NCBI GenBank assembly: GCA_963752595.1
Contig: CAVVYZ010000013.1
Location: forward strand, 64,001-128,000
Source of the DNA: an uncultured delta proteobacterium
GTDB lineage: Bacteria; Desulfobacterota; Desulfomonilia; UBA1062
Length of the DNA: 64,000 bases
Reading direction: 5' to 3'
In this document: piece by piece, positions 1 to 64,000 of the stretch
Position numbering within the stretch: the first letter of the stretch is position 1
Layout: every line of letters starts with the position of its first letter
Notes under the pieces: generated by a model
Told to the model about the DNA's origin: nothing
Seen by the model: only the letters and a program-made list of their open reading frames with translations
Databases searched by the model: none
Translations under genes and position numbers: made by a program

Positions 1-248
1 GGTCCCTGGTCGCCACGCGAGACGGGGAAGTAAGGATTCCCATCGGCAAGGCCAAGCAGGTACTGGACCCGACAGGTGCCGGCGACTCGTACCGGGGCGG
101 CCTTATCTGCGGCCTCGTACAGGGCAAGACCATTGAACAGGCAGCCATGATGGGCAGCGTGTGCGCTTCATTCTCGGTAGAGTGCTACGGGACCCAGTCC
201 TACAGCTTCTGCACCGAGGAGTTCAACGAAAGGCTCGTCTGTTTTTAG
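1..248 (+). CDS. PfkB-family carbohydrate/nucleoside kinase, C-terminal part (5' truncated by window edge)
   Basis: Manual translation from base 3 gives VLDPTGAGDSYRGG (PfkB signature 2), stop TAG at 246-248. Confidence 0.85.
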   Translation, partial: SLVATRDGEVRIPIGKAKQVLDPTGAGDSYRGGLICGLVQGKTIEQAAMMGSVCASFSVECYGTQSYSFCTEEFNERLVCF

Positions 249-271
249 CTGACCCGTGCATGTAACAAAGG

Positions 272-2461
272 CTACGATGCAGCATTGATCCCGGATATCC
301 GGGTTTTTGCTTCCTCGCTCAGGAAAGCCCAGAGGCCGAGCCCTTTGAGGGTCTCAACGGTCGGTATCCCGGAAGCTGTCCAGCCTCTCTCCCGGTAATA
401 CTCACTGACCAGCTCCTTGAGTTGGTCTTTCCGGTACTTCATCAGGGCTTCCCTCTTTTCGGCCGTTGCCATGGTCCGTACTTCGGCCGGAGCCTTGCCG
501 AGGATTTTGGCAGCTTCCCGATCGTTATAATCTTGTTCTGCCTCGTATAGGCTGTCATCGATCGGCCCGATGGCCCGGTCGGGGATCCAGTCGTATTTTC
601 CGGTATCAGTACCGAATGCCATGGCATTCATGACCCGCTGCAGATTGATATCGCGGTCCGTCCGGGCGAAGATTTCCTGCCAGGTCATATCCGTTCCCAG
701 CATCCCGTTATAGAAATCCGCATAAATCTCCTGGGAGGCAGGGTTAATATAGATGTCGGTATTCTGCATCTTCTCTGAGTCCGGATTGAAGACATCCACC
801 CAGGGAAGCTTGCATAAACCCAGATTGTCGTTCCCGAGCCGCACCCTGGGATAGGTGATCAGTGCCCTGGCCTTGTCCTGAAAGGTCGGGAAGGCGCCGA
901 GCAGGTCGACCTTGATGAGCCATGCTGCGGCGTGGTGTGCTCCGATATCGCTGGCAGCAGCATAGGAGCCCTGCATGGACAATGACCGGTGCGTCCGGTA
1001 CAGCGAGAAGGGAAGGCCTTTGCTCTGCATGGCAAATCGTTCGAGCTCTTTTTTCGGCGAACTCTTGCCGGTGCGTTTTATATAGGTGTCGCAGACCCAG
1101 TCGATGAGAGCCAGCATGCCTTTCCCTGCAACACGTGCCGCTTCCGTCTCCCGGCGGACGATTCTATGGAGGAACTCGAGCGCCGCTTCCTCATTCCCCC
1201 AGCACAACTCGATGCCGCCCATGTCTTCCCCGGTCAGATACCCCCTCTGTGAGCACTCCATCAGGAAAGCCATGATGACTGCCGCTGTAATCGTATCTAT
1301 CCCATACTCATCGCAGTACCAGTTGGCCTCCATGATGAACTTAGGATTCCACATACCCAGGTTGGAGCCGAACCCTGCAGCGGTTTCATATTCCGGCCCG
1401 TCCACCCACACCTTCCGGCCCTTCTTGTCGCCGGACGTGAGCGTTACCCAGCCGCCCTTGGTGCACTGGAGGTTGCATCCCGGGAAACACCCGTCATTGC
1501 CGCGATGGTCGAACAGATGCTCTTCATAATACTTACCGCAGATATTCCCGGCTTGCGGGTCTGTGCCCAGTTGGTAATTCTTGACCGGCAGGGACTGGTA
1601 GTCTTCCTTGTTCATGAAGGCGATCAAACCGGCTGAGCCTTTGCGGGACATTCTCAAGGAATTCGGGTCCACTTCCCTGACGACCTTATGGAGCCTTGCG
1701 CCCGAGTTCTTGACTTTTTCCCAGTCGTGCGCGCCGTAAGGATTTTCGCCGTGCGGATAGGAGGCAAGGACGACCACGGCCCTGATCCTTTTGTGCATCA
1801 TGACCGTGCCCAGGCCTGTCCTTCCTGCCTGTTTGGTCCTGAAGAGGCCTTTATTGCCGTTTACCGGCTTGGTCGGATCGAAGTAATGGCTGTTGATGCA
1901 CCCATAGGTGGTATTGGCTGCGCCGATTCCTGTCGTGACAAAAACGATGTCTCTCTTTTCATGCCCTTTTTCGCTGAATTGCTCGACGATCACCTGCTCG
2001 AGGTCGAATACGCGGTCTATGGCAGGAGCATCTACGATGGATACCTGCTGTTTGAAGCCGTCGATGACGATCATGATGTCTTTATCCGAAGCCCCTGTCA
2101 TCTCAAGGGCATCGAAGCCGGCATACTTGAGATATGCCCCGAAATGTCCACCGAAATTCGATACTCCGGGAATGCCGGTAAGCGGAGAAAGGGAAATGGC
2201 CATGCATTTGCTCGTTCCGGGGAACTGGGGAATGCCGCCCAGCGGACCCGGCGCGAGGATAAGGGGATTCCCGGGATCATAAGCAGTCATCCCAGGGGTT
2301 ATTCTCCTGTGGAGCAGATAGAGCCCCAGCCCCCTGCCACCGATGAAATAGTCCCTGGCTTCAGGATCGAGACCGGGCACGGCAATGTCACCGGTTCCCA
2401 GATCCACGGTGAGAATTTGATTGGCATATCCTCGTTTGAGATGTGGTTTCGAATAGTTCAT
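272..2461 (-). CDS. Aldehyde:ferredoxin oxidoreductase family protein (W/Mo-pterin)
   Basis: GGRGLG, AGRTGLG, C-x3-C-x3-C, GPEYET and GIDTI motifs; start set at ATG 2461 (MNYSKPH) inside ORF 272..2509. Confidence 0.9.
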   Translation of the reverse strand: MNYSKPHLKRGYANQILTVDLGTGDIAVPGLDPEARDYFIGGRGLGLYLLHRRITPGMTAYDPGNPLILAPGPLGGIPQFPGTSKCMAISLSPLTGIPGVSNFGGHFGAYLKYAGFDALEMTGASDKDIMIVIDGFKQQVSIVDAPAIDRVFDLEQVIVEQFSEKGHEKRDIVFVTTGIGAANTTYGCINSHYFDPTKPVNGNKGLFRTKQAGRTGLGTVMMHKRIRAVVVLASYPHGENPYGAHDWEKVKNSGARLHKVVREVDPNSLRMSRKGSAGLIAFMNKEDYQSLPVKNYQLGTDPQAGNICGKYYEEHLFDHRGNDGCFPGCNLQCTKGGWVTLTSGDKKGRKVWVDGPEYETAAGFGSNLGMWNPKFIMEANWYCDEYGIDTITAAVIMAFLMECSQRGYLTGEDMGGIELCWGNEEAALEFLHRIVRRETEAARVAGKGMLALIDWVCDTYIKRTGKSSPKKELERFAMQSKGLPFSLYRTHRSLSMQGSYAAASDIGAHHAAAWLIKVDLLGAFPTFQDKARALITYPRVRLGNDNLGLCKLPWVDVFNPDSEKMQNTDIYINPASQEIYADFYNGMLGTDMTWQEIFARTDRDINLQRVMNAMAFGTDTGKYDWIPDRAIGPIDDSLYEAEQDYNDREAAKILGKAPAEVRTMATAEKREALMKYRKDQLKELVSEYYRERGWTASGIPTVETLKGLGLWAFLSEEAKTRISGINAAS

Positions 2462-2711
2462 ATCCCAATTCCTTTCTTGAGAAGCCGCCTTTTTTCTTAC
2501 GGGTAGCATTGATTGCCTCGTAATTACCGGCAGTTTTACAAAGGACGTAACATAGGATAAACAGGCTTTCCTGTCAATGCGTTATCTTCCACGCAGCAGG
2601 TCTGTACCTCATGTATCGGTTATTCCCGAGCGGATTTACTCGATTTCCTCCTTGCCGGCCGGATCATAAAAACGATATAGTGTTACGGAAGAAACGGCGA
2701 AAGAATATTGT

Positions 2712-2927
2712 ATGGGGCATTTTAAAATCGATTTTCTTTATCTCGTCATTACGGCTTTTGTCTCCCTCTTCATGACGATAGCCATCGTCTACATGATGGA
2801 TTTCATCCGGCCCGGATTGATTGCATCAAAGGGCGGAACCAGCGTTTTCATCTACATCGGCGTTTTTACTGCAAACCTCATCATAGAGGCCTGCCGCCAA
2901 CGTGTCGAGAAAAATCGAAGGATGTAG
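2712..2927 (+). CDS. Small membrane protein (2 TM), unknown function
   Basis: 71-aa ORF with two hydrophobic segments. Confidence 0.55.
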   Translation: MGHFKIDFLYLVITAFVSLFMTIAIVYMMDFIRPGLIASKGGTSVFIYIGVFTANLIIEACRQRVEKNRRM

Positions 2928-3152
2928 CAAAGATCCTTTATCTCCGCTTCCGGAGTAGTGCATTTCCCTAAAAACCATCCTGTTCCCATCGCAAACCCTG
3001 TCAGCCCTCCTTCGATATATGTATTTTCGACTAAGCTCAGGAACATAAAAAGAATCAGGGTCATAAGCATATGGAGTCTTCTTGAGAATGGCACCGTCAG
3101 GGTTAGAATGGAGATACTATATAGTGATGATCCGCAAAGGGAGGATAATCCT

Positions 3153-3824
3153 ATGGCACGAACTGAAAAAAGGAGATCTGAAGAGATCCGGGCCGATGTA
3201 TCTTCCCAGCTTTTCTGGGATAACAGAATAGACGAATCGAATATCAATGTCGATGTTTCCGACGGCAGAGTCATACTGACCGGAACGGTGCCCACCTATT
3301 CCGGCCGGTGGCAGGCCGAGGACGATGCATATTTGATCTCCGGGGTCAGGTATGTGGACAACCGCCTCCAGGTAAGCCCAACCACTTTCCCGGTCCCGGG
3401 CGATACGGAACTCGCTTCGAATATCCGGAACATTCTTGAGTGGAATCCGACCCTGGATTCTTCACGGATCAAGGTTTTAGCACATGAAGGTATAGTAACG
3501 TTAACCGGATCGGTCGATTCTTATTGGCAAAAATCCAGGGTAGAATACCTTGTCTCTAATGTGGGCGGGGTGATCGATGTACAGAATCTCCTGCAGGTAG
3601 AAACTGCAGTCGGGATTTCGGACCAGGACATAAAGAGAGATATCGAGAGCACGCTTGCCAGGAATACCTTGATCGATTCCACCAGGATAAAAGTTCAGGT
3701 TAACGACGGCGTAGTGACTTTGTCCGGTACGGTAGACGACTATCTTACCTGCCGTACTGCACAAGACATAGCCAAATACACAAGCGGGGTCATCGATGTA
3801 CTCAATGATCAGGTCATTGCCTGA
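3153..3824 (+). CDS. BON-domain protein (three BON repeats)
   Basis: Repeated V-x-V-x-DG-x-V-x-L-x-G-x-V...GV-x-x-V-x-N-x-L units; GGAGG RBS before ATG 3153. Confidence 0.9.
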   Translation: MARTEKRRSEEIRADVSSQLFWDNRIDESNINVDVSDGRVILTGTVPTYSGRWQAEDDAYLISGVRYVDNRLQVSPTTFPVPGDTELASNIRNILEWNPTLDSSRIKVLAHEGIVTLTGSVDSYWQKSRVEYLVSNVGGVIDVQNLLQVETAVGISDQDIKRDIESTLARNTLIDSTRIKVQVNDGVVTLSGTVDDYLTCRTAQDIAKYTSGVIDVLNDQVIA

Positions 3825-3896
3825 GGCAAAAGCTTTGATCAGCAATACCGGAGAACCGGCTTTCGGCCGGTTTACGGGCCACAGGGGAGAGTAAAC

Positions 3897-4673
3897 ATGG
3901 AGTGTGTGGTAAGCCTTGAAGGAAAGAAAGGGTTGATCTTCGGGATAGCCAATGAGCACAGCATTGCCTATGGCGTGGCAAAGGTCTGCCGTGAAGCGGG
4001 TGCAGAGCTTGGGGTCACCTATCTGAACGAGAAAGCCGAGCCCTATGTGCGGCCGTTGGCCGAGGAGATCAAAAGCTCCTTCGTCATGCAGTGCGATGTC
4101 CAGAAGCCGGGGCAGCTCGAGGGAGTGTTCGAGCAGGCGCAAAAGAAATGGGGGAGATTGGATTTTCTATTGCATGCCTTGGCGTATGCGCCTCTGAAAG
4201 ATCTCCGCGGCCGGTTGGTCGACTGCTCGTTGGAAGGATGGAACATAGCGATGGACATTTCAGTCCATTCCTTTATCCGCATGGCCAGGCTTTCCGAGCG
4301 TCTCATGCCGGATGGGGGGTGTCTTCTTACCTTGAGCTATCTCGGCGGCGAGAGGGTGATCAGGGGGTACAAGATGATGGGCCCGGTAAAGGCTGCCCTT
4401 CAGCAGGCAACTGAATACCTGGCAGCAGAATTAGGTGCAAAGCACATCCGGGTGCATACGATTTCACCTGGCCCAATCATGACGCGTGCCGCATCAGGAC
4501 TGGCCGAGTTCGAAAGCCTTCTGCACGAGGTGTATGACAAGGCCCCGGAGCATGAGCCCGTAACCATAGAGGACGTCGGTTTCCTGGCCGCATACCTGGC
4601 GAGCGACCGGGCGATATCGATGACGGGCAACCTCATCTATCTGGATTCAGGATATAACATCATGGGTGATTAG
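3897..4673 (+). CDS. fabI: Enoyl-ACP reductase FabI
   Basis: GIANEHSIAYG, Y-x2-MGPVK and SPGPIMTRAASG motifs. Confidence 0.9.
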   Translation: MECVVSLEGKKGLIFGIANEHSIAYGVAKVCREAGAELGVTYLNEKAEPYVRPLAEEIKSSFVMQCDVQKPGQLEGVFEQAQKKWGRLDFLLHALAYAPLKDLRGRLVDCSLEGWNIAMDISVHSFIRMARLSERLMPDGGCLLTLSYLGGERVIRGYKMMGPVKAALQQATEYLAAELGAKHIRVHTISPGPIMTRAASGLAEFESLLHEVYDKAPEHEPVTIEDVGFLAAYLASDRAISMTGNLIYLDSGYNIMGD

Positions 4674-4866
4674 CCGTTCGTTTTCCCGTCGCATCATCCT
4701 TTCCAAATATCGAAACCATGAATATTTCCATTCTTTTATTCCCATAAGGCCTCAGCGGTATGAGAAGGGATAGGCTTGGGATTTTCCAAGTAAAAACCCC
4801 CAGAGGCCGACTTCAAGATCTCTTCATCCCTTTCCGATAGTAAAGAGAGTATAATCCTGAGGAGGT

Positions 4867-5955
4867 ATGAAGATGCAGAGATTATCTGGGATTTCCCTTA
4901 TTGTTTTCTTGTCTGTCTGCTGGGGAATTACGGCCCATGCCGAAACGGCATTTGAAATATCGCCCGGTGCCGGTTATCTGATGGGAGACTCCACATACGC
5001 CATCGGTGACGTGCCTGCTGACCAGGATCCCTGGGGAAGGGACCCGTACTTCCCTATCAGTAAACTGAAGTTTCCCTTGGGCGTTTATCTCGCTACGCTC
5101 GATGCAAAGCTGACGGTCGGCAAGCTGGAGATCTCCGGGGGGATGAAGCGCAATATAGATGACAGAGCCGGTCACATGAGAGACTATGACTGGGGCATCC
5201 CGTTCTGGGATGATGACGGTGAGCATGGCCCCGGATGGTATGTCAATGTGTGGGATAACGGTACGAACCAGTGGTACATGCTGGATATCGAATCCAGCAG
5301 CAAAAGCGAGATCGATGTCACGATCTGGAATGCTGAGGTCTCCTATCCGATATTCACGCACCGGTACGATTACCGGTACCGGGAGCTGTTGGACAGGAAG
5401 TTCCATTACTATAAGGGAGAGTTGTCCGGATACGTGGGCATCGGGTATGAAAAGCGGGCCTTTGATTACGAGTGCAGATTGATCAGGCAGTGGTCTCCTT
5501 CGGGAATCCCTGGTGCAGACTACATCGGCGACGGTTCGGTCGGCATAACCTATAAGGTCGGCTATTCCATCCCCTATATCGAACTGGCATTGGCAAATCG
5601 CGGGGAAAAGCTCGACTTCGAAATGGGCATCGGCTATTCGCCCTTTGTCCGCGCCAAGGATGAGGATGTTCACCTGCTGAGAGTTCCCGGTCCCATCTAT
5701 GCCGAAGGGGATTGCGATGGACAGGCCTACAAGTTAACCGCAGGCATCCGGTATAATTTCACCCCCCACTGGTTTATGAAAGGCGTCTTCGATTATCTTT
5801 ATATCAGGGCCTTCGGGGAGCAGGATAACAACCTTTATGCCGGAACCTCGAACGGACACCCATGGAATAGTGAATCCTGGACCACGGATGAAAGGATTAC
5901 CAGCAAAGAGTCTTTCTTTGCGGTCAATGTAGGGTACCGCTTCACCCTGCCGTAA
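4867..5955 (+). CDS. Omptin-family outer-membrane protease
   Basis: Signal peptide, SKLKFP, MRDYDW and DEDVHLLR (the two omptin catalytic dyad regions), beta-barrel-like C-terminus VGYRF. Confidence 0.75.
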   Translation: MKMQRLSGISLIVFLSVCWGITAHAETAFEISPGAGYLMGDSTYAIGDVPADQDPWGRDPYFPISKLKFPLGVYLATLDAKLTVGKLEISGGMKRNIDDRAGHMRDYDWGIPFWDDDGEHGPGWYVNVWDNGTNQWYMLDIESSSKSEIDVTIWNAEVSYPIFTHRYDYRYRELLDRKFHYYKGELSGYVGIGYEKRAFDYECRLIRQWSPSGIPGADYIGDGSVGITYKVGYSIPYIELALANRGEKLDFEMGIGYSPFVRAKDEDVHLLRVPGPIYAEGDCDGQAYKLTAGIRYNFTPHWFMKGVFDYLYIRAFGEQDNNLYAGTSNGHPWNSESWTTDERITSKESFFAVNVGYRFTLP

Positions 5956-6109
5956 GAAGGTCTGCAGAAAAGAAACGATTGTTCCGGCCCGGAAGAGTTC
6001 CGGAGAAGCGGAAACACCAGGAGTGAGCCTGCAGCAGTGAAGAGAAAGTCTCTTCACATTGAAGAATGCCCAAGGTCTTTTTACGAGAAGCTGATTTATC
6101 CAGGTTTCT

Positions 6110-6869
6110 CTACAGCACCTTCTGAAGGAAGGTCTTTATCCTTGGGTGTTCCATGCGGTCCGAGAACAGGTCTTCGGGATGGCCTTCGAAGATGAATTTG
6201 CCGTTGTCCATGAAGATGACCCGGTCGGCGATCTCCCGGGCAAAGCCCATCTGGTGGGTGACGATCACCATGGTGATGCCTTCTGCGGCCAGATTCTTGA
6301 TGGTGGTGAACACCTCGCCCACGAGCTCGGGGTCCAGCGCCGAGGTGGGCTCGTCGAAGAGCATGAGCCTGGGCCGCATGGCCAGGGCCCGGGCGATGGC
6401 CACCCGCTGCTTCTGGCCGCCGGAGAGGAATGCCGGGATAGACGTCCTTCTTGTCCAGGAGCCCGACCCTGCCCAGCAGGTCCAGGGCGACCTTGCGGGC
6501 CTCTTCGCGGGGCTCCTTCTTCACGGTGACGGGCCCTTCCATCACGTTCTGCAGCACGGTCATGTGCGGGAAGAGGTGGAAGTGCTGGAAGACCATGCCG
6601 ATCTCGGACCGGAGGGCGCAGATGATATCGGGCTTCTCCATGACGAGCCTGCCCTTCTTGTCCTTGCGGTATCCCACTTCCTTGCCGTCCATCAGGATGG
6701 CGCCCTCGTCCATCTTTTCGAGGAAGTTGATCATCCGGAGCAGCGTCGTCTTGCCCGAGCCCGACGGGCCGATGATGACGATCCGCTGCCCCTTCTCGAT
6801 ATCGAGGTCCACCTCGTCCACAGCCGTGAGGCTGCCGAAGCGCTTGACGACTCCCTGAAGCTCTATCAT
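6110..6869 (-). CDS. Polar amino-acid ABC transporter ATP-binding protein (frameshift near 6435)
   Basis: GPSGSGKT Walker A and [11 protein letters not shown] in one frame; [17 protein letters not shown] in another. Confidence 0.88.
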
Positions 6870-7883
6870 CGGTTTTCGTAGACCCCCAGCCTGTCTTCGA
6901 GCTTCCGGAAGGAAACGGTGAAGATGCTCGTGAGAACCAGATAGATGATGGCGGCCTGGACGAGGATGTAGACGTTGAACGTGGCGCTGAAGATCTGGTT
7001 TGCGGCCCGCATGAGCTCCACCATGGCGATGGTGGAGACCAGGGCGGTGTCCTTGATGAGGGCGATGAACTCGTTGCCCACGGGCGGCACCAGCCGCTTG
7101 TATGTCTGGGGCACGATGATCCTCCGCATGGCCTGCCAGTAGGTCATGCCGATGGCCTTGGCCGCCTCCATCTGCCCGGCATCGATGCTCTCGATGGCGC
7201 CCGCGCATGATCTCGGCCAGGTAGGCGGAGTAATTCAGGCCCAGCCCGAGTACCGCCGCAGTGAACGGCTCCAGGGTGATGCCCAGCGAGGGCAGCCCGT
7301 AGTAGATGAAGAAGAGCTGGAGCAGCAGCGGCGTGCCCCGGAATATCCAGATGAAGAACCAGAAGAAGGACGAGACCGCCTTGTGGCGGCTGATCCTGCC
7401 CAGTGCGATGAAGAGTCCGCCGATGGGCGATATCGACCATGGTGATGAAGACCAGGAAAAGCGTCATGGAAGTGGCCTTCACCAGGGTGGGCAGGTAAGT
7501 TTTCATATCCTTGAGGAATTGGATCCATTCGGGTGTCTGGGCAGCCTGTATCTGGCGTAGGAGGTTCTTGGCCTCGAGGTTATCGGGCAGTATGCCAGGA
7601 TCTCATTGCACATGCCGGTGCTTGCGCTTGATAATCCTTCTTGCTGAAAAGGATCTTCGCAGCTTCCATCCGGGAGCGTACGAACACCCCGGCATCTTCC
7701 CCGTGAGCACGGTGGGGCACCTGTCCTGAACACCTTCGACGGCCCCATCCAGCTTGCCGTCCTGGACGAGCCTCGTGCCCTGGGCCAAAAGCTCGTACTG
7801 ATCGGGCTTGCCGGCTGTGTCGGCCCTGGGAAGCCCGGCAGGGAAAAGGATGCGAACAGGAGGCTCAGCGCGCTTGTCAGCAC
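6866..7883 (-). CDS. Polar amino-acid ABC permease with N-terminal TPR-like extension (several frameshifts)
   Basis: EAAKAIGM EAA loop, NEFIALIKDTAL, FRGTPLLLQL; upstream in-frame LPDNLEAKNLLRQIQAAQTPEWIQFLKDMKTYLP; start approximate. Confidence 0.75.
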
Positions 7884-7909
7884 GCCGAGCCCGATATGAG
7901 CCTTGACTT

Positions 7910-8708
7910 CTACTTCCAGGACGTGATGTCATCCCCAAACCACTTGATGGAAATCTTCTTCATGGTGCCGTCTTTGAACATGCCGTCGAGCGTCTTCTGG
8001 ATCTTGTTTTTCAGTGAAACATCTTCCTTCCTGAGGCCGATTCCGATGGGCTCGGAGAGGAGCGATTCGGACAGGACCGTGTACTCGCCCAGGCTTCTGC
8101 GAAAGGTAGTAGCGGCCCACGAGCTCATCGACTGCCAGCGCGTCGATTCTGCCGATCTTGAGATCCAGGAAGGCATCCGTGTTCTTGTCGTACTTTTTGA
8201 TCTCCTTGAATTTCTTGTTCAGCTTCGCGAGGGCCTCCTCGGATGTGGAGCCGAGCTGCACGCCTACGACGGTTTCAGCGCCGAGATCCTTCAGTCCCTT
8301 GATCTTCTTGTTTCCTGCCTTGACCACGATCACCTGCTTCTCCATGATGTACGGCTTGGTGAAAGCGATCTCTTTCTCGCGCTCTGGGGTAATGGACATG
8401 CCGGACCAGACAACGTCGAACTTCTTGGACTTCAGGGACAGGATCACGGTATCCCACACGGTGGGCATGTGTTCGACCTTGATGCCGAGCCTTTTGCCGA
8501 GCTCTCTGGAGGCATCGATGTCAAAGCCGACGAGTTCGTTCTTGTCATTGCGGAATTCCATGGGAGGAAAGGCATCGTCAATGCCGATCTTCAGCACTCC
8601 CGCCTTCTTGACCCTTTCCCATGAGCCGTCGCCTGCGGCGAATGCATTCGATGCAAACAGACATGCCAGGAAAATTGCCAACCCTGCGGTCAATACATAT
8701 TTTTTCAT
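7910..8708 (-). CDS. Polar amino-acid ABC substrate-binding protein, family 3 (frameshift near 8100)
   Basis: Signal peptide, FPPMEF, GFDID, ITPEREK and C-terminal ISIKWFG in the second frame. Confidence 0.9.
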
Positions 8709-8976
8709 ACTATCTCCCCCTCATAATGGTTTTGAGAACACTCCTATTTAATCCTAAACAAGGTTAATTACAACTAACAAAGGCATGCTGCCATAAGCAT
8801 ACCCACTGGGTGAAATCCCTTGCCATTGCCGGGAGAGCCCGCGGTGTGGAGGAGAGATCCGATCGGTTATATTATTATGTTCAGGAACCCACCACCATGA
8901 GAGAGGATAGGTCTCTTTACATGTTCACGGGCATGAATCCGGTTCCGTTACTTCTATTTATAGGGAGGAAGAATTG

Positions 8977-9207
8977 ATGAGAGGAATTTCGATACCTGCT
9001 GCACGTCTCGGTGCTCTTGCGGTCGGTGCATTTGCGACAGGTGCCCTGGCTATCGGGGCGTTTGCCGTCGGTGCACTTGCAATAGGATTTCTTACCATTA
9101 ACAGATTCAATGCCCGTCAGATAAAAATCAGCTCTCTCGCTGTGGATGAGCTCACCATAGGGAAGCTCAATATCAGAGAACAGGCAGGCAATCAGGAAAT
9201 CGGGTAG
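8977..9207 (+). CDS. Small membrane protein with GA(L/F)A repeats
   Basis: GALAVGAFATGALAIGAFAVGALAIG repeat; GGAGG RBS. Confidence 0.65.
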   Translation: MRGISIPAARLGALAVGAFATGALAIGAFAVGALAIGFLTINRFNARQIKISSLAVDELTIGKLNIREQAGNQEIG

Positions 9208-9321
9208 GCTTACAGTATTGGACAAGTCATAGGCAGCATTCTTTAAGGGGCAGGGATTTCAACCAAAAACAGGAACATTGGAAGGAGGGGGTTACGATAC
9301 GCTGGAAAGGAGGTTTCTATC

Positions 9322-9996
9322 ATGGTACGCAGTGGAGAGAGAAAACCCGAAGAGATCAAGAAAGACGTTTACTCTCAACTGATCTGGGATACGAGGGTGA
9401 ACGAATCTGATATAAATGTCGAAGTATCTGACGGCAAGGTCGTATTAACAGGCCTGGTACCTACCTGTCCCGACCGTCTGGAAGCCGAGGACGACGCGTA
9501 TGCGGTTTCCGGTGTCAGATATGTGGATAACGGTCTCAGGGTCAGCTATCCACCGTCCTTCCCGACACCAAGGGATCCCGACATCGCCTCAAAGGTCCGG
9601 AGCCTGCTGGAATGGAACCCGAACATCGATTCAAAAAGAATCGACGTAGCAGTGGACTGCGGCCAGGTTACGCTGATGGGGTCCGTCGGCTCCATATGGC
9701 AGAAATACAATGCCGAGCATATCACGGAAAACGTCAGCGGTGTGATAGGTGTAAGAAACCAATTGAAGGTCGAACCCCCAAGAACGGTAACGGATGAAGA
9801 TATCAGGACCGATATTATCAGCTCGCTTGTCAGAAATTCGTTTCCCGATGTCACCATGGTAAATGTTCACGTGAAGGATTCTATCGTGACCTTAAGCGGC
9901 ACGGTGAATGACTATTTTGAATGCCGTACAGCCGAAGACATCGCCAGATATACGAACGGGGTCGTAGATGTGAATAATAACCTCGTGATCGCGTAG
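9322..9996 (+). CDS. BON-domain protein (three BON repeats), paralogue of 3153..3824
   Basis: Collinear similarity, e.g. AEDDAY..SGVRYVDN and CRTA.DIA.YT.GV. Confidence 0.9.
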   Translation: MVRSGERKPEEIKKDVYSQLIWDTRVNESDINVEVSDGKVVLTGLVPTCPDRLEAEDDAYAVSGVRYVDNGLRVSYPPSFPTPRDPDIASKVRSLLEWNPNIDSKRIDVAVDCGQVTLMGSVGSIWQKYNAEHITENVSGVIGVRNQLKVEPPRTVTDEDIRTDIISSLVRNSFPDVTMVNVHVKDSIVTLSGTVNDYFECRTAEDIARYTNGVVDVNNNLVIA

Positions 9997-10164
9997 TCTG
10001 CTTACGGAATCCATATAGTTTTTACGACTGCTTTTGGTTGAATCGATATCACGGCCTCGCGTACGGAAGCGCCTTTGTTGCAACATCGGCTTTCGTGACC
10101 AGTTCCATATGGTCATAATCCCATGGAGTCTTTTCAATTTTTCTGAGCCAAAGATAACGGCAGG

Positions 10165-10920
10165 TTACTTAAACCGGCCGCATACAGGGCACCCCTGCAT
10201 GGAAAGAGGTTTCTCAAGGCGGCACTCCTCAAGAAGCTCCAGGTCGGAAAAAATTGCATGCGTCTGTCCGTCAGCCCTGATGCGCCCGCCATGGAGCACG
10301 ATGGTGCGTGCGCATAAGTCCAGGACAAGGTCGAGGTCGTGGGTGGCAATGATCTTGGTGTGAGTAAATTCCCTGAGCAGTGAAATGATCTGCCGCCTGC
10401 CCCTTGGGTCTAGGCCCGTTGTGGGCTCATCGAGGACAAGGATATCGGGTGTCATGGAAAGCACCGTGGCAATGGCAGCCCTTCTCTTTTCCCCTGCAGA
10501 GAGATGATAGGGCGGCCGTTCCTTGAGGTGCTCGATGCCCATCCGGGAAAGGGCATCGGTGACCCGCTTCTCCACTTCCTCCCGCGGCAGGCCGAGGTTG
10601 TGAGGCCCGAAGGCCACGTCCTCATGGATGGTAGGCATGAAGAGCTGGTCATCGGCGTCCTGGAAGATCATTCCGACGGTTCTCCTCGCTTCTCGAAGGG
10701 TTTCTTTCGTGAGAGGGTAATCTCCGATCCGTACGGTTCCCGAGCTGGGGGTGAGATAGCCGTTGAGGTGGAGCAGCAGGGTCGACTTGCCGGCACCGTT
10801 CGCCCCGACGAGGGCCACCGACTCGCCATGGGTGATGCGGATGCTTATATCCTGGATGGCGGTCGTGCCGTCCGGGTATACATGGGTGAGATCCTTTACC
10901 TCGACGATGTGGTGGCTCAC
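10165..10920 (-). CDS. cbiO: ECF-type Ni/Co transporter ATPase (NikO/CbiO)
   Basis: GANGAGKST, FQDADDQLF, LSAGEKRR, LDEPT; GTG start overlaps the cbiQ stop. Confidence 0.9.
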   Translation of the reverse strand: MSHHIVEVKDLTHVYPDGTTAIQDISIRITHGESVALVGANGAGKSTLLLHLNGYLTPSSGTVRIGDYPLTKETLREARRTVGMIFQDADDQLFMPTIHEDVAFGPHNLGLPREEVEKRVTDALSRMGIEHLKERPPYHLSAGEKRRAAIATVLSMTPDILVLDEPTTGLDPRGRRQIISLLREFTHTKIIATHDLDLVLDLCARTIVLHGGRIRADGQTHAIFSDLELLEECRLEKPLSMQGCPVCGRFK

Positions 10921-11729
10921 GATGCCGCCCCCATGATGATCCGGCCTACTGCCTGTGGGAAATCGACAAAGCGGAGGGTGATGAAGATCGTGCACCAGGC
11001 AGCCGTGAATGCCGCATCGTACAGGCTGATCTTAAACGGTCTCCTCGGGTAGAATTCGCCGTGAAATCCGCGTGAAAGCATGGCCATGTGGATTCGCTGG
11101 GCCCTGCCGAATGTCCGGAGCAGAAGGTATCCGATGAGCGATCCGTATGACCTGATACCCATTCCCTGCCTTCCGAAGGACCTGAGCTCCCGTGCCCTCG
11201 TCATGCGCACGGCTTCGGATACGAGCACGAAAAGGTAACGGTGGAGCATCATGAGCTGAACGCTGAAGGCCCTAGGCACCATGAGCCGCTCCAGGGCAGT
11301 ACAGATACCCTGGAAGCCGGTCACTGCCATGAGGATGAGGGCGGCAAGGACGGTGAGCACGAAGCGGACGAGGATCGAGGTGAATGACAGAATGCCGCCC
11401 GATATGGGGATGCCGGAGATGCTCATCATCACCTCCCGGTCATAGAAGGGATTGAAAATGCCCATGAGCACGGCGAAAGGCAGCAGGAAGACGATTTTGC
11501 CCGCCAGATAACGAGCCGGGATACTTGCCAGTGGTATGATGACGGCAGGGAAGAAGAAGTAGGGAATGAGCGCCGAGACTTCATGCTTGGGAAAGGAAAC
11601 CACGCACATGATGAATACCGTGGTTGTGATGAGTTTTGCCCTTGCATCGATGCGATGGACAGGAGAATCCAGGGATGAAAGGGTGTCGATGAAATTCAGC
11701 TCATGAAAGGATCGTGCGATATCAGCCAT
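10917..11729 (-). CDS. cbiQ: ECF-type Ni/Co transporter T component (NikQ/CbiQ)
   Basis: SPVHRIDARAK, RYLFVL, AMLSRGF motifs. Confidence 0.9.
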   Translation of the reverse strand: MADIARSFHELNFIDTLSSLDSPVHRIDARAKLITTTVFIMCVVSFPKHEVSALIPYFFFPAVIIPLASIPARYLAGKIVFLLPFAVLMGIFNPFYDREVMMSISGIPISGGILSFTSILVRFVLTVLAALILMAVTGFQGICTALERLMVPRAFSVQLMMLHRYLFVLVSEAVRMTRARELRSFGRQGMGIRSYGSLIGYLLLRTFGRAQRIHMAMLSRGFHGEFYPRRPFKISLYDAAFTAAWCTIFITLRFVDFPQAVGRIIMGAAS

Positions 11730-12771
11730 GGCCGATCCTGTCCGGGAGATGTGCGGACTGCTTTACCGTGATTTTTTTCAGGGCAAATCCAAGAAACAGC
11801 ACCAGCGCCAGGGTGACCGCACCCCCGATAATCCCGGAAAACGAGGTGCCGGCCTCCGGAGAGACGCCTTCAGGCAATGCGGCAACTCCGGCGGGCCGGG
11901 AAGCGTATCCCGGCCACATCGAGGTCTTTTCCTGGATGGATGCAAACAGGCGGTGGATGCTCCCGGTTCTCTCGATTTCTTCTTTTCCCGTGATGCGGGA
12001 GGTTGCCCATTCAAGGCCGTCCGGGTTCCCGGAGGCGTGCCGGGAGAGGAATCCTGCCATGATGACCGATGCGGCGAGCAGGACTGCGATCACGATTTTT
12101 GCCGGCATCCGGCCGGCAGGTGCTTTCCGCAGAGACCGGTCCAGGATCAGAGGGCTCGCCTTCCACACGAAGGAGACGACCGCTGTTGTCACGATCCCCT
12201 CGATGAGTCCTATGACAAGGTGGATGGGCTGCATGAGTGCAAGAAACGTGAGAAAGGGAAGCTCGGTGATGCCCGAGGCCTTTGTTTCAAGCACGACGCT
12301 GAAAGCCCCGAGCTGCAGGCCGATAACGGAGGAGAGCGTTATTGCTGCGACAAGGCGGGTCTTCGCGATGTCTTCCCCGATGATCTTCCGGTAGATGAAG
12401 GGATAGGCGATGAATGCCGGAAAAACCCCGAGGTTGAAGATATTGCAGCCGAGCGCAAGGAGGCCGCCGTCTGCAAAAAAGAGGGCCTGCACGACCAGGA
12501 CCGATGCAACCACCAGGAATGCCGCGTGAGGCCCCAGCAGGACGGCGAGCAGCATCCCGCCGCCGATATGACCGCTCGAGCCCGTTGCCGGGATGGTGAA
12601 ATTGATCATCTGGGCGGCGAAGACAAAGGCGCCGAGCACCCCCATGAGGGGAACCCTGCTATCGTCGAGGTCTTCTCTGATCTTCCGCGAACAATAGGCT
12701 ATCCCTGCAGCGGAAACCGCCCACATGACACTCCCGACCACAGGTGAGACCATCGCATCGGCCATGTGCAT
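11722..12771 (-). CDS. ECF-type nickel transporter S component, NikM fused to NikN (PDGLE domain)
   Basis: Metal-binding N-terminus MHMAD at ATG 12771, GSSGH, C-terminal NPDGLE. Confidence 0.9.
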   Translation of the reverse strand: MHMADAMVSPVVGSVMWAVSAAGIAYCSRKIREDLDDSRVPLMGVLGAFVFAAQMINFTIPATGSSGHIGGGMLLAVLLGPHAAFLVVASVLVVQALFFADGGLLALGCNIFNLGVFPAFIAYPFIYRKIIGEDIAKTRLVAAITLSSVIGLQLGAFSVVLETKASGITELPFLTFLALMQPIHLVIGLIEGIVTTAVVSFVWKASPLILDRSLRKAPAGRMPAKIVIAVLLAASVIMAGFLSRHASGNPDGLEWATSRITGKEEIERTGSIHRLFASIQEKTSMWPGYASRPAGVAALPEGVSPEAGTSFSGIIGGAVTLALVLFLGFALKKITVKQSAHLPDRIGHG

Positions 12772-12814
12772 GGGGACTACCTCGCTCCTCTCATGAAGAT
12801 AATAATACCATCCA

Positions 12815-12843
12815 GGTAGCACAAATAAAATATATGTGCTACC
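12815..12843. promoter_or_regulatory. Probable NikR operator
   Basis: Perfect inverted repeat GGTAGCACA-N11-TGTGCTACC (GTAGCAC-N13-GTGCTAC) between nikR and nikMN. Confidence 0.8.
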
Positions 12844-12957
12844 AGCAAAAGAACTTATCCGAAGAAATCAGTTTATATAGGTGGCCAGGGCTTATCGTGC
12901 AGGATGAGTGGAGCGATTACACTGCAAAGGGTGCTCCCGCCGGGATGGCGTGAAACC

Positions 12958-13374
12958 CTACCCGATGGATTTGCCGGTGCTGGACATACTCAAGGTGCCG
13001 TGCCGTACCCCCTTGACTGAGTGCAGGGCATTGGCAAGCTTCTGCACCTCGCTGGCCTTGCCTTTTACGGCAATGATTTCAAGGCAGTTGTGGTGGTCCA
13101 GGTGGATGTGCTGGGTGGATATGATGGTCTCCTGGTGATTGTGCTGGAGGTCGGTGAGCCGGCTCGTAAGGTTCCGCTGGTGGTGATCGTAGACAAAGGT
13201 GATGGCACCCGCCACCTCCTGGTCCTCTTCCCACTCTTTCTTGACCAGCTGCCGGCGGATGAGGTCGCGCAAGGCTTCGGACCGGGTGGTGTATCCCTGC
13301 TTTTCGATCAGCCTGTCGAACCGGCCCAGCAGGCCCTGTTCCAGGGAAACCCCGAATCGTACGAGTATAGACAT
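12958..13374 (-). CDS. nikR: Nickel-responsive regulator NikR
   Basis: RFGVSL...RSEALRDLIR ribbon-helix-helix, YDHH, HIHLDHHNCLE. Confidence 0.95.
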   Translation of the reverse strand: MSILVRFGVSLEQGLLGRFDRLIEKQGYTTRSEALRDLIRRQLVKKEWEEDQEVAGAITFVYDHHQRNLTSRLTDLQHNHQETIISTQHIHLDHHNCLEIIAVKGKASEVQKLANALHSVKGVRHGTLSMSSTGKSIG

Positions 13375-13539
13375 GCGTCGTCCCCCGGATGAAACGTGCC
13401 ACAGGGCGGTGAGAGTGTCAATGAATTCTTGACTGTGCCTGTTAACGAATGCGTCAGGCGCCTGGGGCTTGGATCTAACGCCCTGCTGAAGGGGCAGCTG
13501 TCATGGGATGAGCCCTATCCCGGTTTCCCATGCTGAAGG

Positions 13540-13971
13540 CTATTCCGGTTCGGGGGATCCGGGGCCCTTGAGGTACACGGCATAGGATGCAAGTTTCTTA
13601 TCCTGGGTGAGGATATGGCGGATCAGCCAGCCGTTGAGAAAAACCTCCACGTCATGGAGCGGCTTTTCCTCAGGCACTTTAAGCTCTTCATTCAATGCGA
13701 ATATCTCTTCAATGAGTCCTTCGTGGATCATCCTGTGTGATAAGGCTTCGTCGGCAGGGTATCCGGCCAGATCCATCACGGTCTCTTCATCGCGGAAGTG
13801 TTCTTCGGCATAACGGATAAGGGAATTGAGGATCGGCAAGAGGATATCCTTCCCCTTTTTCTCCTTGATAGCTGCATGGAATTCATTCACGATATCAAGG
13901 AGCTTTTTATGCTGGTTGTCGATATACGGCACCCGGGTGCTGAACATCTCGCTCCATATCACATATTCCAT
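13540..13971 (-). CDS. Bacteriohemerythrin
   Basis: W...IDNQHKKL, HFRDEE, H-x3-H, WLIRHILTQD. Confidence 0.9.
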   Translation of the reverse strand: MEYVIWSEMFSTRVPYIDNQHKKLLDIVNEFHAAIKEKKGKDILLPILNSLIRYAEEHFRDEETVMDLAGYPADEALSHRMIHEGLIEEIFALNEELKVPEEKPLHDVEVFLNGWLIRHILTQDKKLASYAVYLKGPGSPEPE

Positions 13972-14151
13972 AGAAACCTCCGGTAAGGAAGTGGATATCC
14001 GTATCCATAGAATGTATAGCATCTTACGATATTCCAGGATGGAATTCCATCGGGAAATTATCATACGGCAGGATTTTTCCACCTTTTTCACCCCGGTTGC
14101 GGCGTCATATGGTGCACTGGTTGCATGATATGATCATATGAGGAGGATGTA

Positions 14152-15747
14152 ATGAGGAGAGTCATGGGAATCGGCAGTACTTTGATTATAACTATCGGTA
14201 TTTTATGGTCTTGTTCGAACAGCAGTTCCGGAGGAGGTATTCAGGCAGGCACGAACTCCCCGGTCACAAATGAAACTCTTGCTGCAACAAACGTAACTCA
14301 GCCTGTCTTAAGGAAAACGCTTCCGGCGAGCTGGGACGAAAACTGGTTCGCATCGCCTTCCGTGTTCGATATCGATCGTGACGGGAAGCCGGAGATCATA
14401 GCAGGCCGTCACAGCGTGCTGTATGTCTGGAACTCTTCAGGAACGCTTCTCTGGAGGGCACCGGTGGGCGAATCGGCTTCTTCGACGAACAATCACGGTT
14501 CGTCCAGGCAGTATGCCTCACCCGTGGTCGGAGACCTGGACGATGACGGGTACGGAGAGATCGCCATTGCCTACAGCAACAAGGTGGCGCTCTATGATCG
14601 AAGCGGCAGCATCAGGGCCGGTTGGCCGAAGGAATTCCCCGGCTCTCAAGATGAAATCAGGTCGATTGCCGCCATCGATCTCGACCGTGACGGCCATAAA
14701 GAGATCCTGGCCCAGAAAACCGGCTCCGGTCCGGTAACAATTGTCTGGAAACTGAACGGCGAAACCGCCCCTGGCTGGCCGCAAGTCCAGGGGTGCGACC
14801 AGTGCAATGAATACGGCGGCTACAACCAGAACATCGGGGCTGCCGACCTTACCGGCGACGGCGTCCCCGAGGTGGTGAGCACCTATGACTGCTGCCACAT
14901 CGGGATCATGCGTGGGGATGGATCGCCGCTTCCGGCCAACCCAATGTATCAAGGCCCGTTTGTGAGCAGCGTACCCATGTTCCATGCGATCGAATTGGCC
15001 AAACAGGGCTGGGGTGCGGATGGAAATGACCGGGACGAATTCACGGATTCACCGCCGGTCTTCGGTGACATCGACAACGACGGCCTGCCCGAGATCATCC
15101 TCTATTCCGATCATGAGCGGGCAGGGGAATACATCAACAGGGGGAATTCCCTCTGGGCTTTCAATGCAGACATGACCAGGGCGCCGGGTTTTGAAAGGCC
15201 GATCGTGTTCGGGCGAGCCGCTCTACACGGGGTATGAGAACAACATCGTGCAGACGGCCCCGGCGCCTGCACTGGGCAAACCTACAGGAGAGGCAGGCCC
15301 GAGATCGTGGTCCCGTCCTATGACGGCATCATGCGGTGCTTTTCGCCGGATGGCGCACTGGTGTGGACATACCGCTTCGATTCCGCCGGGGACCCATTCA
15401 TCGGCGCATCAGGGGCAGCCATCGGCGACCTGGACCATGACGCCTCACCCGAGATCGTCTTTACCACGTATTCCACGGCACAGAACGTGTCTCACCTCAT
15501 CATACTCAACGCCGGCGGCGCAGTTGTGCACAAAATACCCGTTTACGGACGGGGCAGCATGAGCGTGCCGACGCTGTCCGATGTGGATGGCGACGGAACG
15601 ATCGAGATCATCATGTCGCTGAAAGATACCCTGGGCTCAGGATTGGGAGGTGTCCAGATCTGGGATGTGCCTTCGGCTGGAACAGGCTCCCTGCCGTGGC
15701 CGACCGGCCGCGGAAACCTCTTGAGAAACGGCCGGGGAGGAGAGTGA
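14152..15747 (+). CDS. FG-GAP/VCBS-repeat lipoprotein (frameshifts near 15205-15300)
   Basis: Lipobox-like LWSC; many D(I/L)D.DG..EI repeats; GWP motifs; C-terminal WPTGRGN. Confidence 0.85.
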
Positions 15748-15825
15748 GCTTTGGTATTACTGCCCCTTTCCCCTCAACAAAAGCCGCACTTTGCTTCCTT
15801 AAGGACGGGTGGAGCCTTTAGAATC

Positions 15826-16473
15826 TTATTTCGGGAGCTTTTTACCCAGGATCGACCAGTACATCTTGACGCCCGCGATCTTGAAGTATTCGATATCCTG
15901 TATCTTGAAGCCGGCTCCTTCAACGAGCCCCGGATAGTTCCATACCGGATGGAAGACCGCTTCGGTGGTTGAGCTGTAAAAAGTGATGGCGAAATACCAG
16001 TTGAGCCTCTGGATGAGCCCTTGCAATCCACTCATGGGAAGGACAAATTCTCCGACGACGAAATAGCCGTCGGGTTTGACGAGCGTACCAAGGTGATTTG
16101 CCACCTCTTTCACCCTTGTTTCATTGAAAACGTTCAGGAAGAAATTCGAAATGACCATATCGTACTGCTCGGGTTCTTTCATATTGAAGATGTCGTCGTG
16201 GACGACGTGGATCTCCTTCGGCGGGTTTTCCCTTGCTATACGTTTGCGGAAATGCTTGAGCATGGTCTCGGACAGGTCAATGGCTGTGACATCCGCCCCG
16301 AGCTTGCTTGCCTCGATTGCTTCGGTTCCGTGCCCGACTCCTGCTACGAGAACTTTCTGGCCCGGTTTCAGATGTTTGAGCATCGCTGTCTTGCACCGGG
16401 GAATGCGCCCCAGGCTGTAGAGATTACCAGTCATCTCATATTGAAACCCGACCAGTTTGTATCCGTCTTTCAT
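15826..16473 (-). CDS. Class I SAM-dependent methyltransferase
   Basis: VLVAGVGHG motif I, IDLSETML, NFFLNVF. Confidence 0.85.
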   Translation of the reverse strand: MKDGYKLVGFQYEMTGNLYSLGRIPRCKTAMLKHLKPGQKVLVAGVGHGTEAIEASKLGADVTAIDLSETMLKHFRKRIARENPPKEIHVVHDDIFNMKEPEQYDMVISNFFLNVFNETRVKEVANHLGTLVKPDGYFVVGEFVLPMSGLQGLIQRLNWYFAITFYSSTTEAVFHPVWNYPGLVEGAGFKIQDIEYFKIAGVKMYWSILGKKLPK

Positions 16474-16828
16474 CGTCAACCTCCTCACGTATCATTGCCT
16501 TTTATCAGGCTTGAAATCTCATCACTTGGTGCCGTCTGTAATCCTGTGATAATAACCTCTTAGGGGAATGAGAATATCCCGAGCGGTCATGAATGTCAAC
16601 GAAGGAACTTCCGGAGGCTCCCCGGGCCTGCAATCCTGCTGCACTGGATACATACCGGTTCAAGAAGGATCACCATAGCGCAGTAACTGTCCTGAGCGCC
16701 CAGGCGGAGGGGCGGCTTTTCCGGTGCTCCTCCCCCGGTTGCAGAAAGAGCGTGCATAGTTTCTCCGGCTGATTCCTGTCTTATAGTATGTCAAAAGATG
16801 CAACCAGCTGTCTTTTTACCGGTTATAA

Positions 16829-16857
16829 TTGACATGAATATCAATTCAGGTTATACA
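16829..16857 (+). promoter_or_regulatory. Sigma70-type promoter with palindromic operator in the spacer, upstream of the acyl-CoA synthetase
   Basis: TTGACA-N17-TATACA; spacer contains TGAAT-N4-ATTCA (16835-16848). Confidence 0.6.
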
Positions 16858-16916
16858 TCATGCCTTAAGAAAGTACGGGTACATTACTTGAGTTCCTAAA
16901 AAGAGGAGATGGATCG

Positions 16917-18468
16917 ATGAGCAATATTATCAACCGTGACACGATCGGCGACATGGCCCGGAGGGCAGCAACAAAATACGGCGACAAGACCGCCATCATA
17001 TTCCGCGACATCAAGCTCTCGTTTTTCGATCTCGAGCGGGAAGCCAGGCGCTTTGCCCACCTGATGACCCGGTACGGGGTCAAAAAGGGCGACCGGGTAG
17101 CCGTCTATGCATACAATTCCCACTATTATCCCATCAGCATGATCGGGCTCGCCAAGATCGGCGCAATCCAGGTCCCCATCAATTACATGCTGAATGCCGA
17201 GGAGATCGCCTACATCATCAACCACTCAGGGTCTAAGGTCTTCATCGTCGAGGACGCCCTGTATCCGATCATTGCCCAGTCCCAGGCCAGATTCGCCACC
17301 GTGGAAAAATGGGGATTCATCCCCTTGAGCGATTCGATGGTGCCGGACGGGTTCTTCAACCTGATCACGGAAATGGGAGCCATGCCCTGTGACGAGCCCC
17401 AGGTGGAGGTCAGCGCGGAAGACGTCGTCCAGATCCCCTATACCAGCGGCACGGAATCGAAGCCCAAGGGGGCCATGCTCTCGCACAGGGCGCTCATGTC
17501 GCAGTACCACAGCTGCATCTTCGACGGCCAGTACGACACCTACGATGTGAGTCTCCATGCCCTGCCGCTCTTCCATTGCGCCCAGCTCCACTGCTTCCTC
17601 ATGCCGTATCTGTACATCGGGGCCACGAATGTCATCATGCACAAGGCGGATCCCCTGGAGATGATCAGGAACATCGAGAAATACCAGATCACCCACATGT
17701 TCGCGCCGCCCACCGTGTGGATCGGCATCCTGAACCATCCCGAATTCAAGAACTACAACCACGGCAGCCTGAAAAAGGCGGCCTACGGCGCCAGCATCAT
17801 GCCGGTGGAGATCATCAAGCAGCTCTCCGTGACCTTCCGGGGCCTGAAGCTCTGGAATTACTACGGCCAGACGGAGATGGGACCGGTGGCGACCATCCTG
17901 AAGCCCGAGGACCAGCTTCTGAAGCCGGGCTCGGCGGGCAAGCCGGTGCTGAACGTCGAAACACGGCTCATGGACGATGACGGCAAGTTCGTGCCCGACG
18001 GCGAGGTGGGCGAGATCGTGCACCGCTCGGGCCATGTCATGACCGGCTATCTCAACGACCCGGAAAAGACCGACGGAGGCCTTCGCCTTCGGCTGGTTCC
18101 ACAGCGGCGACCTCGGCAAGTTCGACGAGGACGGCTATCTCTACGTGGTGGACCGCAAGAAGGACATGATCAAGACCGGCGGCGAGAACGTGGCCTCACG
18201 CGAGGTGGAGGAGGTGCTGTACCAGTATCCGGGCATCGAAGAGGTGGCGGTCATCGGCCTGCCCGATCCCAAGTGGATCGAGATCGTCGCAGCCGTCGTC
18301 GTGCCGAAAAAGGGAGCGTCCCTCACCGAAAAGGAGATCATCGCCTACTGCAAGGAGCACCTGGCAGGGTTCAAATGCCCGAAAAAGATCGTCATTGCCG
18401 ACAAGCTTCCGAAAAATCCCTCGGGCAAGATATTGAAGCGCGAACTGAAGGAGCAGTTGGGGAAGTAA
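16917..18468 (+). CDS. Fatty-acyl-CoA synthetase, AMP-binding family (frameshift near 18075)
   Basis: YTSGTESKPKG, YGQTE, DRKKDMIKTGGENV, LPKNPSGKILK. Confidence 0.92.
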
Positions 18469-18483
18469 TCCTTCGGTGTTCCT

Positions 18484-19437
18484 TTAGTCTTCTGCCCTGA
18501 GAAAATCCACCAGGAGTGGATTGACCTTGTCACTGCACTCCTGGTGTGGATTATGGCCGCAGTCTTCTATTACACTCAATGTTGAGTTGTTGATCTTTTC
18601 GTTGAGCGTCCTGCCATTTTCGACCGGGACCCAAGTGTCCTTCCTCCCCCAGATGATCAGCACCGGGTTCTCAATCCATTGGCAGCTCTGCGCCATCTTC
18701 TGAAAACCCGGAGAGTAAAACTGCTTCTCCAGGGATATGAGCGTCTTCCAGTATCCCGGCTTGCTGATGGGACGGGAATATTCATCCACCATGGCGGCAT
18801 CGACCTTGTCGCTGTCGTAATAGGCATCTTCCAGTCCCATCCTCACAGACCATCGCCCTCCGAAATGGGAAGACAAAAACTCCATGCCCGGCAGAGCCAT
18901 GAGCTGGACTTCCGGAGGCTTGGACCATACGGGATCGATGAGCACCGTTTTCCGTACTCTTTTCGGGTGGTTCGCTGTAATATACAAAGCGATTCCGCCG
19001 CCCATGGAGTGCCCGACGATGCTGAACTTCCATACGCCCAGTTTCTCCGTGAGCCGGACGATCGCCTTTGCCTGGTTTTCTATGGAGAATTCATACGGCT
19101 CGGGAGGGATATCCGACCTGCCGAGCCCGGGCTGGTCCATGATGATCAGCCTATAACCCGCATCTTTTAGGGGAGGTACGTTCTCATGCCAGCAGTAGGT
19201 TGAATCGGCAAATCCGTGCACCATGACCACCGGCTCACCTGAGCCCATATCGATATAGTGCAGGGAGTATCCGCCCATATCCACGGTCTTCCTGAAGGAG
19301 GCCGTCATGTCGTTCCATGCTTTGTCCCCTTCACCGATCTCGGTCTTGCACGACCCGAGAAAGATGCCCATGAACAGAAGGGAGGAATACAATAACCGGG
19401 TTTTCTTCCGTGTTGTACAAGTGAACCGGGGGCTCAT
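18484..19437 (-). CDS. Alpha/beta-fold hydrolase, probable lipoprotein
   Basis: HGF, GHSMGG nucleophile elbow, CGHNPHQE; LGSC lipobox. Confidence 0.9.
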   Translation of the reverse strand: MSPRFTCTTRKKTRLLYSSLLFMGIFLGSCKTEIGEGDKAWNDMTASFRKTVDMGGYSLHYIDMGSGEPVVMVHGFADSTYCWHENVPPLKDAGYRLIIMDQPGLGRSDIPPEPYEFSIENQAKAIVRLTEKLGVWKFSIVGHSMGGGIALYITANHPKRVRKTVLIDPVWSKPPEVQLMALPGMEFLSSHFGGRWSVRMGLEDAYYDSDKVDAAMVDEYSRPISKPGYWKTLISLEKQFYSPGFQKMAQSCQWIENPVLIIWGRKDTWVPVENGRTLNEKINNSTLSVIEDCGHNPHQECSDKVNPLLVDFLRAED

Positions 19438-19471
19438 AGTGGTTTACCCTCTCCTTTGAAGACAGGATCGT

Positions 19472-20218
19472 TTATACCGGAAACAGATCGCTTTTCACGA
19501 CTCTCATCCTGGCAAGCCTGAACAATAAAGCGGTCTGCAGGCATCCGAAACCGTATTTGATGCTTCCGGCAAAGTTTATCGATGATGCTTCTTCAAAATA
19601 ATTCGTAGGGCAGCTTACCTCGGCGATGGTGTAGTTGAGCCAGAGGATCTGTGCAAGCATCTGGTTGTCAAAGACGAAATCGTCCGAGTTCTTCTCAAAG
19701 GGGATCCTCTTGAGCAGTTCGCGGGAAAAGGCCCGATAGCCCGTGTGATATTCAGAGAGCTTGGCATTCATCAGGATATTCTCGGCCAGCGTCAGGAACC
19801 GGTTGGATACGTATCTCCATAACGGCATGCCCCCTTTTAATGCATAACCGCCGAGGATCCTCGACCCGAGAACGCAATGGTACAGGCCGCTGCCGATCAT
19901 GGAAACCATGGCCGGGATGAGCTTCGGGGTATACTGGTAGTCGGGATGGACCATGATGATGATATCCCCTCCCTCCTGCAGGGCAAGCTTGTAACAGGAT
20001 TTCTGGTTGCTCCCGTAACCGGTGTTTTCTTCGTGCCTGTACACGAGCGTCTTGGGCAGTGTCTTCGCAACCTCAACCGTCCGGTCTTTGCTGTTGTCGT
20101 CGACAACGATCACCTGATCGACCACACCATGCATCATCACCTCATCGTAGGTCTTTTTCAAAGTAACTTCAGCCTGGTATGCAGGCATGACCACGATGAC
20201 CTTTTTATCACGATACAT
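19472..20218 (-). CDS. Glycosyltransferase family 2 (DPM1-like)
   Basis: VVMPAY, VVDDNSKD, HPDYQY, GSR, HTGYRAF. Confidence 0.92.
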   Translation of the reverse strand: MYRDKKVIVVMPAYQAEVTLKKTYDEVMMHGVVDQVIVVDDNSKDRTVEVAKTLPKTLVYRHEENTGYGSNQKSCYKLALQEGGDIIIMVHPDYQYTPKLIPAMVSMIGSGLYHCVLGSRILGGYALKGGMPLWRYVSNRFLTLAENILMNAKLSEYHTGYRAFSRELLKRIPFEKNSDDFVFDNQMLAQILWLNYTIAEVSCPTNYFEEASSINFAGSIKYGFGCLQTALLFRLARMRVVKSDLFPV

Positions 20219-20466
20219 TTTCTACCCCTTTTTACGTTATTCAATTACAATGGGCATTACCTTTGGCAACGAGCCCATCCTTGGCAGTACCCCTGCAAGT
20301 TTTTATTATTATATCTTACTTGGCAGGGCAGCAAAAGGGGCTAATCCGGTATTTTTATCAAGGAAATTTCCAAAGGGCCGTATGTGAAGGTTTTCCCCTA
20401 AGCTTTTAAGCGCAGGTCATGAAGACATCAGGGCACGGTCCAGGCAGGAGCCGTGCGTGATACTCG

Positions 20467-22118
20467 TTACTCTTTACTTTCCGATGTCCTGAATTTCTGA
20501 ACATCCTGCGCGAGTACGGTTGCCACGGTGCGTAGGTTATCGAGCGTGCTCGCGAGTTCTTCCACGGTGGAGGCATTGTGCTGGGTGGTGCCGTCTATCT
20601 GGGAGATGGCCTTGCGTCAGCTCGCCGATGTTCTGCGTCTGCTCCGTACTGGATGTGCTGATCACCTCCATCATCCTGAAGAAGAACTCCATGCGCGACA
20701 TGAGCTCTTCCAGCGAAGGAGGAGGTCTTTTTCATCATCTCATCGCCGTTCTTGATCCGGCCCACCGTGCCTTCGATCAGGGCCTTGATCTCACGGGCAG
20801 CCTCTGCCGAACGCTGCGCCAGAGACCTCACCTCGCCCGCCACGACGGCGAACCCTTTCCCGTGCTCGCCTGCCCTGGCCGCCTCCACCGAGGCATTCAG
20901 GGCGAGCAGGTTCGTATGGAAGGCCACCTCGTTCACTGTCGAGACGATGTCACCTATCTTTCTGGAATCCTGGGATATCTCCTGGATGGCGTTCATCAAC
21001 TGCGCAAAGATATCCTTGCTGTGATCAATGAGTTTGGTAACGGCATTCGATGTCTCCTGCCCCTCATGGATGAGCTCGCCGTTGTGCTGGATCGTCCCGT
21101 TCATTTCCTCGATGGATGCCGAGATCTCCTCAACGGAGGCCGCCTGTTCCTGGGTCGCCTGGGAAAGGTCCTGAGAGCCCGCACTCACGTCCTCTATGGT
21201 CTGATGGAGCTCGAGAGAGGTCTGCCTCACATCATGGATGATCTGCTCGATATCATCCATGAAGGCATTGAACCAGAACGCGAGTTCGCCCACCTCGTTC
21301 AATCCCGTCACCTCGAGCCGCTTGGTGAGGTCGCCCTGTCCCTTGGCCACATCCTTGAGCATGAACGACATCCTGCCCACGGAAAGTTTGAGGCTCTTCA
21401 TGAGGAGATAACCGTTCAGCACTGTCATGATAACTGTCTGCACAATGATCAGGAAGAACCCTAACTGGATGGATTCCAGCTTCAGGCCGGTATAAATAGA
21501 CAGGTAAATGAGGCCCAGCAGGTTTCCGATGGGAGGGATTGCTATGAGAAGGATCGTAATCAGGAGCTTTCTGTTGAGGCTCATGCGGAACAACCGGACT
21601 TTACCGTCCAGGATCCCCTTGAGGTTACTCTGCATATAGAATGGAAACAGGCCGCTTTCCGATGCAAGATAGGTAAATGGCATAATGGAAAATGCAGTCA
21701 TGACGAGGGCATTTATTCCGAATGCTGCCTCGTTCATGTCGATGTGACCTCTCATGTAAAAGGGTATGACACTTATGATGATTGCGGCAAGAGACCACCT
21801 CAGGAAGACGATAACGGTCTCCGCTAACGGCAGGATGGCGGCGGAACTCACGGCACCCTGCAAATCACCGGACCTTGAAGTGCCATTGTCCATGACCTCA
21901 ATGGCGGGCTTGACAAGAATATATTTTACCAGAAATCCCAATATAAACCCGACCGTAGCTGTGGTTGATGCAAGGATGGCAGCTTCGAGGAGATTAGCCC
22001 TGAACCCGGGGATTGCATTCATAAAAATGAAATAAATAAGGGGGACAAGTACCAGGGCGGATACGGATTCCTGATATATAAACGGTTTTACGAACAGGAC
22101 TTTTGAATTCTCTGTCAT
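20467..22118 (-). CDS. Methyl-accepting chemotaxis protein (multi-TM, HAMP; frameshifts at the 3' end)
   Basis: [41 protein letters not shown]; reconstructed end [11 protein letters not shown]. Confidence 0.88.
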
Positions 22119-22469
22119 GAATATCTCTTCCTTTCCCTGATAAATGAATGATGCGTGATGCTTGGGAGCATGAAATGAGTATCGGGTTTTTTTCAGGCAG
22201 ACTTAAAATGTATTGGAATTTATTTTCAAAGGATTATTTATATCATCTGTATCCAGGGGATCGAGGCTGGGCCTTACTATTTGCCTTTGGCTCTTTCCTG
22301 AGAGATTCAGGCAAAAAGCAAGGATCAAGCCACCTTCATATTCAATCGGATGATTCCCCTGAGTGCTTACTCACCTAGGCATTCTTCAGGCTGCAAAAAC
22401 CCCGGTGAAGGCGTACGGAGCCTGCCTTCATTTCCATGGTAGGTATACAGAAGCAGTATCGTGTTTATC

Positions 22470-23339
22470 TCATCGGAACGAAATAAGCTTGGCGCCGAGA
22501 TACACGCCTGCCCCTCCGGCCATGGCCCGCGTTGTTATGGGGAGCGGTTTGGAACGTAATGCCACAGGACCCAGCATGGGCTTGAGCTTATATCCTATCC
22601 TGATCCCTCGCGCCGCACCCGGAACAGCTTTTTCCAGGTCGGAATAACTCTGGGGCAAACCGCGTGCAAGGCCCGGCCATCCGTTCACCATATACGCCAT
22701 AACGTGAGGCGTCTTGTCTATCCCGCCCCGTACGACGCAGGCACCCTCCGGACTGGTCAGCTCCTCGAGTGCCCGATGGAGTGACGGAGCGTGCGTCCAC
22801 ATATTGTAGAACGACATGCGCCCCTCGCTGCTTATCACGTAGGTCGGGTGTGAAAGGCCGCCGTACACCTGGTGGACCCTGCCTTCGAGATCATCCACCA
22901 GCACGCGCCAGGGGATTTCTTCGGCATCCCGGTATCTCCGTGCATCCTCCATCTTCTGTTCATAGGTGTCATATGCCGGGGCCAGGGGGCCGGGGTGGGC
23001 CTGGCGGATGAAAACTTCCAGAAACTGTACCCTGTCGCCCCAGCTGCAGTACAGCTTTTTGAACGGCTCGACCGAGCCGATTGTAGCCGGTCAACTGATT
23101 GATCCGAAGCGCAGGAGCACCGGCTTGCCTCTGAGATCGCCGAGTCTGATCCTGTTTCCATCCGTATCCTCCAGCTCGAAATCAGGGACAGGACAGCCGG
23201 GGCCGATGCCCTTGCCGGCCATAGTCCTTCTGGCATCCATCATTGCATACGGCCTCAGGAAATGATCATAGTTGTATTCATCTATATCCTGTCGGTCTAT
23301 CATCTTGTCGAACAGTTCCGCTACCGTTCTCTGTTCCAT
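22470..23339 (-). CDS. Selenocysteine-containing iodothyronine-deiodinase-like thioredoxin-fold protein (289 aa; Sec at TGA 23091-23093)
   Basis: ORFs 23091..23339 and 22470..22952 are in frame, separated only by TGA; sequence reads GKPVLLRFGSIS-U-PA...FLEVFIRQAHPG; hairpin just downstream. Confidence 0.85.
23062..23082 (-). promoter_or_regulatory. Bacterial SECIS element
   Basis: mRNA UGA-CCGGCUACAAU-CGGCUC-GGUC-GAGCCG-UU: 6-bp stem after an 11-nt spacer, G-first tetraloop, bulged U. Confidence 0.8.
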
Positions 23340-23515
23340 ATGTCCTCCCGGTTCCGGTAATGATTTTTTAAGGGAATGAGCAATACGTCATAGAGGAAAA
23401 GTAGAAAAAAACAGCCGGATCTCAATATGCGGCCGAAATTTCACATCGGGTTTTCAGCCGATGGGTTTTCAATGTGTGAGAGCCATGAGGGCCAAGGAAA
23501 TCAGCTCCCGGCAGG

Positions 23516-24682
23516 TCAACCGGCACGCTTATCCAGGGCTTTTTTCATCCGGTCCAGACCCTCGGCAAGAATGCTGCGGGGACAGCCGAAGTTGAGGCGC
23601 ACAAAGCCCGGCATGCCGAAATCCGCGCCGCTGGACAGGCCTACACCGCTATCTTCAAAGAAGGCTGCAGGGTCTTCCAATTCCAGCTCCCGGCAGTCGA
23701 TCCACGCCAGATAGGTAGCCTCGACGTGCCGCATGCTGATGCCGGGTGTCTTATCAACGAAATCTTCCACCAGGTCGCGGTTCTGCCTCAGGCAGGCAAT
23801 GAGTTCGAGCCGCCAGTCTTCGCAGTCACGGTATGCTGCCAGGGCAGCGGTGTAGCCCAAGGCGTTCACATGGGGTACGATCCCTTCCATAGCTTTTCTG
23901 AAACACGACCGTAATCCTTTGTCAGGTATGACGGCCAGGGAGCAGCCAAGGCCGGGGAGGTTGTAGGTCTTGCTCGGTGCAAGCAGCGTAATGGTCTGCC
24001 TTGCGAAATCCTTATCCATCGCCGCAAGGGAAACGTGCCGAGCATCGTTGTCGAGGACAAGCCCGCAGTGGATCTCATCCGAGCAGACAACAGCCCCGCG
24101 GCTCATGCAGATCTTTGCAAGGCGTTCAAGCTCTGCGGGGGTGAATACACGGCCGGTAGGGTTCTGCGGGTTGCAGAGCAGGAACATCTTCGTGCGCTTT
24201 GTAAAAGCCTGCTCGATGCCTTCAAAATCAAAGGCGTATCCGTTGCGTTCACCGATATGGGCCACGGTGATCAGTGTGCGCCCGGAGAGTACAGGCGCGC
24301 TCAGGAAAGGGGGATAGGCGGGGATAGTGGTCATGACCGCATTCCCTGGTTCGCCGACGGACCGGCAGGCGACGTTGATGCCGGTCACAAGCCCGGGGAG
24401 CCAGACGATCCATTCAGGCTCGGCCTTCCAGGAGTGTGTCCTTTCCAGCAGAGCCAGGACTTCATCCACGAGGCCGTCCGGCGGCAGCGTGTAGCCGAAT
24501 ATGCCGTGGTCGATGTGCCTGTGCAGGGCAGCGATGACGGCAGGCGGCGCCTTGAAGTCCATATCCGCAACCCACAGGGGGATGATGTCCCTGCCTTTAT
24601 ATCTGTCCCACTTCAGGCTCCCGGTATTCCGGCGGTCCACGGGGGTATCGAAGTCAAAGAGTGTCTCAATCCGTCTTGCCAT
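23516..24682 (-). CDS. MalY/PatB-family PLP-dependent C-S lyase
   Basis: SLKW, PLWVADMDF, LCNPQNP, SDEIH, APSKTYN, RLNFGCP. Confidence 0.93.
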   Translation of the reverse strand: MARRIETLFDFDTPVDRRNTGSLKWDRYKGRDIIPLWVADMDFKAPPAVIAALHRHIDHGIFGYTLPPDGLVDEVLALLERTHSWKAEPEWIVWLPGLVTGINVACRSVGEPGNAVMTTIPAYPPFLSAPVLSGRTLITVAHIGERNGYAFDFEGIEQAFTKRTKMFLLCNPQNPTGRVFTPAELERLAKICMSRGAVVCSDEIHCGLVLDNDARHVSLAAMDKDFARQTITLLAPSKTYNLPGLGCSLAVIPDKGLRSCFRKAMEGIVPHVNALGYTAALAAYRDCEDWRLELIACLRQNRDLVEDFVDKTPGISMRHVEATYLAWIDCRELELEDPAAFFEDSGVGLSSGADFGMPGFVRLNFGCPRSILAEGLDRMKKALDKRAG

Positions 24683-24782
24683 AATACACGCAGGTAGGCT
24701 GTGCAGGATAAAACGGGGCAAGGGCCTGTCCGTCCGGCACCGGCTCATGCCCCGTTTTACGCTGCAGTATCTTTAAAAGGCG

Positions 24783-25760
24783 TTATTTTGCCCCGCCTGC
24801 TTCCGGCATCCGGCCGGGAGCAACAGGAGGCAAACCCGGCTCGGGCATGGGCTGGCTATTCGCTGCTTCTGCCTCTGCCTTCTTGAAATAATCCTCATTG
24901 ATCGTGACAGGGGTAGTCTTCTTTATCTGCTCGATGAGGGTTTTGACAGCTTCCTCGCCCTTCCGGCTCCGGATCTGTCGCTCGATGGTTTCCCGTGCTT
25001 CGGTGATATCCACCTGCCCTCCGGCATCCACATCGTCACACATGATGATGTGATAGCCGAAGGAGGTTTTGACAACGCCACTCATTTTTCCTTTTTTGAG
25101 GGCAAACGCAGCCTTCTCGAATTCGGGAACCATCATCCCTTTTGTTGCCCAGCCCAGATCTCCTCCCTGCTGGGCAGACGGGCACTTGGATTTTTCCTGG
25201 GCAAGTTTCGAGAAATCTCCGCCTTTTTTCAACCGGGCAAGGATTGTCTTGGCCTCGGGCTCGCTTGCGACAAGGATGTGGCGAAGCTTTACCCTGGGTC
25301 CTGTGGTGAATTTCTCTTTATTCTCATTATAGAACTTGGATGCCTCTTCATCGCTGACCTTGATCTGTTCAAAAGATGATTCGGCAAGCCCCCTTGCCAG
25401 GATCTGATCGCCCATGAAATCAAGCTTGCGTTTCATGTCCGGTTTTTTATCCAAGCCCTTTTTCTTTGCCTCGATAGCCATCACCTTGATCTCGGTAAGG
25501 CTGGCAACGAACTCTCTCTTTCCTTCAGGGGAGGTATACCGGGCTCGGGCCTGCTCGGGTAGCTGTGAAAGGAGCGCATCGACATCGGTATCCATGATCT
25601 TCTCACCCCCGACCGTTGCCACGACGTGAGTCTTGTCCGCAACACCGTCTCCGGCGGCAGAAGCGCTCTTTTCCTTGGTACAGCTCGCCATAGCCAGTAC
25701 AAGCATCATTCCCAACACTATAAATTTTTTCACTAAGGTCTCCTTTTGGGCAATATTCAT
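24783..25760 (-). CDS. Parvulin-type peptidyl-prolyl isomerase lipoprotein
   Basis: RHILV, GGDLGW, MVPEFEKAAF, TSFGYHII; lipobox MASC. Confidence 0.92.
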   Translation of the reverse strand: MNIAQKETLVKKFIVLGMMLVLAMASCTKEKSASAAGDGVADKTHVVATVGGEKIMDTDVDALLSQLPEQARARYTSPEGKREFVASLTEIKVMAIEAKKKGLDKKPDMKRKLDFMGDQILARGLAESSFEQIKVSDEEASKFYNENKEKFTTGPRVKLRHILVASEPEAKTILARLKKGGDFSKLAQEKSKCPSAQQGGDLGWATKGMMVPEFEKAAFALKKGKMSGVVKTSFGYHIIMCDDVDAGGQVDITEARETIERQIRSRKGEEAVKTLIEQIKKTTPVTINEDYFKKAEAEAANSQPMPEPGLPPVAPGRMPEAGGAK

Positions 25761-25870
25761 GATGGAGTCCCTGTAGCATACACCGGCTATGAACGGGAAA
25801 GGAAAAAAGCAGGGATAAAAAAGAGAGCGGGGAGACAGATATATCCGCCCCGTTCATCCCGGGCTCAAAC

Positions 25871-26521
25871 CTACTTGAACTGCTCCATGAAGGCGCTTAC
25901 CTTGAGTCTGAATGCATTGAATTCCAGGCGCAATGCCTTGAGCTCCTCTTTGAGTTCTGCTGTCCCTGGAGGTTCCTCCCGGGCAGGAGTGCCGTCCGAT
26001 GCAGAAGGGCTGAACCTCTCTCCCTGTACATCCTCCGGAATGCCGGACAGGAGATGGGCATAGCGGGACTCTTTCTGTCCGGGCATGCGGGGGGCCTTCA
26101 TGACATACCCGGCTTCTATCAGGTCGTTCAGCGTTTCATCGACACTTTCCAGGTCGGCAAATTCGTGGAGCCGCTCGGTGTGAGCCTTGATTTCCCCTAT
26201 GGTCTGGGGTCCCCTCAGCATCAGCATGCAGAGCACTGACGCCTCGCTGTTGATCAGTTTGTTATTCTTTACAAGCCACTGCTCATACTTGGGCACCCGG
26301 CCGGAATCGCTTTTCCATACCAGGCGCTTTTCCTGCAGCCTGACCAGGACGCCAAGCACGAGCTTCTCATCATAGGAGACTACCGGAAACCGGCTTGTCT
26401 TCTGATTGCACGCATTGAGCAGTGCGTTCAGGGTAAGGGGATAGTACTCCGGGGTGGTCATCTCTTTTTCCAGCAGGCTGCCCAACACCCTGACCTCTTC
26501 GTGTGTAAGCGTGATATCCAT
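25871..26521 (-). CDS. YceH/DUF480 family protein
   Basis: EVRVLGSLLEKEMTTPEYYPLTLNAL..ACNQK, LMLRGPQT.GE. Confidence 0.92.
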   Translation of the reverse strand: MDITLTHEEVRVLGSLLEKEMTTPEYYPLTLNALLNACNQKTSRFPVVSYDEKLVLGVLVRLQEKRLVWKSDSGRVPKYEQWLVKNNKLINSEASVLCMLMLRGPQTIGEIKAHTERLHEFADLESVDETLNDLIEAGYVMKAPRMPGQKESRYAHLLSGIPEDVQGERFSPSASDGTPAREEPPGTAELKEELKALRLEFNAFRLKVSAFMEQFK

Positions 26522-26559
26522 ACGATCTCCTCGATCCGGTAAACGACGTGACCGGGCTA

Positions 26560-27231
26560 TTACCATGGCTCCAGATAATACAAAGGATTATCAGTCTCGC
26601 CGTTGATGTATACTTCAAAATGCAGGTGAGGTCCGGTGGATGCCCCTGTACTGCCCGACAGCGCAACCACTTCTCCCATCCTCACAGGGCAGCCTTTGGT
26701 CACAAGGCTCTCCCGGAGATGCCCGTATAACGACTGCAGGCCGTCACTATGCTGAATCCTCAGGACATTCCCGGCCCATTTATCTTTCCGCACCTCGATC
26801 ACCACTCCGTCTTCCACTGCAAATACGAGAGAACCCCGGGGAGCGCCGAAGTCGACCGCCCGGTGCCCCTTTGAATATTCATTGGTGATGAGCGTGGTTT
26901 CCACGGGACGGAGCAGGTAGCCGTCCGGGTTTTTCCTGCTGTAGGCGCATCGCCTGCATTTCTCCACCCATCTGATGTTGTCCCTTGCCCCGCATTGAGG
27001 ACATGACCACACGCAATCTCTTTGGCCTTCGCACCACCAGGATGCATCATAGTGCCCGGCGGCGTCTTCGCGTCCGCACGACGTGCACATCTTCCTGCCG
27101 GAAAAGCCGGGATACAGGGATCGGGCAAAGTCGTATGCATCCGGCTGCGAAAACAGGCCGAATACGAGAATGCAGGCAGCGAAAACGCCGAGCAGGGTTT
27201 TCATGTGAGCAAGACCGGTTTTTCTCCTCAT
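26560..27231 (-). CDS. M23-family metallopeptidase with Cys-rich N-terminal region
   Basis: HRAVD (HxxxD), YGHL, STGPHLHFE. Confidence 0.85.
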   Translation of the reverse strand: MRRKTGLAHMKTLLGVFAACILVFGLFSQPDAYDFARSLYPGFSGRKMCTSCGREDAAGHYDASWWCEGQRDCVWSCPQCGARDNIRWVEKCRRCAYSRKNPDGYLLRPVETTLITNEYSKGHRAVDFGAPRGSLVFAVEDGVVIEVRKDKWAGNVLRIQHSDGLQSLYGHLRESLVTKGCPVRMGEVVALSGSTGASTGPHLHFEVYINGETDNPLYYLEPW

Positions 27232-27520
27232 ACGCCCTGTTGGATATTTCTCCTTTAAGGATTAACCGCAATCATCTCTTAGGATGGCCGGGGGATCAAG
27301 CCTTTTTCTTACCTGTCCAAAGGTGCGGTCATTTCGTCTTTTCCTGGATGATGGTTTCACCCTGCTCGATGATATGGATGCTCCGTTGATAAAAACAATT
27401 GCCGGCCATTCTTTTCAAGAGAGGGCTTCCATTCAGCAGAATGGACCGTATTAAGAATACAAGGATATTTAAAAAGACATTTTCTCGGACTAGGACGAGA
27501 AACACACAAGGAGGGGATAT

Positions 27521-28111
27521 ATGATTGGATTGCCGGATTTACCATATGGCAAGAATGCTCTTGAGCCGACGATTAGTGCCAAGACCCTGGAGTTTCATCA
27601 CGATAAGCATCACAAGGCGTACGTGGACACCGCGAACAAGCTCATAACAGGGACGGACCTGGAAAAGGAATCGCTGGAGACTATTATACGCAAGGTTGCC
27701 GGCGACCAGTCAAAGGTGACGCTTTTCAATAATGCAGCCCAGGTCTGGAATCATAGCTTCTACTGGCAGTGCCTCAAGCCGGGAGGCGGCGGTGCGCCGG
27801 CCGGCACCGTCGGCTCGAAGATCACCTCGATCTGGGGCAGCGCCGGGAAGTTTTTCGAAGAACTGAAGAATGCCGGAGTCACGCAGTTCGGCAGCGGGTG
27901 GGCATGGCTGGTGCTCGAAGGCGGCGAGCTCAAGATTACCAAGACCGCCAATGCCGACACCCCGCTCGTACACGGGCAAAAGCCCCTGCTGACCATCGAT
28001 GTGTGGGAGCATGCCTATTATCTCGACTACCAGAACCGGAGGCCGGACTACCTTTCAGCCGTAATCGAAAAGCTCATAAACTGGGACTTCGTGAATTCCT
28101 GCATGAGATAG
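27521..28111 (+). CDS. sodB: Fe-type superoxide dismutase
   Basis: HHDKHH, FNNAAQVWNH, FGSGWAW, DVWEHAYY. Confidence 0.93.
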   Translation: MIGLPDLPYGKNALEPTISAKTLEFHHDKHHKAYVDTANKLITGTDLEKESLETIIRKVAGDQSKVTLFNNAAQVWNHSFYWQCLKPGGGGAPAGTVGSKITSIWGSAGKFFEELKNAGVTQFGSGWAWLVLEGGELKITKTANADTPLVHGQKPLLTIDVWEHAYYLDYQNRRPDYLSAVIEKLINWDFVNSCMR

Positions 28112-28270
28112 TGGGCGGGGCTCTTGTCCCGGCCCGGCCGTATTCTTTTGCAAAGAATGCGGGTTTTGTTCCGATGCCTGACAGGCATCCATGTTTGTCT
28201 CACTGCTTTTACAGGCCTGCGATAAAATGTCTGGTGACATCGTGCGGATAAGGTATTAAAGAGACAGGCA

Positions 28271-29041
28271 ATGAGATCTTCCGAAGTTCCCTCAGCAGCG
28301 GGCGTGCTCTCCGTAACGGAGCTGTGCAAGCAGTACGGCGATACTATAGCTGTTGACGGTATCTCGTTCGCTGTGGGCGCCCGTGAGATCGTCGGGCTCC
28401 TGGGGCCGAACGGGGCAGGGAAGACCACGACCATCAACATGGTTCTGGGCGTATTGGAGCCGAGCTCAGGCAGCATCCGCATCGAAGGTACGGACATCCG
28501 GGAGAACCGCTCCCGGGCTCTCGAACGCACGAACTTCGCAGCCGTTTACGCCCCGCTTCCCGGGAACCTGACCGTGCAGCAGAACCTGCGGATCTTCGGC
28601 CTCATGTACGGGGTGGCCGATCTCCCGGCGCGCATCGAAGAGATGCTCAGGCAGTTCGATCTTGCGGCCTTCCGGCATACGAAGTGCGGCGTGCTCTCTT
28701 CGGGAGAGCAGACGCGCGTAGGCCTTGCCAAAGCCATGATCAACCGCCCGAATCTCCTTCTCCTGGACGAGCCGACGGCATCGCTCGACCCCTCAACAGC
28801 CCGTGAAATCCGCATGAAGATCCGCGAATTTATCGCACAGGGAACGGGTGGCGTGCTGTGGACTTCGCACAACATGTACGAGGTGGAAGAGGTCTGCGAC
28901 CGCGTGCTCTTCCTTTCCCGAGGAAAGATCCTCCTCGAAGGAGACCCCAAAACCCTGCCGGCCGAGCACGGCAAAGAGAATCTCGAAGAGCTTTTCATCG
29001 CCGTGGCGCGCGAGCCGCTCACGTTCGGGGAGGGCCTTTAG
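28271..29041 (+). CDS. ABC-2 exporter ATP-binding protein
   Basis: GPNGAGKTT, LSSGE, LDEPT, TSH. Confidence 0.92.
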   Translation: MRSSEVPSAAGVLSVTELCKQYGDTIAVDGISFAVGAREIVGLLGPNGAGKTTTINMVLGVLEPSSGSIRIEGTDIRENRSRALERTNFAAVYAPLPGNLTVQQNLRIFGLMYGVADLPARIEEMLRQFDLAAFRHTKCGVLSSGEQTRVGLAKAMINRPNLLLLDEPTASLDPSTAREIRMKIREFIAQGTGGVLWTSHNMYEVEEVCDRVLFLSRGKILLEGDPKTLPAEHGKENLEELFIAVAREPLTFGEGL

Positions 29042-29044
29042 GCC

Positions 29045-29848
29045 GTGAATGCAGGGCGCGTCTTTGCCATCGTGCTTCGCCAGTTCTATCTCTTGCGCGG
29101 GAGCTTCTCCCGTGTCATGCCGCTTTTTGCCTGGGTCGCAATCGACATCATCCTCTGGGGATTCATCACGAAATTTCTCAATACCGTCACGGCGGGCGGC
29201 TTCAATTTCGTGCCCATGCTGCTTGGGGCCGTTCTCCTCTGGGACTTTTTCATCAGGGTCATGCAGGGGGTGACCATGGCGTTCTTCGAAGATGTCTGGT
29301 CGCGAAACTTTCTCAATTTCTTTGCAACGCCGCTTTCCATATCCGAGTATGTGGGCGGCCTCGTGCTGACGAGCATTGCAACGAGCTCATTGGCGCTTGT
29401 GGTGATGCTCGTCCTGGCCACCGCGGTTTTCGGCCTTTCCTTCTTTCTCTACGGCCTCATGCTCATCCCGTTTCTTCTCGTGCTGTTCCTGTTCGGCATT
29501 GCGCTCGGCATCTTCGCGAGCGCCATGGTGCTCCGGCTCGGGCCGTCGGCAGAATGGTTCGTCTGGCCTGTCCCCGCGCTCCTCTCGCCGTTTGCGGGGG
29601 TGTTCTACCCGCTCTCGACGCTGCCGCAGTGGATGCAGTATGTCTCGCACCTGCTCCCGCCCGCATACGTGTTCGAGGGCATGCGGGCGATCGTCTTCGG
29701 CAAACCGGCATCAGTATCCGGGCTGCTGTTGGGCGCCTGCCTCGCTGTCCTGTACATATTCCTTGCGAGCCGTTTCTTTGCCCGAACCTACCGTCACGCC
29801 GTGCGTACCGGCCTCATCGCCCGCTATAGCGCAGAAAGCCTGAGCTAG
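29045..29848 (+). CDS. ABC-2 exporter permease
   Basis: Six TM pattern, GVFYPLSTLPQW; adjacent to the ATPase. Confidence 0.9.
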   Translation: MNAGRVFAIVLRQFYLLRGSFSRVMPLFAWVAIDIILWGFITKFLNTVTAGGFNFVPMLLGAVLLWDFFIRVMQGVTMAFFEDVWSRNFLNFFATPLSISEYVGGLVLTSIATSSLALVVMLVLATAVFGLSFFLYGLMLIPFLLVLFLFGIALGIFASAMVLRLGPSAEWFVWPVPALLSPFAGVFYPLSTLPQWMQYVSHLLPPAYVFEGMRAIVFGKPASVSGLLLGACLAVLYIFLASRFFARTYRHAVRTGLIARYSAESLS

Positions 29849-29908
29849 CACGCAGGTGATGAAGCAATACGGAACCAGCCCTGGATAGTCGAACTAGAGT
29901 TCAACCAC

Positions 29909-30457
29909 TCAGTCATCCGGCATCCCTCTGGGATCTCCGGGTATTCTGGATCCGGGCAGCCTGATAGATTGAGGGGGCAGCACTGTTTCTGTTTCCGGCG
30001 GTACAACCGCAGCATTCGCCTGAAGCTGCTGCAGCTCCTTCTGTCCGGCCCGGATCTCCGCTTGTTTATCGGTCATCATCTGCCGGAGTCCATTGGCCTG
30101 GGCCTGCGATTTATTGAGCTTTGCCTGCCATTCCTTCATCGCCTTGTCATACGCTTGCCAGGCTTTGCTGTCGTTCCCTCGAGGGGTTTCAGGTTTGCTG
30201 CCCAGGAGGGAGTTCTGTTCTTTCATGGCTGCATCGAGCTGCGGCTGTATTGCCTGCAGCTCCGCCTGTAATTGCTTGATCTGCGAGTGAAGGGCTTGAA
30301 TCCGTGCTTGAACCGACGTGGCTCCCTCGGCGGAAGCCTGAGAAGAAGAGCTCCCCGTGGGAATCCCGCCGTGGGTTTGGGAGCGAGCATCGCTAAAGGT
30401 CATGATTATTGCCAGGAAGCATGAAAATATGACGAGAGGGTAACAGCTTTGTTTCAT
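29909..30457 (-). CDS. Secreted coiled-coil protein, unknown function
   Basis: Signal peptide followed by Q/A/L-rich heptads. Confidence 0.6.
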   Translation of the reverse strand: MKQSCYPLVIFSCFLAIIMTFSDARSQTHGGIPTGSSSSQASAEGATSVQARIQALHSQIKQLQAELQAIQPQLDAAMKEQNSLLGSKPETPRGNDSKAWQAYDKAMKEWQAKLNKSQAQANGLRQMMTDKQAEIRAGQKELQQLQANAAVVPPETETVLPPQSIRLPGSRIPGDPRGMPDD

Positions 30458-30520
30458 CGGTTCCTCCTTAACCTCCTTCATAAGACGTCATCCGCTTTCT
30501 TAAAGAGCCTGAAGCGGAAA

Positions 30521-31483
30521 TTACAAAAAAGCCGGCTCTTCCGCACCGGCATAATCCCCCTGCATGGTTTCCTCGCCGGGTTTGTACACCCTGATCCCTT
30601 CGGCGGAGAACAGCTGTTCGACGGTTAAAAGTTCTGCATTCGTGGGCACGCGGAATTCAGGGCCGGCCGGGAGCCCCAGCCATCGGCGCTTGTTCGCCCC
30701 CATGGGATGATAGGGCACGACAGTCAGGAAAGGTATTCCCAGCCCGCGGAGAAAGCTTGCCCAGCCTTTGATGTTTTCCTGCCCGTCCGTCATCCCCGGT
30801 ACAAGAGGAAGGCGCGGCCGGATCAGAGGGCCCTCGTGCCTGCCCCGGGCCTCTGCAAGGGATTTGAGGTTCTGCTTGATCACCGTGTTATCAACGCCGC
30901 ATACCCGGTGGTGCTGCTCGCTGTCATAGATTTTTATGTCGTAGAGCACGACCTGGAGCTCCCGAACCAGGGGCGAAAGCTTCTCCATATCAAAGAACCC
31001 GCAGGTCTCCAGTGCTGCATCGATGCCTTCTTGGCGCAGCAACCCTGCCAGCCTGGTTGTAAACTCCGGATAGAGTGAAGGCTCGCCGCCCGTAAAGGTC
31101 ACGCCGCCTCCTGAGGTCTTGAACAGGGGGAACTCGGGCCGCAGCTCCTCCACGATCTCCTCCGGGGTCCGATGAATGCCGAAACGCGTCATGGCGCCCG
31201 AAGGGCAGCTTTCGGTGCAGGCAAAGCAGAGGCGGCACACTTTCACATCCCGTTTCCCGACTTCTGCCAGGGCATGCTCCGGACAATTTTCCACACAGGT
31301 GCCGCAGTTGATGCAGAGTGCGGGTTTGAAGGCGATCTCGATTTCAGCTTTCCAGGATTCGACGTTCTGGCACCAGGGGCAGCGCAGGGGGCAGCCCTTG
31401 AAAAACACCAGGCTCCGTATGCCGGGGCCGTCATGGAGGCAGAAATGCTGCAGCGAGAAGATGAGCGGCTCAGCCGAGCCCAT
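30521..31483 (-). CDS. Glycyl-radical enzyme activase (radical SAM with ferredoxin insert)
   Basis: HDGPGIR, GCPLRCPWCQN, two Cx2Cx2Cx3C motifs, GGVTFTGGEP. Confidence 0.93.
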   Translation of the reverse strand: MGSAEPLIFSLQHFCLHDGPGIRSLVFFKGCPLRCPWCQNVESWKAEIEIAFKPALCINCGTCVENCPEHALAEVGKRDVKVCRLCFACTESCPSGAMTRFGIHRTPEEIVEELRPEFPLFKTSGGGVTFTGGEPSLYPEFTTRLAGLLRQEGIDAALETCGFFDMEKLSPLVRELQVVLYDIKIYDSEQHHRVCGVDNTVIKQNLKSLAEARGRHEGPLIRPRLPLVPGMTDGQENIKGWASFLRGLGIPFLTVVPYHPMGANKRRWLGLPAGPEFRVPTNAELLTVEQLFSAEGIRVYKPGEETMQGDYAGAEEPAFL

Positions 31484-33944
31484 GGGCCGTCCTCTCGATG
31501 ATCTCGTCCTGCACATCGGGCTGGAGGTCATTGAAATAGGCGCAGTACCCGGCCACGCGCACCACGATCCCCGGGTGGGAGGCAGGGTCTTTCTTCGCCG
31601 CCTTCAGCGTCTCTGCATCGAGCACGTTCACCTGAACCTGCATGCCGCCCTGGGCGAAATAGTTCCTGAAGAGGCTCATCAGGGCATTGCGTCCTGTTTC
31701 TCCCTGGACGGTCTGCTTCTCGAATTTGAGGTTCAGGGCACAGCAGTTCATCCACTTTCTGCTGTCCAGGGAGACGGCCGAACGCAGGACGGCAGTCGGC
31801 CCCAGGTGATCGGAGCCGTCTGACGGGGCAAGCCCGTTGGAGAGGCGCCGTCCGGCCAACCGCCCGTTGGGCAAAGCGCCGGTCACGCGGCCGAAGCCGA
31901 TGTGGCAGGTCATGGAGTAGAACCCCGGCACGTACTGCCCGCCGCGCGTGTTCTTATTCGCCCACAACGCATCGGCAAAGGCATCGGCGGCGAGCTGGGT
32001 CATCCTGTCGGCTTCCTTGTTCCCGTTGCCGTAACGGGGGAGCTTCGTTGCCAGCTCGACCCTTAAACCTTCCCGGCCGCGGAAGTTATCTTTCAATATA
32101 TCGACGAAATCTTCCAGGCCCATGCGCTTCTCCTCGAAGACGATCCTGTTCAGGGCATACAGCGAATCGCCCGTATCGGCGAGGCCCGCCGCCTGGATGG
32201 AGGTATAGTCGTAGAGGCCGCCTCCCCAGGTGACGTCCTTGCCCTTGTCGAGGCAGCCTTCGGTGAGGATCGAATTCACCGGCGTCGGCCGGACAGTGCG
32301 GGATGCTTCTTCCAGCCAGCTTATTACCTTCACCAGGTCGTCGATCCCGTGGCGGACCTGAGCCCGGAAGGCCTGGAGGACATCGCCAAAGGTCTTCAGC
32401 TCATACACCGGGGGCGTGGCGGCACCGAAGCGGCGCCTTCCCTCGATCCTGGCCTTGCCGTGGAAGCGCATGCCGCCGTTCAGGGCCAGCTCCAGGCAGA
32501 GCGGCAGGTTGAAGAGCGCGGCATCCGAGGAGTTGTATGTGCGTCCCTGGCTCGCCATCTCCACGCAGCCGATGACCGCGTAGTCCCGGGCGTGCTCTTT
32601 CGTCATACCCGCTTCCTCCAATGCCCTGACCACGGCCGTGTCTCCGAAGAAGGAGGGGCGGCTGGTGCCCAGCTGGAGAAGCTCCACACTTTTCCGGAAG
32701 AACCAGTCCGGGGTCTTTGGATGGATGCGAACATGAACCGCGGGTTCACGGGTCAGGACCTGGGCGTATGCATTGAGGATCAGGCCGGAAAGCTCGTTGG
32801 ACACGTCGTTGCCCTCAGCGTCGGTGCCGCCTAAGGTGAACGCCTGGGCCACGCCGTTGCCGCTGAAGAACCGGTCGACCCGCTGGGAGTAGAGCGGCAT
32901 TGTCTCGCAGGCCTTCAGGCAGAAGCTTGCCGTTATCTCCACGGCCCGCTCGAAGGTCAGCCTGGCTTCTGCGATATCGGCGCGGTAAAGGGGGAGAAGG
33001 ATCTGGTCCATCCGGCCGAAGGACAGGCCCTGTTCGAAGTCTTCCAGGTTCATGGCCACGTGGACGAGCCAGACCGCCTGCAATCCTTCCAGATAGGTCC
33101 GGGCCGGTTCAAAGGGGACACGACGGCAGGCGGCCGCCGACTCCAGGAGCTCGGCCCTTCTCTGCCCGTGAACCCCGGGCAGGGAGGCTATCCTTTCGGC
33201 TTTGACAGCCAGATTCCCGGCCATCTCCCTGATGCCGTCGATCGTGATCACCACGGACCGGTAGAACGCCCTCTGATCGTCATCCAAAGGCGATCCGTCC
33301 GCGAGCCTGCCCTGCTCCAATCTCTTATTAGCCTCTTCATAAGGTGAGCGAAGGCCTTCTTGTACGACCATCCGATAGTTTCCCACCTGATGGGCAACAC
33401 CCGCTTCCTCAGTCACGAAGTGACGCTTGGCCCGGAAGAAATCCAGGAAGTAGGAAAAACGGCCGGGCCTGATGAGCGCTTTGGCGCCCACGCTTCTGAA
33501 GGCGGTTCTCAAACCCATGAGAAGAAGCTCCGCGGTCTCGGGGCCGGATAATTGTAAGGGTATGGCCCGTTTCCCCAGACGGGCCAAATCCTCCAGGATA
33601 TTGATCGACCCGCCCTCGATGTAGTAGTTGGCGGCGATCCGCTTGGATGTCATGTTGCCGATGATGAGCTCGCCGTCATAAATGCGGGGCTTGCGGTGGG
33701 AGAACACATACTGCAGGGCAAGGGCGCGGCGGACAAGGGGGTGCTCCTCCCCGGTGCTCCGGCGCCCTTCGGCCGACCGCCGGAATTCCTCCAGGAGCTT
33801 GGGCCTCTCCAGGCAGATCGAATACGGTGTTTTCAGCAGCTCCGCCCTGATGGCCGCAATGCGTGGAGTAGGGCCGATGAAGCCTTCACGCGGGGTTTGC
33901 GCCTCCAAAGCCCCGGATATCCTTTCGTTCGCTCCGGTAGTCAT
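31470..33944 (-). CDS. Glycyl radical enzyme (PFL-like family), substrate unknown
   Basis: IGCVEM Cys loop and C-terminal VRVAGYC glycyl loop; overlaps the activase gene. Confidence 0.93.
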   Translation of the reverse strand: MTTGANERISGALEAQTPREGFIGPTPRIAAIRAELLKTPYSICLERPKLLEEFRRSAEGRRSTGEEHPLVRRALALQYVFSHRKPRIYDGELIIGNMTSKRIAANYYIEGGSINILEDLARLGKRAIPLQLSGPETAELLLMGLRTAFRSVGAKALIRPGRFSYFLDFFRAKRHFVTEEAGVAHQVGNYRMVVQEGLRSPYEEANKRLEQGRLADGSPLDDDQRAFYRSVVITIDGIREMAGNLAVKAERIASLPGVHGQRRAELLESAAACRRVPFEPARTYLEGLQAVWLVHVAMNLEDFEQGLSFGRMDQILLPLYRADIAEARLTFERAVEITASFCLKACETMPLYSQRVDRFFSGNGVAQAFTLGGTDAEGNDVSNELSGLILNAYAQVLTREPAVHVRIHPKTPDWFFRKSVELLQLGTSRPSFFGDTAVVRALEEAGMTKEHARDYAVIGCVEMASQGRTYNSSDAALFNLPLCLELALNGGMRFHGKARIEGRRRFGAATPPVYELKTFGDVLQAFRAQVRHGIDDLVKVISWLEEASRTVRPTPVNSILTEGCLDKGKDVTWGGGLYDYTSIQAAGLADTGDSLYALNRIVFEEKRMGLEDFVDILKDNFRGREGLRVELATKLPRYGNGNKEADRMTQLAADAFADALWANKNTRGGQYVPGFYSMTCHIGFGRVTGALPNGRLAGRRLSNGLAPSDGSDHLGPTAVLRSAVSLDSRKWMNCCALNLKFEKQTVQGETGRNALMSLFRNYFAQGGMQVQVNVLDAETLKAAKKDPASHPGIVVRVAGYCAYFNDLQPDVQDEIIERTAHGLG

Positions 33945-34321
33945 GGGACTGTTCCCTCCTCGCTCAATACCTAAGTATTATTATAACTTTCCTGTAGAAA
34001 AAAGTAAGACATTATTACAAAGAGATGATAAAGAAAAATTTAAATATCGTGTCATTATGTGCACTCTCATATGAAGTTATCCTTGTTATAGATATCTTTT
34101 TCAATATGGGTAAAAGGGAAGAAATCTGTACATAGACAGGAAGGTAGGCTTTTTAAAACATTTGCCATTTCTATAACACTGGAGTATCATTACAATTTCA
34201 TACCAAGTGCGAGCCGTTTCATGCAGATCCTCCCCGTTGACGGTGACGACATTTGCATTTTGATAGAGAGAAACGCTTCTTCACAAGAGGCATACAAAAT
34301 ATAATCAGGGGGTGGCATATC

Positions 34322-35005
34322 ATGACATGGAAGTTCAAGGAGAGTTTTCTCATTCTGGTCCTGGTGGTCGTGATGCTCGCGGCAGGAGGGTGCGGTGGAG
34401 GAGGCGGGGGAAGCGATTCCGGCGGTCCTGTCAAGCCTGAAAATATTGAAGGTGATGCTATCTTAGATATTCGGATTGTCGACGGTGGCAGTAATAAAAC
34501 ACCACCAGCTCCGCCAGCGGGATACGCGTTGCTGGATATCGACCTGAATGGTGGTAACACCGGCGGGAATTATATCTGGCTTTATTATAAGGTCGGGAAG
34601 GCTGACGGGTCGGAAGGAGATCCGATAAGCAAGATCTACACAGTGGATGAGTTTGACGGCGAGAAGGATACCCAGGGAGGTACGCAGCTGCCGGTCAACC
34701 TGAACAATGGCGATATTGTGAAAAGCCACGAACCACTATGGCTCTATTACATTAAATCGGACTGGCCCGTAGTCCGATGCATCGCTGTCTACCAAAGAAA
34801 CGGAACGTCGAAGGTCGTTAAATACGGCCCGCCTGAGGCAGCCGGCCAATATGATATCGTGTGGGTGGAGGAGTTGTTGCCTGATGATTTGAAGTCTCCG
34901 TATGATGACATTCCTCCCGATGCCCAGGATCTGAACGAAGGACAGTCCAATCCTTTTATATTATTAATGAGCGATTACATATACATCGGGTACGGCATAG
35001 ACTAA
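34322..35005 (+). CDS. Lipoprotein with MABP-like beta-prism repeats
   Basis: AAGGC lipobox; three (D/N)LNxG...(Y/L)(I/W)x(L/I)xY repeats. Confidence 0.65.
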   Translation: MTWKFKESFLILVLVVVMLAAGGCGGGGGGSDSGGPVKPENIEGDAILDIRIVDGGSNKTPPAPPAGYALLDIDLNGGNTGGNYIWLYYKVGKADGSEGDPISKIYTVDEFDGEKDTQGGTQLPVNLNNGDIVKSHEPLWLYYIKSDWPVVRCIAVYQRNGTSKVVKYGPPEAAGQYDIVWVEELLPDDLKSPYDDIPPDAQDLNEGQSNPFILLMSDYIYIGYGID

Positions 35006-35098
35006 ACGGGTCTCAACACTGCTTTGCATATAACTTTCGTGCCGCGGCGGGGCTAAAGATCTGGCCTATGGTTTATCCAGCTGTTTCTTACAATGGTC

Positions 35099-35138
35099 AA
35101 AAAGGGCAACCCCCGCCTTATGGCGAGGGTTGCCTTTT
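35099..35138. terminator. Bidirectional intrinsic terminator
   Basis: A-tract, GGCAACCC..CGCC-TTAT-GGCG..GGGTTGCC stem, T-tract between convergent genes. Confidence 0.75.
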
Positions 35139-35148
35139 CATTGATGAA

Positions 35149-35520
35149 CTATTGAAAGAAACCCCAATCCGTTATGAATTCCCGGTCATAGGCATCTGTA
35201 ACACTGAAAATCAACTCTGCATTTTCACTCGGAGCCGGTTTGCCTGTGGTATCAATAGTAAATGAGGTAGATCCGGTTTCGTAAGAACCAAAAAATACTT
35301 GAGAGCCAGATGCGGAATTATACCCGAATACAATCCAACCGGGTCTCGTGCCGGCAGGGGCAGAAACGTTCAGGCTTATAATTCCACCCAAATTGAGGTC
35401 TGACAACTCATGAGACGGGGGAGTGAGCGTGGCAAACATGTCCGAGTTGAGACTCTCCCAGGGCATCGGCCCTTTCTTGAGAGTGATCTTGTATGATTTC
35501 AATATAGTGGCTGTTGAAAT
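35149..35520 (-). pseudogene. 3' remnant of an unidentified beta-rich protein gene
   Basis: Protein-like C-terminal ~120 aa ending at the terminator; no credible start because the ORF 5' end overlaps the next gene. Confidence 0.4.
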
Positions 35521-35581
35521 ATCTTTTCGCAGTACGAGCTCAGATGCCGTGTTCATGCAGAGGTTGAGCCCGGATCTTCCG

Positions 35582-35941
35582 CTATGCACCCTCTCTGCGG
35601 TCTTTCGGAATAAGCGGCAGCTTCGCGGCATGCCTGGCATGCGCACGGCCGAAATGCCATGCAAGCAACAGGGATATCGAGAGCGCTCCCAGCCCCACGA
35701 TCAGGGCATCAAAGGAAAATGCAAAGGCAAAGGGGCCGAAGCCTGCCGGCAGCACATATCCAATGACAATGTTCACGAACCCCCAGAGAACGTTCACCAT
35801 GGGAGAAGAGAGTCCTACAGTGGGAGGAGAGGCAAAAGGCGATTGAAAGGGTTGCCCGGAGATTCCGTGGACGAGGTGGGGGATGCTGTTTGCCAGGAAA
35901 ATGCCGGCAAAGAAATGAGCGAGATAGACGTACCACTCCAT
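35582..35941 (-). CDS. Small membrane protein (about 3 TM)
   Basis: GGAGG RBS; FLANSIPHLVHGISG.PFQSPF...SSPMVNVLWG. Confidence 0.75.
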   Translation of the reverse strand: MEWYVYLAHFFAGIFLANSIPHLVHGISGQPFQSPFASPPTVGLSSPMVNVLWGFVNIVIGYVLPAGFGPFAFAFSFDALIVGLGALSISLLLAWHFGRAHARHAAKLPLIPKDRREGA

Positions 35942-36100
35942 CCTGATACCTCCCTTTCGCAAAGAAATGAGAGATGCCTCAAGATTACATGAGTGGTCGC
36001 TTGTGAGAGAATTACAAGGGGAAGCTTCCCGGCATATTGCTTACAATTATGTTTATACTGCCGCCGGTTTTGTATAACGGCTGAGCCGGCTGCTTGGTGC

Positions 36101-36631
36101 TCAAGCGCTTATGCCGGATATCCCGAAAAACGGTTCCGCACCGGAAGCAGTGATGGTCAAAAAGAACGGTGCTTTGTTGCGGGCAACTTCGGCTTCGACA
36201 AGTGCACGTTGCGCGGCCGGGTTATTCTTCAATCGTTCGTATTCAGCGGCATACAGACTGAAGTGTTCTGCAGCCCGCAGCAGGCTCGATTCCGCCGAGA
36301 TCTTCGCATAGCGTTGCTGCAATTCGGGAGTATCCTTGAATAGTTGTTCGATCCTGTCTTTATCAGGGTGGTCGTTGGCTACCCGCACATATCCCTGGGA
36401 ATCGTTAGTGAGGACAGGATCGGGCGGCACGCGGATGCCGGCATCATGAAATTTTTTCCTGACCTCTGCGGCAAAATCTGCCGTATCCTGGGCCAGTGAT
36501 TCGCGAGTGGGTATATCCAGCGGCGTAAGTTTTAAGCCCGCTTGTGCTGCTTGTGCATGAGACGAAGTGGCTGAGCGGGCGAATGTAATGGGCTTGTAAG
36601 CTGCCGGTGCCGTAATAGCAGTGACGTTCAT
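36101..36631 (-). CDS. Hypothetical protein
   Basis: GGAGG RBS; 176-aa ORF with G.VRV.NDHPDK..IE.LF segment. Confidence 0.65.
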   Translation of the reverse strand: MNVTAITAPAAYKPITFARSATSSHAQAAQAGLKLTPLDIPTRESLAQDTADFAAEVRKKFHDAGIRVPPDPVLTNDSQGYVRVANDHPDKDRIEQLFKDTPELQQRYAKISAESSLLRAAEHFSLYAAEYERLKNNPAAQRALVEAEVARNKAPFFLTITASGAEPFFGISGISA

Positions 36632-36723
36632 ACTTGGACCTCCTTCACTATATACCAATTATAAGCAAACACCATGCCCGCAATCCGGTTTCCGGATTTG
36701 CCCGAACGTATCAGTGGAAAAGC

Positions 36724-37290
36724 TCACCGGAATGGCTCTGCCGCGTCTGTAAGCCATCCGCTGGAGCTGGAGAGGGTTTTTAGAAAAAAATCTGTCCGCT
36801 TTTTCCTAAGAAAGCTATTTCGAAATTCCTTTGGCCACGATGCGCTGCAGATCAGCGTTTTCCCATGCGCGAATATTCTTCTCAATCCATGCCCTGCCGA
36901 TACCATTGGCAAACTGCGCCAGTGTTGCGGGATTGCCTTCTTCCTTATTCAGGATCATATAAGCGGCCTGCTCCCGATTACTCTGATCGATGGAGGTGTC
37001 ATCCGGCTTTTGGCAATCAAACACCACTGACTTCAACAGCTGGAGTTTATCATCAGGTGAAGCATTTTCCGCCTGTACCGGCTGGCCCATAACGAACTTT
37101 ACCACCTCTTTGGAATTATTTGTCTGGATCGCTTGTTTGACCGAGGTAATGGCCAATTGGGGTTGCACCCTGGTCCCAGCGGGCAGCTGCCCCGCCGGTA
37201 AGACCTTAGCCGCTTTGAATCAATCCGGAATAGAAAAGGCGCATGCACCGGAAAACATTAAAAACCTTTTAAAAACTTCCTGCGAATCAT
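36724..37290 (-). pseudogene. Degraded gene for a Tat-signal protein
   Basis: AAGGAG RBS then MIRRKFLKG, immediately broken by frameshift and stop; residual ORF 36815..37168. Confidence 0.4.
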
Positions 37291-37346
37291 CTTATTTCTC
37301 CTTTCTTCAAGGTTTATCAACAAAATGATAAAGTGACGATTATTGT

Positions 37347-38282
37347 TCAGACGGTCAACACCTTACATACGGCATCGATCTCCGTCTTGTACGTTCCGAC
37401 CAGCTTCTTTGCCTCGCTCTTGAGGTTTTCGATGTTCCCGTTCGTCGCGTTGTCCATGTCATCGGAAGCAACGGTTAGGCTTGTTTGAAGCCGGACGTAT
37501 TGTTTGCCGAGAAACAGGTTCATCTGGTAGTTTGATGCGTCTGCCAGGCCGTCAAACATGCAGCTCAAAAGGGGAGCAACCCAGCCTGCTTTGCCCCAGT
37601 CTTTGGCTTCCGCATAAGCAATCGGCCGGATCAATTCACCTGTCCCGAGCGATAAAACAAAGAAGTCGTTTTCGTCGGGAAAGATCCTTTTTGCTTCAGC
37701 GTATGCAGAAACAGACGGAGAGTTGATAAAAACGCCTCCGTCGACCAATGCCCTCGTCGCTCCGCCGACAGGGACGAGAGCCGGTTCAAAATACGTAGGG
37801 GCAGCAGACGTTGCCCGTGCTGCGTGCTTCATCTGCACCGAGCGGTACTCTTCCCGCCAGCTCTTGAAAAACAGCGGCTCGCGATTCTGGATATCGTAGC
37901 TGGTGATCAATGTTCTTGTTAAGCACGATCCCAGCGGCTCATCCCCGAAGTACTCATCCAGGACCTTCTCAATTCCGCTGTGGGAGTACGTCTCATCCGC
38001 CAGACCTGCTACCGACGACACGCCTTTCCACAGGGAACGCGAGAAGATCTCCTTCCCTCGCGACTGATAAATGTCGGCCAGATCCTTTGCAGAATACTGC
38101 GCCTTGCCCTTGCCGTTATCTTTGGAAAAGCCCAGCGCGAGTATCCCGCCGGTGGAAGTGCCGGCTATCAGGTCGAAGCTTTCCGCTGTCGGTCTCCCGG
38201 TCTTTTCTTCTATTTTCGAAAGAACAAGGGCAGGGATAAGACCACGGATACCACCTCCGTCAATACTAAGGATTTTCTTCAT
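37347..38282 (-). CDS. Patatin-like phospholipase (distal, decayed gene cassette)
   Basis: DGGGIRG, GTSTG, SAAPTYF, DGG motifs. Confidence 0.93.
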   Translation of the reverse strand: MKKILSIDGGGIRGLIPALVLSKIEEKTGRPTAESFDLIAGTSTGGILALGFSKDNGKGKAQYSAKDLADIYQSRGKEIFSRSLWKGVSSVAGLADETYSHSGIEKVLDEYFGDEPLGSCLTRTLITSYDIQNREPLFFKSWREEYRSVQMKHAARATSAAPTYFEPALVPVGGATRALVDGGVFINSPSVSAYAEAKRIFPDENDFFVLSLGTGELIRPIAYAEAKDWGKAGWVAPLLSCMFDGLADASNYQMNLFLGKQYVRLQTSLTVASDDMDNATNGNIENLKSEAKKLVGTYKTEIDAVCKVLTV

Positions 38283-38304
38283 CTTACCTCCTGCGATTAA
38301 ATTT

Positions 38305-38330
38305 CAATAACGCGCATCAGCGGTCGTGAC
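38305..38330 (-). repeat. attC remnant (L'/R' half only; R' GTTATTG)
   Basis: + strand CAATAACGCGCATCAGCGG resembles the same arm of the intact sites; partner arm not recognisable. Confidence 0.5.
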
Positions 38331-38436
38331 CGTGACGCAGACCGTCTTATTACAATTGTCCGGTCAGCCGTTTTAATCGTGGGCCGACCTCTATGGCATG
38401 AAACGCCATGTATGTTCCTTTAGCTTTATTCTAAGG

Positions 38437-38493
38437 GGTCAATGTGCAGATCAGTTGCGGCTGAAAGCCGTCCGGTGGATTAACGGGTTGGGT
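38437..38493 (-). repeat. attC site, degenerate (R'' ACCCAAC; R' mutated to ATTGACC)
   Basis: 57 bp sharing the GCGGCTGAAAGCCGTCCG core with attC 42454..42510. Confidence 0.75.
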
Positions 38494-38502
38494 TTTTTGC
38501 CG

Positions 38503-38823
38503 CTACTGTACTTCTGGACGATCTGTGCCGCATTGCCAACAAGTCGTGAATTGAGGGCCGAGTAATTCACGGCATTTTGGGCATTTCCACGAATGGCCTT
38601 TGATACCAGGTGAGCCTTCATCGTTAATGTATCTGGATGTTATTGATGCAGCTATCTCGAATTGGCTATCATCTAAAATCCATACCGAAGGATGACCGTC
38701 TGTTGTAGCTTGCCCTTTTAATAGAGATTCATTGCGAATTAAAGACAAGATACCTTCAGCCTCAAGAAGAGTTTTTACAAAGTATGCATCGCTTAATCTG
38801 TAAGCTGTAAAGACTTGCTTCAT
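38503..38823 (-). CDS. DUF2007-like protein with C-terminal Cys4 zinc ribbon (cassette)
   Basis: VKTLLEAEGI...RNE; WKCPKC...FTTCWQCG. Confidence 0.8.
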   Translation of the reverse strand: MKQVFTAYRLSDAYFVKTLLEAEGILSLIRNESLLKGQATTDGHPSVWILDDSQFEIAASITSRYINDEGSPGIKGHSWKCPKCRELLGPQFTTCWQCGTDRPEVQ

Positions 38824-39007
38824 TCACATCTCCTGGAAATCCAGAGTCAGTCATGACCTTCGGTTGAAAGCCATAATACACCCCCAAGAAAAGTTTTGGA
38901 ATTGGAGATGGACACGAATAGATTACAGAGTCTTATATTGCTAAAGAAGGGAACTGAGTTTCCATGTGAACTTCCCCAATTACCCCCCCTATGAAACTAT
39001 GCAAATG

Positions 39008-39057
39008 TGTTACCCATGTACCCAGAATATTCTGTTACCTATGTCCCCGTTCGCTCA
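39008..39057. mobile_element. IS481-family-like terminal repeat remnant
   Basis: Tandem TGTTACCCATGT...TGTTACCTATGTCCCC boxes ending in CA; no transposase nearby. Confidence 0.6.
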
Positions 39058-39062
39058 ATGTG

Positions 39063-39383
39063 TTAATTATTGAAAACATCATAGATGGATTGCTTGAATT
39101 GCCCTTTCTCAACAAACTTATCAACAACTATGCGATAGAGATCCCAATTCCACTCGTTGATGCTAAATGGTTTTTTCCCATAACGCATGAAAAACAAAAA
39201 TTCCTTTAGTTCCTCTGCATAACTTGTGCTTCCCATCTGACGATTCCTCACCGCTCCTTTTATGCGGTAAGAAATACGTTCAACGGAATTCGCTTCTTCT
39301 TCTGCAACTTGGATAATCTCATGGTAATCTTTGTCTTTGATACGATCGATGAAATCAGAGAAACTGGATCTTCTGTTTGTCAT
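39063..39383 (-). CDS. Hypothetical protein (cassette)
   Basis: GAGGAG RBS; 106 aa; stop lies inside an R''-like AATTAAC. Confidence 0.75.
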   Translation of the reverse strand: MTNRRSSFSDFIDRIKDKDYHEIIQVAEEEANSVERISYRIKGAVRNRQMGSTSYAEELKEFLFFMRYGKKPFSINEWNWDLYRIVVDKFVEKGQFKQSIYDVFNN

Positions 39384-39407
39384 AGCTCCTCTCTTTCAAA
39401 GGCAATG

Positions 39408-39464
39408 GTATAACGCCACGCGTCACCGGCGGCTTAAGCCGTCCGGTGGATGCGATGGTTAGGC
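39408..39464 (-). repeat. attC site (R'' GCCTAAC; R' GTTATAC)
   Basis: 57-bp imperfect palindrome; TAA of the upstream ORF lies within R''. Confidence 0.88.
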
Positions 39465-39852
39465 TGCTCTATCCAAAAGCCTCAATGCATCTTTTTTTAC
39501 AGACAGCAAAGAGATCCCAGCTTTCTGGATCTGCTCAGCATTCCATGTATCCGGATCACGCCAAAATCTACTTTTATCATGCAATCTAAAGGCAAGTTTA
39601 CGATCAATTCTCATTACCAGGAATGAAGTATTAGACCATAATTCAGCCAATTCATTTTCTATTCTTCTATCTCGGTCTGCACCCTCAGCCCTTAGTCTAC
39701 AATATGTCTCCAGTTTTCTCCGCTGCTTCGACAACGACACGTAAAGTTTCAGCAGTCTTGCTGTTACGGGTAACTTTTTTTGCTTCAATATATGCCAAGA
39801 AAGCAGTAACAGCAGAAACTAATGATATCCAATTTGATATTTCATCACTCAT
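39459..39852 (-). CDS. Hypothetical protein with N-terminal hydrophobic helix (cassette; frameshift near 39710)
   Basis: GAGGA RBS and ATG 39852 give MSDEISNWISLVSAVTAFLAY...AEKT; removing one G joins it to ETYCRLR...LLDRAA*. Confidence 0.65.
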
Positions 39853-39907
39853 AGATCCTCCAAGCACTCATTTGATTAAGAATTGAGATTTCAAATTATA
39901 TGTTAAA

Positions 39908-39961
39908 GCCTAACGTGCGGATCAGCGGTGGCTGTAAGCCGTCCGCTGGATTTGGTTGGGC
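39908..39961 (-). repeat. attC site (R'' GCCCAAC; R' GTTAGGC)
   Basis: 54 bp; near-identical to attC 42454..42510 with a 3-nt deletion. Confidence 0.88.
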
Positions 39962-39965
39962 TGTA

Positions 39966-41274
39966 TCATAATGTCCCAATATGTACAGAACTCGACATGA
40001 CTCCAGGAATCTTTGCGACAGCATCGACAATTAAATTAATCCTGTGGAAGTCCTCGACTATCAGTACTGCGACTAGGTCTACCGAGCCCAATGTACGGGT
40101 AACTTCTAATACTTCCCGGAAATGCTTTGAGTTCATTCTCGACATCTTCAAGGAATTTAGGGTGAGAGAGTGTAAGGTTCGCGTACACCTTAATCTTCCC
40201 CCCTCTTGGCGGTATAACTCCTTGCTGTGTAGTCTGCTCTTTTGACCACTTCTTATGAATTGTTTCAATTAGCTGATCCGTTGCACGGCCTACATTACCA
40301 TCGCGTAAATCGAGATATACAACGTCACGGAGAAGGGGTGGGATCTCAACATCATCCAGCAAGATTGGCAGTAGTATTGCTTGCCCCTGGCCTGAGATTT
40401 GCCAACTCATTGCTGCATTCAATTCTTTTTGAGCCCAAGCACTGCTTAGGGATTTGTTCGAAATAAAGAATGCAACAAAATCGGATGAATCTAGTCCATG
40501 GGCGATGTTTTGAATCAGACTATCGCCTGTCCTAATTTCTGCTTCATCAATCCATACTTTTATACCGCCTTGTATAAGCAGCTCAGCCACATTGCGGACA
40601 ATACCCTTGTCAGCATGAGAGTGACTGAGAAATACCGTTGGCTTTTGGTCAGCGTTTGCAGTAGCCGCAACTCTAATAGTACGGCGAATGGTCGACAAGA
40701 TAAGGTCGCGTGACAATCCAAGTTTTTCAGATTCGCCCACGAGTTCCTCTATATCAGACTGCTTAAGGCCAGAGTTGGAGTGGCTTTTCCCGAATTCCTC
40801 AATGGTCTGCATTGTACGCCCAAGGTCAGCAGCCACACGAACAGCCAAATCATGCCCATTTTTGAAGTATGCAACTGTGTGACGTTCCTGAAGAACACTT
40901 TTCCATCGGTCGAGTAGACGAATTTTTTCAGGATCGCGTTCTATGTTTCTTGGCAAAACCGGAGTGTTCTCATCAAGCATATAGACGAGACATGGCTTCC
41001 TTAGTCGAAATCCTTCCTCATATTCGGCTTCCGAGAAAGAGATGCTAAGCCCCGATACAAGACTTCCATAACGATGTCCAACTATCACAACGAGAATATC
41101 GCTCTTTCTTACCTCCGCTAAACAGGTCTCGATTGGCACATCTGGACGGGCACCAAAAAATTCCATTGAATCATGCTGCAACTGCAATTTCCGAACAGCA
41201 TCCAACACAGCCTCTCGTTCGTCCGCCAAGTCAGAAAACGTGCTGCATAGAAATACCATCAAGTTTCGTTTCAT
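39966..41274 (-). CDS. DUF4062 + TIR + Lrp/AsnC ligand-binding domain fusion (cassette; one extra base at 40115-40117)
   Basis: VFLCSTFSDL..ER...G.RYGS...EAEY (DUF4062); VFLSHSHADK...VWID...S.W...EL (TIR); FPEVLEVTRTLGSVDLVAV...AKIPGVMSS in the shifted frame. Confidence 0.8.
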
Positions 41275-41293
41275 CTGATCGTTCCTGTTATAT

Positions 41294-41354
41294 GCCTAAC
41301 GCTAGGCATCAGCCGCGCGGCTATGCCGCGTCGGCCTGGATGCGCTGGTTAGGC
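41294..41354 (-). repeat. attC site (R'' GCCTAAC; R' GTTAGGC)
   Basis: 61-bp palindrome with perfectly complementary R boxes; TAA of the upstream ORF lies within R''. Confidence 0.92.
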
Positions 41355-42416
41355 TTTTACTCGTCTGACTAAGGACCGAACCCATGACATAGCAGACTCA
41401 ATGGCCCAGTCAGTTTGAGGTTGTGTGAGCGTTGGCATTGGCTCTGATCCCGGGCCATGCCCAAGTGAGTTCCGAACCTTCCGAAAATAGTCTTTTAATA
41501 TCTCACCCTCCCACGGAGCGAGGAGGCTACCATTGTTCTTGCTCACTAGATTATCTATGTACGCGGCAGCGCCGGTTTCAGTTCCACGTGTCCAACCCTT
41601 TATGTCTGAAACGATTTTTATTGCGCTTTCAAGCGCCTTTGCTGCGAATATGGCTGGGTCTTTATCATTTGAATCTCGACGATCAAGCGCCTCCTTCATA
41701 TCGATGTCCACGTTCGCCCAAATCGGGTCAGCAACTAGCTCCCAAAAAGGCTTTGCGATGTTCTGCTCGATCGTCTGATCGTGGGAAACTTGAATAAAAC
41801 CGTTGTGATATGTCAAAGGTGCTCCGGCGCGGCGAAAGCGCTCGTTGAGTTCGGTAACTTGTTCACGAAACACGTTATTAATGGACGCATTCCAAGCTTT
41901 GGCTCCGTCCACTGCACTTCCCTGGACCCTGAAAGCTCTACTTGGAGTGAGATTGCGGAATGCCGCAACATCAAGTGTTTGGGGTGATTGTGCGTTAATT
42001 CTGGCGACTTCTTCCTCTCGTAAACGCATTGCGAGTTCGATGAAGCTGAGCCTATCTTTGATGTAACTGTCAGGATCTTGAAGTCCAAGGTGAGGTTTTG
42101 CTGTGACGAACTGCTCGCAAACATGGTCCCAGCCAAACCAACCTGAAATTGGGAACTCTTGCCCTAAGGCATTCTTTTGTGTGTATGAATAGTAGCGTTG
42201 AGCAAGCTCTTTGAGACCGAGTTCTCTAGCTAGCCTGTCGTGCAAACCCTTCCACTTAACTTTGTTTGATGCGTGTTCCTTGCCGTCAGAGTCATAGTAG
42301 GGGAATAGGTCCCTTGCGATAGCGATTGTTTGCGTTAAAAGACGCCCCTCGTGCTCTGTATAGGTGGACCAGATTGGGAACTTGAGATACCTATATGCAA
42401 ATATGTCTGTCAGCAT
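41349..42416 (-). CDS. AbiJ-like protein with C-terminal HEPN-like domain (cassette)
   Basis: N-terminal MLTDIFAYRY resembles AbiJ-NTD4 proteins; ALESAIK and RNSLGH (Rx4H) motifs. Confidence 0.72.
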   Translation of the reverse strand: MLTDIFAYRYLKFPIWSTYTEHEGRLLTQTIAIARDLFPYYDSDGKEHASNKVKWKGLHDRLARELGLKELAQRYYSYTQKNALGQEFPISGWFGWDHVCEQFVTAKPHLGLQDPDSYIKDRLSFIELAMRLREEEVARINAQSPQTLDVAAFRNLTPSRAFRVQGSAVDGAKAWNASINNVFREQVTELNERFRRAGAPLTYHNGFIQVSHDQTIEQNIAKPFWELVADPIWANVDIDMKEALDRRDSNDKDPAIFAAKALESAIKIVSDIKGWTRGTETGAAAYIDNLVSKNNGSLLAPWEGEILKDYFRKVRNSLGHGPGSEPMPTLTQPQTDWAIESAMSWVRSLVRRVKA

Positions 42417-42453
42417 TTTTCGTCCTCTGCGAATATTCGATTTGTGTCCTTAA

Positions 42454-42510
42454 GCCTAACGTGCGGATCAGCGGCGGCTGAAAGCCGTCCGCTGGATTTG
42501 CTGGTTGGAT
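42454..42510 (-). repeat. attC site (R'' ATCCAAC; R' GTTAGGC)
   Basis: 57 bp; R'' is the exact complement of GTTGGAT at the start of the same cassette. Confidence 0.92.
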
Positions 42511-42537
42511 TTTTTCATATACGAAATCACTTAACAA

Positions 42538-43263
42538 TTATTTATTTCTATTCTTCAGCTTTGCTTTGCCCTGCGGACCTTCTGGCCTAACTTCAATGTT
42601 TACCCACACAGCTGATCCTTCACCTTTTTCAATTTTGTGGGATTTTACAGCATCAAAACCTAATGCAAAAAGTTCGTGAACTAAAGCCTTTGATGCTTCT
42701 ATACTTTGTTTATCACCTGTACTTGCAATTGTAATTCCTGTTTCATTAGGTGATACTGAACCAAAAGGCGCACCAGATTGTGCTAAATTAATTTTCGATG
42801 CAGGTGAAAAAACAATCCATTTTGCAGACTGCAGGGCACTACCAAGTTCCCATGCTAAAGTTTCAGCTTCTTTATCGCCCGCACCATACCATATGCTGAC
42901 TGGCTGTCCTGAAAAAGATGCAAGTTTCGTGGTGATTAATTGTTGTTGTTCTTTCGATAACCGTCTCCAAGCGAGATCCTCTTCAAGTCTTATGCGTTCC
43001 AATCTTTCACTCTCTGCTTTTTCATTTGCTTCCGCTGCGCGTGCATCAGCATTAGAAACAGCAACTCTTAGCTCCGTAGATTGTTTTTCAAGAGTTGCAG
43101 TGCGTTCACGAGAGTCAGCGAGCTCCCGATTGAGATATTCCTCTTTAACATTTCCCATCCAAACAACCAATACGGTTGAAATGATGCCTATAACGAGACC
43201 AATAATTAATCCAACATTTGAGACGTCATATAACCATATTGCGGTCTTCAAAGGTGGCCACAT
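42538..43263 (-). CDS. Membrane-anchored coiled-coil hypothetical protein (first cassette)
   Basis: AAGGAG RBS; one TM helix, coiled coil, alpha/beta C-terminal domain. Confidence 0.75.
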   Translation of the reverse strand: MWPPLKTAIWLYDVSNVGLIIGLVIGIISTVLVVWMGNVKEEYLNRELADSRERTATLEKQSTELRVAVSNADARAAEANEKAESERLERIRLEEDLAWRRLSKEQQQLITTKLASFSGQPVSIWYGAGDKEAETLAWELGSALQSAKWIVFSPASKINLAQSGAPFGSVSPNETGITIASTGDKQSIEASKALVHELFALGFDAVKSHKIEKGEGSAVWVNIEVRPEGPQGKAKLKNRNK

Positions 43264-43302
43264 ATTTTTTCTCCTTGGTTCTGTCAAGTAACACTGATGA
43301 CA

Positions 43303-43375
43303 ATCCAACGATTACTATACTGCATATTTGCAGCCCAATATGATAATAGGGGTAGTTTTACGACTATATTGGGAA
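43303..43375 (-). other. Candidate attI-like primary recombination site
   Basis: GTTGGAT core at 43303-43309 with no attC hairpin upstream; AT-rich flank with CCCAATAT/ATATTGGG inverted repeat. Confidence 0.5.
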
Positions 43376-43574
43376 AAACTTATGGACTTGATCAAGTTCT
43401 ATTCCTCCGGAAAATGAGTGCACTCCGTACATGCTGGGTGAGCGTTATTTTTGATGGTAATCTCCTCTTCATTGCATGATTCATTCGATCCTGATGTGGT
43501 GGGTCCGGGATGTATTGCATTATGATCTTGTTGCTGAATGTTAACAGAGGGTTAAGGCAAAGTAAAGGGAGGAT

Positions 43575-43608
43575 AATAAAAGAAGAGCCCGGAGAAAGGT
43601 CCGGGCTC
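43575..43608 (-). terminator. Intrinsic terminator
   Basis: GAGCCCGGA/TCCGGGCTC 9-bp stem followed by TTCTTTTATT on the minus strand. Confidence 0.8.
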
Positions 43609-43649
43609 ATGCCATAGAATTATCTATCCGGAAAATCCGGTATAATTCT

Positions 43650-45380
43650 TCAGTTCCTTGTTTTGGATTGTGCCATCATCGTTTCCGTGATCGGGTGCTC
43701 TTCCGGCAGATGATCCGGCAGGGATTTCTCCACGAGCAGCGTGTCGTTGTTCTCTATCGGGAGCACGTTGAGCGTGTCGGCAAAGGATATCCAGTGGGGC
43801 AGGTTGAGCTTCTTGCCCTCCGGGTGGTTCCAGGTGCGGTACCAGAAGAGGTCGTTGACCGATTTCCTCTTCTCCATTGCCTGGCGCTCCGCGATCATGG
43901 CGTCCTGCTCGCGCTTGGCGCAGATCGAGATGACCGCCTGCATCTTGTCGCCCGGCTTGATGGCAGGGGCGAGGACGTCGGCAAATCCGACCGCGGTGCT
44001 CGTTACAAGCTGCTCTTCGCTGTCGAGGAGCTCGGTGGAATGGATCGGGCCGGTCATGCAGAAGGCGCCGTATTTCAGGTCGTCGCCCTCGGGGATGTCG
44101 GTCGTCCCGTCGAGGTGTATGGAGTTCAGGCCGCACTGGATCGCTTCGCCCACGGCATGCTCCACGACATCGATCGCCAGTTTGTACTTTTTCACCATTG
44201 CCATGTCGATGGCGAAGAATACCACCCTGTGGCCGTCCTCCCTGGGTTTGAGAACCTTCTTACCCATTTCGACGATGATCTTCGCATACTGCTTGTAGGT
44301 CTCGAAATCGCAGGCGCTGAACCTGGGGTCTTTCTTGTTTATTTCAAACGCATCGAGCACCTCGATGAATGCCTTGTCCATGCCTCTCTTGGCGCGGTTT
44401 CTCATGAGAGAAAGGATCAGCTTGCCCTTGGGCGTGGTGCCGTCCATGATGTGGAGCTTGACTGCCTCGCGGACGCCCAGCCTGCTGAAGGTGTAGTTGC
44501 AGCTGCCCACGAAGTTGTCGATGACCCTGTCCGGAACCGTCAGGCTGAAATCGGCATTCCGGCGCTCGCTCTTGCGCTCGATGAGCTTGGCGCCTGCAAC
44601 GGCCATCATCTGGGGGTCGAAGGATGCCCTGTCCTCGATCTGCTTGAATCCGAGCTGGACGATGGTCACGATCTTTCCGCCCTGGTCCATGCCCGGGAGC
44701 ATGACGAGGTTTTTCAGCATCTTGTAGCCCTCGCTGTTCAGGCCGTTCGCGAGCTCCTCGGACAGAGAGTGCCTGATCACGTTCATCCCGATGTTTCCGC
44801 CGAGCACTGCGCCGATCCCATTGATGAGGTTGTGCTCGAAGGTGCCCATGTCGAGGTTCTCCAGGCTGCGGACGCTGGGAGGGATGGGCTTCCGGCGTAA
44901 GCCGAGAATGTCCATGAAGTCTCCCTTGTAGCCCGTGTTTATCAAAACCACCGTTGCAAAGGCGTTTTCTGCAAACCTCTCGCATGCCTTGACCACCTTC
45001 ATTTTCGAGAAGGCTTCTTTGCATTCGGTGTTGAAGGTCCAGTCGAAGTACATGCCCTGCCAATGCTGGGAATAGGTTGCGCACGAGGCCTTCAGCCCGC
45101 ATGCCAGCACCTGGCCGAGCCTGTATTTGTTCGGCGTCTCCTTGATGTTGAACGGTGCGAAGTCCTTGCCCTTATAGAAGCTCGAGCGCCAGATGTGGCG
45201 GATGGCCTGGTTCTGCTTCTCCGTGATGGAGGTGGGGCAGATCAGGTAGGGTATCTCGCAGGTGCCGGGGTGGCGGGCGGGATACCATTGCGACCGGTGT
45301 ATCGCAGCGTTGCCCTCCCTGGCGATCTTCCTTCCGTCATTTTTCCCGTATACTCCGCTTTCGCCCTGTTTTTTAACCAT
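43650..45380 (-). CDS. Uncharacterised 576-aa soluble protein
   Basis: GAGGA RBS; intact ORF with host-like GC-rich codon usage; no family recognised. Confidence 0.8.
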   Translation of the reverse strand: MVKKQGESGVYGKNDGRKIAREGNAAIHRSQWYPARHPGTCEIPYLICPTSITEKQNQAIRHIWRSSFYKGKDFAPFNIKETPNKYRLGQVLACGLKASCATYSQHWQGMYFDWTFNTECKEAFSKMKVVKACERFAENAFATVVLINTGYKGDFMDILGLRRKPIPPSVRSLENLDMGTFEHNLINGIGAVLGGNIGMNVIRHSLSEELANGLNSEGYKMLKNLVMLPGMDQGGKIVTIVQLGFKQIEDRASFDPQMMAVAGAKLIERKSERRNADFSLTVPDRVIDNFVGSCNYTFSRLGVREAVKLHIMDGTTPKGKLILSLMRNRAKRGMDKAFIEVLDAFEINKKDPRFSACDFETYKQYAKIIVEMGKKVLKPREDGHRVVFFAIDMAMVKKYKLAIDVVEHAVGEAIQCGLNSIHLDGTTDIPEGDDLKYGAFCMTGPIHSTELLDSEEQLVTSTAVGFADVLAPAIKPGDKMQAVISICAKREQDAMIAERQAMEKRKSVNDLFWYRTWNHPEGKKLNLPHWISFADTLNVLPIENNDTLLVEKSLPDHLPEEHPITETMMAQSKTRN

Positions 45381-45466
45381 AAATCCTCCTTCTTAAGATG
45401 GTGTAATCATCGATGCTGAAAGATAGACGATCCTTTGTTTGGTGTTCCTCCGGAACGAAAAGAGCC

Positions 45467-46483
45467 CTATGCGCTCCGTTCCTCCGGCGGGATGAAAAAC
45501 CGTTTCCCGCCGGCTTTTTCCCCGACAAACCCGTTGAACAATGTCTCGAGGATTACAGGCAGCTCCTCCTGCAGGGAATGTCCCATGCCGGACTGCAGCC
45601 ATTTGTATACAACCCCGTCGATGAAACCCATGATGCCGTAAAATGTCGTATAGAAGTTCATGGTCTTCACCTTGCTGCCGGTGTTCAGTGCAACGATGCG
45701 CTCTTTGAGCATGGGCAGCCGGTGAAGGATGGTATGATAAAACATTGCCTTTCCTCCCGGCCGGTACATGATCTCCTCTTTCTGGATCAGGCGGTAGAGC
45801 AGGTGGTTTTTTTCGATGAACAGCACCCAGCACGAGAGCGCTTCCTCTGCCAGCGTGAGAATGTCGTCCGCCTTCAGGAGCACGTCGTTGAAGATAGCCA
45901 CGATCTCGTTGATTTTTTCAGCCAGGAGCTGCTCTAAGAGGTCTTCTTTGGTCTTGAAGTTGCGGTAGACCGTCCCTTTGCCGACGCCGCTCAAGGATGC
46001 GATCTCATCGACCGTGGTGTTGTGGAAACCCTTTTCGACGAACAGCTGCAACGCGGCGGTGAATATGTTTTCCCGGTTCACCTGCGGAGCGCCCTTCTTG
46101 ACTTTCTGCGCAGGCGGCTGGGTGTGGGTCAGGACCATGCGGAGCCTCTCGGGAGGGACCGAGATCTTGCGTACGTTTGCCAGGGATGCCTCCTCGACCG
46201 CGGCACGGAAAAGCACGGAGGCTTCTTCGTTCAGGCCCTTTTCCTCCAGGTAGCCGGTGATCTTTTCCAGGAGCGAGGAAAGCCATTCCCCGGCCTGGTT
46301 CTCGAAGTCATCCCTGTTCTTGGCTTTTGCGTTTATGAGTGACATGTTTTCCCTGATGTGGGTGCGGAAGGTATCTTCGTCCGGGTGTCCGTCCGGAGAG
46401 AAATATTTCCCTACTTCGGCGTAGAGATCGAATCGCCTTCCCCCGGATTCGAAATGTAATGATCCTTGATCGTCCTTATCCAT
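45467..46483 (-). CDS. TetR/AcrR-family regulator with N-terminal extension
   Basis: IFTAALQLFVEKGFHNTTVDEIASLSGVGKGTVYRNF HTH starting about 135 aa in; GAGGAG RBS before ATG 46483. Confidence 0.88.
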   Translation of the reverse strand: MDKDDQGSLHFESGGRRFDLYAEVGKYFSPDGHPDEDTFRTHIRENMSLINAKAKNRDDFENQAGEWLSSLLEKITGYLEEKGLNEEASVLFRAAVEEASLANVRKISVPPERLRMVLTHTQPPAQKVKKGAPQVNRENIFTAALQLFVEKGFHNTTVDEIASLSGVGKGTVYRNFKTKEDLLEQLLAEKINEIVAIFNDVLLKADDILTLAEEALSCWVLFIEKNHLLYRLIQKEEIMYRPGGKAMFYHTILHRLPMLKERIVALNTGSKVKTMNFYTTFYGIMGFIDGVVYKWLQSGMGHSLQEELPVILETLFNGFVGEKAGGKRFFIPPEERSA

Positions 46484-46511
46484 TCTCAAACAGCTCCTCA
46501 TATAAAACATA

Positions 46512-46554
46512 ACGGACTAGTCCGTCCTATAAATTATTCCCGGCCCTTTGTCAA
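46512..46554 (-). promoter_or_regulatory. TetR promoter and probable autoregulatory operator
   Basis: TTGACA-N17-TATAGG followed directly by the perfect palindrome ACGGACTAGTCCGT (46512-46525). Confidence 0.7.
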
Positions 46555-46689
46555 TGAATATTACACAAAATAAAGTTACATATGCAAAGAACGGTTAAGG
46601 CCGGTAATATAAACGAAACATGTGCCTGATAAATACGTCTAAGTTACACACAATGGGGCATGTGATTATGCGCCGTGTGGTTCTCCTGC

Positions 46690-46731
46690 CCCCTCTTCCC
46701 CGTTTTCGGGGGAGAGGGATGGGGAGAGGGG
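46690..46731. repeat. GC-rich CCCTCT...GAGAGGG palindromic REP-like element
   Basis: Hairpin of the same style as 46809..46865. Confidence 0.55.
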
Positions 46732-46808
46732 GCAGCAGGGCTTTATTGAAAATTAATTCGGGATTAATCAGGGTAGTATTTACTCTGTAAGGCCTTATTA
46801 TTAAAACA

Positions 46809-46865
46809 CCCCCTCTCCCTGTCCCTCTCACGACCCGCTTTGCGGGTGCCCCGGGGTAGAGGGGA
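46809..46865. repeat. REP-like palindromic element, copy 1
   Basis: 46817-46856 is the exact 40-bp reverse complement of 54088-54127. Confidence 0.85.
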
Positions 46866-46912
46866 CGTGGGGAAAAACAAAAAAGGGATATTTTTATCAG
46901 GAGGTTTATCGC

Positions 46913-47275
46913 ATGAAGAGGATTTTCGGGACATTGCTGCTCATCGTTTTAATCGGCTGCGGCACTGTTGCCTATGCCGAGGATCTGGATGTTGACTGTG
47001 ATTGCAAGAAGGGCGGGCTGGGCCTTCCCATCGGGAAGTTCATCATCGGCATCGGCTTCAGCCAATTCAATGCAAAACCAGGATGCGACCAGAGCATCGG
47101 GGTGGGCATCGGCATTGGAAAAGAGACCCATCGCATCCAGCTGGGGGCCGGGTATAATCAGGGAGTCTTCGGGCTGGGCATAGGGTTCAAAGGCCCTGAA
47201 AAGGTAACGGTAATCGGACCGGTTATAGGCTATGACTATGGAGACTGCAGGCTGGTCTGGCCCTATGAAGAATAG
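46913..47275 (+). CDS. Small secreted Gly-rich beta-strand protein
   Basis: AGGAGG RBS, signal peptide, alternating IGIG/GVGIG strands. Confidence 0.7.
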   Translation: MKRIFGTLLLIVLIGCGTVAYAEDLDVDCDCKKGGLGLPIGKFIIGIGFSQFNAKPGCDQSIGVGIGIGKETHRIQLGAGYNQGVFGLGIGFKGPEKVTVIGPVIGYDYGDCRLVWPYEE

Positions 47276-47374
47276 TTTTCATTGTACAGCCGGAAGGCAA
47301 TGCTTTATTGTATTGATATCGAGTGTCTGGACATAATCATATACTGATACGACAAAGGGTTTTAAAAGGGGGTT

Positions 47375-48269
47375 TTGATGCATATTCGTAAGGTCCTGCT
47401 GCACGTTCTGCCCCTGGTGGTTTCGGTCAGCCTTACGGGAGGATGTGCCGCGAAGATCGCCAGAATGTCGGTCGACGGCATGAAGCCCATCATGGTGGAG
47501 ATGCGGGGCGCCACGAACAAGAACCGCGACTCGCAGCTGGTCATGGATGCGATGCCGGCAATGCTCATCCAGATGGACGGCTTCATAGGGGTATCGCCGG
47601 AAAACCGGTATCTCCTCACGAGCGCGGCAGAGGCCAACATGGGGTATGCATTTTTCGCCGTGGAAGACAAGAACAAGGAACGCGCGAAGTTCCTCTATCT
47701 CAAGGCACGGGACTATGCATTGAGAAACCTCATGCTGAACAAGACCTTCAAGCAGGGCTTCGCGCAGGATGATATCGAGGTGTTTACCCGCGCCCTGAAG
47801 ACCGTCCACAAGAGGGACGTCGCGCCGCTGTTTATAGCGACGAACAGCTGGATGTCGTGGATCAACCTCGCGCATGCCGACAACCCGTCGGCCCTGAAAG
47901 ACCTTCCCAAGGTCGAAGCCATGATGGACCGCATCCTTGCAATCGATGATACATACTATTACGGCGGCGTCCATGCGCTGCTCGGTACGTACTACGTGCC
48001 CGGCCCGAGATGTTCGGCGGCCGGCCTGAAGAGGCGAAAGAGCAGTTTCAGGAGGCCTTCGAGATATCGGAGTCCAAGTACCTTCTGTGGCAGTTTCTCT
48101 ATGCAAGGTATTATGCGGTCCAGACCAAGGACAGGGGGCTTTTGTCGCCACCTTGAACAAGATCGTCTCCTCGCCGCCGGATATCCTGCCGGAAGATGCG
48201 TTCGCGAACGCGGCGGTAAAGAAGAAGGCGGCGGAACTGCTGCTTCACGTCGACGACTATTTCCAATAA
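47375..48269 (+). CDS. TRAP-transporter TatT-family lipoprotein (frameshifts near 48000-48140)
   Basis: TGGC lipobox; DAMPA.L...DG...SPEN..LL, ERAK.LY..ARDY, D.TYYYGG, N...KKKA..LL. Confidence 0.75.
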
Positions 48270-48331
48270 ACCATGGCCGTATTCGCGATTCCGTCCTTCA
48301 GTGAATATGGCCGCAGCATGCACAGGAAGCC

Positions 48332-49294
48332 ATGAGACAGTACATCCTCAGGCGGATTCTCTACTCGTTTCTCATCCTTTTCTTCATATCGATCTTCATC
48401 TTTACGCTGGGAAGGGTGCTTCCCGGAGACCCGGTGCAGGCCGTGCTCATGACTTCCCGGATGGGCCCGGTGGATGCTGAGGTCATGGAGGATCTCAAAG
48501 CCCAGTTCGGCCTGGATAAGCCTCTGCCCGTGCAGTACCTCGTCTGGGCCGCGAACTTCATCCGGGGAGACTGGGGCATTTCCATAGCGAGCGGCGAGGA
48601 GGTGCTGCGCCATGTTCATGCACCGGCTGCCCATCACCCTGGAGCTTTTTTAGGCTCGGTGCTTCTGGGTCGTGCATCATCGGGTTCCCGTTCGGCATCA
48701 TCTCTGCGCTCAGGCGCAATTCACGGCTCGACGTCTCGCTGACGATCGGTGCCATCATCGGCATTTCCATCCCGGTGTTCTGGGAGGGGATCGTCATGAT
48801 CTATCTCTTTGCCGTGATGATTCACATCTTTCCGCCGTCGGGCTATGTGCCCTTTTCCGAGAGCATGAGCGGCAACCTCCTCTCCGTTGCCATGCCCACC
48901 TTCATCATGGGCACCCAGGGGGCAGGGCTCCTCTGCAGGTTTGTACGGTCGAGCCTGCTGGAGGTTCTGGGCCAGGACTATATCCGGACGGCATATGCCA
49001 AGGGCCTGCACAGGACAGGCGTGATCCTCCGGCATGCGGTGAAGCCTGCAATGATACCCGTGGTCACGATCGCCGGCCTTGCCTGGGGCTATGTGGTGGC
49101 CGGGTCTTTTCATCGTGGAGTACATGTTCGCCATCCCGGGCCTGGGGCGCATGGGCGTAAACGCGATCTTCGCAAACGATTTCCCGGTCATCCAGGCTAC
49201 CCTGGTCATGGTTGCGCTCAATATCCTGACCGTGAACCTCATGGTCGATCTCCTGTACGGATACATCGACCCGAGGGTGAGGATGCAACAATGA
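48332..49294 (+). CDS. Opp/Dpp ABC permease B (frameshifted)
   Basis: YILRR, PGDP, GLDKPLPVQY, QDYIRTAYAKGL, DFPVIQ, IDPR. Confidence 0.85.
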
Positions 49295-50200
49295 AGCCGG
49301 ATAGAGATTCTTCGACCGGGATGACGTGCCTGCTCCGCCTCCGACCCCCTCACAAGCTGTATTCCGTGCCCTGATACGACACAAGATAGCGCTCATAGGC
49401 ATGGCCATCATGCTGTCTTCTCATGCTTGTAGCGGTATTCGCGCCGCTCATCCTGCCCCGTACGACCCGAACGAGCAGGACCTCTACCATGTCCTGGAAG
49501 GCCCATCCCGGCAGCACCTGCTCGGTACTGACGACGTGGGCCGGGACCTGCTGTCGCGGGTCATCTACGGTTCGCGGGTAACCCTGATGATGGGCGCCGT
49601 CTCCACCCTGTTCTCGGGCCTTATCGGCGTGTTGCTCGGCCTGGTAGCGGGCTACAAGGGCGGGATCATCGATATGGTCATCATGCGCATCACCGACACC
49701 TTCATGTGCATGCCTGCCCTGGTCCTGATCCTTGCCATCATGGCCGCCATGGGCCCGGGCATGGAGAGTGTCATCCTCTCCATCACGATCCTTGCGTGGA
49801 CCGCGTTCGCGCGCATCGTGCGGGGCCAGGTGATGCTGGTGCGCGAGCTCCCCTATGTGGAGGCGGCCCATGCCATGGGCGCCTCGGGTTTCAGGATCAT
49901 ATTCCGGCACCTGCTGCCCAATGTCATGGCCCCGATCATCGTTACCACCACCATCGCGCTGGGCGGAAACATCATGCTGGAGAGCGCGGTGTCCTTCCTG
50001 GGCTAGGCGTCCAGCCGCCCACGTCGAGCTGGGGAAACGAGCTGCGGATCGGCTATTCCTACCTGGAGATCGTGCCGCTGTTTTCCATTGCGCCGGGATT
50101 GATGATAACCCTGGCGGTCCTGGCCTTCAACTTCATGGGCGACGGCCTCAGGGATGCCCTCGACCCGCGGCTCCGCGGAAATGACAGGATGATGAAATAA
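49291..50200 (+). CDS. Opp/Dpp ABC permease C (frameshifted)
   Basis: HLLGTDDVGRD, YVEAAHAMGA, RHLLPN, GDGLRDALDPR. Confidence 0.85.
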
Positions 50201-50210
50201 GGTAAAAGAT

Positions 50211-51180
50211 ATGCTGCTCGATGTGCAGAAACCTGACCACGCATTTCCTTACCGATAACGGCATCGTCAAGGCCGTGGACGATGTCTCCTACGGTCTGGA
50301 TGAAGGAGAGACGTAGGCCATCGTGGGCGAGAGCGGCTGCGGCAAGACCGTGAGTGCCCTTTCGCTCCTGGGCTCATCCCGGACCCGCCGGGCAGGATCG
50401 TCAAGGGCGAGGTCCTGTTCGAGGGCAGGGACCTCCTGAAGACTGAGCGAAGACGAGATCTGCCGCATCCGGGGCAACCGGATCGCCATGATCTTCCAGG
50501 AACCCATGACCTCGCTCAACCCGGTGCTGACCATCGGAAGCCAGGTCATGGAGCCTCTGATGCTCCACAAGGGCATGAACAGGAAGGAGGCGCTCCGGGA
50601 ATGCATCGAGCTGCTGAAGATGGTGCGGATCCCCGATGCCGCGAGCCAGGGTCAACGCCTTTCCCCACCAGTTCAGCGGCGGCATGCGGCAGCGGGCCAT
50701 GATCTCCATGGGGCTGGCCTGCAACCCCAGGCTCATCATTGCCGATGAGCCCACCACGGCCCTGGACGTGACCATCCAGGCCGAGCTCCTGGAGCTCATG
50801 AAAGGATCTCACCCGGGACCACGGGACCGCCCTGATCATCATCACCCACAACCTGGGCATCGTGGCCCGGTATGCGGACAGGGTCATGTCATGTATGCCG
50901 GAAAGATCATCGAAAAGGCCGTGACCAGGGACCTCTACCGCGACTCCGCTGCACCCGTACACGGTCGGGCTCATGGAATCCGTGCCCCGGCTGGACCAGG
51001 ACATCAGGCAGAAGCTCATGCCCATCGAAGGTCAGCCCCCGGACCTCTGCCAGGCTGCCCCGGGCTGCGCCTTCCACCCGCGGTGCAGGCATGCGCTTGA
51101 CCGGTGCAGGGAAGAGGCCCCTGTCTCTGAAGGAAGATCGCCGAAAACCATGAGGCGGCGTGCTGGACTCGATGCATGAC
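50211..51180 (+). CDS. Opp/Dpp ABC ATPase D (heavily frameshifted, in-frame TAG at 50314)
   Basis: [45 protein letters not shown] across frames; end approximate. Confidence 0.78.
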
Positions 51181-52179
51181 ATGAACAGAGTGATGTCCTC
51201 ATCCGGGTCAAGACCTGAAAAAGCATTTCCCCATCTATCAGGGAGTGATCTTCAAGAAAAAGATCGGCGATCTCAAGGCCGTCGACGGCGTGAGCTTCAC
51301 ATCCACAGGGGGAGACCCTCGGGCTCGTGGGCGAGAGCGGCTGCGGCAAGACCACCACCGGCAGGACCATCCTGCAGCTCGAGCGACCGACCTGCGGAGA
51401 GGTACTGTTCGAGGGCACGGACATCACCGGGCTCGGGAAGTATGAGCCAGGAAGCTCAGGAAGCACATGCAGATCATCTACCAGGACCCCTTCGGTTCCC
51501 TGGACCCCCGGATGACCGTCGGCGACATCGTGGGCGAGCCCTTGATGATCCATCAACCTGGCAAGGGGAAGAGGCGAATACGCCGACCGGGTCGGAAGCC
51601 TGCTGGAGACGTGGGCCTGAACCCGGCCATGGCCGTCGAGGTATCCCCACGAGTTCAGCGGCGGTCAGCGGCAGCGCATCGGCATAGCCCGGGCGCTGGC
51701 GGTCAAGCCGGACTTCATCGTCTGCGACGAGCCGGTATCCGCCCTGGATGTGTCGATCCAGGCCCAGATCATCAACCTCCTGGAAGACCTGCAGGAAAGG
51801 TTCAGCCTCACCTACCTCTTCATCGCCCACGACCTGCCGTGGTCAGGCACATCAGCGACCGGATCGCCGTGATGTACCTGGGCGAGATCGTCGAGATCGC
51901 GGACCGGCGGCGACCTGTACCATAACCCGGCGGCACCCCTACACCCGGGCGCTGCTCTCGGCCGTGCCCATCCCGGACCCGGAAGTCGAGTACGACACGG
52001 GAGCACTGCATGATACAGGGGCGAGGTGCCGAGCCTGCTCAATATCCCGGACGCGTGCAGGTTCCATCCCCGCTGCCCGCTGGCGCAAACGATCTGCACG
52101 GGAGACCAAGCCCGTGCTGAAAGCACTGGATACAAGCGGGCACATGGTCGCCTGCCATTTCGGGATGATAAGACGCTGA
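51173..52179 (+). CDS. Opp/Dpp ABC ATPase F (heavily frameshifted)
   Basis: [41 protein letters not shown] across frames; start approximate. Confidence 0.78.
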
Positions 52180-52207
52180 AACGTTTCAAGGAGGTCATGA
52201 GGAACTG

Positions 52208-53993
52208 ATGCGAAAAGATACTGTTCACGCTATCCTGCATCGCAAGCGGGGTGCTCATCTTCCTTGGGGATGATCGCCCTGCCGCCTGCCCGGGCGCAGG
52301 AAAATCCGAAGGCGAGACCGGGCTGGATGGAATGGGGCCCGAAATATTCTCCCGCAAAGCCTGTCAGGGGCGGGAACCTGCGCATAGCCTTTCCGGTATA
52401 CATCGGGGTGATGAACCCTAATCACTTTCCTGTCCTGGACTGGCCCACCATGAGTTATATGTACGAAAGGCTCATCCACTTCGACAGCAGCTACAGGCCG
52501 ACGCACCCTGGCTCGCCGAGTCGTGGAAATACATCGATGACGTTACCGTGGTCATGAAGCTAAAGAAGGGCGTCATGTTCCACGACGGGTCCCCGTTCAA
52601 TGCCCGGAGCCTCAAATACCAGATGGACTGGATCATGGACAGGGACAACATGGCCTGGACCAGAGCCTGGATCGAACCCCTGAAGTCGGTCGAAGTGGTG
52701 GACGAGTACACGGTCAGATGGCATTTCAAGAGGCCCTGGGGATCGTTCCTGGGGACCATGGCAAGCGTTCCCGGGTATGCCGTCTCGGCCAAAGCCCTTG
52801 AACGCGATGCCGCAAGAGCAAAGGCGAAAAGGATCGAGCGGGAGCTCGTCACTGCGCGGCGCAAGGCCAAGAATGGAAAAGACCCGGATAAGGCGGCCAA
52901 GGCGGCTCAGCTCACGGTCGACCTGGAGGCGCAGCTGAAGAAATACACGGAGCTTGCTAAGGGCGCCGGGCCGCTCGATATCAACCCGGTCGGCACCGGG
53001 CCGTATATGTTCGAATCTGCCAGCACGGATAATTACATACAATTGAAGCGCAACCCCGACTGGTGGTTCGGCAAGAGCATAGGGCATCCCGACATGCCGT
53101 ATTTCGACGGGATCCGGGTCTCGGTCATCCCGGATCCGTCCGTCCGGCTGGCAAACCTCAAGGCGGGCAAGCTCGATTTCATTCTGCTCGATGCCACCCA
53201 GTACCGGCTCGTGAAAAACGATCGGAACTTCAACTCCGGAGCCATGCCCATGAACTGGCTGGTGTTTCTCACCTTCAACCATGCGAAGGGGCCGTGCTCG
53301 GACATCAGGGTCCGTCAGGCCATCTCCCATGCCATAGACCGGAAGGCCCTGGTCATGGGGACCCAGTTCGGGCTCGGAAGGGTGTCGAGCTGCGTGTACC
53401 CCGACGACCACTGGGCACATAATCCGGACCTGAAGCCCGTGAGCTATGACCCCGGGCTGTCGAAGAAGCTTCTTGCCCAGGCCGGGTATGCGAACGGGCT
53501 CACCATAAAAGGCTTTACCCTCAATACACCCGAGGCCCAGGCCTTTGCAAAGGCCGTGATGGCCATGCTGGCAAAGGTCGGGATCACGTGGCAACCGGTC
53601 TTTCTGGGCATCACCGGGATGATCGAGCCTTTCCGGAAGCTGGACTTCGACGTGATCGGAAACCTCTACCCCTGGATTCAGGAGCCGGACCACGCCGCCA
53701 CGCTGCTCTACGATCCTGCCAGCCCCTTGAATAACGGCAGGAGCAATAACCCGAAGGCGTTAGCACTCATCAAAGAGGGAAGAACCACGGTGGACGAGGC
53801 AAAGAGGGCAAAGATCTACCATGAGCTTGAAAAGGTGCTTTACGGCAATTACGAAGATGCCTGGCTGTGGTGGCCGACGGCGGTCCTGGTCAGCAGCAAA
53901 AATGTCATGGGATACAATAAGGACATGCACCGGCAGTATGGGGAAGGCTATATTTTTTCGCATCCGCAGTGGTTCAGGGACGGGCATCCGTGA
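52208..53993 (+). CDS. Family 5 (Opp/Dpp) ABC substrate-binding protein (frameshifts in the 5' part)
   Basis: KLKKGVMFHDGSPFNA, PVGTGPY, DIRVRQAISHAIDR. Confidence 0.88.
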
Positions 53994-54079
53994 TCTGACC
54001 CATTCAGGTCGGACCAGGTACCTTGTCAATTTTGCATAAGGGGAGACAATAATAGCCCCCTGGCCAAAGTATTTCAAGT

Positions 54080-54136
54080 TCCCTCGCCCCCGGGGCACCC
54101 GCAAAGCGGGTCGTGAGAGGGACAGGGGGAGGGGAC
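54080..54136. repeat. REP-like palindromic element, copy 2 (inverted)
   Basis: Exact 40-bp inverted match to 46817-46856. Confidence 0.85.
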
Positions 54137-54161
54137 TTAGGTCTAACAATCCGAGGGTACT

Positions 54162-55502
54162 TCATTTGTCCGGCTCCGGTTCTCCCTTTTCAGTCGGCCT
54201 TTGGGAAGGCAGCGGCTTTATCCGCACCTGGTCCACCCGTTTGCCGTCCATCTCCACCACCTCGAAGCGCTTGTCCGCGTACTCGAAAGCGTCACCCTCG
54301 GTAGGAATCCGGCCGAGCATGGCCATGACGAACCCGCCCAGGGTGTCGAACCCTTCTTCTGCCTCCTCGGGCAGTTCTCTCATATCGAGGTGCTCCATGA
54401 ACTCCTGGAGCGGCAGTCGGCCGTCCATGAGCCATGCCCCGTTTTCAAGCCGTATCGATTCGGGCTCTTCGGGCAAGCCGGGGCTGCGGATCTCTCCTAC
54501 GAGCGCTTCCACGATATCCGTCATGGTCACCAGGCCGTGCGTGCCCCCGAATTCGTCGATTACCAGGGCCATGTGCTGCCCCGATTGCTTGAACAGCTCC
54601 AGCATCTCAAGCGTCGATTTGCTCTCGGGCACGAACACCGGGGGCTTCATGAGCGTGCGTATGTCGGCGGGCGGGCTCATGAGCTGCCGGGTGAGCACAT
54701 CGCGGCCTCCCACGACGCCGATGACATTGTCCAGATTCTCTTTCGCCACCGGGAATGAGGTATGCGGGCTGTTCACGACCGTGGCCAGGATGTTTTCAAA
54801 GGCGTCGTCGACATCCAGCCAGACAACCTCCATGCGCGGGGTGATGATCGCGCTCACTCGCAGGTCGTCAAGGCGCAGGGCGCTCTCGATGATATCCTGT
54901 TCCGTGGGCTCGAATATGCCCGCCCGTTCGCCCTGTTCGAGCAGGATGCTGATCTCTTCGGCGGTTACCGGCAGCTCCTTGGCCTGCCTGATTCCGAGCA
55001 GCCGGACGAGCAGGTCTGTCGAAGCGCTCAGGAGATAGACAACCGGGGCAAGGAGAACCGAGATAAACCGCATGGGCCGGGCCATGGCCGAGGCGAGGCC
55101 TTCGGGGTTGCTCAGTGCGATCCGCTTGGGCAGGAGCTCCCCGATAACCAGCGTCAGGTATGTGATGACCAGCACCACTACTCCCAGGCTGACGGCATAG
55201 GCATAGGGTCCGAGTACCGGAATCCACATCAGTTCAGCCGAGAGGAACCCTGCGACAGTTGCACCGCCGAATGCTCCCGCCAGTATGCCGACCAGGGTGA
55301 TGCCGATCTGAACGGTCGAAAGGAATCGCGTAGGCTCGGATATCAGTGCCAGAGCCATCCGGGCGCCTTTGTCACCGGTGTCGGCACGCTGCTGCAGACG
55401 CGCCCTGCGGGCTGAGATCACGGCTATTTCAGCCAGGGCGAACACGCCGTTTGCGATGATCAGCAGCAGGATGACGAGGGAGTCTATAAGGAAGCTTGAC
55501 AC
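54162..55502 (-). CDS. Hemolysin-family/CNNM protein (DUF21, CBS pair, CorC domain)
   Basis: FLSTVQIGIT, GELLPKRIA, ITPR, VIDEFGG, DTLGG. Confidence 0.93.
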   Translation of the reverse strand: MSSFLIDSLVILLLIIANGVFALAEIAVISARRARLQQRADTGDKGARMALALISEPTRFLSTVQIGITLVGILAGAFGGATVAGFLSAELMWIPVLGPYAYAVSLGVVVLVITYLTLVIGELLPKRIALSNPEGLASAMARPMRFISVLLAPVVYLLSASTDLLVRLLGIRQAKELPVTAEEISILLEQGERAGIFEPTEQDIIESALRLDDLRVSAIITPRMEVVWLDVDDAFENILATVVNSPHTSFPVAKENLDNVIGVVGGRDVLTRQLMSPPADIRTLMKPPVFVPESKSTLEMLELFKQSGQHMALVIDEFGGTHGLVTMTDIVEALVGEIRSPGLPEEPESIRLENGAWLMDGRLPLQEFMEHLDMRELPEEAEEGFDTLGGFVMAMLGRIPTEGDAFEYADKRFEVVEMDGKRVDQVRIKPLPSQRPTEKGEPEPDK

Positions 55503-55962
55503 ATCCCATACCTGATACGGTCAGTTTTTATACAATAAAGTCTAATGGGAATAGCCAAGCATTCAAGTAAATGCACCGGCATCCTATGAGGAAGGCCGGG
55601 AAGAATCGTCACTTTTCCCTCAAAGTGAAGCAGAAAGGAACAATATATTATTGAAATAAAGCATGGCTCACAAGTGACTCCATGGGCCGGTAGAGAGGCA
55701 GAATAAACCGACTTGAGATATATACTGCACCACATATTATAACTTACACGAGCCGTATGCATTACCCGGAAGGGATGAGTAACAGCCAGCCCGAAAAGGA
55801 AATACATATGGCTCGATTTTTGTCATGGCCCGGTCCGGACAAGACACTTTGGATATATACCGGACCGCCTGCACATGGACAACCGGTATCCATGCATGAT
55901 CAATAAGCCAAGCCGTGGTGAAAAGCCGACAGCAGATCGATTGAAAAGGAGAAGTAAAATCC

Positions 55963-56121
55963 ATGCCGATCTTTTTTCTTATCGCAGCCATCATTTCCGG
56001 CATACTTGCCTTTAAAATCTTTTTCGGGCTTGTATCCCTGCTGTTTAAAATCCTGCTCATCCTGTTTTTTATTCTCTTTATCGTGACGTACTTCAGGGGG
56101 AGGGGACGTGCAATAACATAA
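55963..56121 (+). CDS. Small 52-aa membrane protein (DUF1328-like), below the ORF-track cutoff
   Basis: AGGAG RBS; MPIFFLIAAIISGILAFKIFFGLVSLLFKILLILFFILFIVTYFRGRG. Confidence 0.6.
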   Translation: MPIFFLIAAIISGILAFKIFFGLVSLLFKILLILFFILFIVTYFRGRGRAIT

Positions 56122-56484
56122 CCTCCGGACCGACGGGCAGGGATATCGATTTTCAATCCCCTAAGCCACCTGTGTCCTGCGAACGGTCTTTGTTTCAGGC
56201 GCATTTTCTCAAGCCTCATCCGCTGCTTGTAAAATTATCCACACCTCTTATCATCAGTTATACGAGCCATCTGTACCTCCTTGAGGATCAATTTCCTCCT
56301 ATGCCGAACGGAGATGCTTTTGGCTCGTTTTACTGTGTATCGGAGGTATGGGAATCAGGTTTTCACAGCGTACCATACGGGTATTTGAAATCGGGAAGGA
56401 TACTTCTTCTGCACATCTCTTCCATACCCGTCTTTGTATAACTGGCGGTCCAGCTCATAAACCAATAAACAATGGAGTAATGCC

Positions 56485-58035
56485 ATGGATGATCAACGGA
56501 AAAAACTGCCGGAAACAAAGGCAGACCTGCAGGGAAAGCCCACAAGCCTCTGGACTGATACTACGCCGGAGACCGATTTTCCCAAGCCGGGTCATGACCT
56601 CCATGTGGATGCGGCGGTCGTTGGAGGAGGCATAGCGGGTCTGACCACGGCCATGCTGCTGCAGGAGGGAGGCCTGAATGTCGCGGTGATCGAAGCCCGA
56701 GGCATCGTCACAGGGGTGACAGCAAACACGACGGCAAAGATAACCGCTTTGCACGGAACTGTCTACAAAAGCCTGATATCCACGTTCGGACGCGAGGGAG
56801 CCCAGATCTATGCCCAAGCCAATCAAACGGCCATCGATAAGATCGAGGACTTTGTTGATAAGGAAGGTATAGACTGTGATTTCCGTCGTGATTTCTCCTG
56901 CACCTATACCTCTTCTGATAAGATGGTCAGCCGGATAGAAGAGGAGGTCAGAGCTGCCGAGAGTGCAGGGCTTCCTGTGTATTTTACGGAAACCACCACG
57001 CTGCCGTATCCTGTCAGGGGAGCGGTTTGCTTGAAAGACCAGGCCAGGTTCCACCCCAGGAAATATCTGCTGGGAATGGTCCTGAAATTTACGGGAGCAG
57101 GGGGAAAGATCTTCGAAAATACCCGGTGCAGAACCATTCGAAAAGGCAAGTCCTTTTCTGATGTGGTAACGGATAACGGCATTGTGCGTGCAAAGGATGT
57201 TGTTATTGCCACAAATTATCCTTTCTATGACCCGGCCTTTTATTTTTCACGGTTGTATCCCTACCGGTCGTATGTCCTGGGGGTAAGGCTGAACACCCCT
57301 TGCCCGGAGGGGATGTATATCAGTATCGAAGAACCGTTTCGTTCCGCTCGCAGAAATCCCATCGAAGGTGGGGAGATACTCATCGTAGGAGGGGTGCATC
57401 ATAAAACCGGCATGGTAGAAGATACCGTACGACTCTATAAGGATCTCGAAGGATTTGCCCGCAGCAGCTTCGATGTGAAGTCCATCGATTACCATTGGTC
57501 AACCCAGGACAATTCTACCCCGGATCACGTCCCCTATATCGGGCAGGCCTCGCCGATTCACAAAAATATTTATATCGTTACCGGATTTAAAGGATGGGGA
57601 ATGGCGCACGGCATGGTGGCGGCAATGATTCTCTCGGATGCCATCCTTGGGAGGAAAAACGACTGGGCTTCCCTCTATGACCCTTTGCGCTTCAAACCGA
57701 GCAGCGCCTTCGAATTTGCGAAGGAAAACCTGCAAGTTGCAAAGAGCTTCGTGAAAGATCGCCTGCTGCCGATTTCCGATCATCTGGATACGCAGAACCT
57801 GAGGCCGGGAGAAGGGGGAGTCTTCCAGGGTAAAGATGCGAAAACGGCGGTTGCAAAGGACAGCCAGGGAAACCTTCATGCCGTTTCTCCGGTATGCGTG
57901 CATATGGGGTGCATGCTTTCGTGGAACAATGCGGAAGAAACCTGGGACTGCCCGTGCCACGGGTCACGGTTCGATGCTGACGGGCATGTGATCCAAGCCC
58001 CTGCGAACAGGGACCTGGAGAAAAAATCAATCTAG
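56485..58035 (+). CDS. FAD-dependent oxidoreductase with C-terminal Rieske domain (YhfW-like)
   Basis: VGGGIAG, WSTQD, C-x-H-x-GC...WDCPCHGSRF. Confidence 0.92.
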   Translation: MDDQRKKLPETKADLQGKPTSLWTDTTPETDFPKPGHDLHVDAAVVGGGIAGLTTAMLLQEGGLNVAVIEARGIVTGVTANTTAKITALHGTVYKSLISTFGREGAQIYAQANQTAIDKIEDFVDKEGIDCDFRRDFSCTYTSSDKMVSRIEEEVRAAESAGLPVYFTETTTLPYPVRGAVCLKDQARFHPRKYLLGMVLKFTGAGGKIFENTRCRTIRKGKSFSDVVTDNGIVRAKDVVIATNYPFYDPAFYFSRLYPYRSYVLGVRLNTPCPEGMYISIEEPFRSARRNPIEGGEILIVGGVHHKTGMVEDTVRLYKDLEGFARSSFDVKSIDYHWSTQDNSTPDHVPYIGQASPIHKNIYIVTGFKGWGMAHGMVAAMILSDAILGRKNDWASLYDPLRFKPSSAFEFAKENLQVAKSFVKDRLLPISDHLDTQNLRPGEGGVFQGKDAKTAVAKDSQGNLHAVSPVCVHMGCMLSWNNAEETWDCPCHGSRFDADGHVIQAPANRDLEKKSI

Positions 58036-58225
58036 GGAGGCACAAAAAATGGTGAAAAAAAAGCGTTGCTGCAGGCTCATTGCAAGGAGACGCAAGAGAC
58101 GTTGTTGTATCGTTTAGCCCCGGCAGAGGTTGTCCTTGGCTGATGAAGTCAGTTCATCGTAACCTTTTTCGAAACAGTACGGGAAAGAGACAGCACCTAA
58201 AAGGGTGAAGGAGGGTGTAAGCAGC

Positions 58226-59263
58226 GTGAAGATTGCCCAGGTTGCACCCCTATATGAGCCTGTGCCGCCAAGGCTCTACGGAGGCACGGAAAGGGTTGTA
58301 TCCTATATTTGCGAAGAGCTTGTCCGGAGAGGGCATGAGGTTACGCTCTTTGCAAGCGGCGACTCCAGAACAAAGGCGGAACTCCGCAGTGTGATACCCA
58401 ATGCCATCCGGCTGGATGATCATGGGCCCGATCCCTACGCGTTTCACGTTATGGAGCTGACGGAGGTCTCGGCAAAGGCTGATGTGTTCGACATCATACA
58501 CTGCCACCTGGAATACCTTGCATTTCCCTTCAGCAGGTTCTTCGGGACGCCATCCGTACACACCCTCCACGGAAGGCTCGATCTTCCCTACTGGGAACCT
58601 ATGCTGAAGATTTATCCTGATATTTCTCTGGTATCCGTAAGCAACAGTCAGCGACTCCCTCTGGATGGTTTAGAGGCGCACTGGATGGATACCATCTATC
58701 ACGGTCTGCCCGATCACTGCTTCCGGCTCTATCCCGGCAAAGGAAAGTATCTGGCATATTACTCCAGGATGTCCCGGGAAAAACGTCCCGACCTGGCGAT
58801 AGAGGTGGCAAAGAAAACGAACATTCCCCTGAAGATGGCCGGGAAGATCGGCAAAGAAGACGAAGACTATTTCACCCGGAAAATAGAGACGGAACTGGAT
58901 CATCCCCTGATCGAATTCATCGGTGAGATCGGAGATAAGGAGCGGGCAGTTCTGCTCGGGAACGCCATGGCGCTTCTCTTTCCCATAGAGTGGCCCGAGC
59001 CCTTCGGGCTGGTGATGATCGAAGCGATGGCCAATGGAACGCCGGTGATCGCACGCCCCTTCGGCGCGGTCCCGGAGTTGATCGACGAGGGAGTGACCGG
59101 TCTGATCGCACACGATGTGGACGGACTGGTGGAAGCGGTCGGAAAAGTCGGACAGATCGACCGAGAGGGCTGCTATCTTAAGGCTCGGGAGCGTTTCTCG
59201 GTGAAAGCCATGGTCGACCGGTATGAAAAGGTATACCTGGCACTCATGGGCGAGGGGATGTGA
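58226..59263 (+). CDS. Glycosyltransferase family 4
   Basis: VPPRLYGGTERV, WPEPFGLVMIEAMA.GTPV. Confidence 0.93.
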   Translation: MKIAQVAPLYEPVPPRLYGGTERVVSYICEELVRRGHEVTLFASGDSRTKAELRSVIPNAIRLDDHGPDPYAFHVMELTEVSAKADVFDIIHCHLEYLAFPFSRFFGTPSVHTLHGRLDLPYWEPMLKIYPDISLVSVSNSQRLPLDGLEAHWMDTIYHGLPDHCFRLYPGKGKYLAYYSRMSREKRPDLAIEVAKKTNIPLKMAGKIGKEDEDYFTRKIETELDHPLIEFIGEIGDKERAVLLGNAMALLFPIEWPEPFGLVMIEAMANGTPVIARPFGAVPELIDEGVTGLIAHDVDGLVEAVGKVGQIDREGCYLKARERFSVKAMVDRYEKVYLALMGEGM

Positions 59264-59279
59264 CCTAAGAGATTTACGC

Positions 59280-61454
59280 ATGGAAGATGTCATCAAGGTT
59301 TCCGGCAATCATTATGTCCTGGCAACGTCTGCCCTGGGCGCTGAACGGAACCGCATCGTAAAGCAGTCGCATACGTTTGCGGTGTTTGACAGCCTTGGCG
59401 ATATCCGCTCGGTCGTCTTCGACAATCAGGGCATCTTCCACAACGGCACCCGCTATTTATCGGGGCAGCAGTTTTTCATCGAAGGCAAACGGCCGCTGCT
59501 CCTGAGCTCGGATGTCACGAGGGACAACCACCTGATTACCGTAGACCTCACCAATCCTGATCTCATCTTGAGCCCCGATGATCAGATCCCCAGGGGCACG
59601 GTCCATGTATTCCGTTCCAAGTTTCTCTGGGAAGGCCGGTGCTATGAAAAGTACCGCATCAGGAATTTCGGCCTGGACAGGCTGTCAATATCCGTTACAC
59701 TGAGGTTCGCGTGCGATTTTGCAGACATCTTCGAGGTCCGGGGGATGAAGCGCGTCCGGAAAGGCGAATTCCGTGAAATCGTTACAAGCCCGCGCTCACT
59801 TGAATTTCCCTACCTGGGGCTCGACGGGATCCTGCGCACGACCCGCATCGAGTTCTCGCGGGAGCCGGATTCTTTACAGCGAGACGAAGCGGCGTTCGAT
59901 GTCGCGCTGGATACCCATGGGGAGATGGAATTCGAGACCGTGATATCCTGTCTTTCCGAGGGCGATGAATATATCGGGCCGATGCTTTCCTATGTCGATG
60001 CATATACGTCATCCTCCCGGTTTTTCCGCATGGCTCGCGGCAAAGAGTGCAGCATCAGGACCTCGAACGAGTATTTCAATACCGTCATGGAGCGTGCCGT
60101 CTCGGATCTGAGGATGCTGCTCACCGATGAGGGCGGTAATGTCATGTACCCCCATGCGGGTATCCCCTGGTTTTCCACTCCTTTCGGGCGGGACGGCCTT
60201 ATCACGGCCATGGAGACGCTCTGGTTCAATCCTGACATCAGCAAAGGCGTTCTGGAGTATCTGGCGAACAATCAGGCGAAAAGCTTTAATGACACCCAGG
60301 ATTCCGAGCCGGGAAAGATCCTCCATGAAATACGGATGGGGGAAATGACCAACACCCAAGAGCTTCCCTTTGCCAGGTATTACGGCAGCGCCGACTCCAC
60401 GCCTCTCTTCATTCTGCTTGCAGGACGGTACCTCCAGAGGACCGGGGACATAGGGTTTGTCGAAACGATCTGGCCACATATCAAGCGGGCTCTTGACTGG
60501 ATCAATATCTACGGCGATACGGATGGAGACGGGTTCGTGGAGTATGCGAAGAAAGCCGAATTCGGGGTCAGGAACCAGGCATGGAAGGATTCTCCCGACT
60601 CGGTCTTCCATGAAGACGGCAACCTGGCCGAAGCCCCCATCGCTATCTGCGAAGTGCAGGCATACATCTTCGCGGCAAAGAGGCAGGCTGCTTTCATTGC
60701 CCAGCACCTCGGGCTCCAGCAGATTGCATTCGAGATCCTTACCCAGGCAAAAGAGCTGCAGAGGAACTTCGAACATATCTTCTGGGATGAGAATCTCCCG
60801 GGGTATGTCCTCGCGCTTGACCGGGAGAAAAAACCTTGCCGGGTGAGGACATCCAACATGGGACACTGCCTGTTCGCGGGCATCTCCTCCAATGAACGGG
60901 CACGCATCGTTGCCGAGTCTCTGATGGACGAATCCTTTTTCAGCGAGTGGGGCGTGCGGACCCTTGCCAAGGGCCAGCCGCGCTACAACCCCATGTCGTA
61001 CCACAACGGCTCCGTCTGGCCCCACGACAATGCCATGATTGCCGAAGGGTTTTCCCGATACGGCTTCAAGGAGCAGACAGGGCGCATCATGAACGCCATG
61101 TTCCACATGAGCCAGTTTACCGAGCTGAACAGGTTTCCCGAGCTCTTCTGCGGCTTTGAGCTCAGGGCAAACCAGGGGCCGACGCTCTACCCGGTCGCAT
61201 GTTCGCCGCAGGCCTGGTCCGCAGCGAGCATCTTCTCACTCCTGCAGTCCTGCCTCGGACTCACCATCCATGCCATGAACCGGCAGATCATATTCAGCCA
61301 GCCCTATCTGCCCGAGGCTCTGAAAGCGGTATTCATAAGAAACCTTGCCGTAGGGGATTCGGTTATCGATTTTGCCGCAGAGCAGCACGAAGACAATGTC
61401 ATAATCAAAGTTCTGAAGCGTACCGGCGATATTTCCGTGATTGTCAGCAAGTGA
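59280..61454 (+). CDS. Amylo-alpha-1,6-glucosidase / glycogen-debranching family protein
   Basis: AGIPWF..FGRD, EPGKILHE, NQAWKDS, YHNGSVWPHD, PVACSPQAW. Confidence 0.92.
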   Translation: MEDVIKVSGNHYVLATSALGAERNRIVKQSHTFAVFDSLGDIRSVVFDNQGIFHNGTRYLSGQQFFIEGKRPLLLSSDVTRDNHLITVDLTNPDLILSPDDQIPRGTVHVFRSKFLWEGRCYEKYRIRNFGLDRLSISVTLRFACDFADIFEVRGMKRVRKGEFREIVTSPRSLEFPYLGLDGILRTTRIEFSREPDSLQRDEAAFDVALDTHGEMEFETVISCLSEGDEYIGPMLSYVDAYTSSSRFFRMARGKECSIRTSNEYFNTVMERAVSDLRMLLTDEGGNVMYPHAGIPWFSTPFGRDGLITAMETLWFNPDISKGVLEYLANNQAKSFNDTQDSEPGKILHEIRMGEMTNTQELPFARYYGSADSTPLFILLAGRYLQRTGDIGFVETIWPHIKRALDWINIYGDTDGDGFVEYAKKAEFGVRNQAWKDSPDSVFHEDGNLAEAPIAICEVQAYIFAAKRQAAFIAQHLGLQQIAFEILTQAKELQRNFEHIFWDENLPGYVLALDREKKPCRVRTSNMGHCLFAGISSNERARIVAESLMDESFFSEWGVRTLAKGQPRYNPMSYHNGSVWPHDNAMIAEGFSRYGFKEQTGRIMNAMFHMSQFTELNRFPELFCGFELRANQGPTLYPVACSPQAWSAASIFSLLQSCLGLTIHAMNRQIIFSQPYLPEALKAVFIRNLAVGDSVIDFAAEQHEDNVIIKVLKRTGDISVIVSK

Positions 61455-61538
61455 ATTCTTATCCGGGATCCTGATCCTGGGGGTATCAACCCATTCCCTG
61501 AACTGATCGAGAACCGTCATGCGCTCCTCGGGAGGAAC

Positions 61539-61880
61539 ATGGCGGTCGGCATCATCATCGGGGCGGCATTCGGAAAGATAGTCTCCTCGCTTGTTGCGGA
61601 CGTGGTCATGCCTCCCATCGGCATGATCATAGGAGGGGTCGATTTCACGGACCTCGTGTTCACCATGAAGGCAGCGAGCTTAGGCGTGCTGGCCGTTGTG
61701 CCGGCATACGGCAAGTTTATCCAGACCGTCGTTGATTTCACCATTATCGCGTTTGCAATCTTCCTTTTGGTTAAGGGGATCAATGTAATAAGACGTCCTG
61801 AAGAGAAAAAAGCCGCCGGTCCGTCGAAAGAAGAGACGCTGCTCACCGAGATACGCGATCTGCTCAAGGATAGACGGTAA
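61539..61880 (+). pseudogene. mscL: Large-conductance mechanosensitive channel lacking its N-terminal helix
   Basis: [36 protein letters not shown]; the usual EFKEF..RGNVVD leader is absent. Confidence 0.8.
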
Positions 61881-61884
61881 GGAG

Positions 61885-62140
61885 GGAAAGGCCATTCGCA
61901 AATCCACTTCTCACCTGCCTGCTCTGCCTCACTGATGAGGTCCCAGAGACCGTGTACGCCTTTCCACTGATCCGGATGTTTTTTCACATATGCCTGGAAT
62001 GCAGCCTTTTCAATATCCGTCATCCTGAAGTAGAGGGTCATGGGCTGCACCAACCCGTCCCTCTCCCTGCCTATTTCATAGGACGCTCCTGCGTGCGCCG
62101 CCATATCTCCGTCTCCCGTACAGTCGATAATCTCCTGCGC
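61885..62140 (-). pseudogene. Internal fragment of an FAD-dependent oxidoreductase
   Basis: IDCTGDGDMAAHAGA.Y..GRE.DGL.QPMTL.F with no start or end of its own. Confidence 0.65.
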
Positions 62141-62492
62141 TGATAGCATATACCATCACGGGCGCCCCGACCTCATGGGCTATGGCGACTTCCCGTAAAT
62201 AGGTCTTTGCATCTGCATCGTAAATGATCCCTCCTCCTCCGAGGATGAAGAGATCAAGCCCTTCAATCTCGGGAATGACCTCGCTCCGAGTCAATTCCCC
62301 TGGATCCACTGCCTTCTTCACGGTATACCGGCGCATGGTGTCTGAAGGGTTGCGGGAAAAGACGGTTATCCCGACAGGCAGGGAACCCTGAAGCCGGGTG
62401 ATGATAGACTCGAGGATTGCCTCATCGCCCATATTGAGGCCGCCGTAGGAACCCGAGATGACTACGCGGTAAGTCAGGTTATCGCTCTTCAT
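62135..62492 (-). pseudogene. 5' fragment of a polysaccharide pyruvyl transferase (CsaB-like)
   Basis: ISGSYGGLNMGDEAIL, LGGGGI..D; similarity stops after YAISAG. Confidence 0.75.
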
Positions 62493-62747
62493 GCGTCGTG
62501 CACCCATCAAACAGATTTTTTTACCTTCCGTGTGCCTGCCCACGGGGAAAACTGCAGAGGGGGAGTGGAATGAGACACTTCACGATGCCCCTTTTAGAAA
62601 ACATACTGTATGGTGGAGATCGGGAATTCAAGCCGTGGCATGCCCGGAAGGATCTTAAAAGGAGAAAACTTTGATTTTTTCTGGTGTGCCGCACGCTGAT
62701 AAGTGGTAGTATTCAAAAGATAAGATGCTGCTCCGGGAGGAAATACG

Positions 62748-63053
62748 ATGCTTACCGTAATAGCCGTGCTCAAGGCGAAAGAGGGCAAGGAAAAGGAATT
62801 GGAGAATGCGCTTTCAGGGATCGTTAATAAGGTTGAGGCAGAGGAAGGCACCCTTGCCTATGCGCTTCACCGTGCCAAGAAGGAACCGGGCAAGTTCCTT
62901 TTCTATGAAAAATACAAAGACAAAGCGGCCTTAAGCGCCCACAGCTCCACGCCGTATTTCATAGAGCTTTTCGGAACGATCGGCCCGCTTCTCGACGGCA
63001 ATCCCTCGATAGATATCTATGAGGAGATCGCATCCATCCCGTCCAAAGGCTAA
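62748..63053 (+). CDS. Antibiotic-biosynthesis-monooxygenase (putative quinol monooxygenase) family protein
   Basis: VIA.LKAKEGKE, E.GTL.Y.LH, F.FYE.Y...AL..H..TPYF. Confidence 0.88.
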   Translation: MLTVIAVLKAKEGKEKELENALSGIVNKVEAEEGTLAYALHRAKKEPGKFLFYEKYKDKAALSAHSSTPYFIELFGTIGPLLDGNPSIDIYEEIASIPSKG

Positions 63054-63405
63054 TAAGGAGCCTACCCGGCGCTGGCAGGTTTGCATGGGCCGGATAGCCC
63101 TCGGGGTGTGCATGCGAGCCTGAGCTTAGGCGCCAAGCCCTAAATCGACGTTCTTTTACAAAAGGACGGAGAATCCTTATAGCTACAAGTCTTACGTGCA
63201 CTTTGCCGTTTGCGGGTATGACAGAGAGCATGTACGCTCTCGCATATCAGCAGGTCTGTGCGCTCGCGGCTTTCGAGCCTCCATTGCCGCATCTGTCGGG
63301 TACTGGTCGGTATTCCGGCTATGTTATGGTTCTGACCGGCATTGATGAATAAAAACGTTTTCTTATAATGAAATATTATTGATTGATATGAAGAGAGGAA
63401 GGCAG

Positions 63406-63942
63406 ATGAAAAATACCCTTGTAAAAACAGGCATGTTCCTTGTTTTATTCCTGATAATCCAGATGGGCTGCAGCATGCCGGGGAAGGTGTGGCCACAGAA
63501 GGATATAGAGCTTTTCCAGGTGAACGATCCTTCGACCAAAACCCGGGTTTTGGTCGCTTCGCGGGAAAGCGGGTTCAAGAGCGCCCTCGTGAAGAGGATC
63601 CGGGGATATTATGAGGGCAGACCCGTGTATGTGAAGTGTACAGGCATTGATGCGCTCTCCCGGGAAAATGCCGGGGATTATTCATGCATCGTGCTCGTCA
63701 GCACCTGTATCGCCCGGGGCCTGGATCCGGAGGTGCTGAATTACATCGAGGCAAACCCGTACTATTACGAATTCATCGTTCTGACCACTTCCGGAAACGG
63801 TGCCTGGATGCCGGAAATAAAACATGAAGAGGTGGATACCGTCTCTTCGGCTTCTGTGATGGCAGATGTCGATGAAAAGGCACTCGAGGCCGTTACCCTG
63901 ATCGATGAGCACCTGAAGGAGAACTTAAGGCTGGTCCAATGA
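63406..63942 (+). CDS. Lipoprotein with flavodoxin-like pattern, unknown function
   Basis: QMGC lipobox; VLVAS..S.FK, VLTTSG.G, VD.VSSAS. Confidence 0.7.
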   Translation: MKNTLVKTGMFLVLFLIIQMGCSMPGKVWPQKDIELFQVNDPSTKTRVLVASRESGFKSALVKRIRGYYEGRPVYVKCTGIDALSRENAGDYSCIVLVSTCIARGLDPEVLNYIEANPYYYEFIVLTTSGNGAWMPEIKHEEVDTVSSASVMADVDEKALEAVTLIDEHLKENLRLVQ

Positions 63943-64000
63943 TCAGGCGACTTTATTGAGGGCTTTCCTCGCCTCATGCCTGGTCTCGTAGATGTGGGGC

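Follow-up and report, generated by a model that had tools for sequence, protein, structure and literature searches.

The window, a 64,000-nucleotide stretch of DNA, carries on its minus strand a 412-residue open reading frame (ORF; 41274-40036) whose C-terminal tail of 26 residues is out of frame. What protein does this locus encode, and how might such a protein act? The original prediction read the ORF as a DUF4062 domain followed by a TIR domain that keeps the W-x3-E motif. Pfam analysis bore this out, assigning residues 7-87 to DUF4062 (PF13271; E 6e-22, 78 bits against a cut-off of 24.7) and residues 214-335 to TIR_2 (E 5.5e-29, 101.6 bits against a cut-off of 28); with the W-x3-E motif present, the latter classifies as a canonical TIR domain. 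It was further proposed that one G too many at 40115-40117 hides an Lrp/AsnC ligand-binding (RAM) domain, the complete protein having 435 residues. Indeed, one extra base in this run (CCC on the plus strand, GGG on the minus strand) splits a C-terminal RAM domain between two frames. The shifted frame alone matched AsnC_trans_reg with an E value of 1.5e-5 and 25.2 bits (cut-off 25), and reading through the break with an X gave a protein of 435 residues with all three domains above their cut-offs, AsnC at E 7e-7 and 29.4 bits. In addition, a homologue-tail profile placed its positions 2-30 in the ORF frame (E 4e-5) and 21-77 in the shifted frame (E 1e-21), with nothing below E 3 in the remaining four frames. 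The protein is thus a fusion of four parts, DUF4062(NIR), helical hairpin, TIR and Lrp/AsnC(RAM), carried by an integron cassette at these coordinates:

40774..41274, minus strand: DUF4062/NIR NADase-family domain with stalk helix (residues 1-167; boundaries from the P0003 model)
41025-41023, minus strand: codon of the predicted catalytic E84, inside the DUF4062/NIR domain
40645..40773, minus strand: helical hairpin linker (residues 168-210), without a family match
40231..40644, minus strand: canonical TIR domain with W280-x3-E284 (residues 211-348; E284 codon 40425-40423)
39966..40194, minus strand: Lrp/AsnC ligand-binding (RAM) domain (residues 361-435), split over two frames
40115..40117, minus strand: frameshift, one surplus base in a run of three, a probable assembly error judging from intact homologues and the indel load of the assembly

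The AlphaFold2 model of the intact P0003 (mean pLDDT 86, pTM 0.54) presents the same organization: the NIR domain (residues 1-167), a helical hairpin (172-205) made of helices 172-184 and 189-205, the TIR domain (211-348), a loose, low-confidence linker (350-359) and a RAM-type fold (361-432) of β-α-β-β-α-β topology. PF01037 scored 39.6 bits on P0003. The hairpin linker had no match in the Atlas, and the tail profile matched FL11 (E 1.6e-11) as well as stand-alone RAM structures of 75-83 residues.

The setting of the gene is that of an integron cassette, as originally predicted: a single ORF is flanked by an R' box on one side and by an attC site able to form a hairpin on the other. The features of the array are:

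41294..41354, minus strand: attC upstream of the gene, with the R' box GTTAGGC ending 19 nt ahead of the ATG; bottom-strand hairpin z -3.8
39908..39961, minus strand: attC of this cassette, its bottom strand folding as one hairpin, z -2.5
38437..42510, minus strand: array of five attC-like sites, four of which fold better than chance
41349..42416, minus strand: preceding cassette, encoding an AbiJ N-terminal domain 4 protein of 355 residues (Pfam E 1.3e-16)
39459..39852, minus strand: next cassette gene, also frameshifted when compared with an intact homologue in G235 (L137)

The stop codon of the shifted frame (39968-39966) lies 4 nt from the R'' box GCCCAAC (39961-39955), exactly the distance that had been claimed. 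The spacer after R'' is 2 nt long in this attC, compared to 5 nt in the sister sites, a shortening that may impair IntI-mediated excision. The attC-like site at 38437-38494 is the one that folds no better than chance (z -1.0). This contig gave no match to an integron integrase; contig C20 has an intact IntI (L134; G000:C20:116000-135500). L134 itself is a complete integron, comprising IntI, an attC array with insertion sequences and small gene pairs that by eye resemble toxin-antitoxin cassettes. Around the gene, the AbiJ_NTD4 cassette (41349-42416) also gave a weak NCBIfam STM4504/CBY_0614 match below its cut-off. A patatin-like phospholipase (37347-38282, minus strand) just past the array matches PADLOC phospholipase effector models (E 3e-67), and a 576-residue ORF upstream of the array (43650-45380, minus strand) has no Pfam or NCBIfam match.

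Cassette boxes recur at the homologous loci. From the 55 fetched loci that reach the TIR domain, 15 were dropped (8 duplicates, 7 truncated or broken) and 40 kept; an R' box lies upstream in 19/40, an R'' box downstream in 17/40 and both in 9/40. The control ORFs of this genome gave 64/3224, 88/3224 and 5/3224, and other ORFs in the same loci 14/328, 22/328 and 2/328, respectively; p-values for this enrichment overstate it, since some of the loci are close kin. Besides the window, L001 from a Deltaproteobacteria MAG is the only RAM-bearing locus with DNA, and it has both boxes.

The break at 40115-40117 is probably an assembly error, because frameshifts also affect rpoB, the gene of the next cassette and 12 of 98 orthologues; this estimate assumes a 5-10% base rate of true cassette decay. 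The rpoB matches switch frame six times in this assembly (G000:C20:152816-156914). Compared with two same-genus genomes, the 12 broken orthologues among 98 amount to 0.16 shifts per kb, a rate from which the chance of a break in a gene of this length is P = 0.18; the other 86 of the 98 genes are unbroken and rpoC is intact. That the local copy is a true pseudogene is possible, though clearly less probable. The break in the next cassette gene, for which no credible Pfam family was found (best E 0.04), lies about 400 bp from that at 40115-40117, and two breaks within 400 bp are as compatible with decay of the array as with poor polishing of this stretch. On the side of a pseudogene stand the intact rpoC, the 86 unbroken genes, the shortened attC spacer and the W that this copy has in place of R291, a residue found in at least 90% of the homologues among the matches listed. 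Across 109 columns this copy departs at one, under the family median of 2. Indel errors are patchy in the assembly, and an apparent peptide ABC transporter locus at about 48300-52300 in the window looks fragmented in the ORF list. Such indel-rich assemblies conceal domains: the stored protein of this gene, P0002, carries no AsnC annotation.

Homologue search yielded 462 proteins from 8000 candidates scored, and the best 120 of the 462, including the gene's own product, were analysed; the tally comprises P0001 and 119 homologues, excludes P0002 and is biased towards the query. At least 15 natural homologues possess the whole fusion, the best being 83% identical over 435 residues, and the 13 best non-self matches cover 97-100% of the query. 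Three homologues, at 83, 71 and 66% identity, have exactly 435 residues. Among the matches listed, Pfam confirmed AsnC in 14/119, and a 15th, P0082, aligns across the tail; the RAM domain is kept throughout its clade down to about 46% identity. Both putative active sites are conserved: among the matches listed, the catalytic-type E84 as well as Y85 and E87 are present in 119/119 homologues, E284 in 118/119 and W280 in 113/119.

Further analysis of the family revealed a constant NIR-hairpin-TIR core of about 350 residues followed by a variable tail. Among the 120 matches listed, 16 have the RAM tail, 14 a Fis-type HTH tail (including P0039 and P0047; HTH_8 found by Pfam in 13/119), another 16 a conserved tail not described before (tail A; about 100 residues, at 345-447 in P0031, and shared by 15 relatives) and 6 a second tail, which is helical (about 95 residues). 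Tail A matched nothing in Pfam or the Atlas and nothing credible in the PDB. The remaining 68 of the 120 matches listed have short or other tails, 65 of them with at most 36 residues past the TIR domain, a few of which may be truncated. Homologues that end right after the TIR domain had been named in the original prediction as evidence against it, and these 65 of the 120 do so. They look complete, since an R'' box lies at most 60 nt past the stop in 15 of the 31 tail-less genes with DNA. In a core-only tree, the RAM-bearing proteins fall on one side of a branch with a support of 93, while the remaining kinds of tail characterise further branches; the tree, built by a quick method, is unrooted, with a midpoint root for drawing only, and leaves gain and loss of tails unordered. 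Among the 15 RAM-bearing homologues, mean identity is 71% for the NIR domain, 58% for TIR, and 39% for both the hairpin and the RAM domain. The natural tail-less, RAM, Fis HTH and tail A members provide a series for testing the accessory role of the tails and the double active sites. By eye, the tail of P0044 is winged-helix-like and those of P0043 and P0050 are coiled-coil-like.

The distribution of the family is patchy. None of 400 other genomes of the phylum gave a match at E<=1e-60, 60 relatives gave one match, restricted to the core, none of 72,556 plasmid records covers 80% of the gene, and viral contigs gave a single match, to the NIR domain only.

What, then, could such a protein do? 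The original prediction described DUF4062 as TIR-like. It is more than that: according to two 2026 preprints (10.64898/2026.05.01.722283, 10.64898/2026.09.04.749371), DUF4062 is an anti-phage NADase, termed NIR, which depletes NAD+ in PsAvs2, Vulcan, Vesta and Swarozyc. Recognition of NIR as an immune NADase thus dates from no earlier than 2026. Swarozyc at rest forms autoinhibited NIR-stalk oligomers, whose rearrangement is brought about via the C-terminal part (10.64898/2026.05.01.722283). The KpSwz structure (PDB 10wc) matches residues 4-166, stalk included, with an E value of 4.6e-8, and in this alignment E84 stands opposite the Ala that the E97A construct of KpSwz carries, on our reading of the numbering offset. 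Both proteins have an N-terminal DUF4062 with Glu at the same position, a stalk and a C-terminal accessory part, all encoded by a single gene. However, the similarity stops at residue 166: KpSwz has an HTH/winged AUX, whereas here the stalk leads into a helical hairpin, a Glu-bearing TIR and a RAM domain.

Vulcan, Vesta and PsAvs2 likewise combine an N-terminal NIR effector with a variable C-terminal part, as far as the accessible text describes them, and a C-terminal ligand-binding domain has been proposed for VstA of Vesta (10.64898/2026.09.04.749371). Compared to these systems, the present protein lacks the C-terminal HEAT repeats of Vulcan (by Pfam and the P0003 model) and the STAND NTPase and TPR or other repeats of Avs/NLR-like NIR proteins including PsAvs2. 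It also lacks the alkaline phosphatase partner of Vesta, none of which recurs in 41 loci or has a Pfam match among 121 neighbours. Moreover, it differs from all three in bearing a second NADase-type domain, so that two different Glu-bearing NAD-consuming domains share one chain. Evangelion, in the accessible part of its description (10.64898/2026.06.25.731849), is also a mobile single gene with a DUF4062 core, an E-Y motif and a diversified C-terminal region; by architecture, its AUX is short and devoid of recognisable domains, unlike the TIR and recognisable tails found here. The same source reports that Eva02, a DUF4062 protein tested there, gave no protection, which counts against the defence role proposed below. 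The original prediction knew the architecture from no named defence system, and no NIR-TIR-RAM system was found in the literature searched, as far as its accessible text goes, although figures there listing DUF4062 architectures may include a TIR fusion. Lrp, AsnC and integron are absent from the main texts of 10.64898/2026.05.01.722283, 10.64898/2026.09.04.749371 and 10.64898/2026.06.25.731849. By analogy, the protein appears to work like Swarozyc, Vulcan and Evangelion, yet by its architecture it probably belongs to none of them.

We propose, with moderate confidence, that the gene encodes a single-gene dual-NADase abortive-infection protein switched by its oligomeric state, in which the RAM domain is an accessory that clusters or tunes the enzymes rather than the indispensable sensor. 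For this protein we infer catalysis, oligomer state, trigger and defence role as follows. The NIR-stalk half would self-associate, as in Swarozyc, and an infection-triggered change of the oligomer would switch on the two predicted NAD-cleaving domains. The trigger would be read by the hairpin-TIR half, because nothing else follows the stalk in tail-less members. The RAM domain would raise avidity or set the threshold, and loss of NAD+ would stop the infected cell.

The TIR domain itself allows a second reading, which we consider very unlikely, that it makes an ADP-ribose-derived messenger, in a Thoeris-like manner, for the NIR domain of the same chain or for a distant effector, leaving a single killer domain. 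Its nearest structures are of the AbTir type (7uxu; target TM 0.79, 30% identity), and AbTir produces cyclic ADPR isomers; both active sites are conserved, and weak matches to the ThsB profile were obtained. These matches reach only 17 bits, under the cut-off of 21.2, and the NCBIfam Thoeris and retron-TIR models scored far under theirs. Furthermore, the core has no recognised messenger-binding domain, and no effector is conserved in the neighbourhood. The canonical W-x3-E-bearing TIR is shared with bacterial TIR NADases such as AbTir, Thoeris ThsB, Cat1 and TIR-APAZ, but no ThsA, CARF, Argonaute or cyclase partner is present here.

The neighbourhood bears on the proposed role of the dual-NADase protein in defence. 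Integron cassettes are known to carry defence genes, according to the accessible text of 10.1101/2024.07.02.601719. The original prediction suggested checking the homologues for association with integrons or defence islands: R' and R'' boxes are enriched, but raw PADLOC matches are not, being found for 14 of 121 neighbours (22 loci) versus 19 of 128 control ORFs. Sorted by eye and after the fact, the defence-type PADLOC matches (ThsB, bSEFIR, AbiJ, restriction, TIR) number 11 in neighbours and 3 in controls. The lack of raw enrichment, together with the nutrient-sensing nature of the RAM fold (accessible text of PMC2995911), would suit a toxin for stress, starvation-dormancy or cassette maintenance that lowers NAD+ under metabolic control. 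We regard this as the least probable of the alternatives: all four bacterial NIR systems, as far as their accessible descriptions go (10.64898/2026.05.01.722283, 10.64898/2026.09.04.749371), act against phages, the AbiJ-type cassette adjoins the gene, and several homologues are flanked by ThsB, bSEFIR, AbiJ or restriction genes. In addition, the 573 ORFs that surround the gene at 41 loci include no recurring partner of any kind, antitoxin-like or other.

The RAM tail resembles the stand-alone RAM proteins DM1/STS042 and FL11 (PDB 2e1a, 2cyy; PMC2995911, PMC2504300) in sequence, predicted fold and the Gly/Asp pair of the pocket; unlike them, it is joined to enzymes rather than to an HTH, and it has often lost Thr-x-Thr. 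In Grp, the ligand is contacted by G99 and D102 and by T132 and T134 of the neighbouring subunit (accessible text of PMC2504300). RAM assemblies move between dimers and octamers with ligand, and some RAM members do not bind amino acids (accessible text of PMC2995911). With residue equivalence to Grp inferred via the FL11 alignment, the pocket Gly and Asp are present in 16/16 fused RAM domains. By contrast, both Thr of Thr-x-Thr are kept in 7/16, compared to 73/78 stand-alone RAM domains scored with the same profile (p 1.5e-5, the sequences being non-independent), and Ser-x-Val replaces Thr-x-Thr in this copy and in P0003. With Gly and Asp invariant, the RAM domain may still be gated by a ligand. 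Canonical amino-acid gating may apply to some members of the clade, judging from these residues; in the branch of this copy it appears doubtful. Of the 148 newly returned matches of the tail profile, 78 have at most 100 residues and represent stand-alone RAM proteins. P0123 and P0125, of 560-600 residues, are made of three or four RAM domains.

Ligand binding to the RAM domain as the switch that clusters the enzymes was the mechanism originally predicted. In its general form, the RAM domain of this clade would be a true sensor: binding of an amino acid or metabolite would tip the equilibrium between dimer and octamer and so cluster or release both enzymes. The nearest relatives of the tail, stand-alone RAM proteins and FL11/DM1-type structures with ligand-controlled assembly (accessible text of PMC2995911), argue for it, as do the invariant Gly and Asp, the 7/16 domains with both Thr and the retention of RAM in its clade down to about 46% identity among the matches listed. 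P0171 (376 residues), which has a helical N-terminus and an unrelated TIR domain, also bears a RAM domain with the full Gly/Asp/Thr-x-Thr set. If this reading were true, nutrient sensing would be tied directly to abortive infection. Nevertheless, RAM gating is not needed by the family, as 65 of the 120 matches listed are tail-less, and six-frame scans of loci L001-L114 turned up no RAM domain encoded by a gene of its own. Conservation of the Thr pair is loose, with Ser-x-Val in this copy and in P0003, and P0171 is apparently a singleton, PF01037 occurring in none of its other 119 relatives among the matches listed. The switch is thus not supported as stated, and we judge RAM sensing unlikely, preferring the RAM domain as an accessory of the dual-NADase core.

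The swapping of tails raises the alternative that regulator-derived tails bind phage proteins, or join host regulators that phages attack, and so set the trigger specificity of the core. Both tails that could be identified derive from transcription regulators (RAM in 16 of the 120 matches listed, Fis HTH_8 in 13/119), and the tail is much less conserved than the enzyme domains. According to accessible text, the HTH/winged sensor of Swarozyc binds the phage portal (10.64898/2026.05.01.722283), and the stand-alone RAM protein DM1 co-assembles with FL11 into hetero-octamers (PMC2995911). However, relaxed constraint would equally give low tail identity, and the majority of the matches listed are tail-less; we hold tails as bait to be quite improbable. 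A broader and tentative proposal, somewhat unlikely as it stands, is that a constant NIR and TIR core plugs in host transcription-regulator domains (RAM, Fis HTH) as sensors or baits, the RAM clade answering an amino-acid signal or phage attack on Lrp-type regulators by suicide. If true, NAD-depleting defence would gain a class of trigger that the literature searched does not describe, as far as its accessible text goes. The same NIR clade also occurs without this TIR domain in L012-L023 and L062-L103, fused to many other C-terminal parts, which include long helical regions, repeats and, by eye, PAS-like and HD-GYP-like segments.
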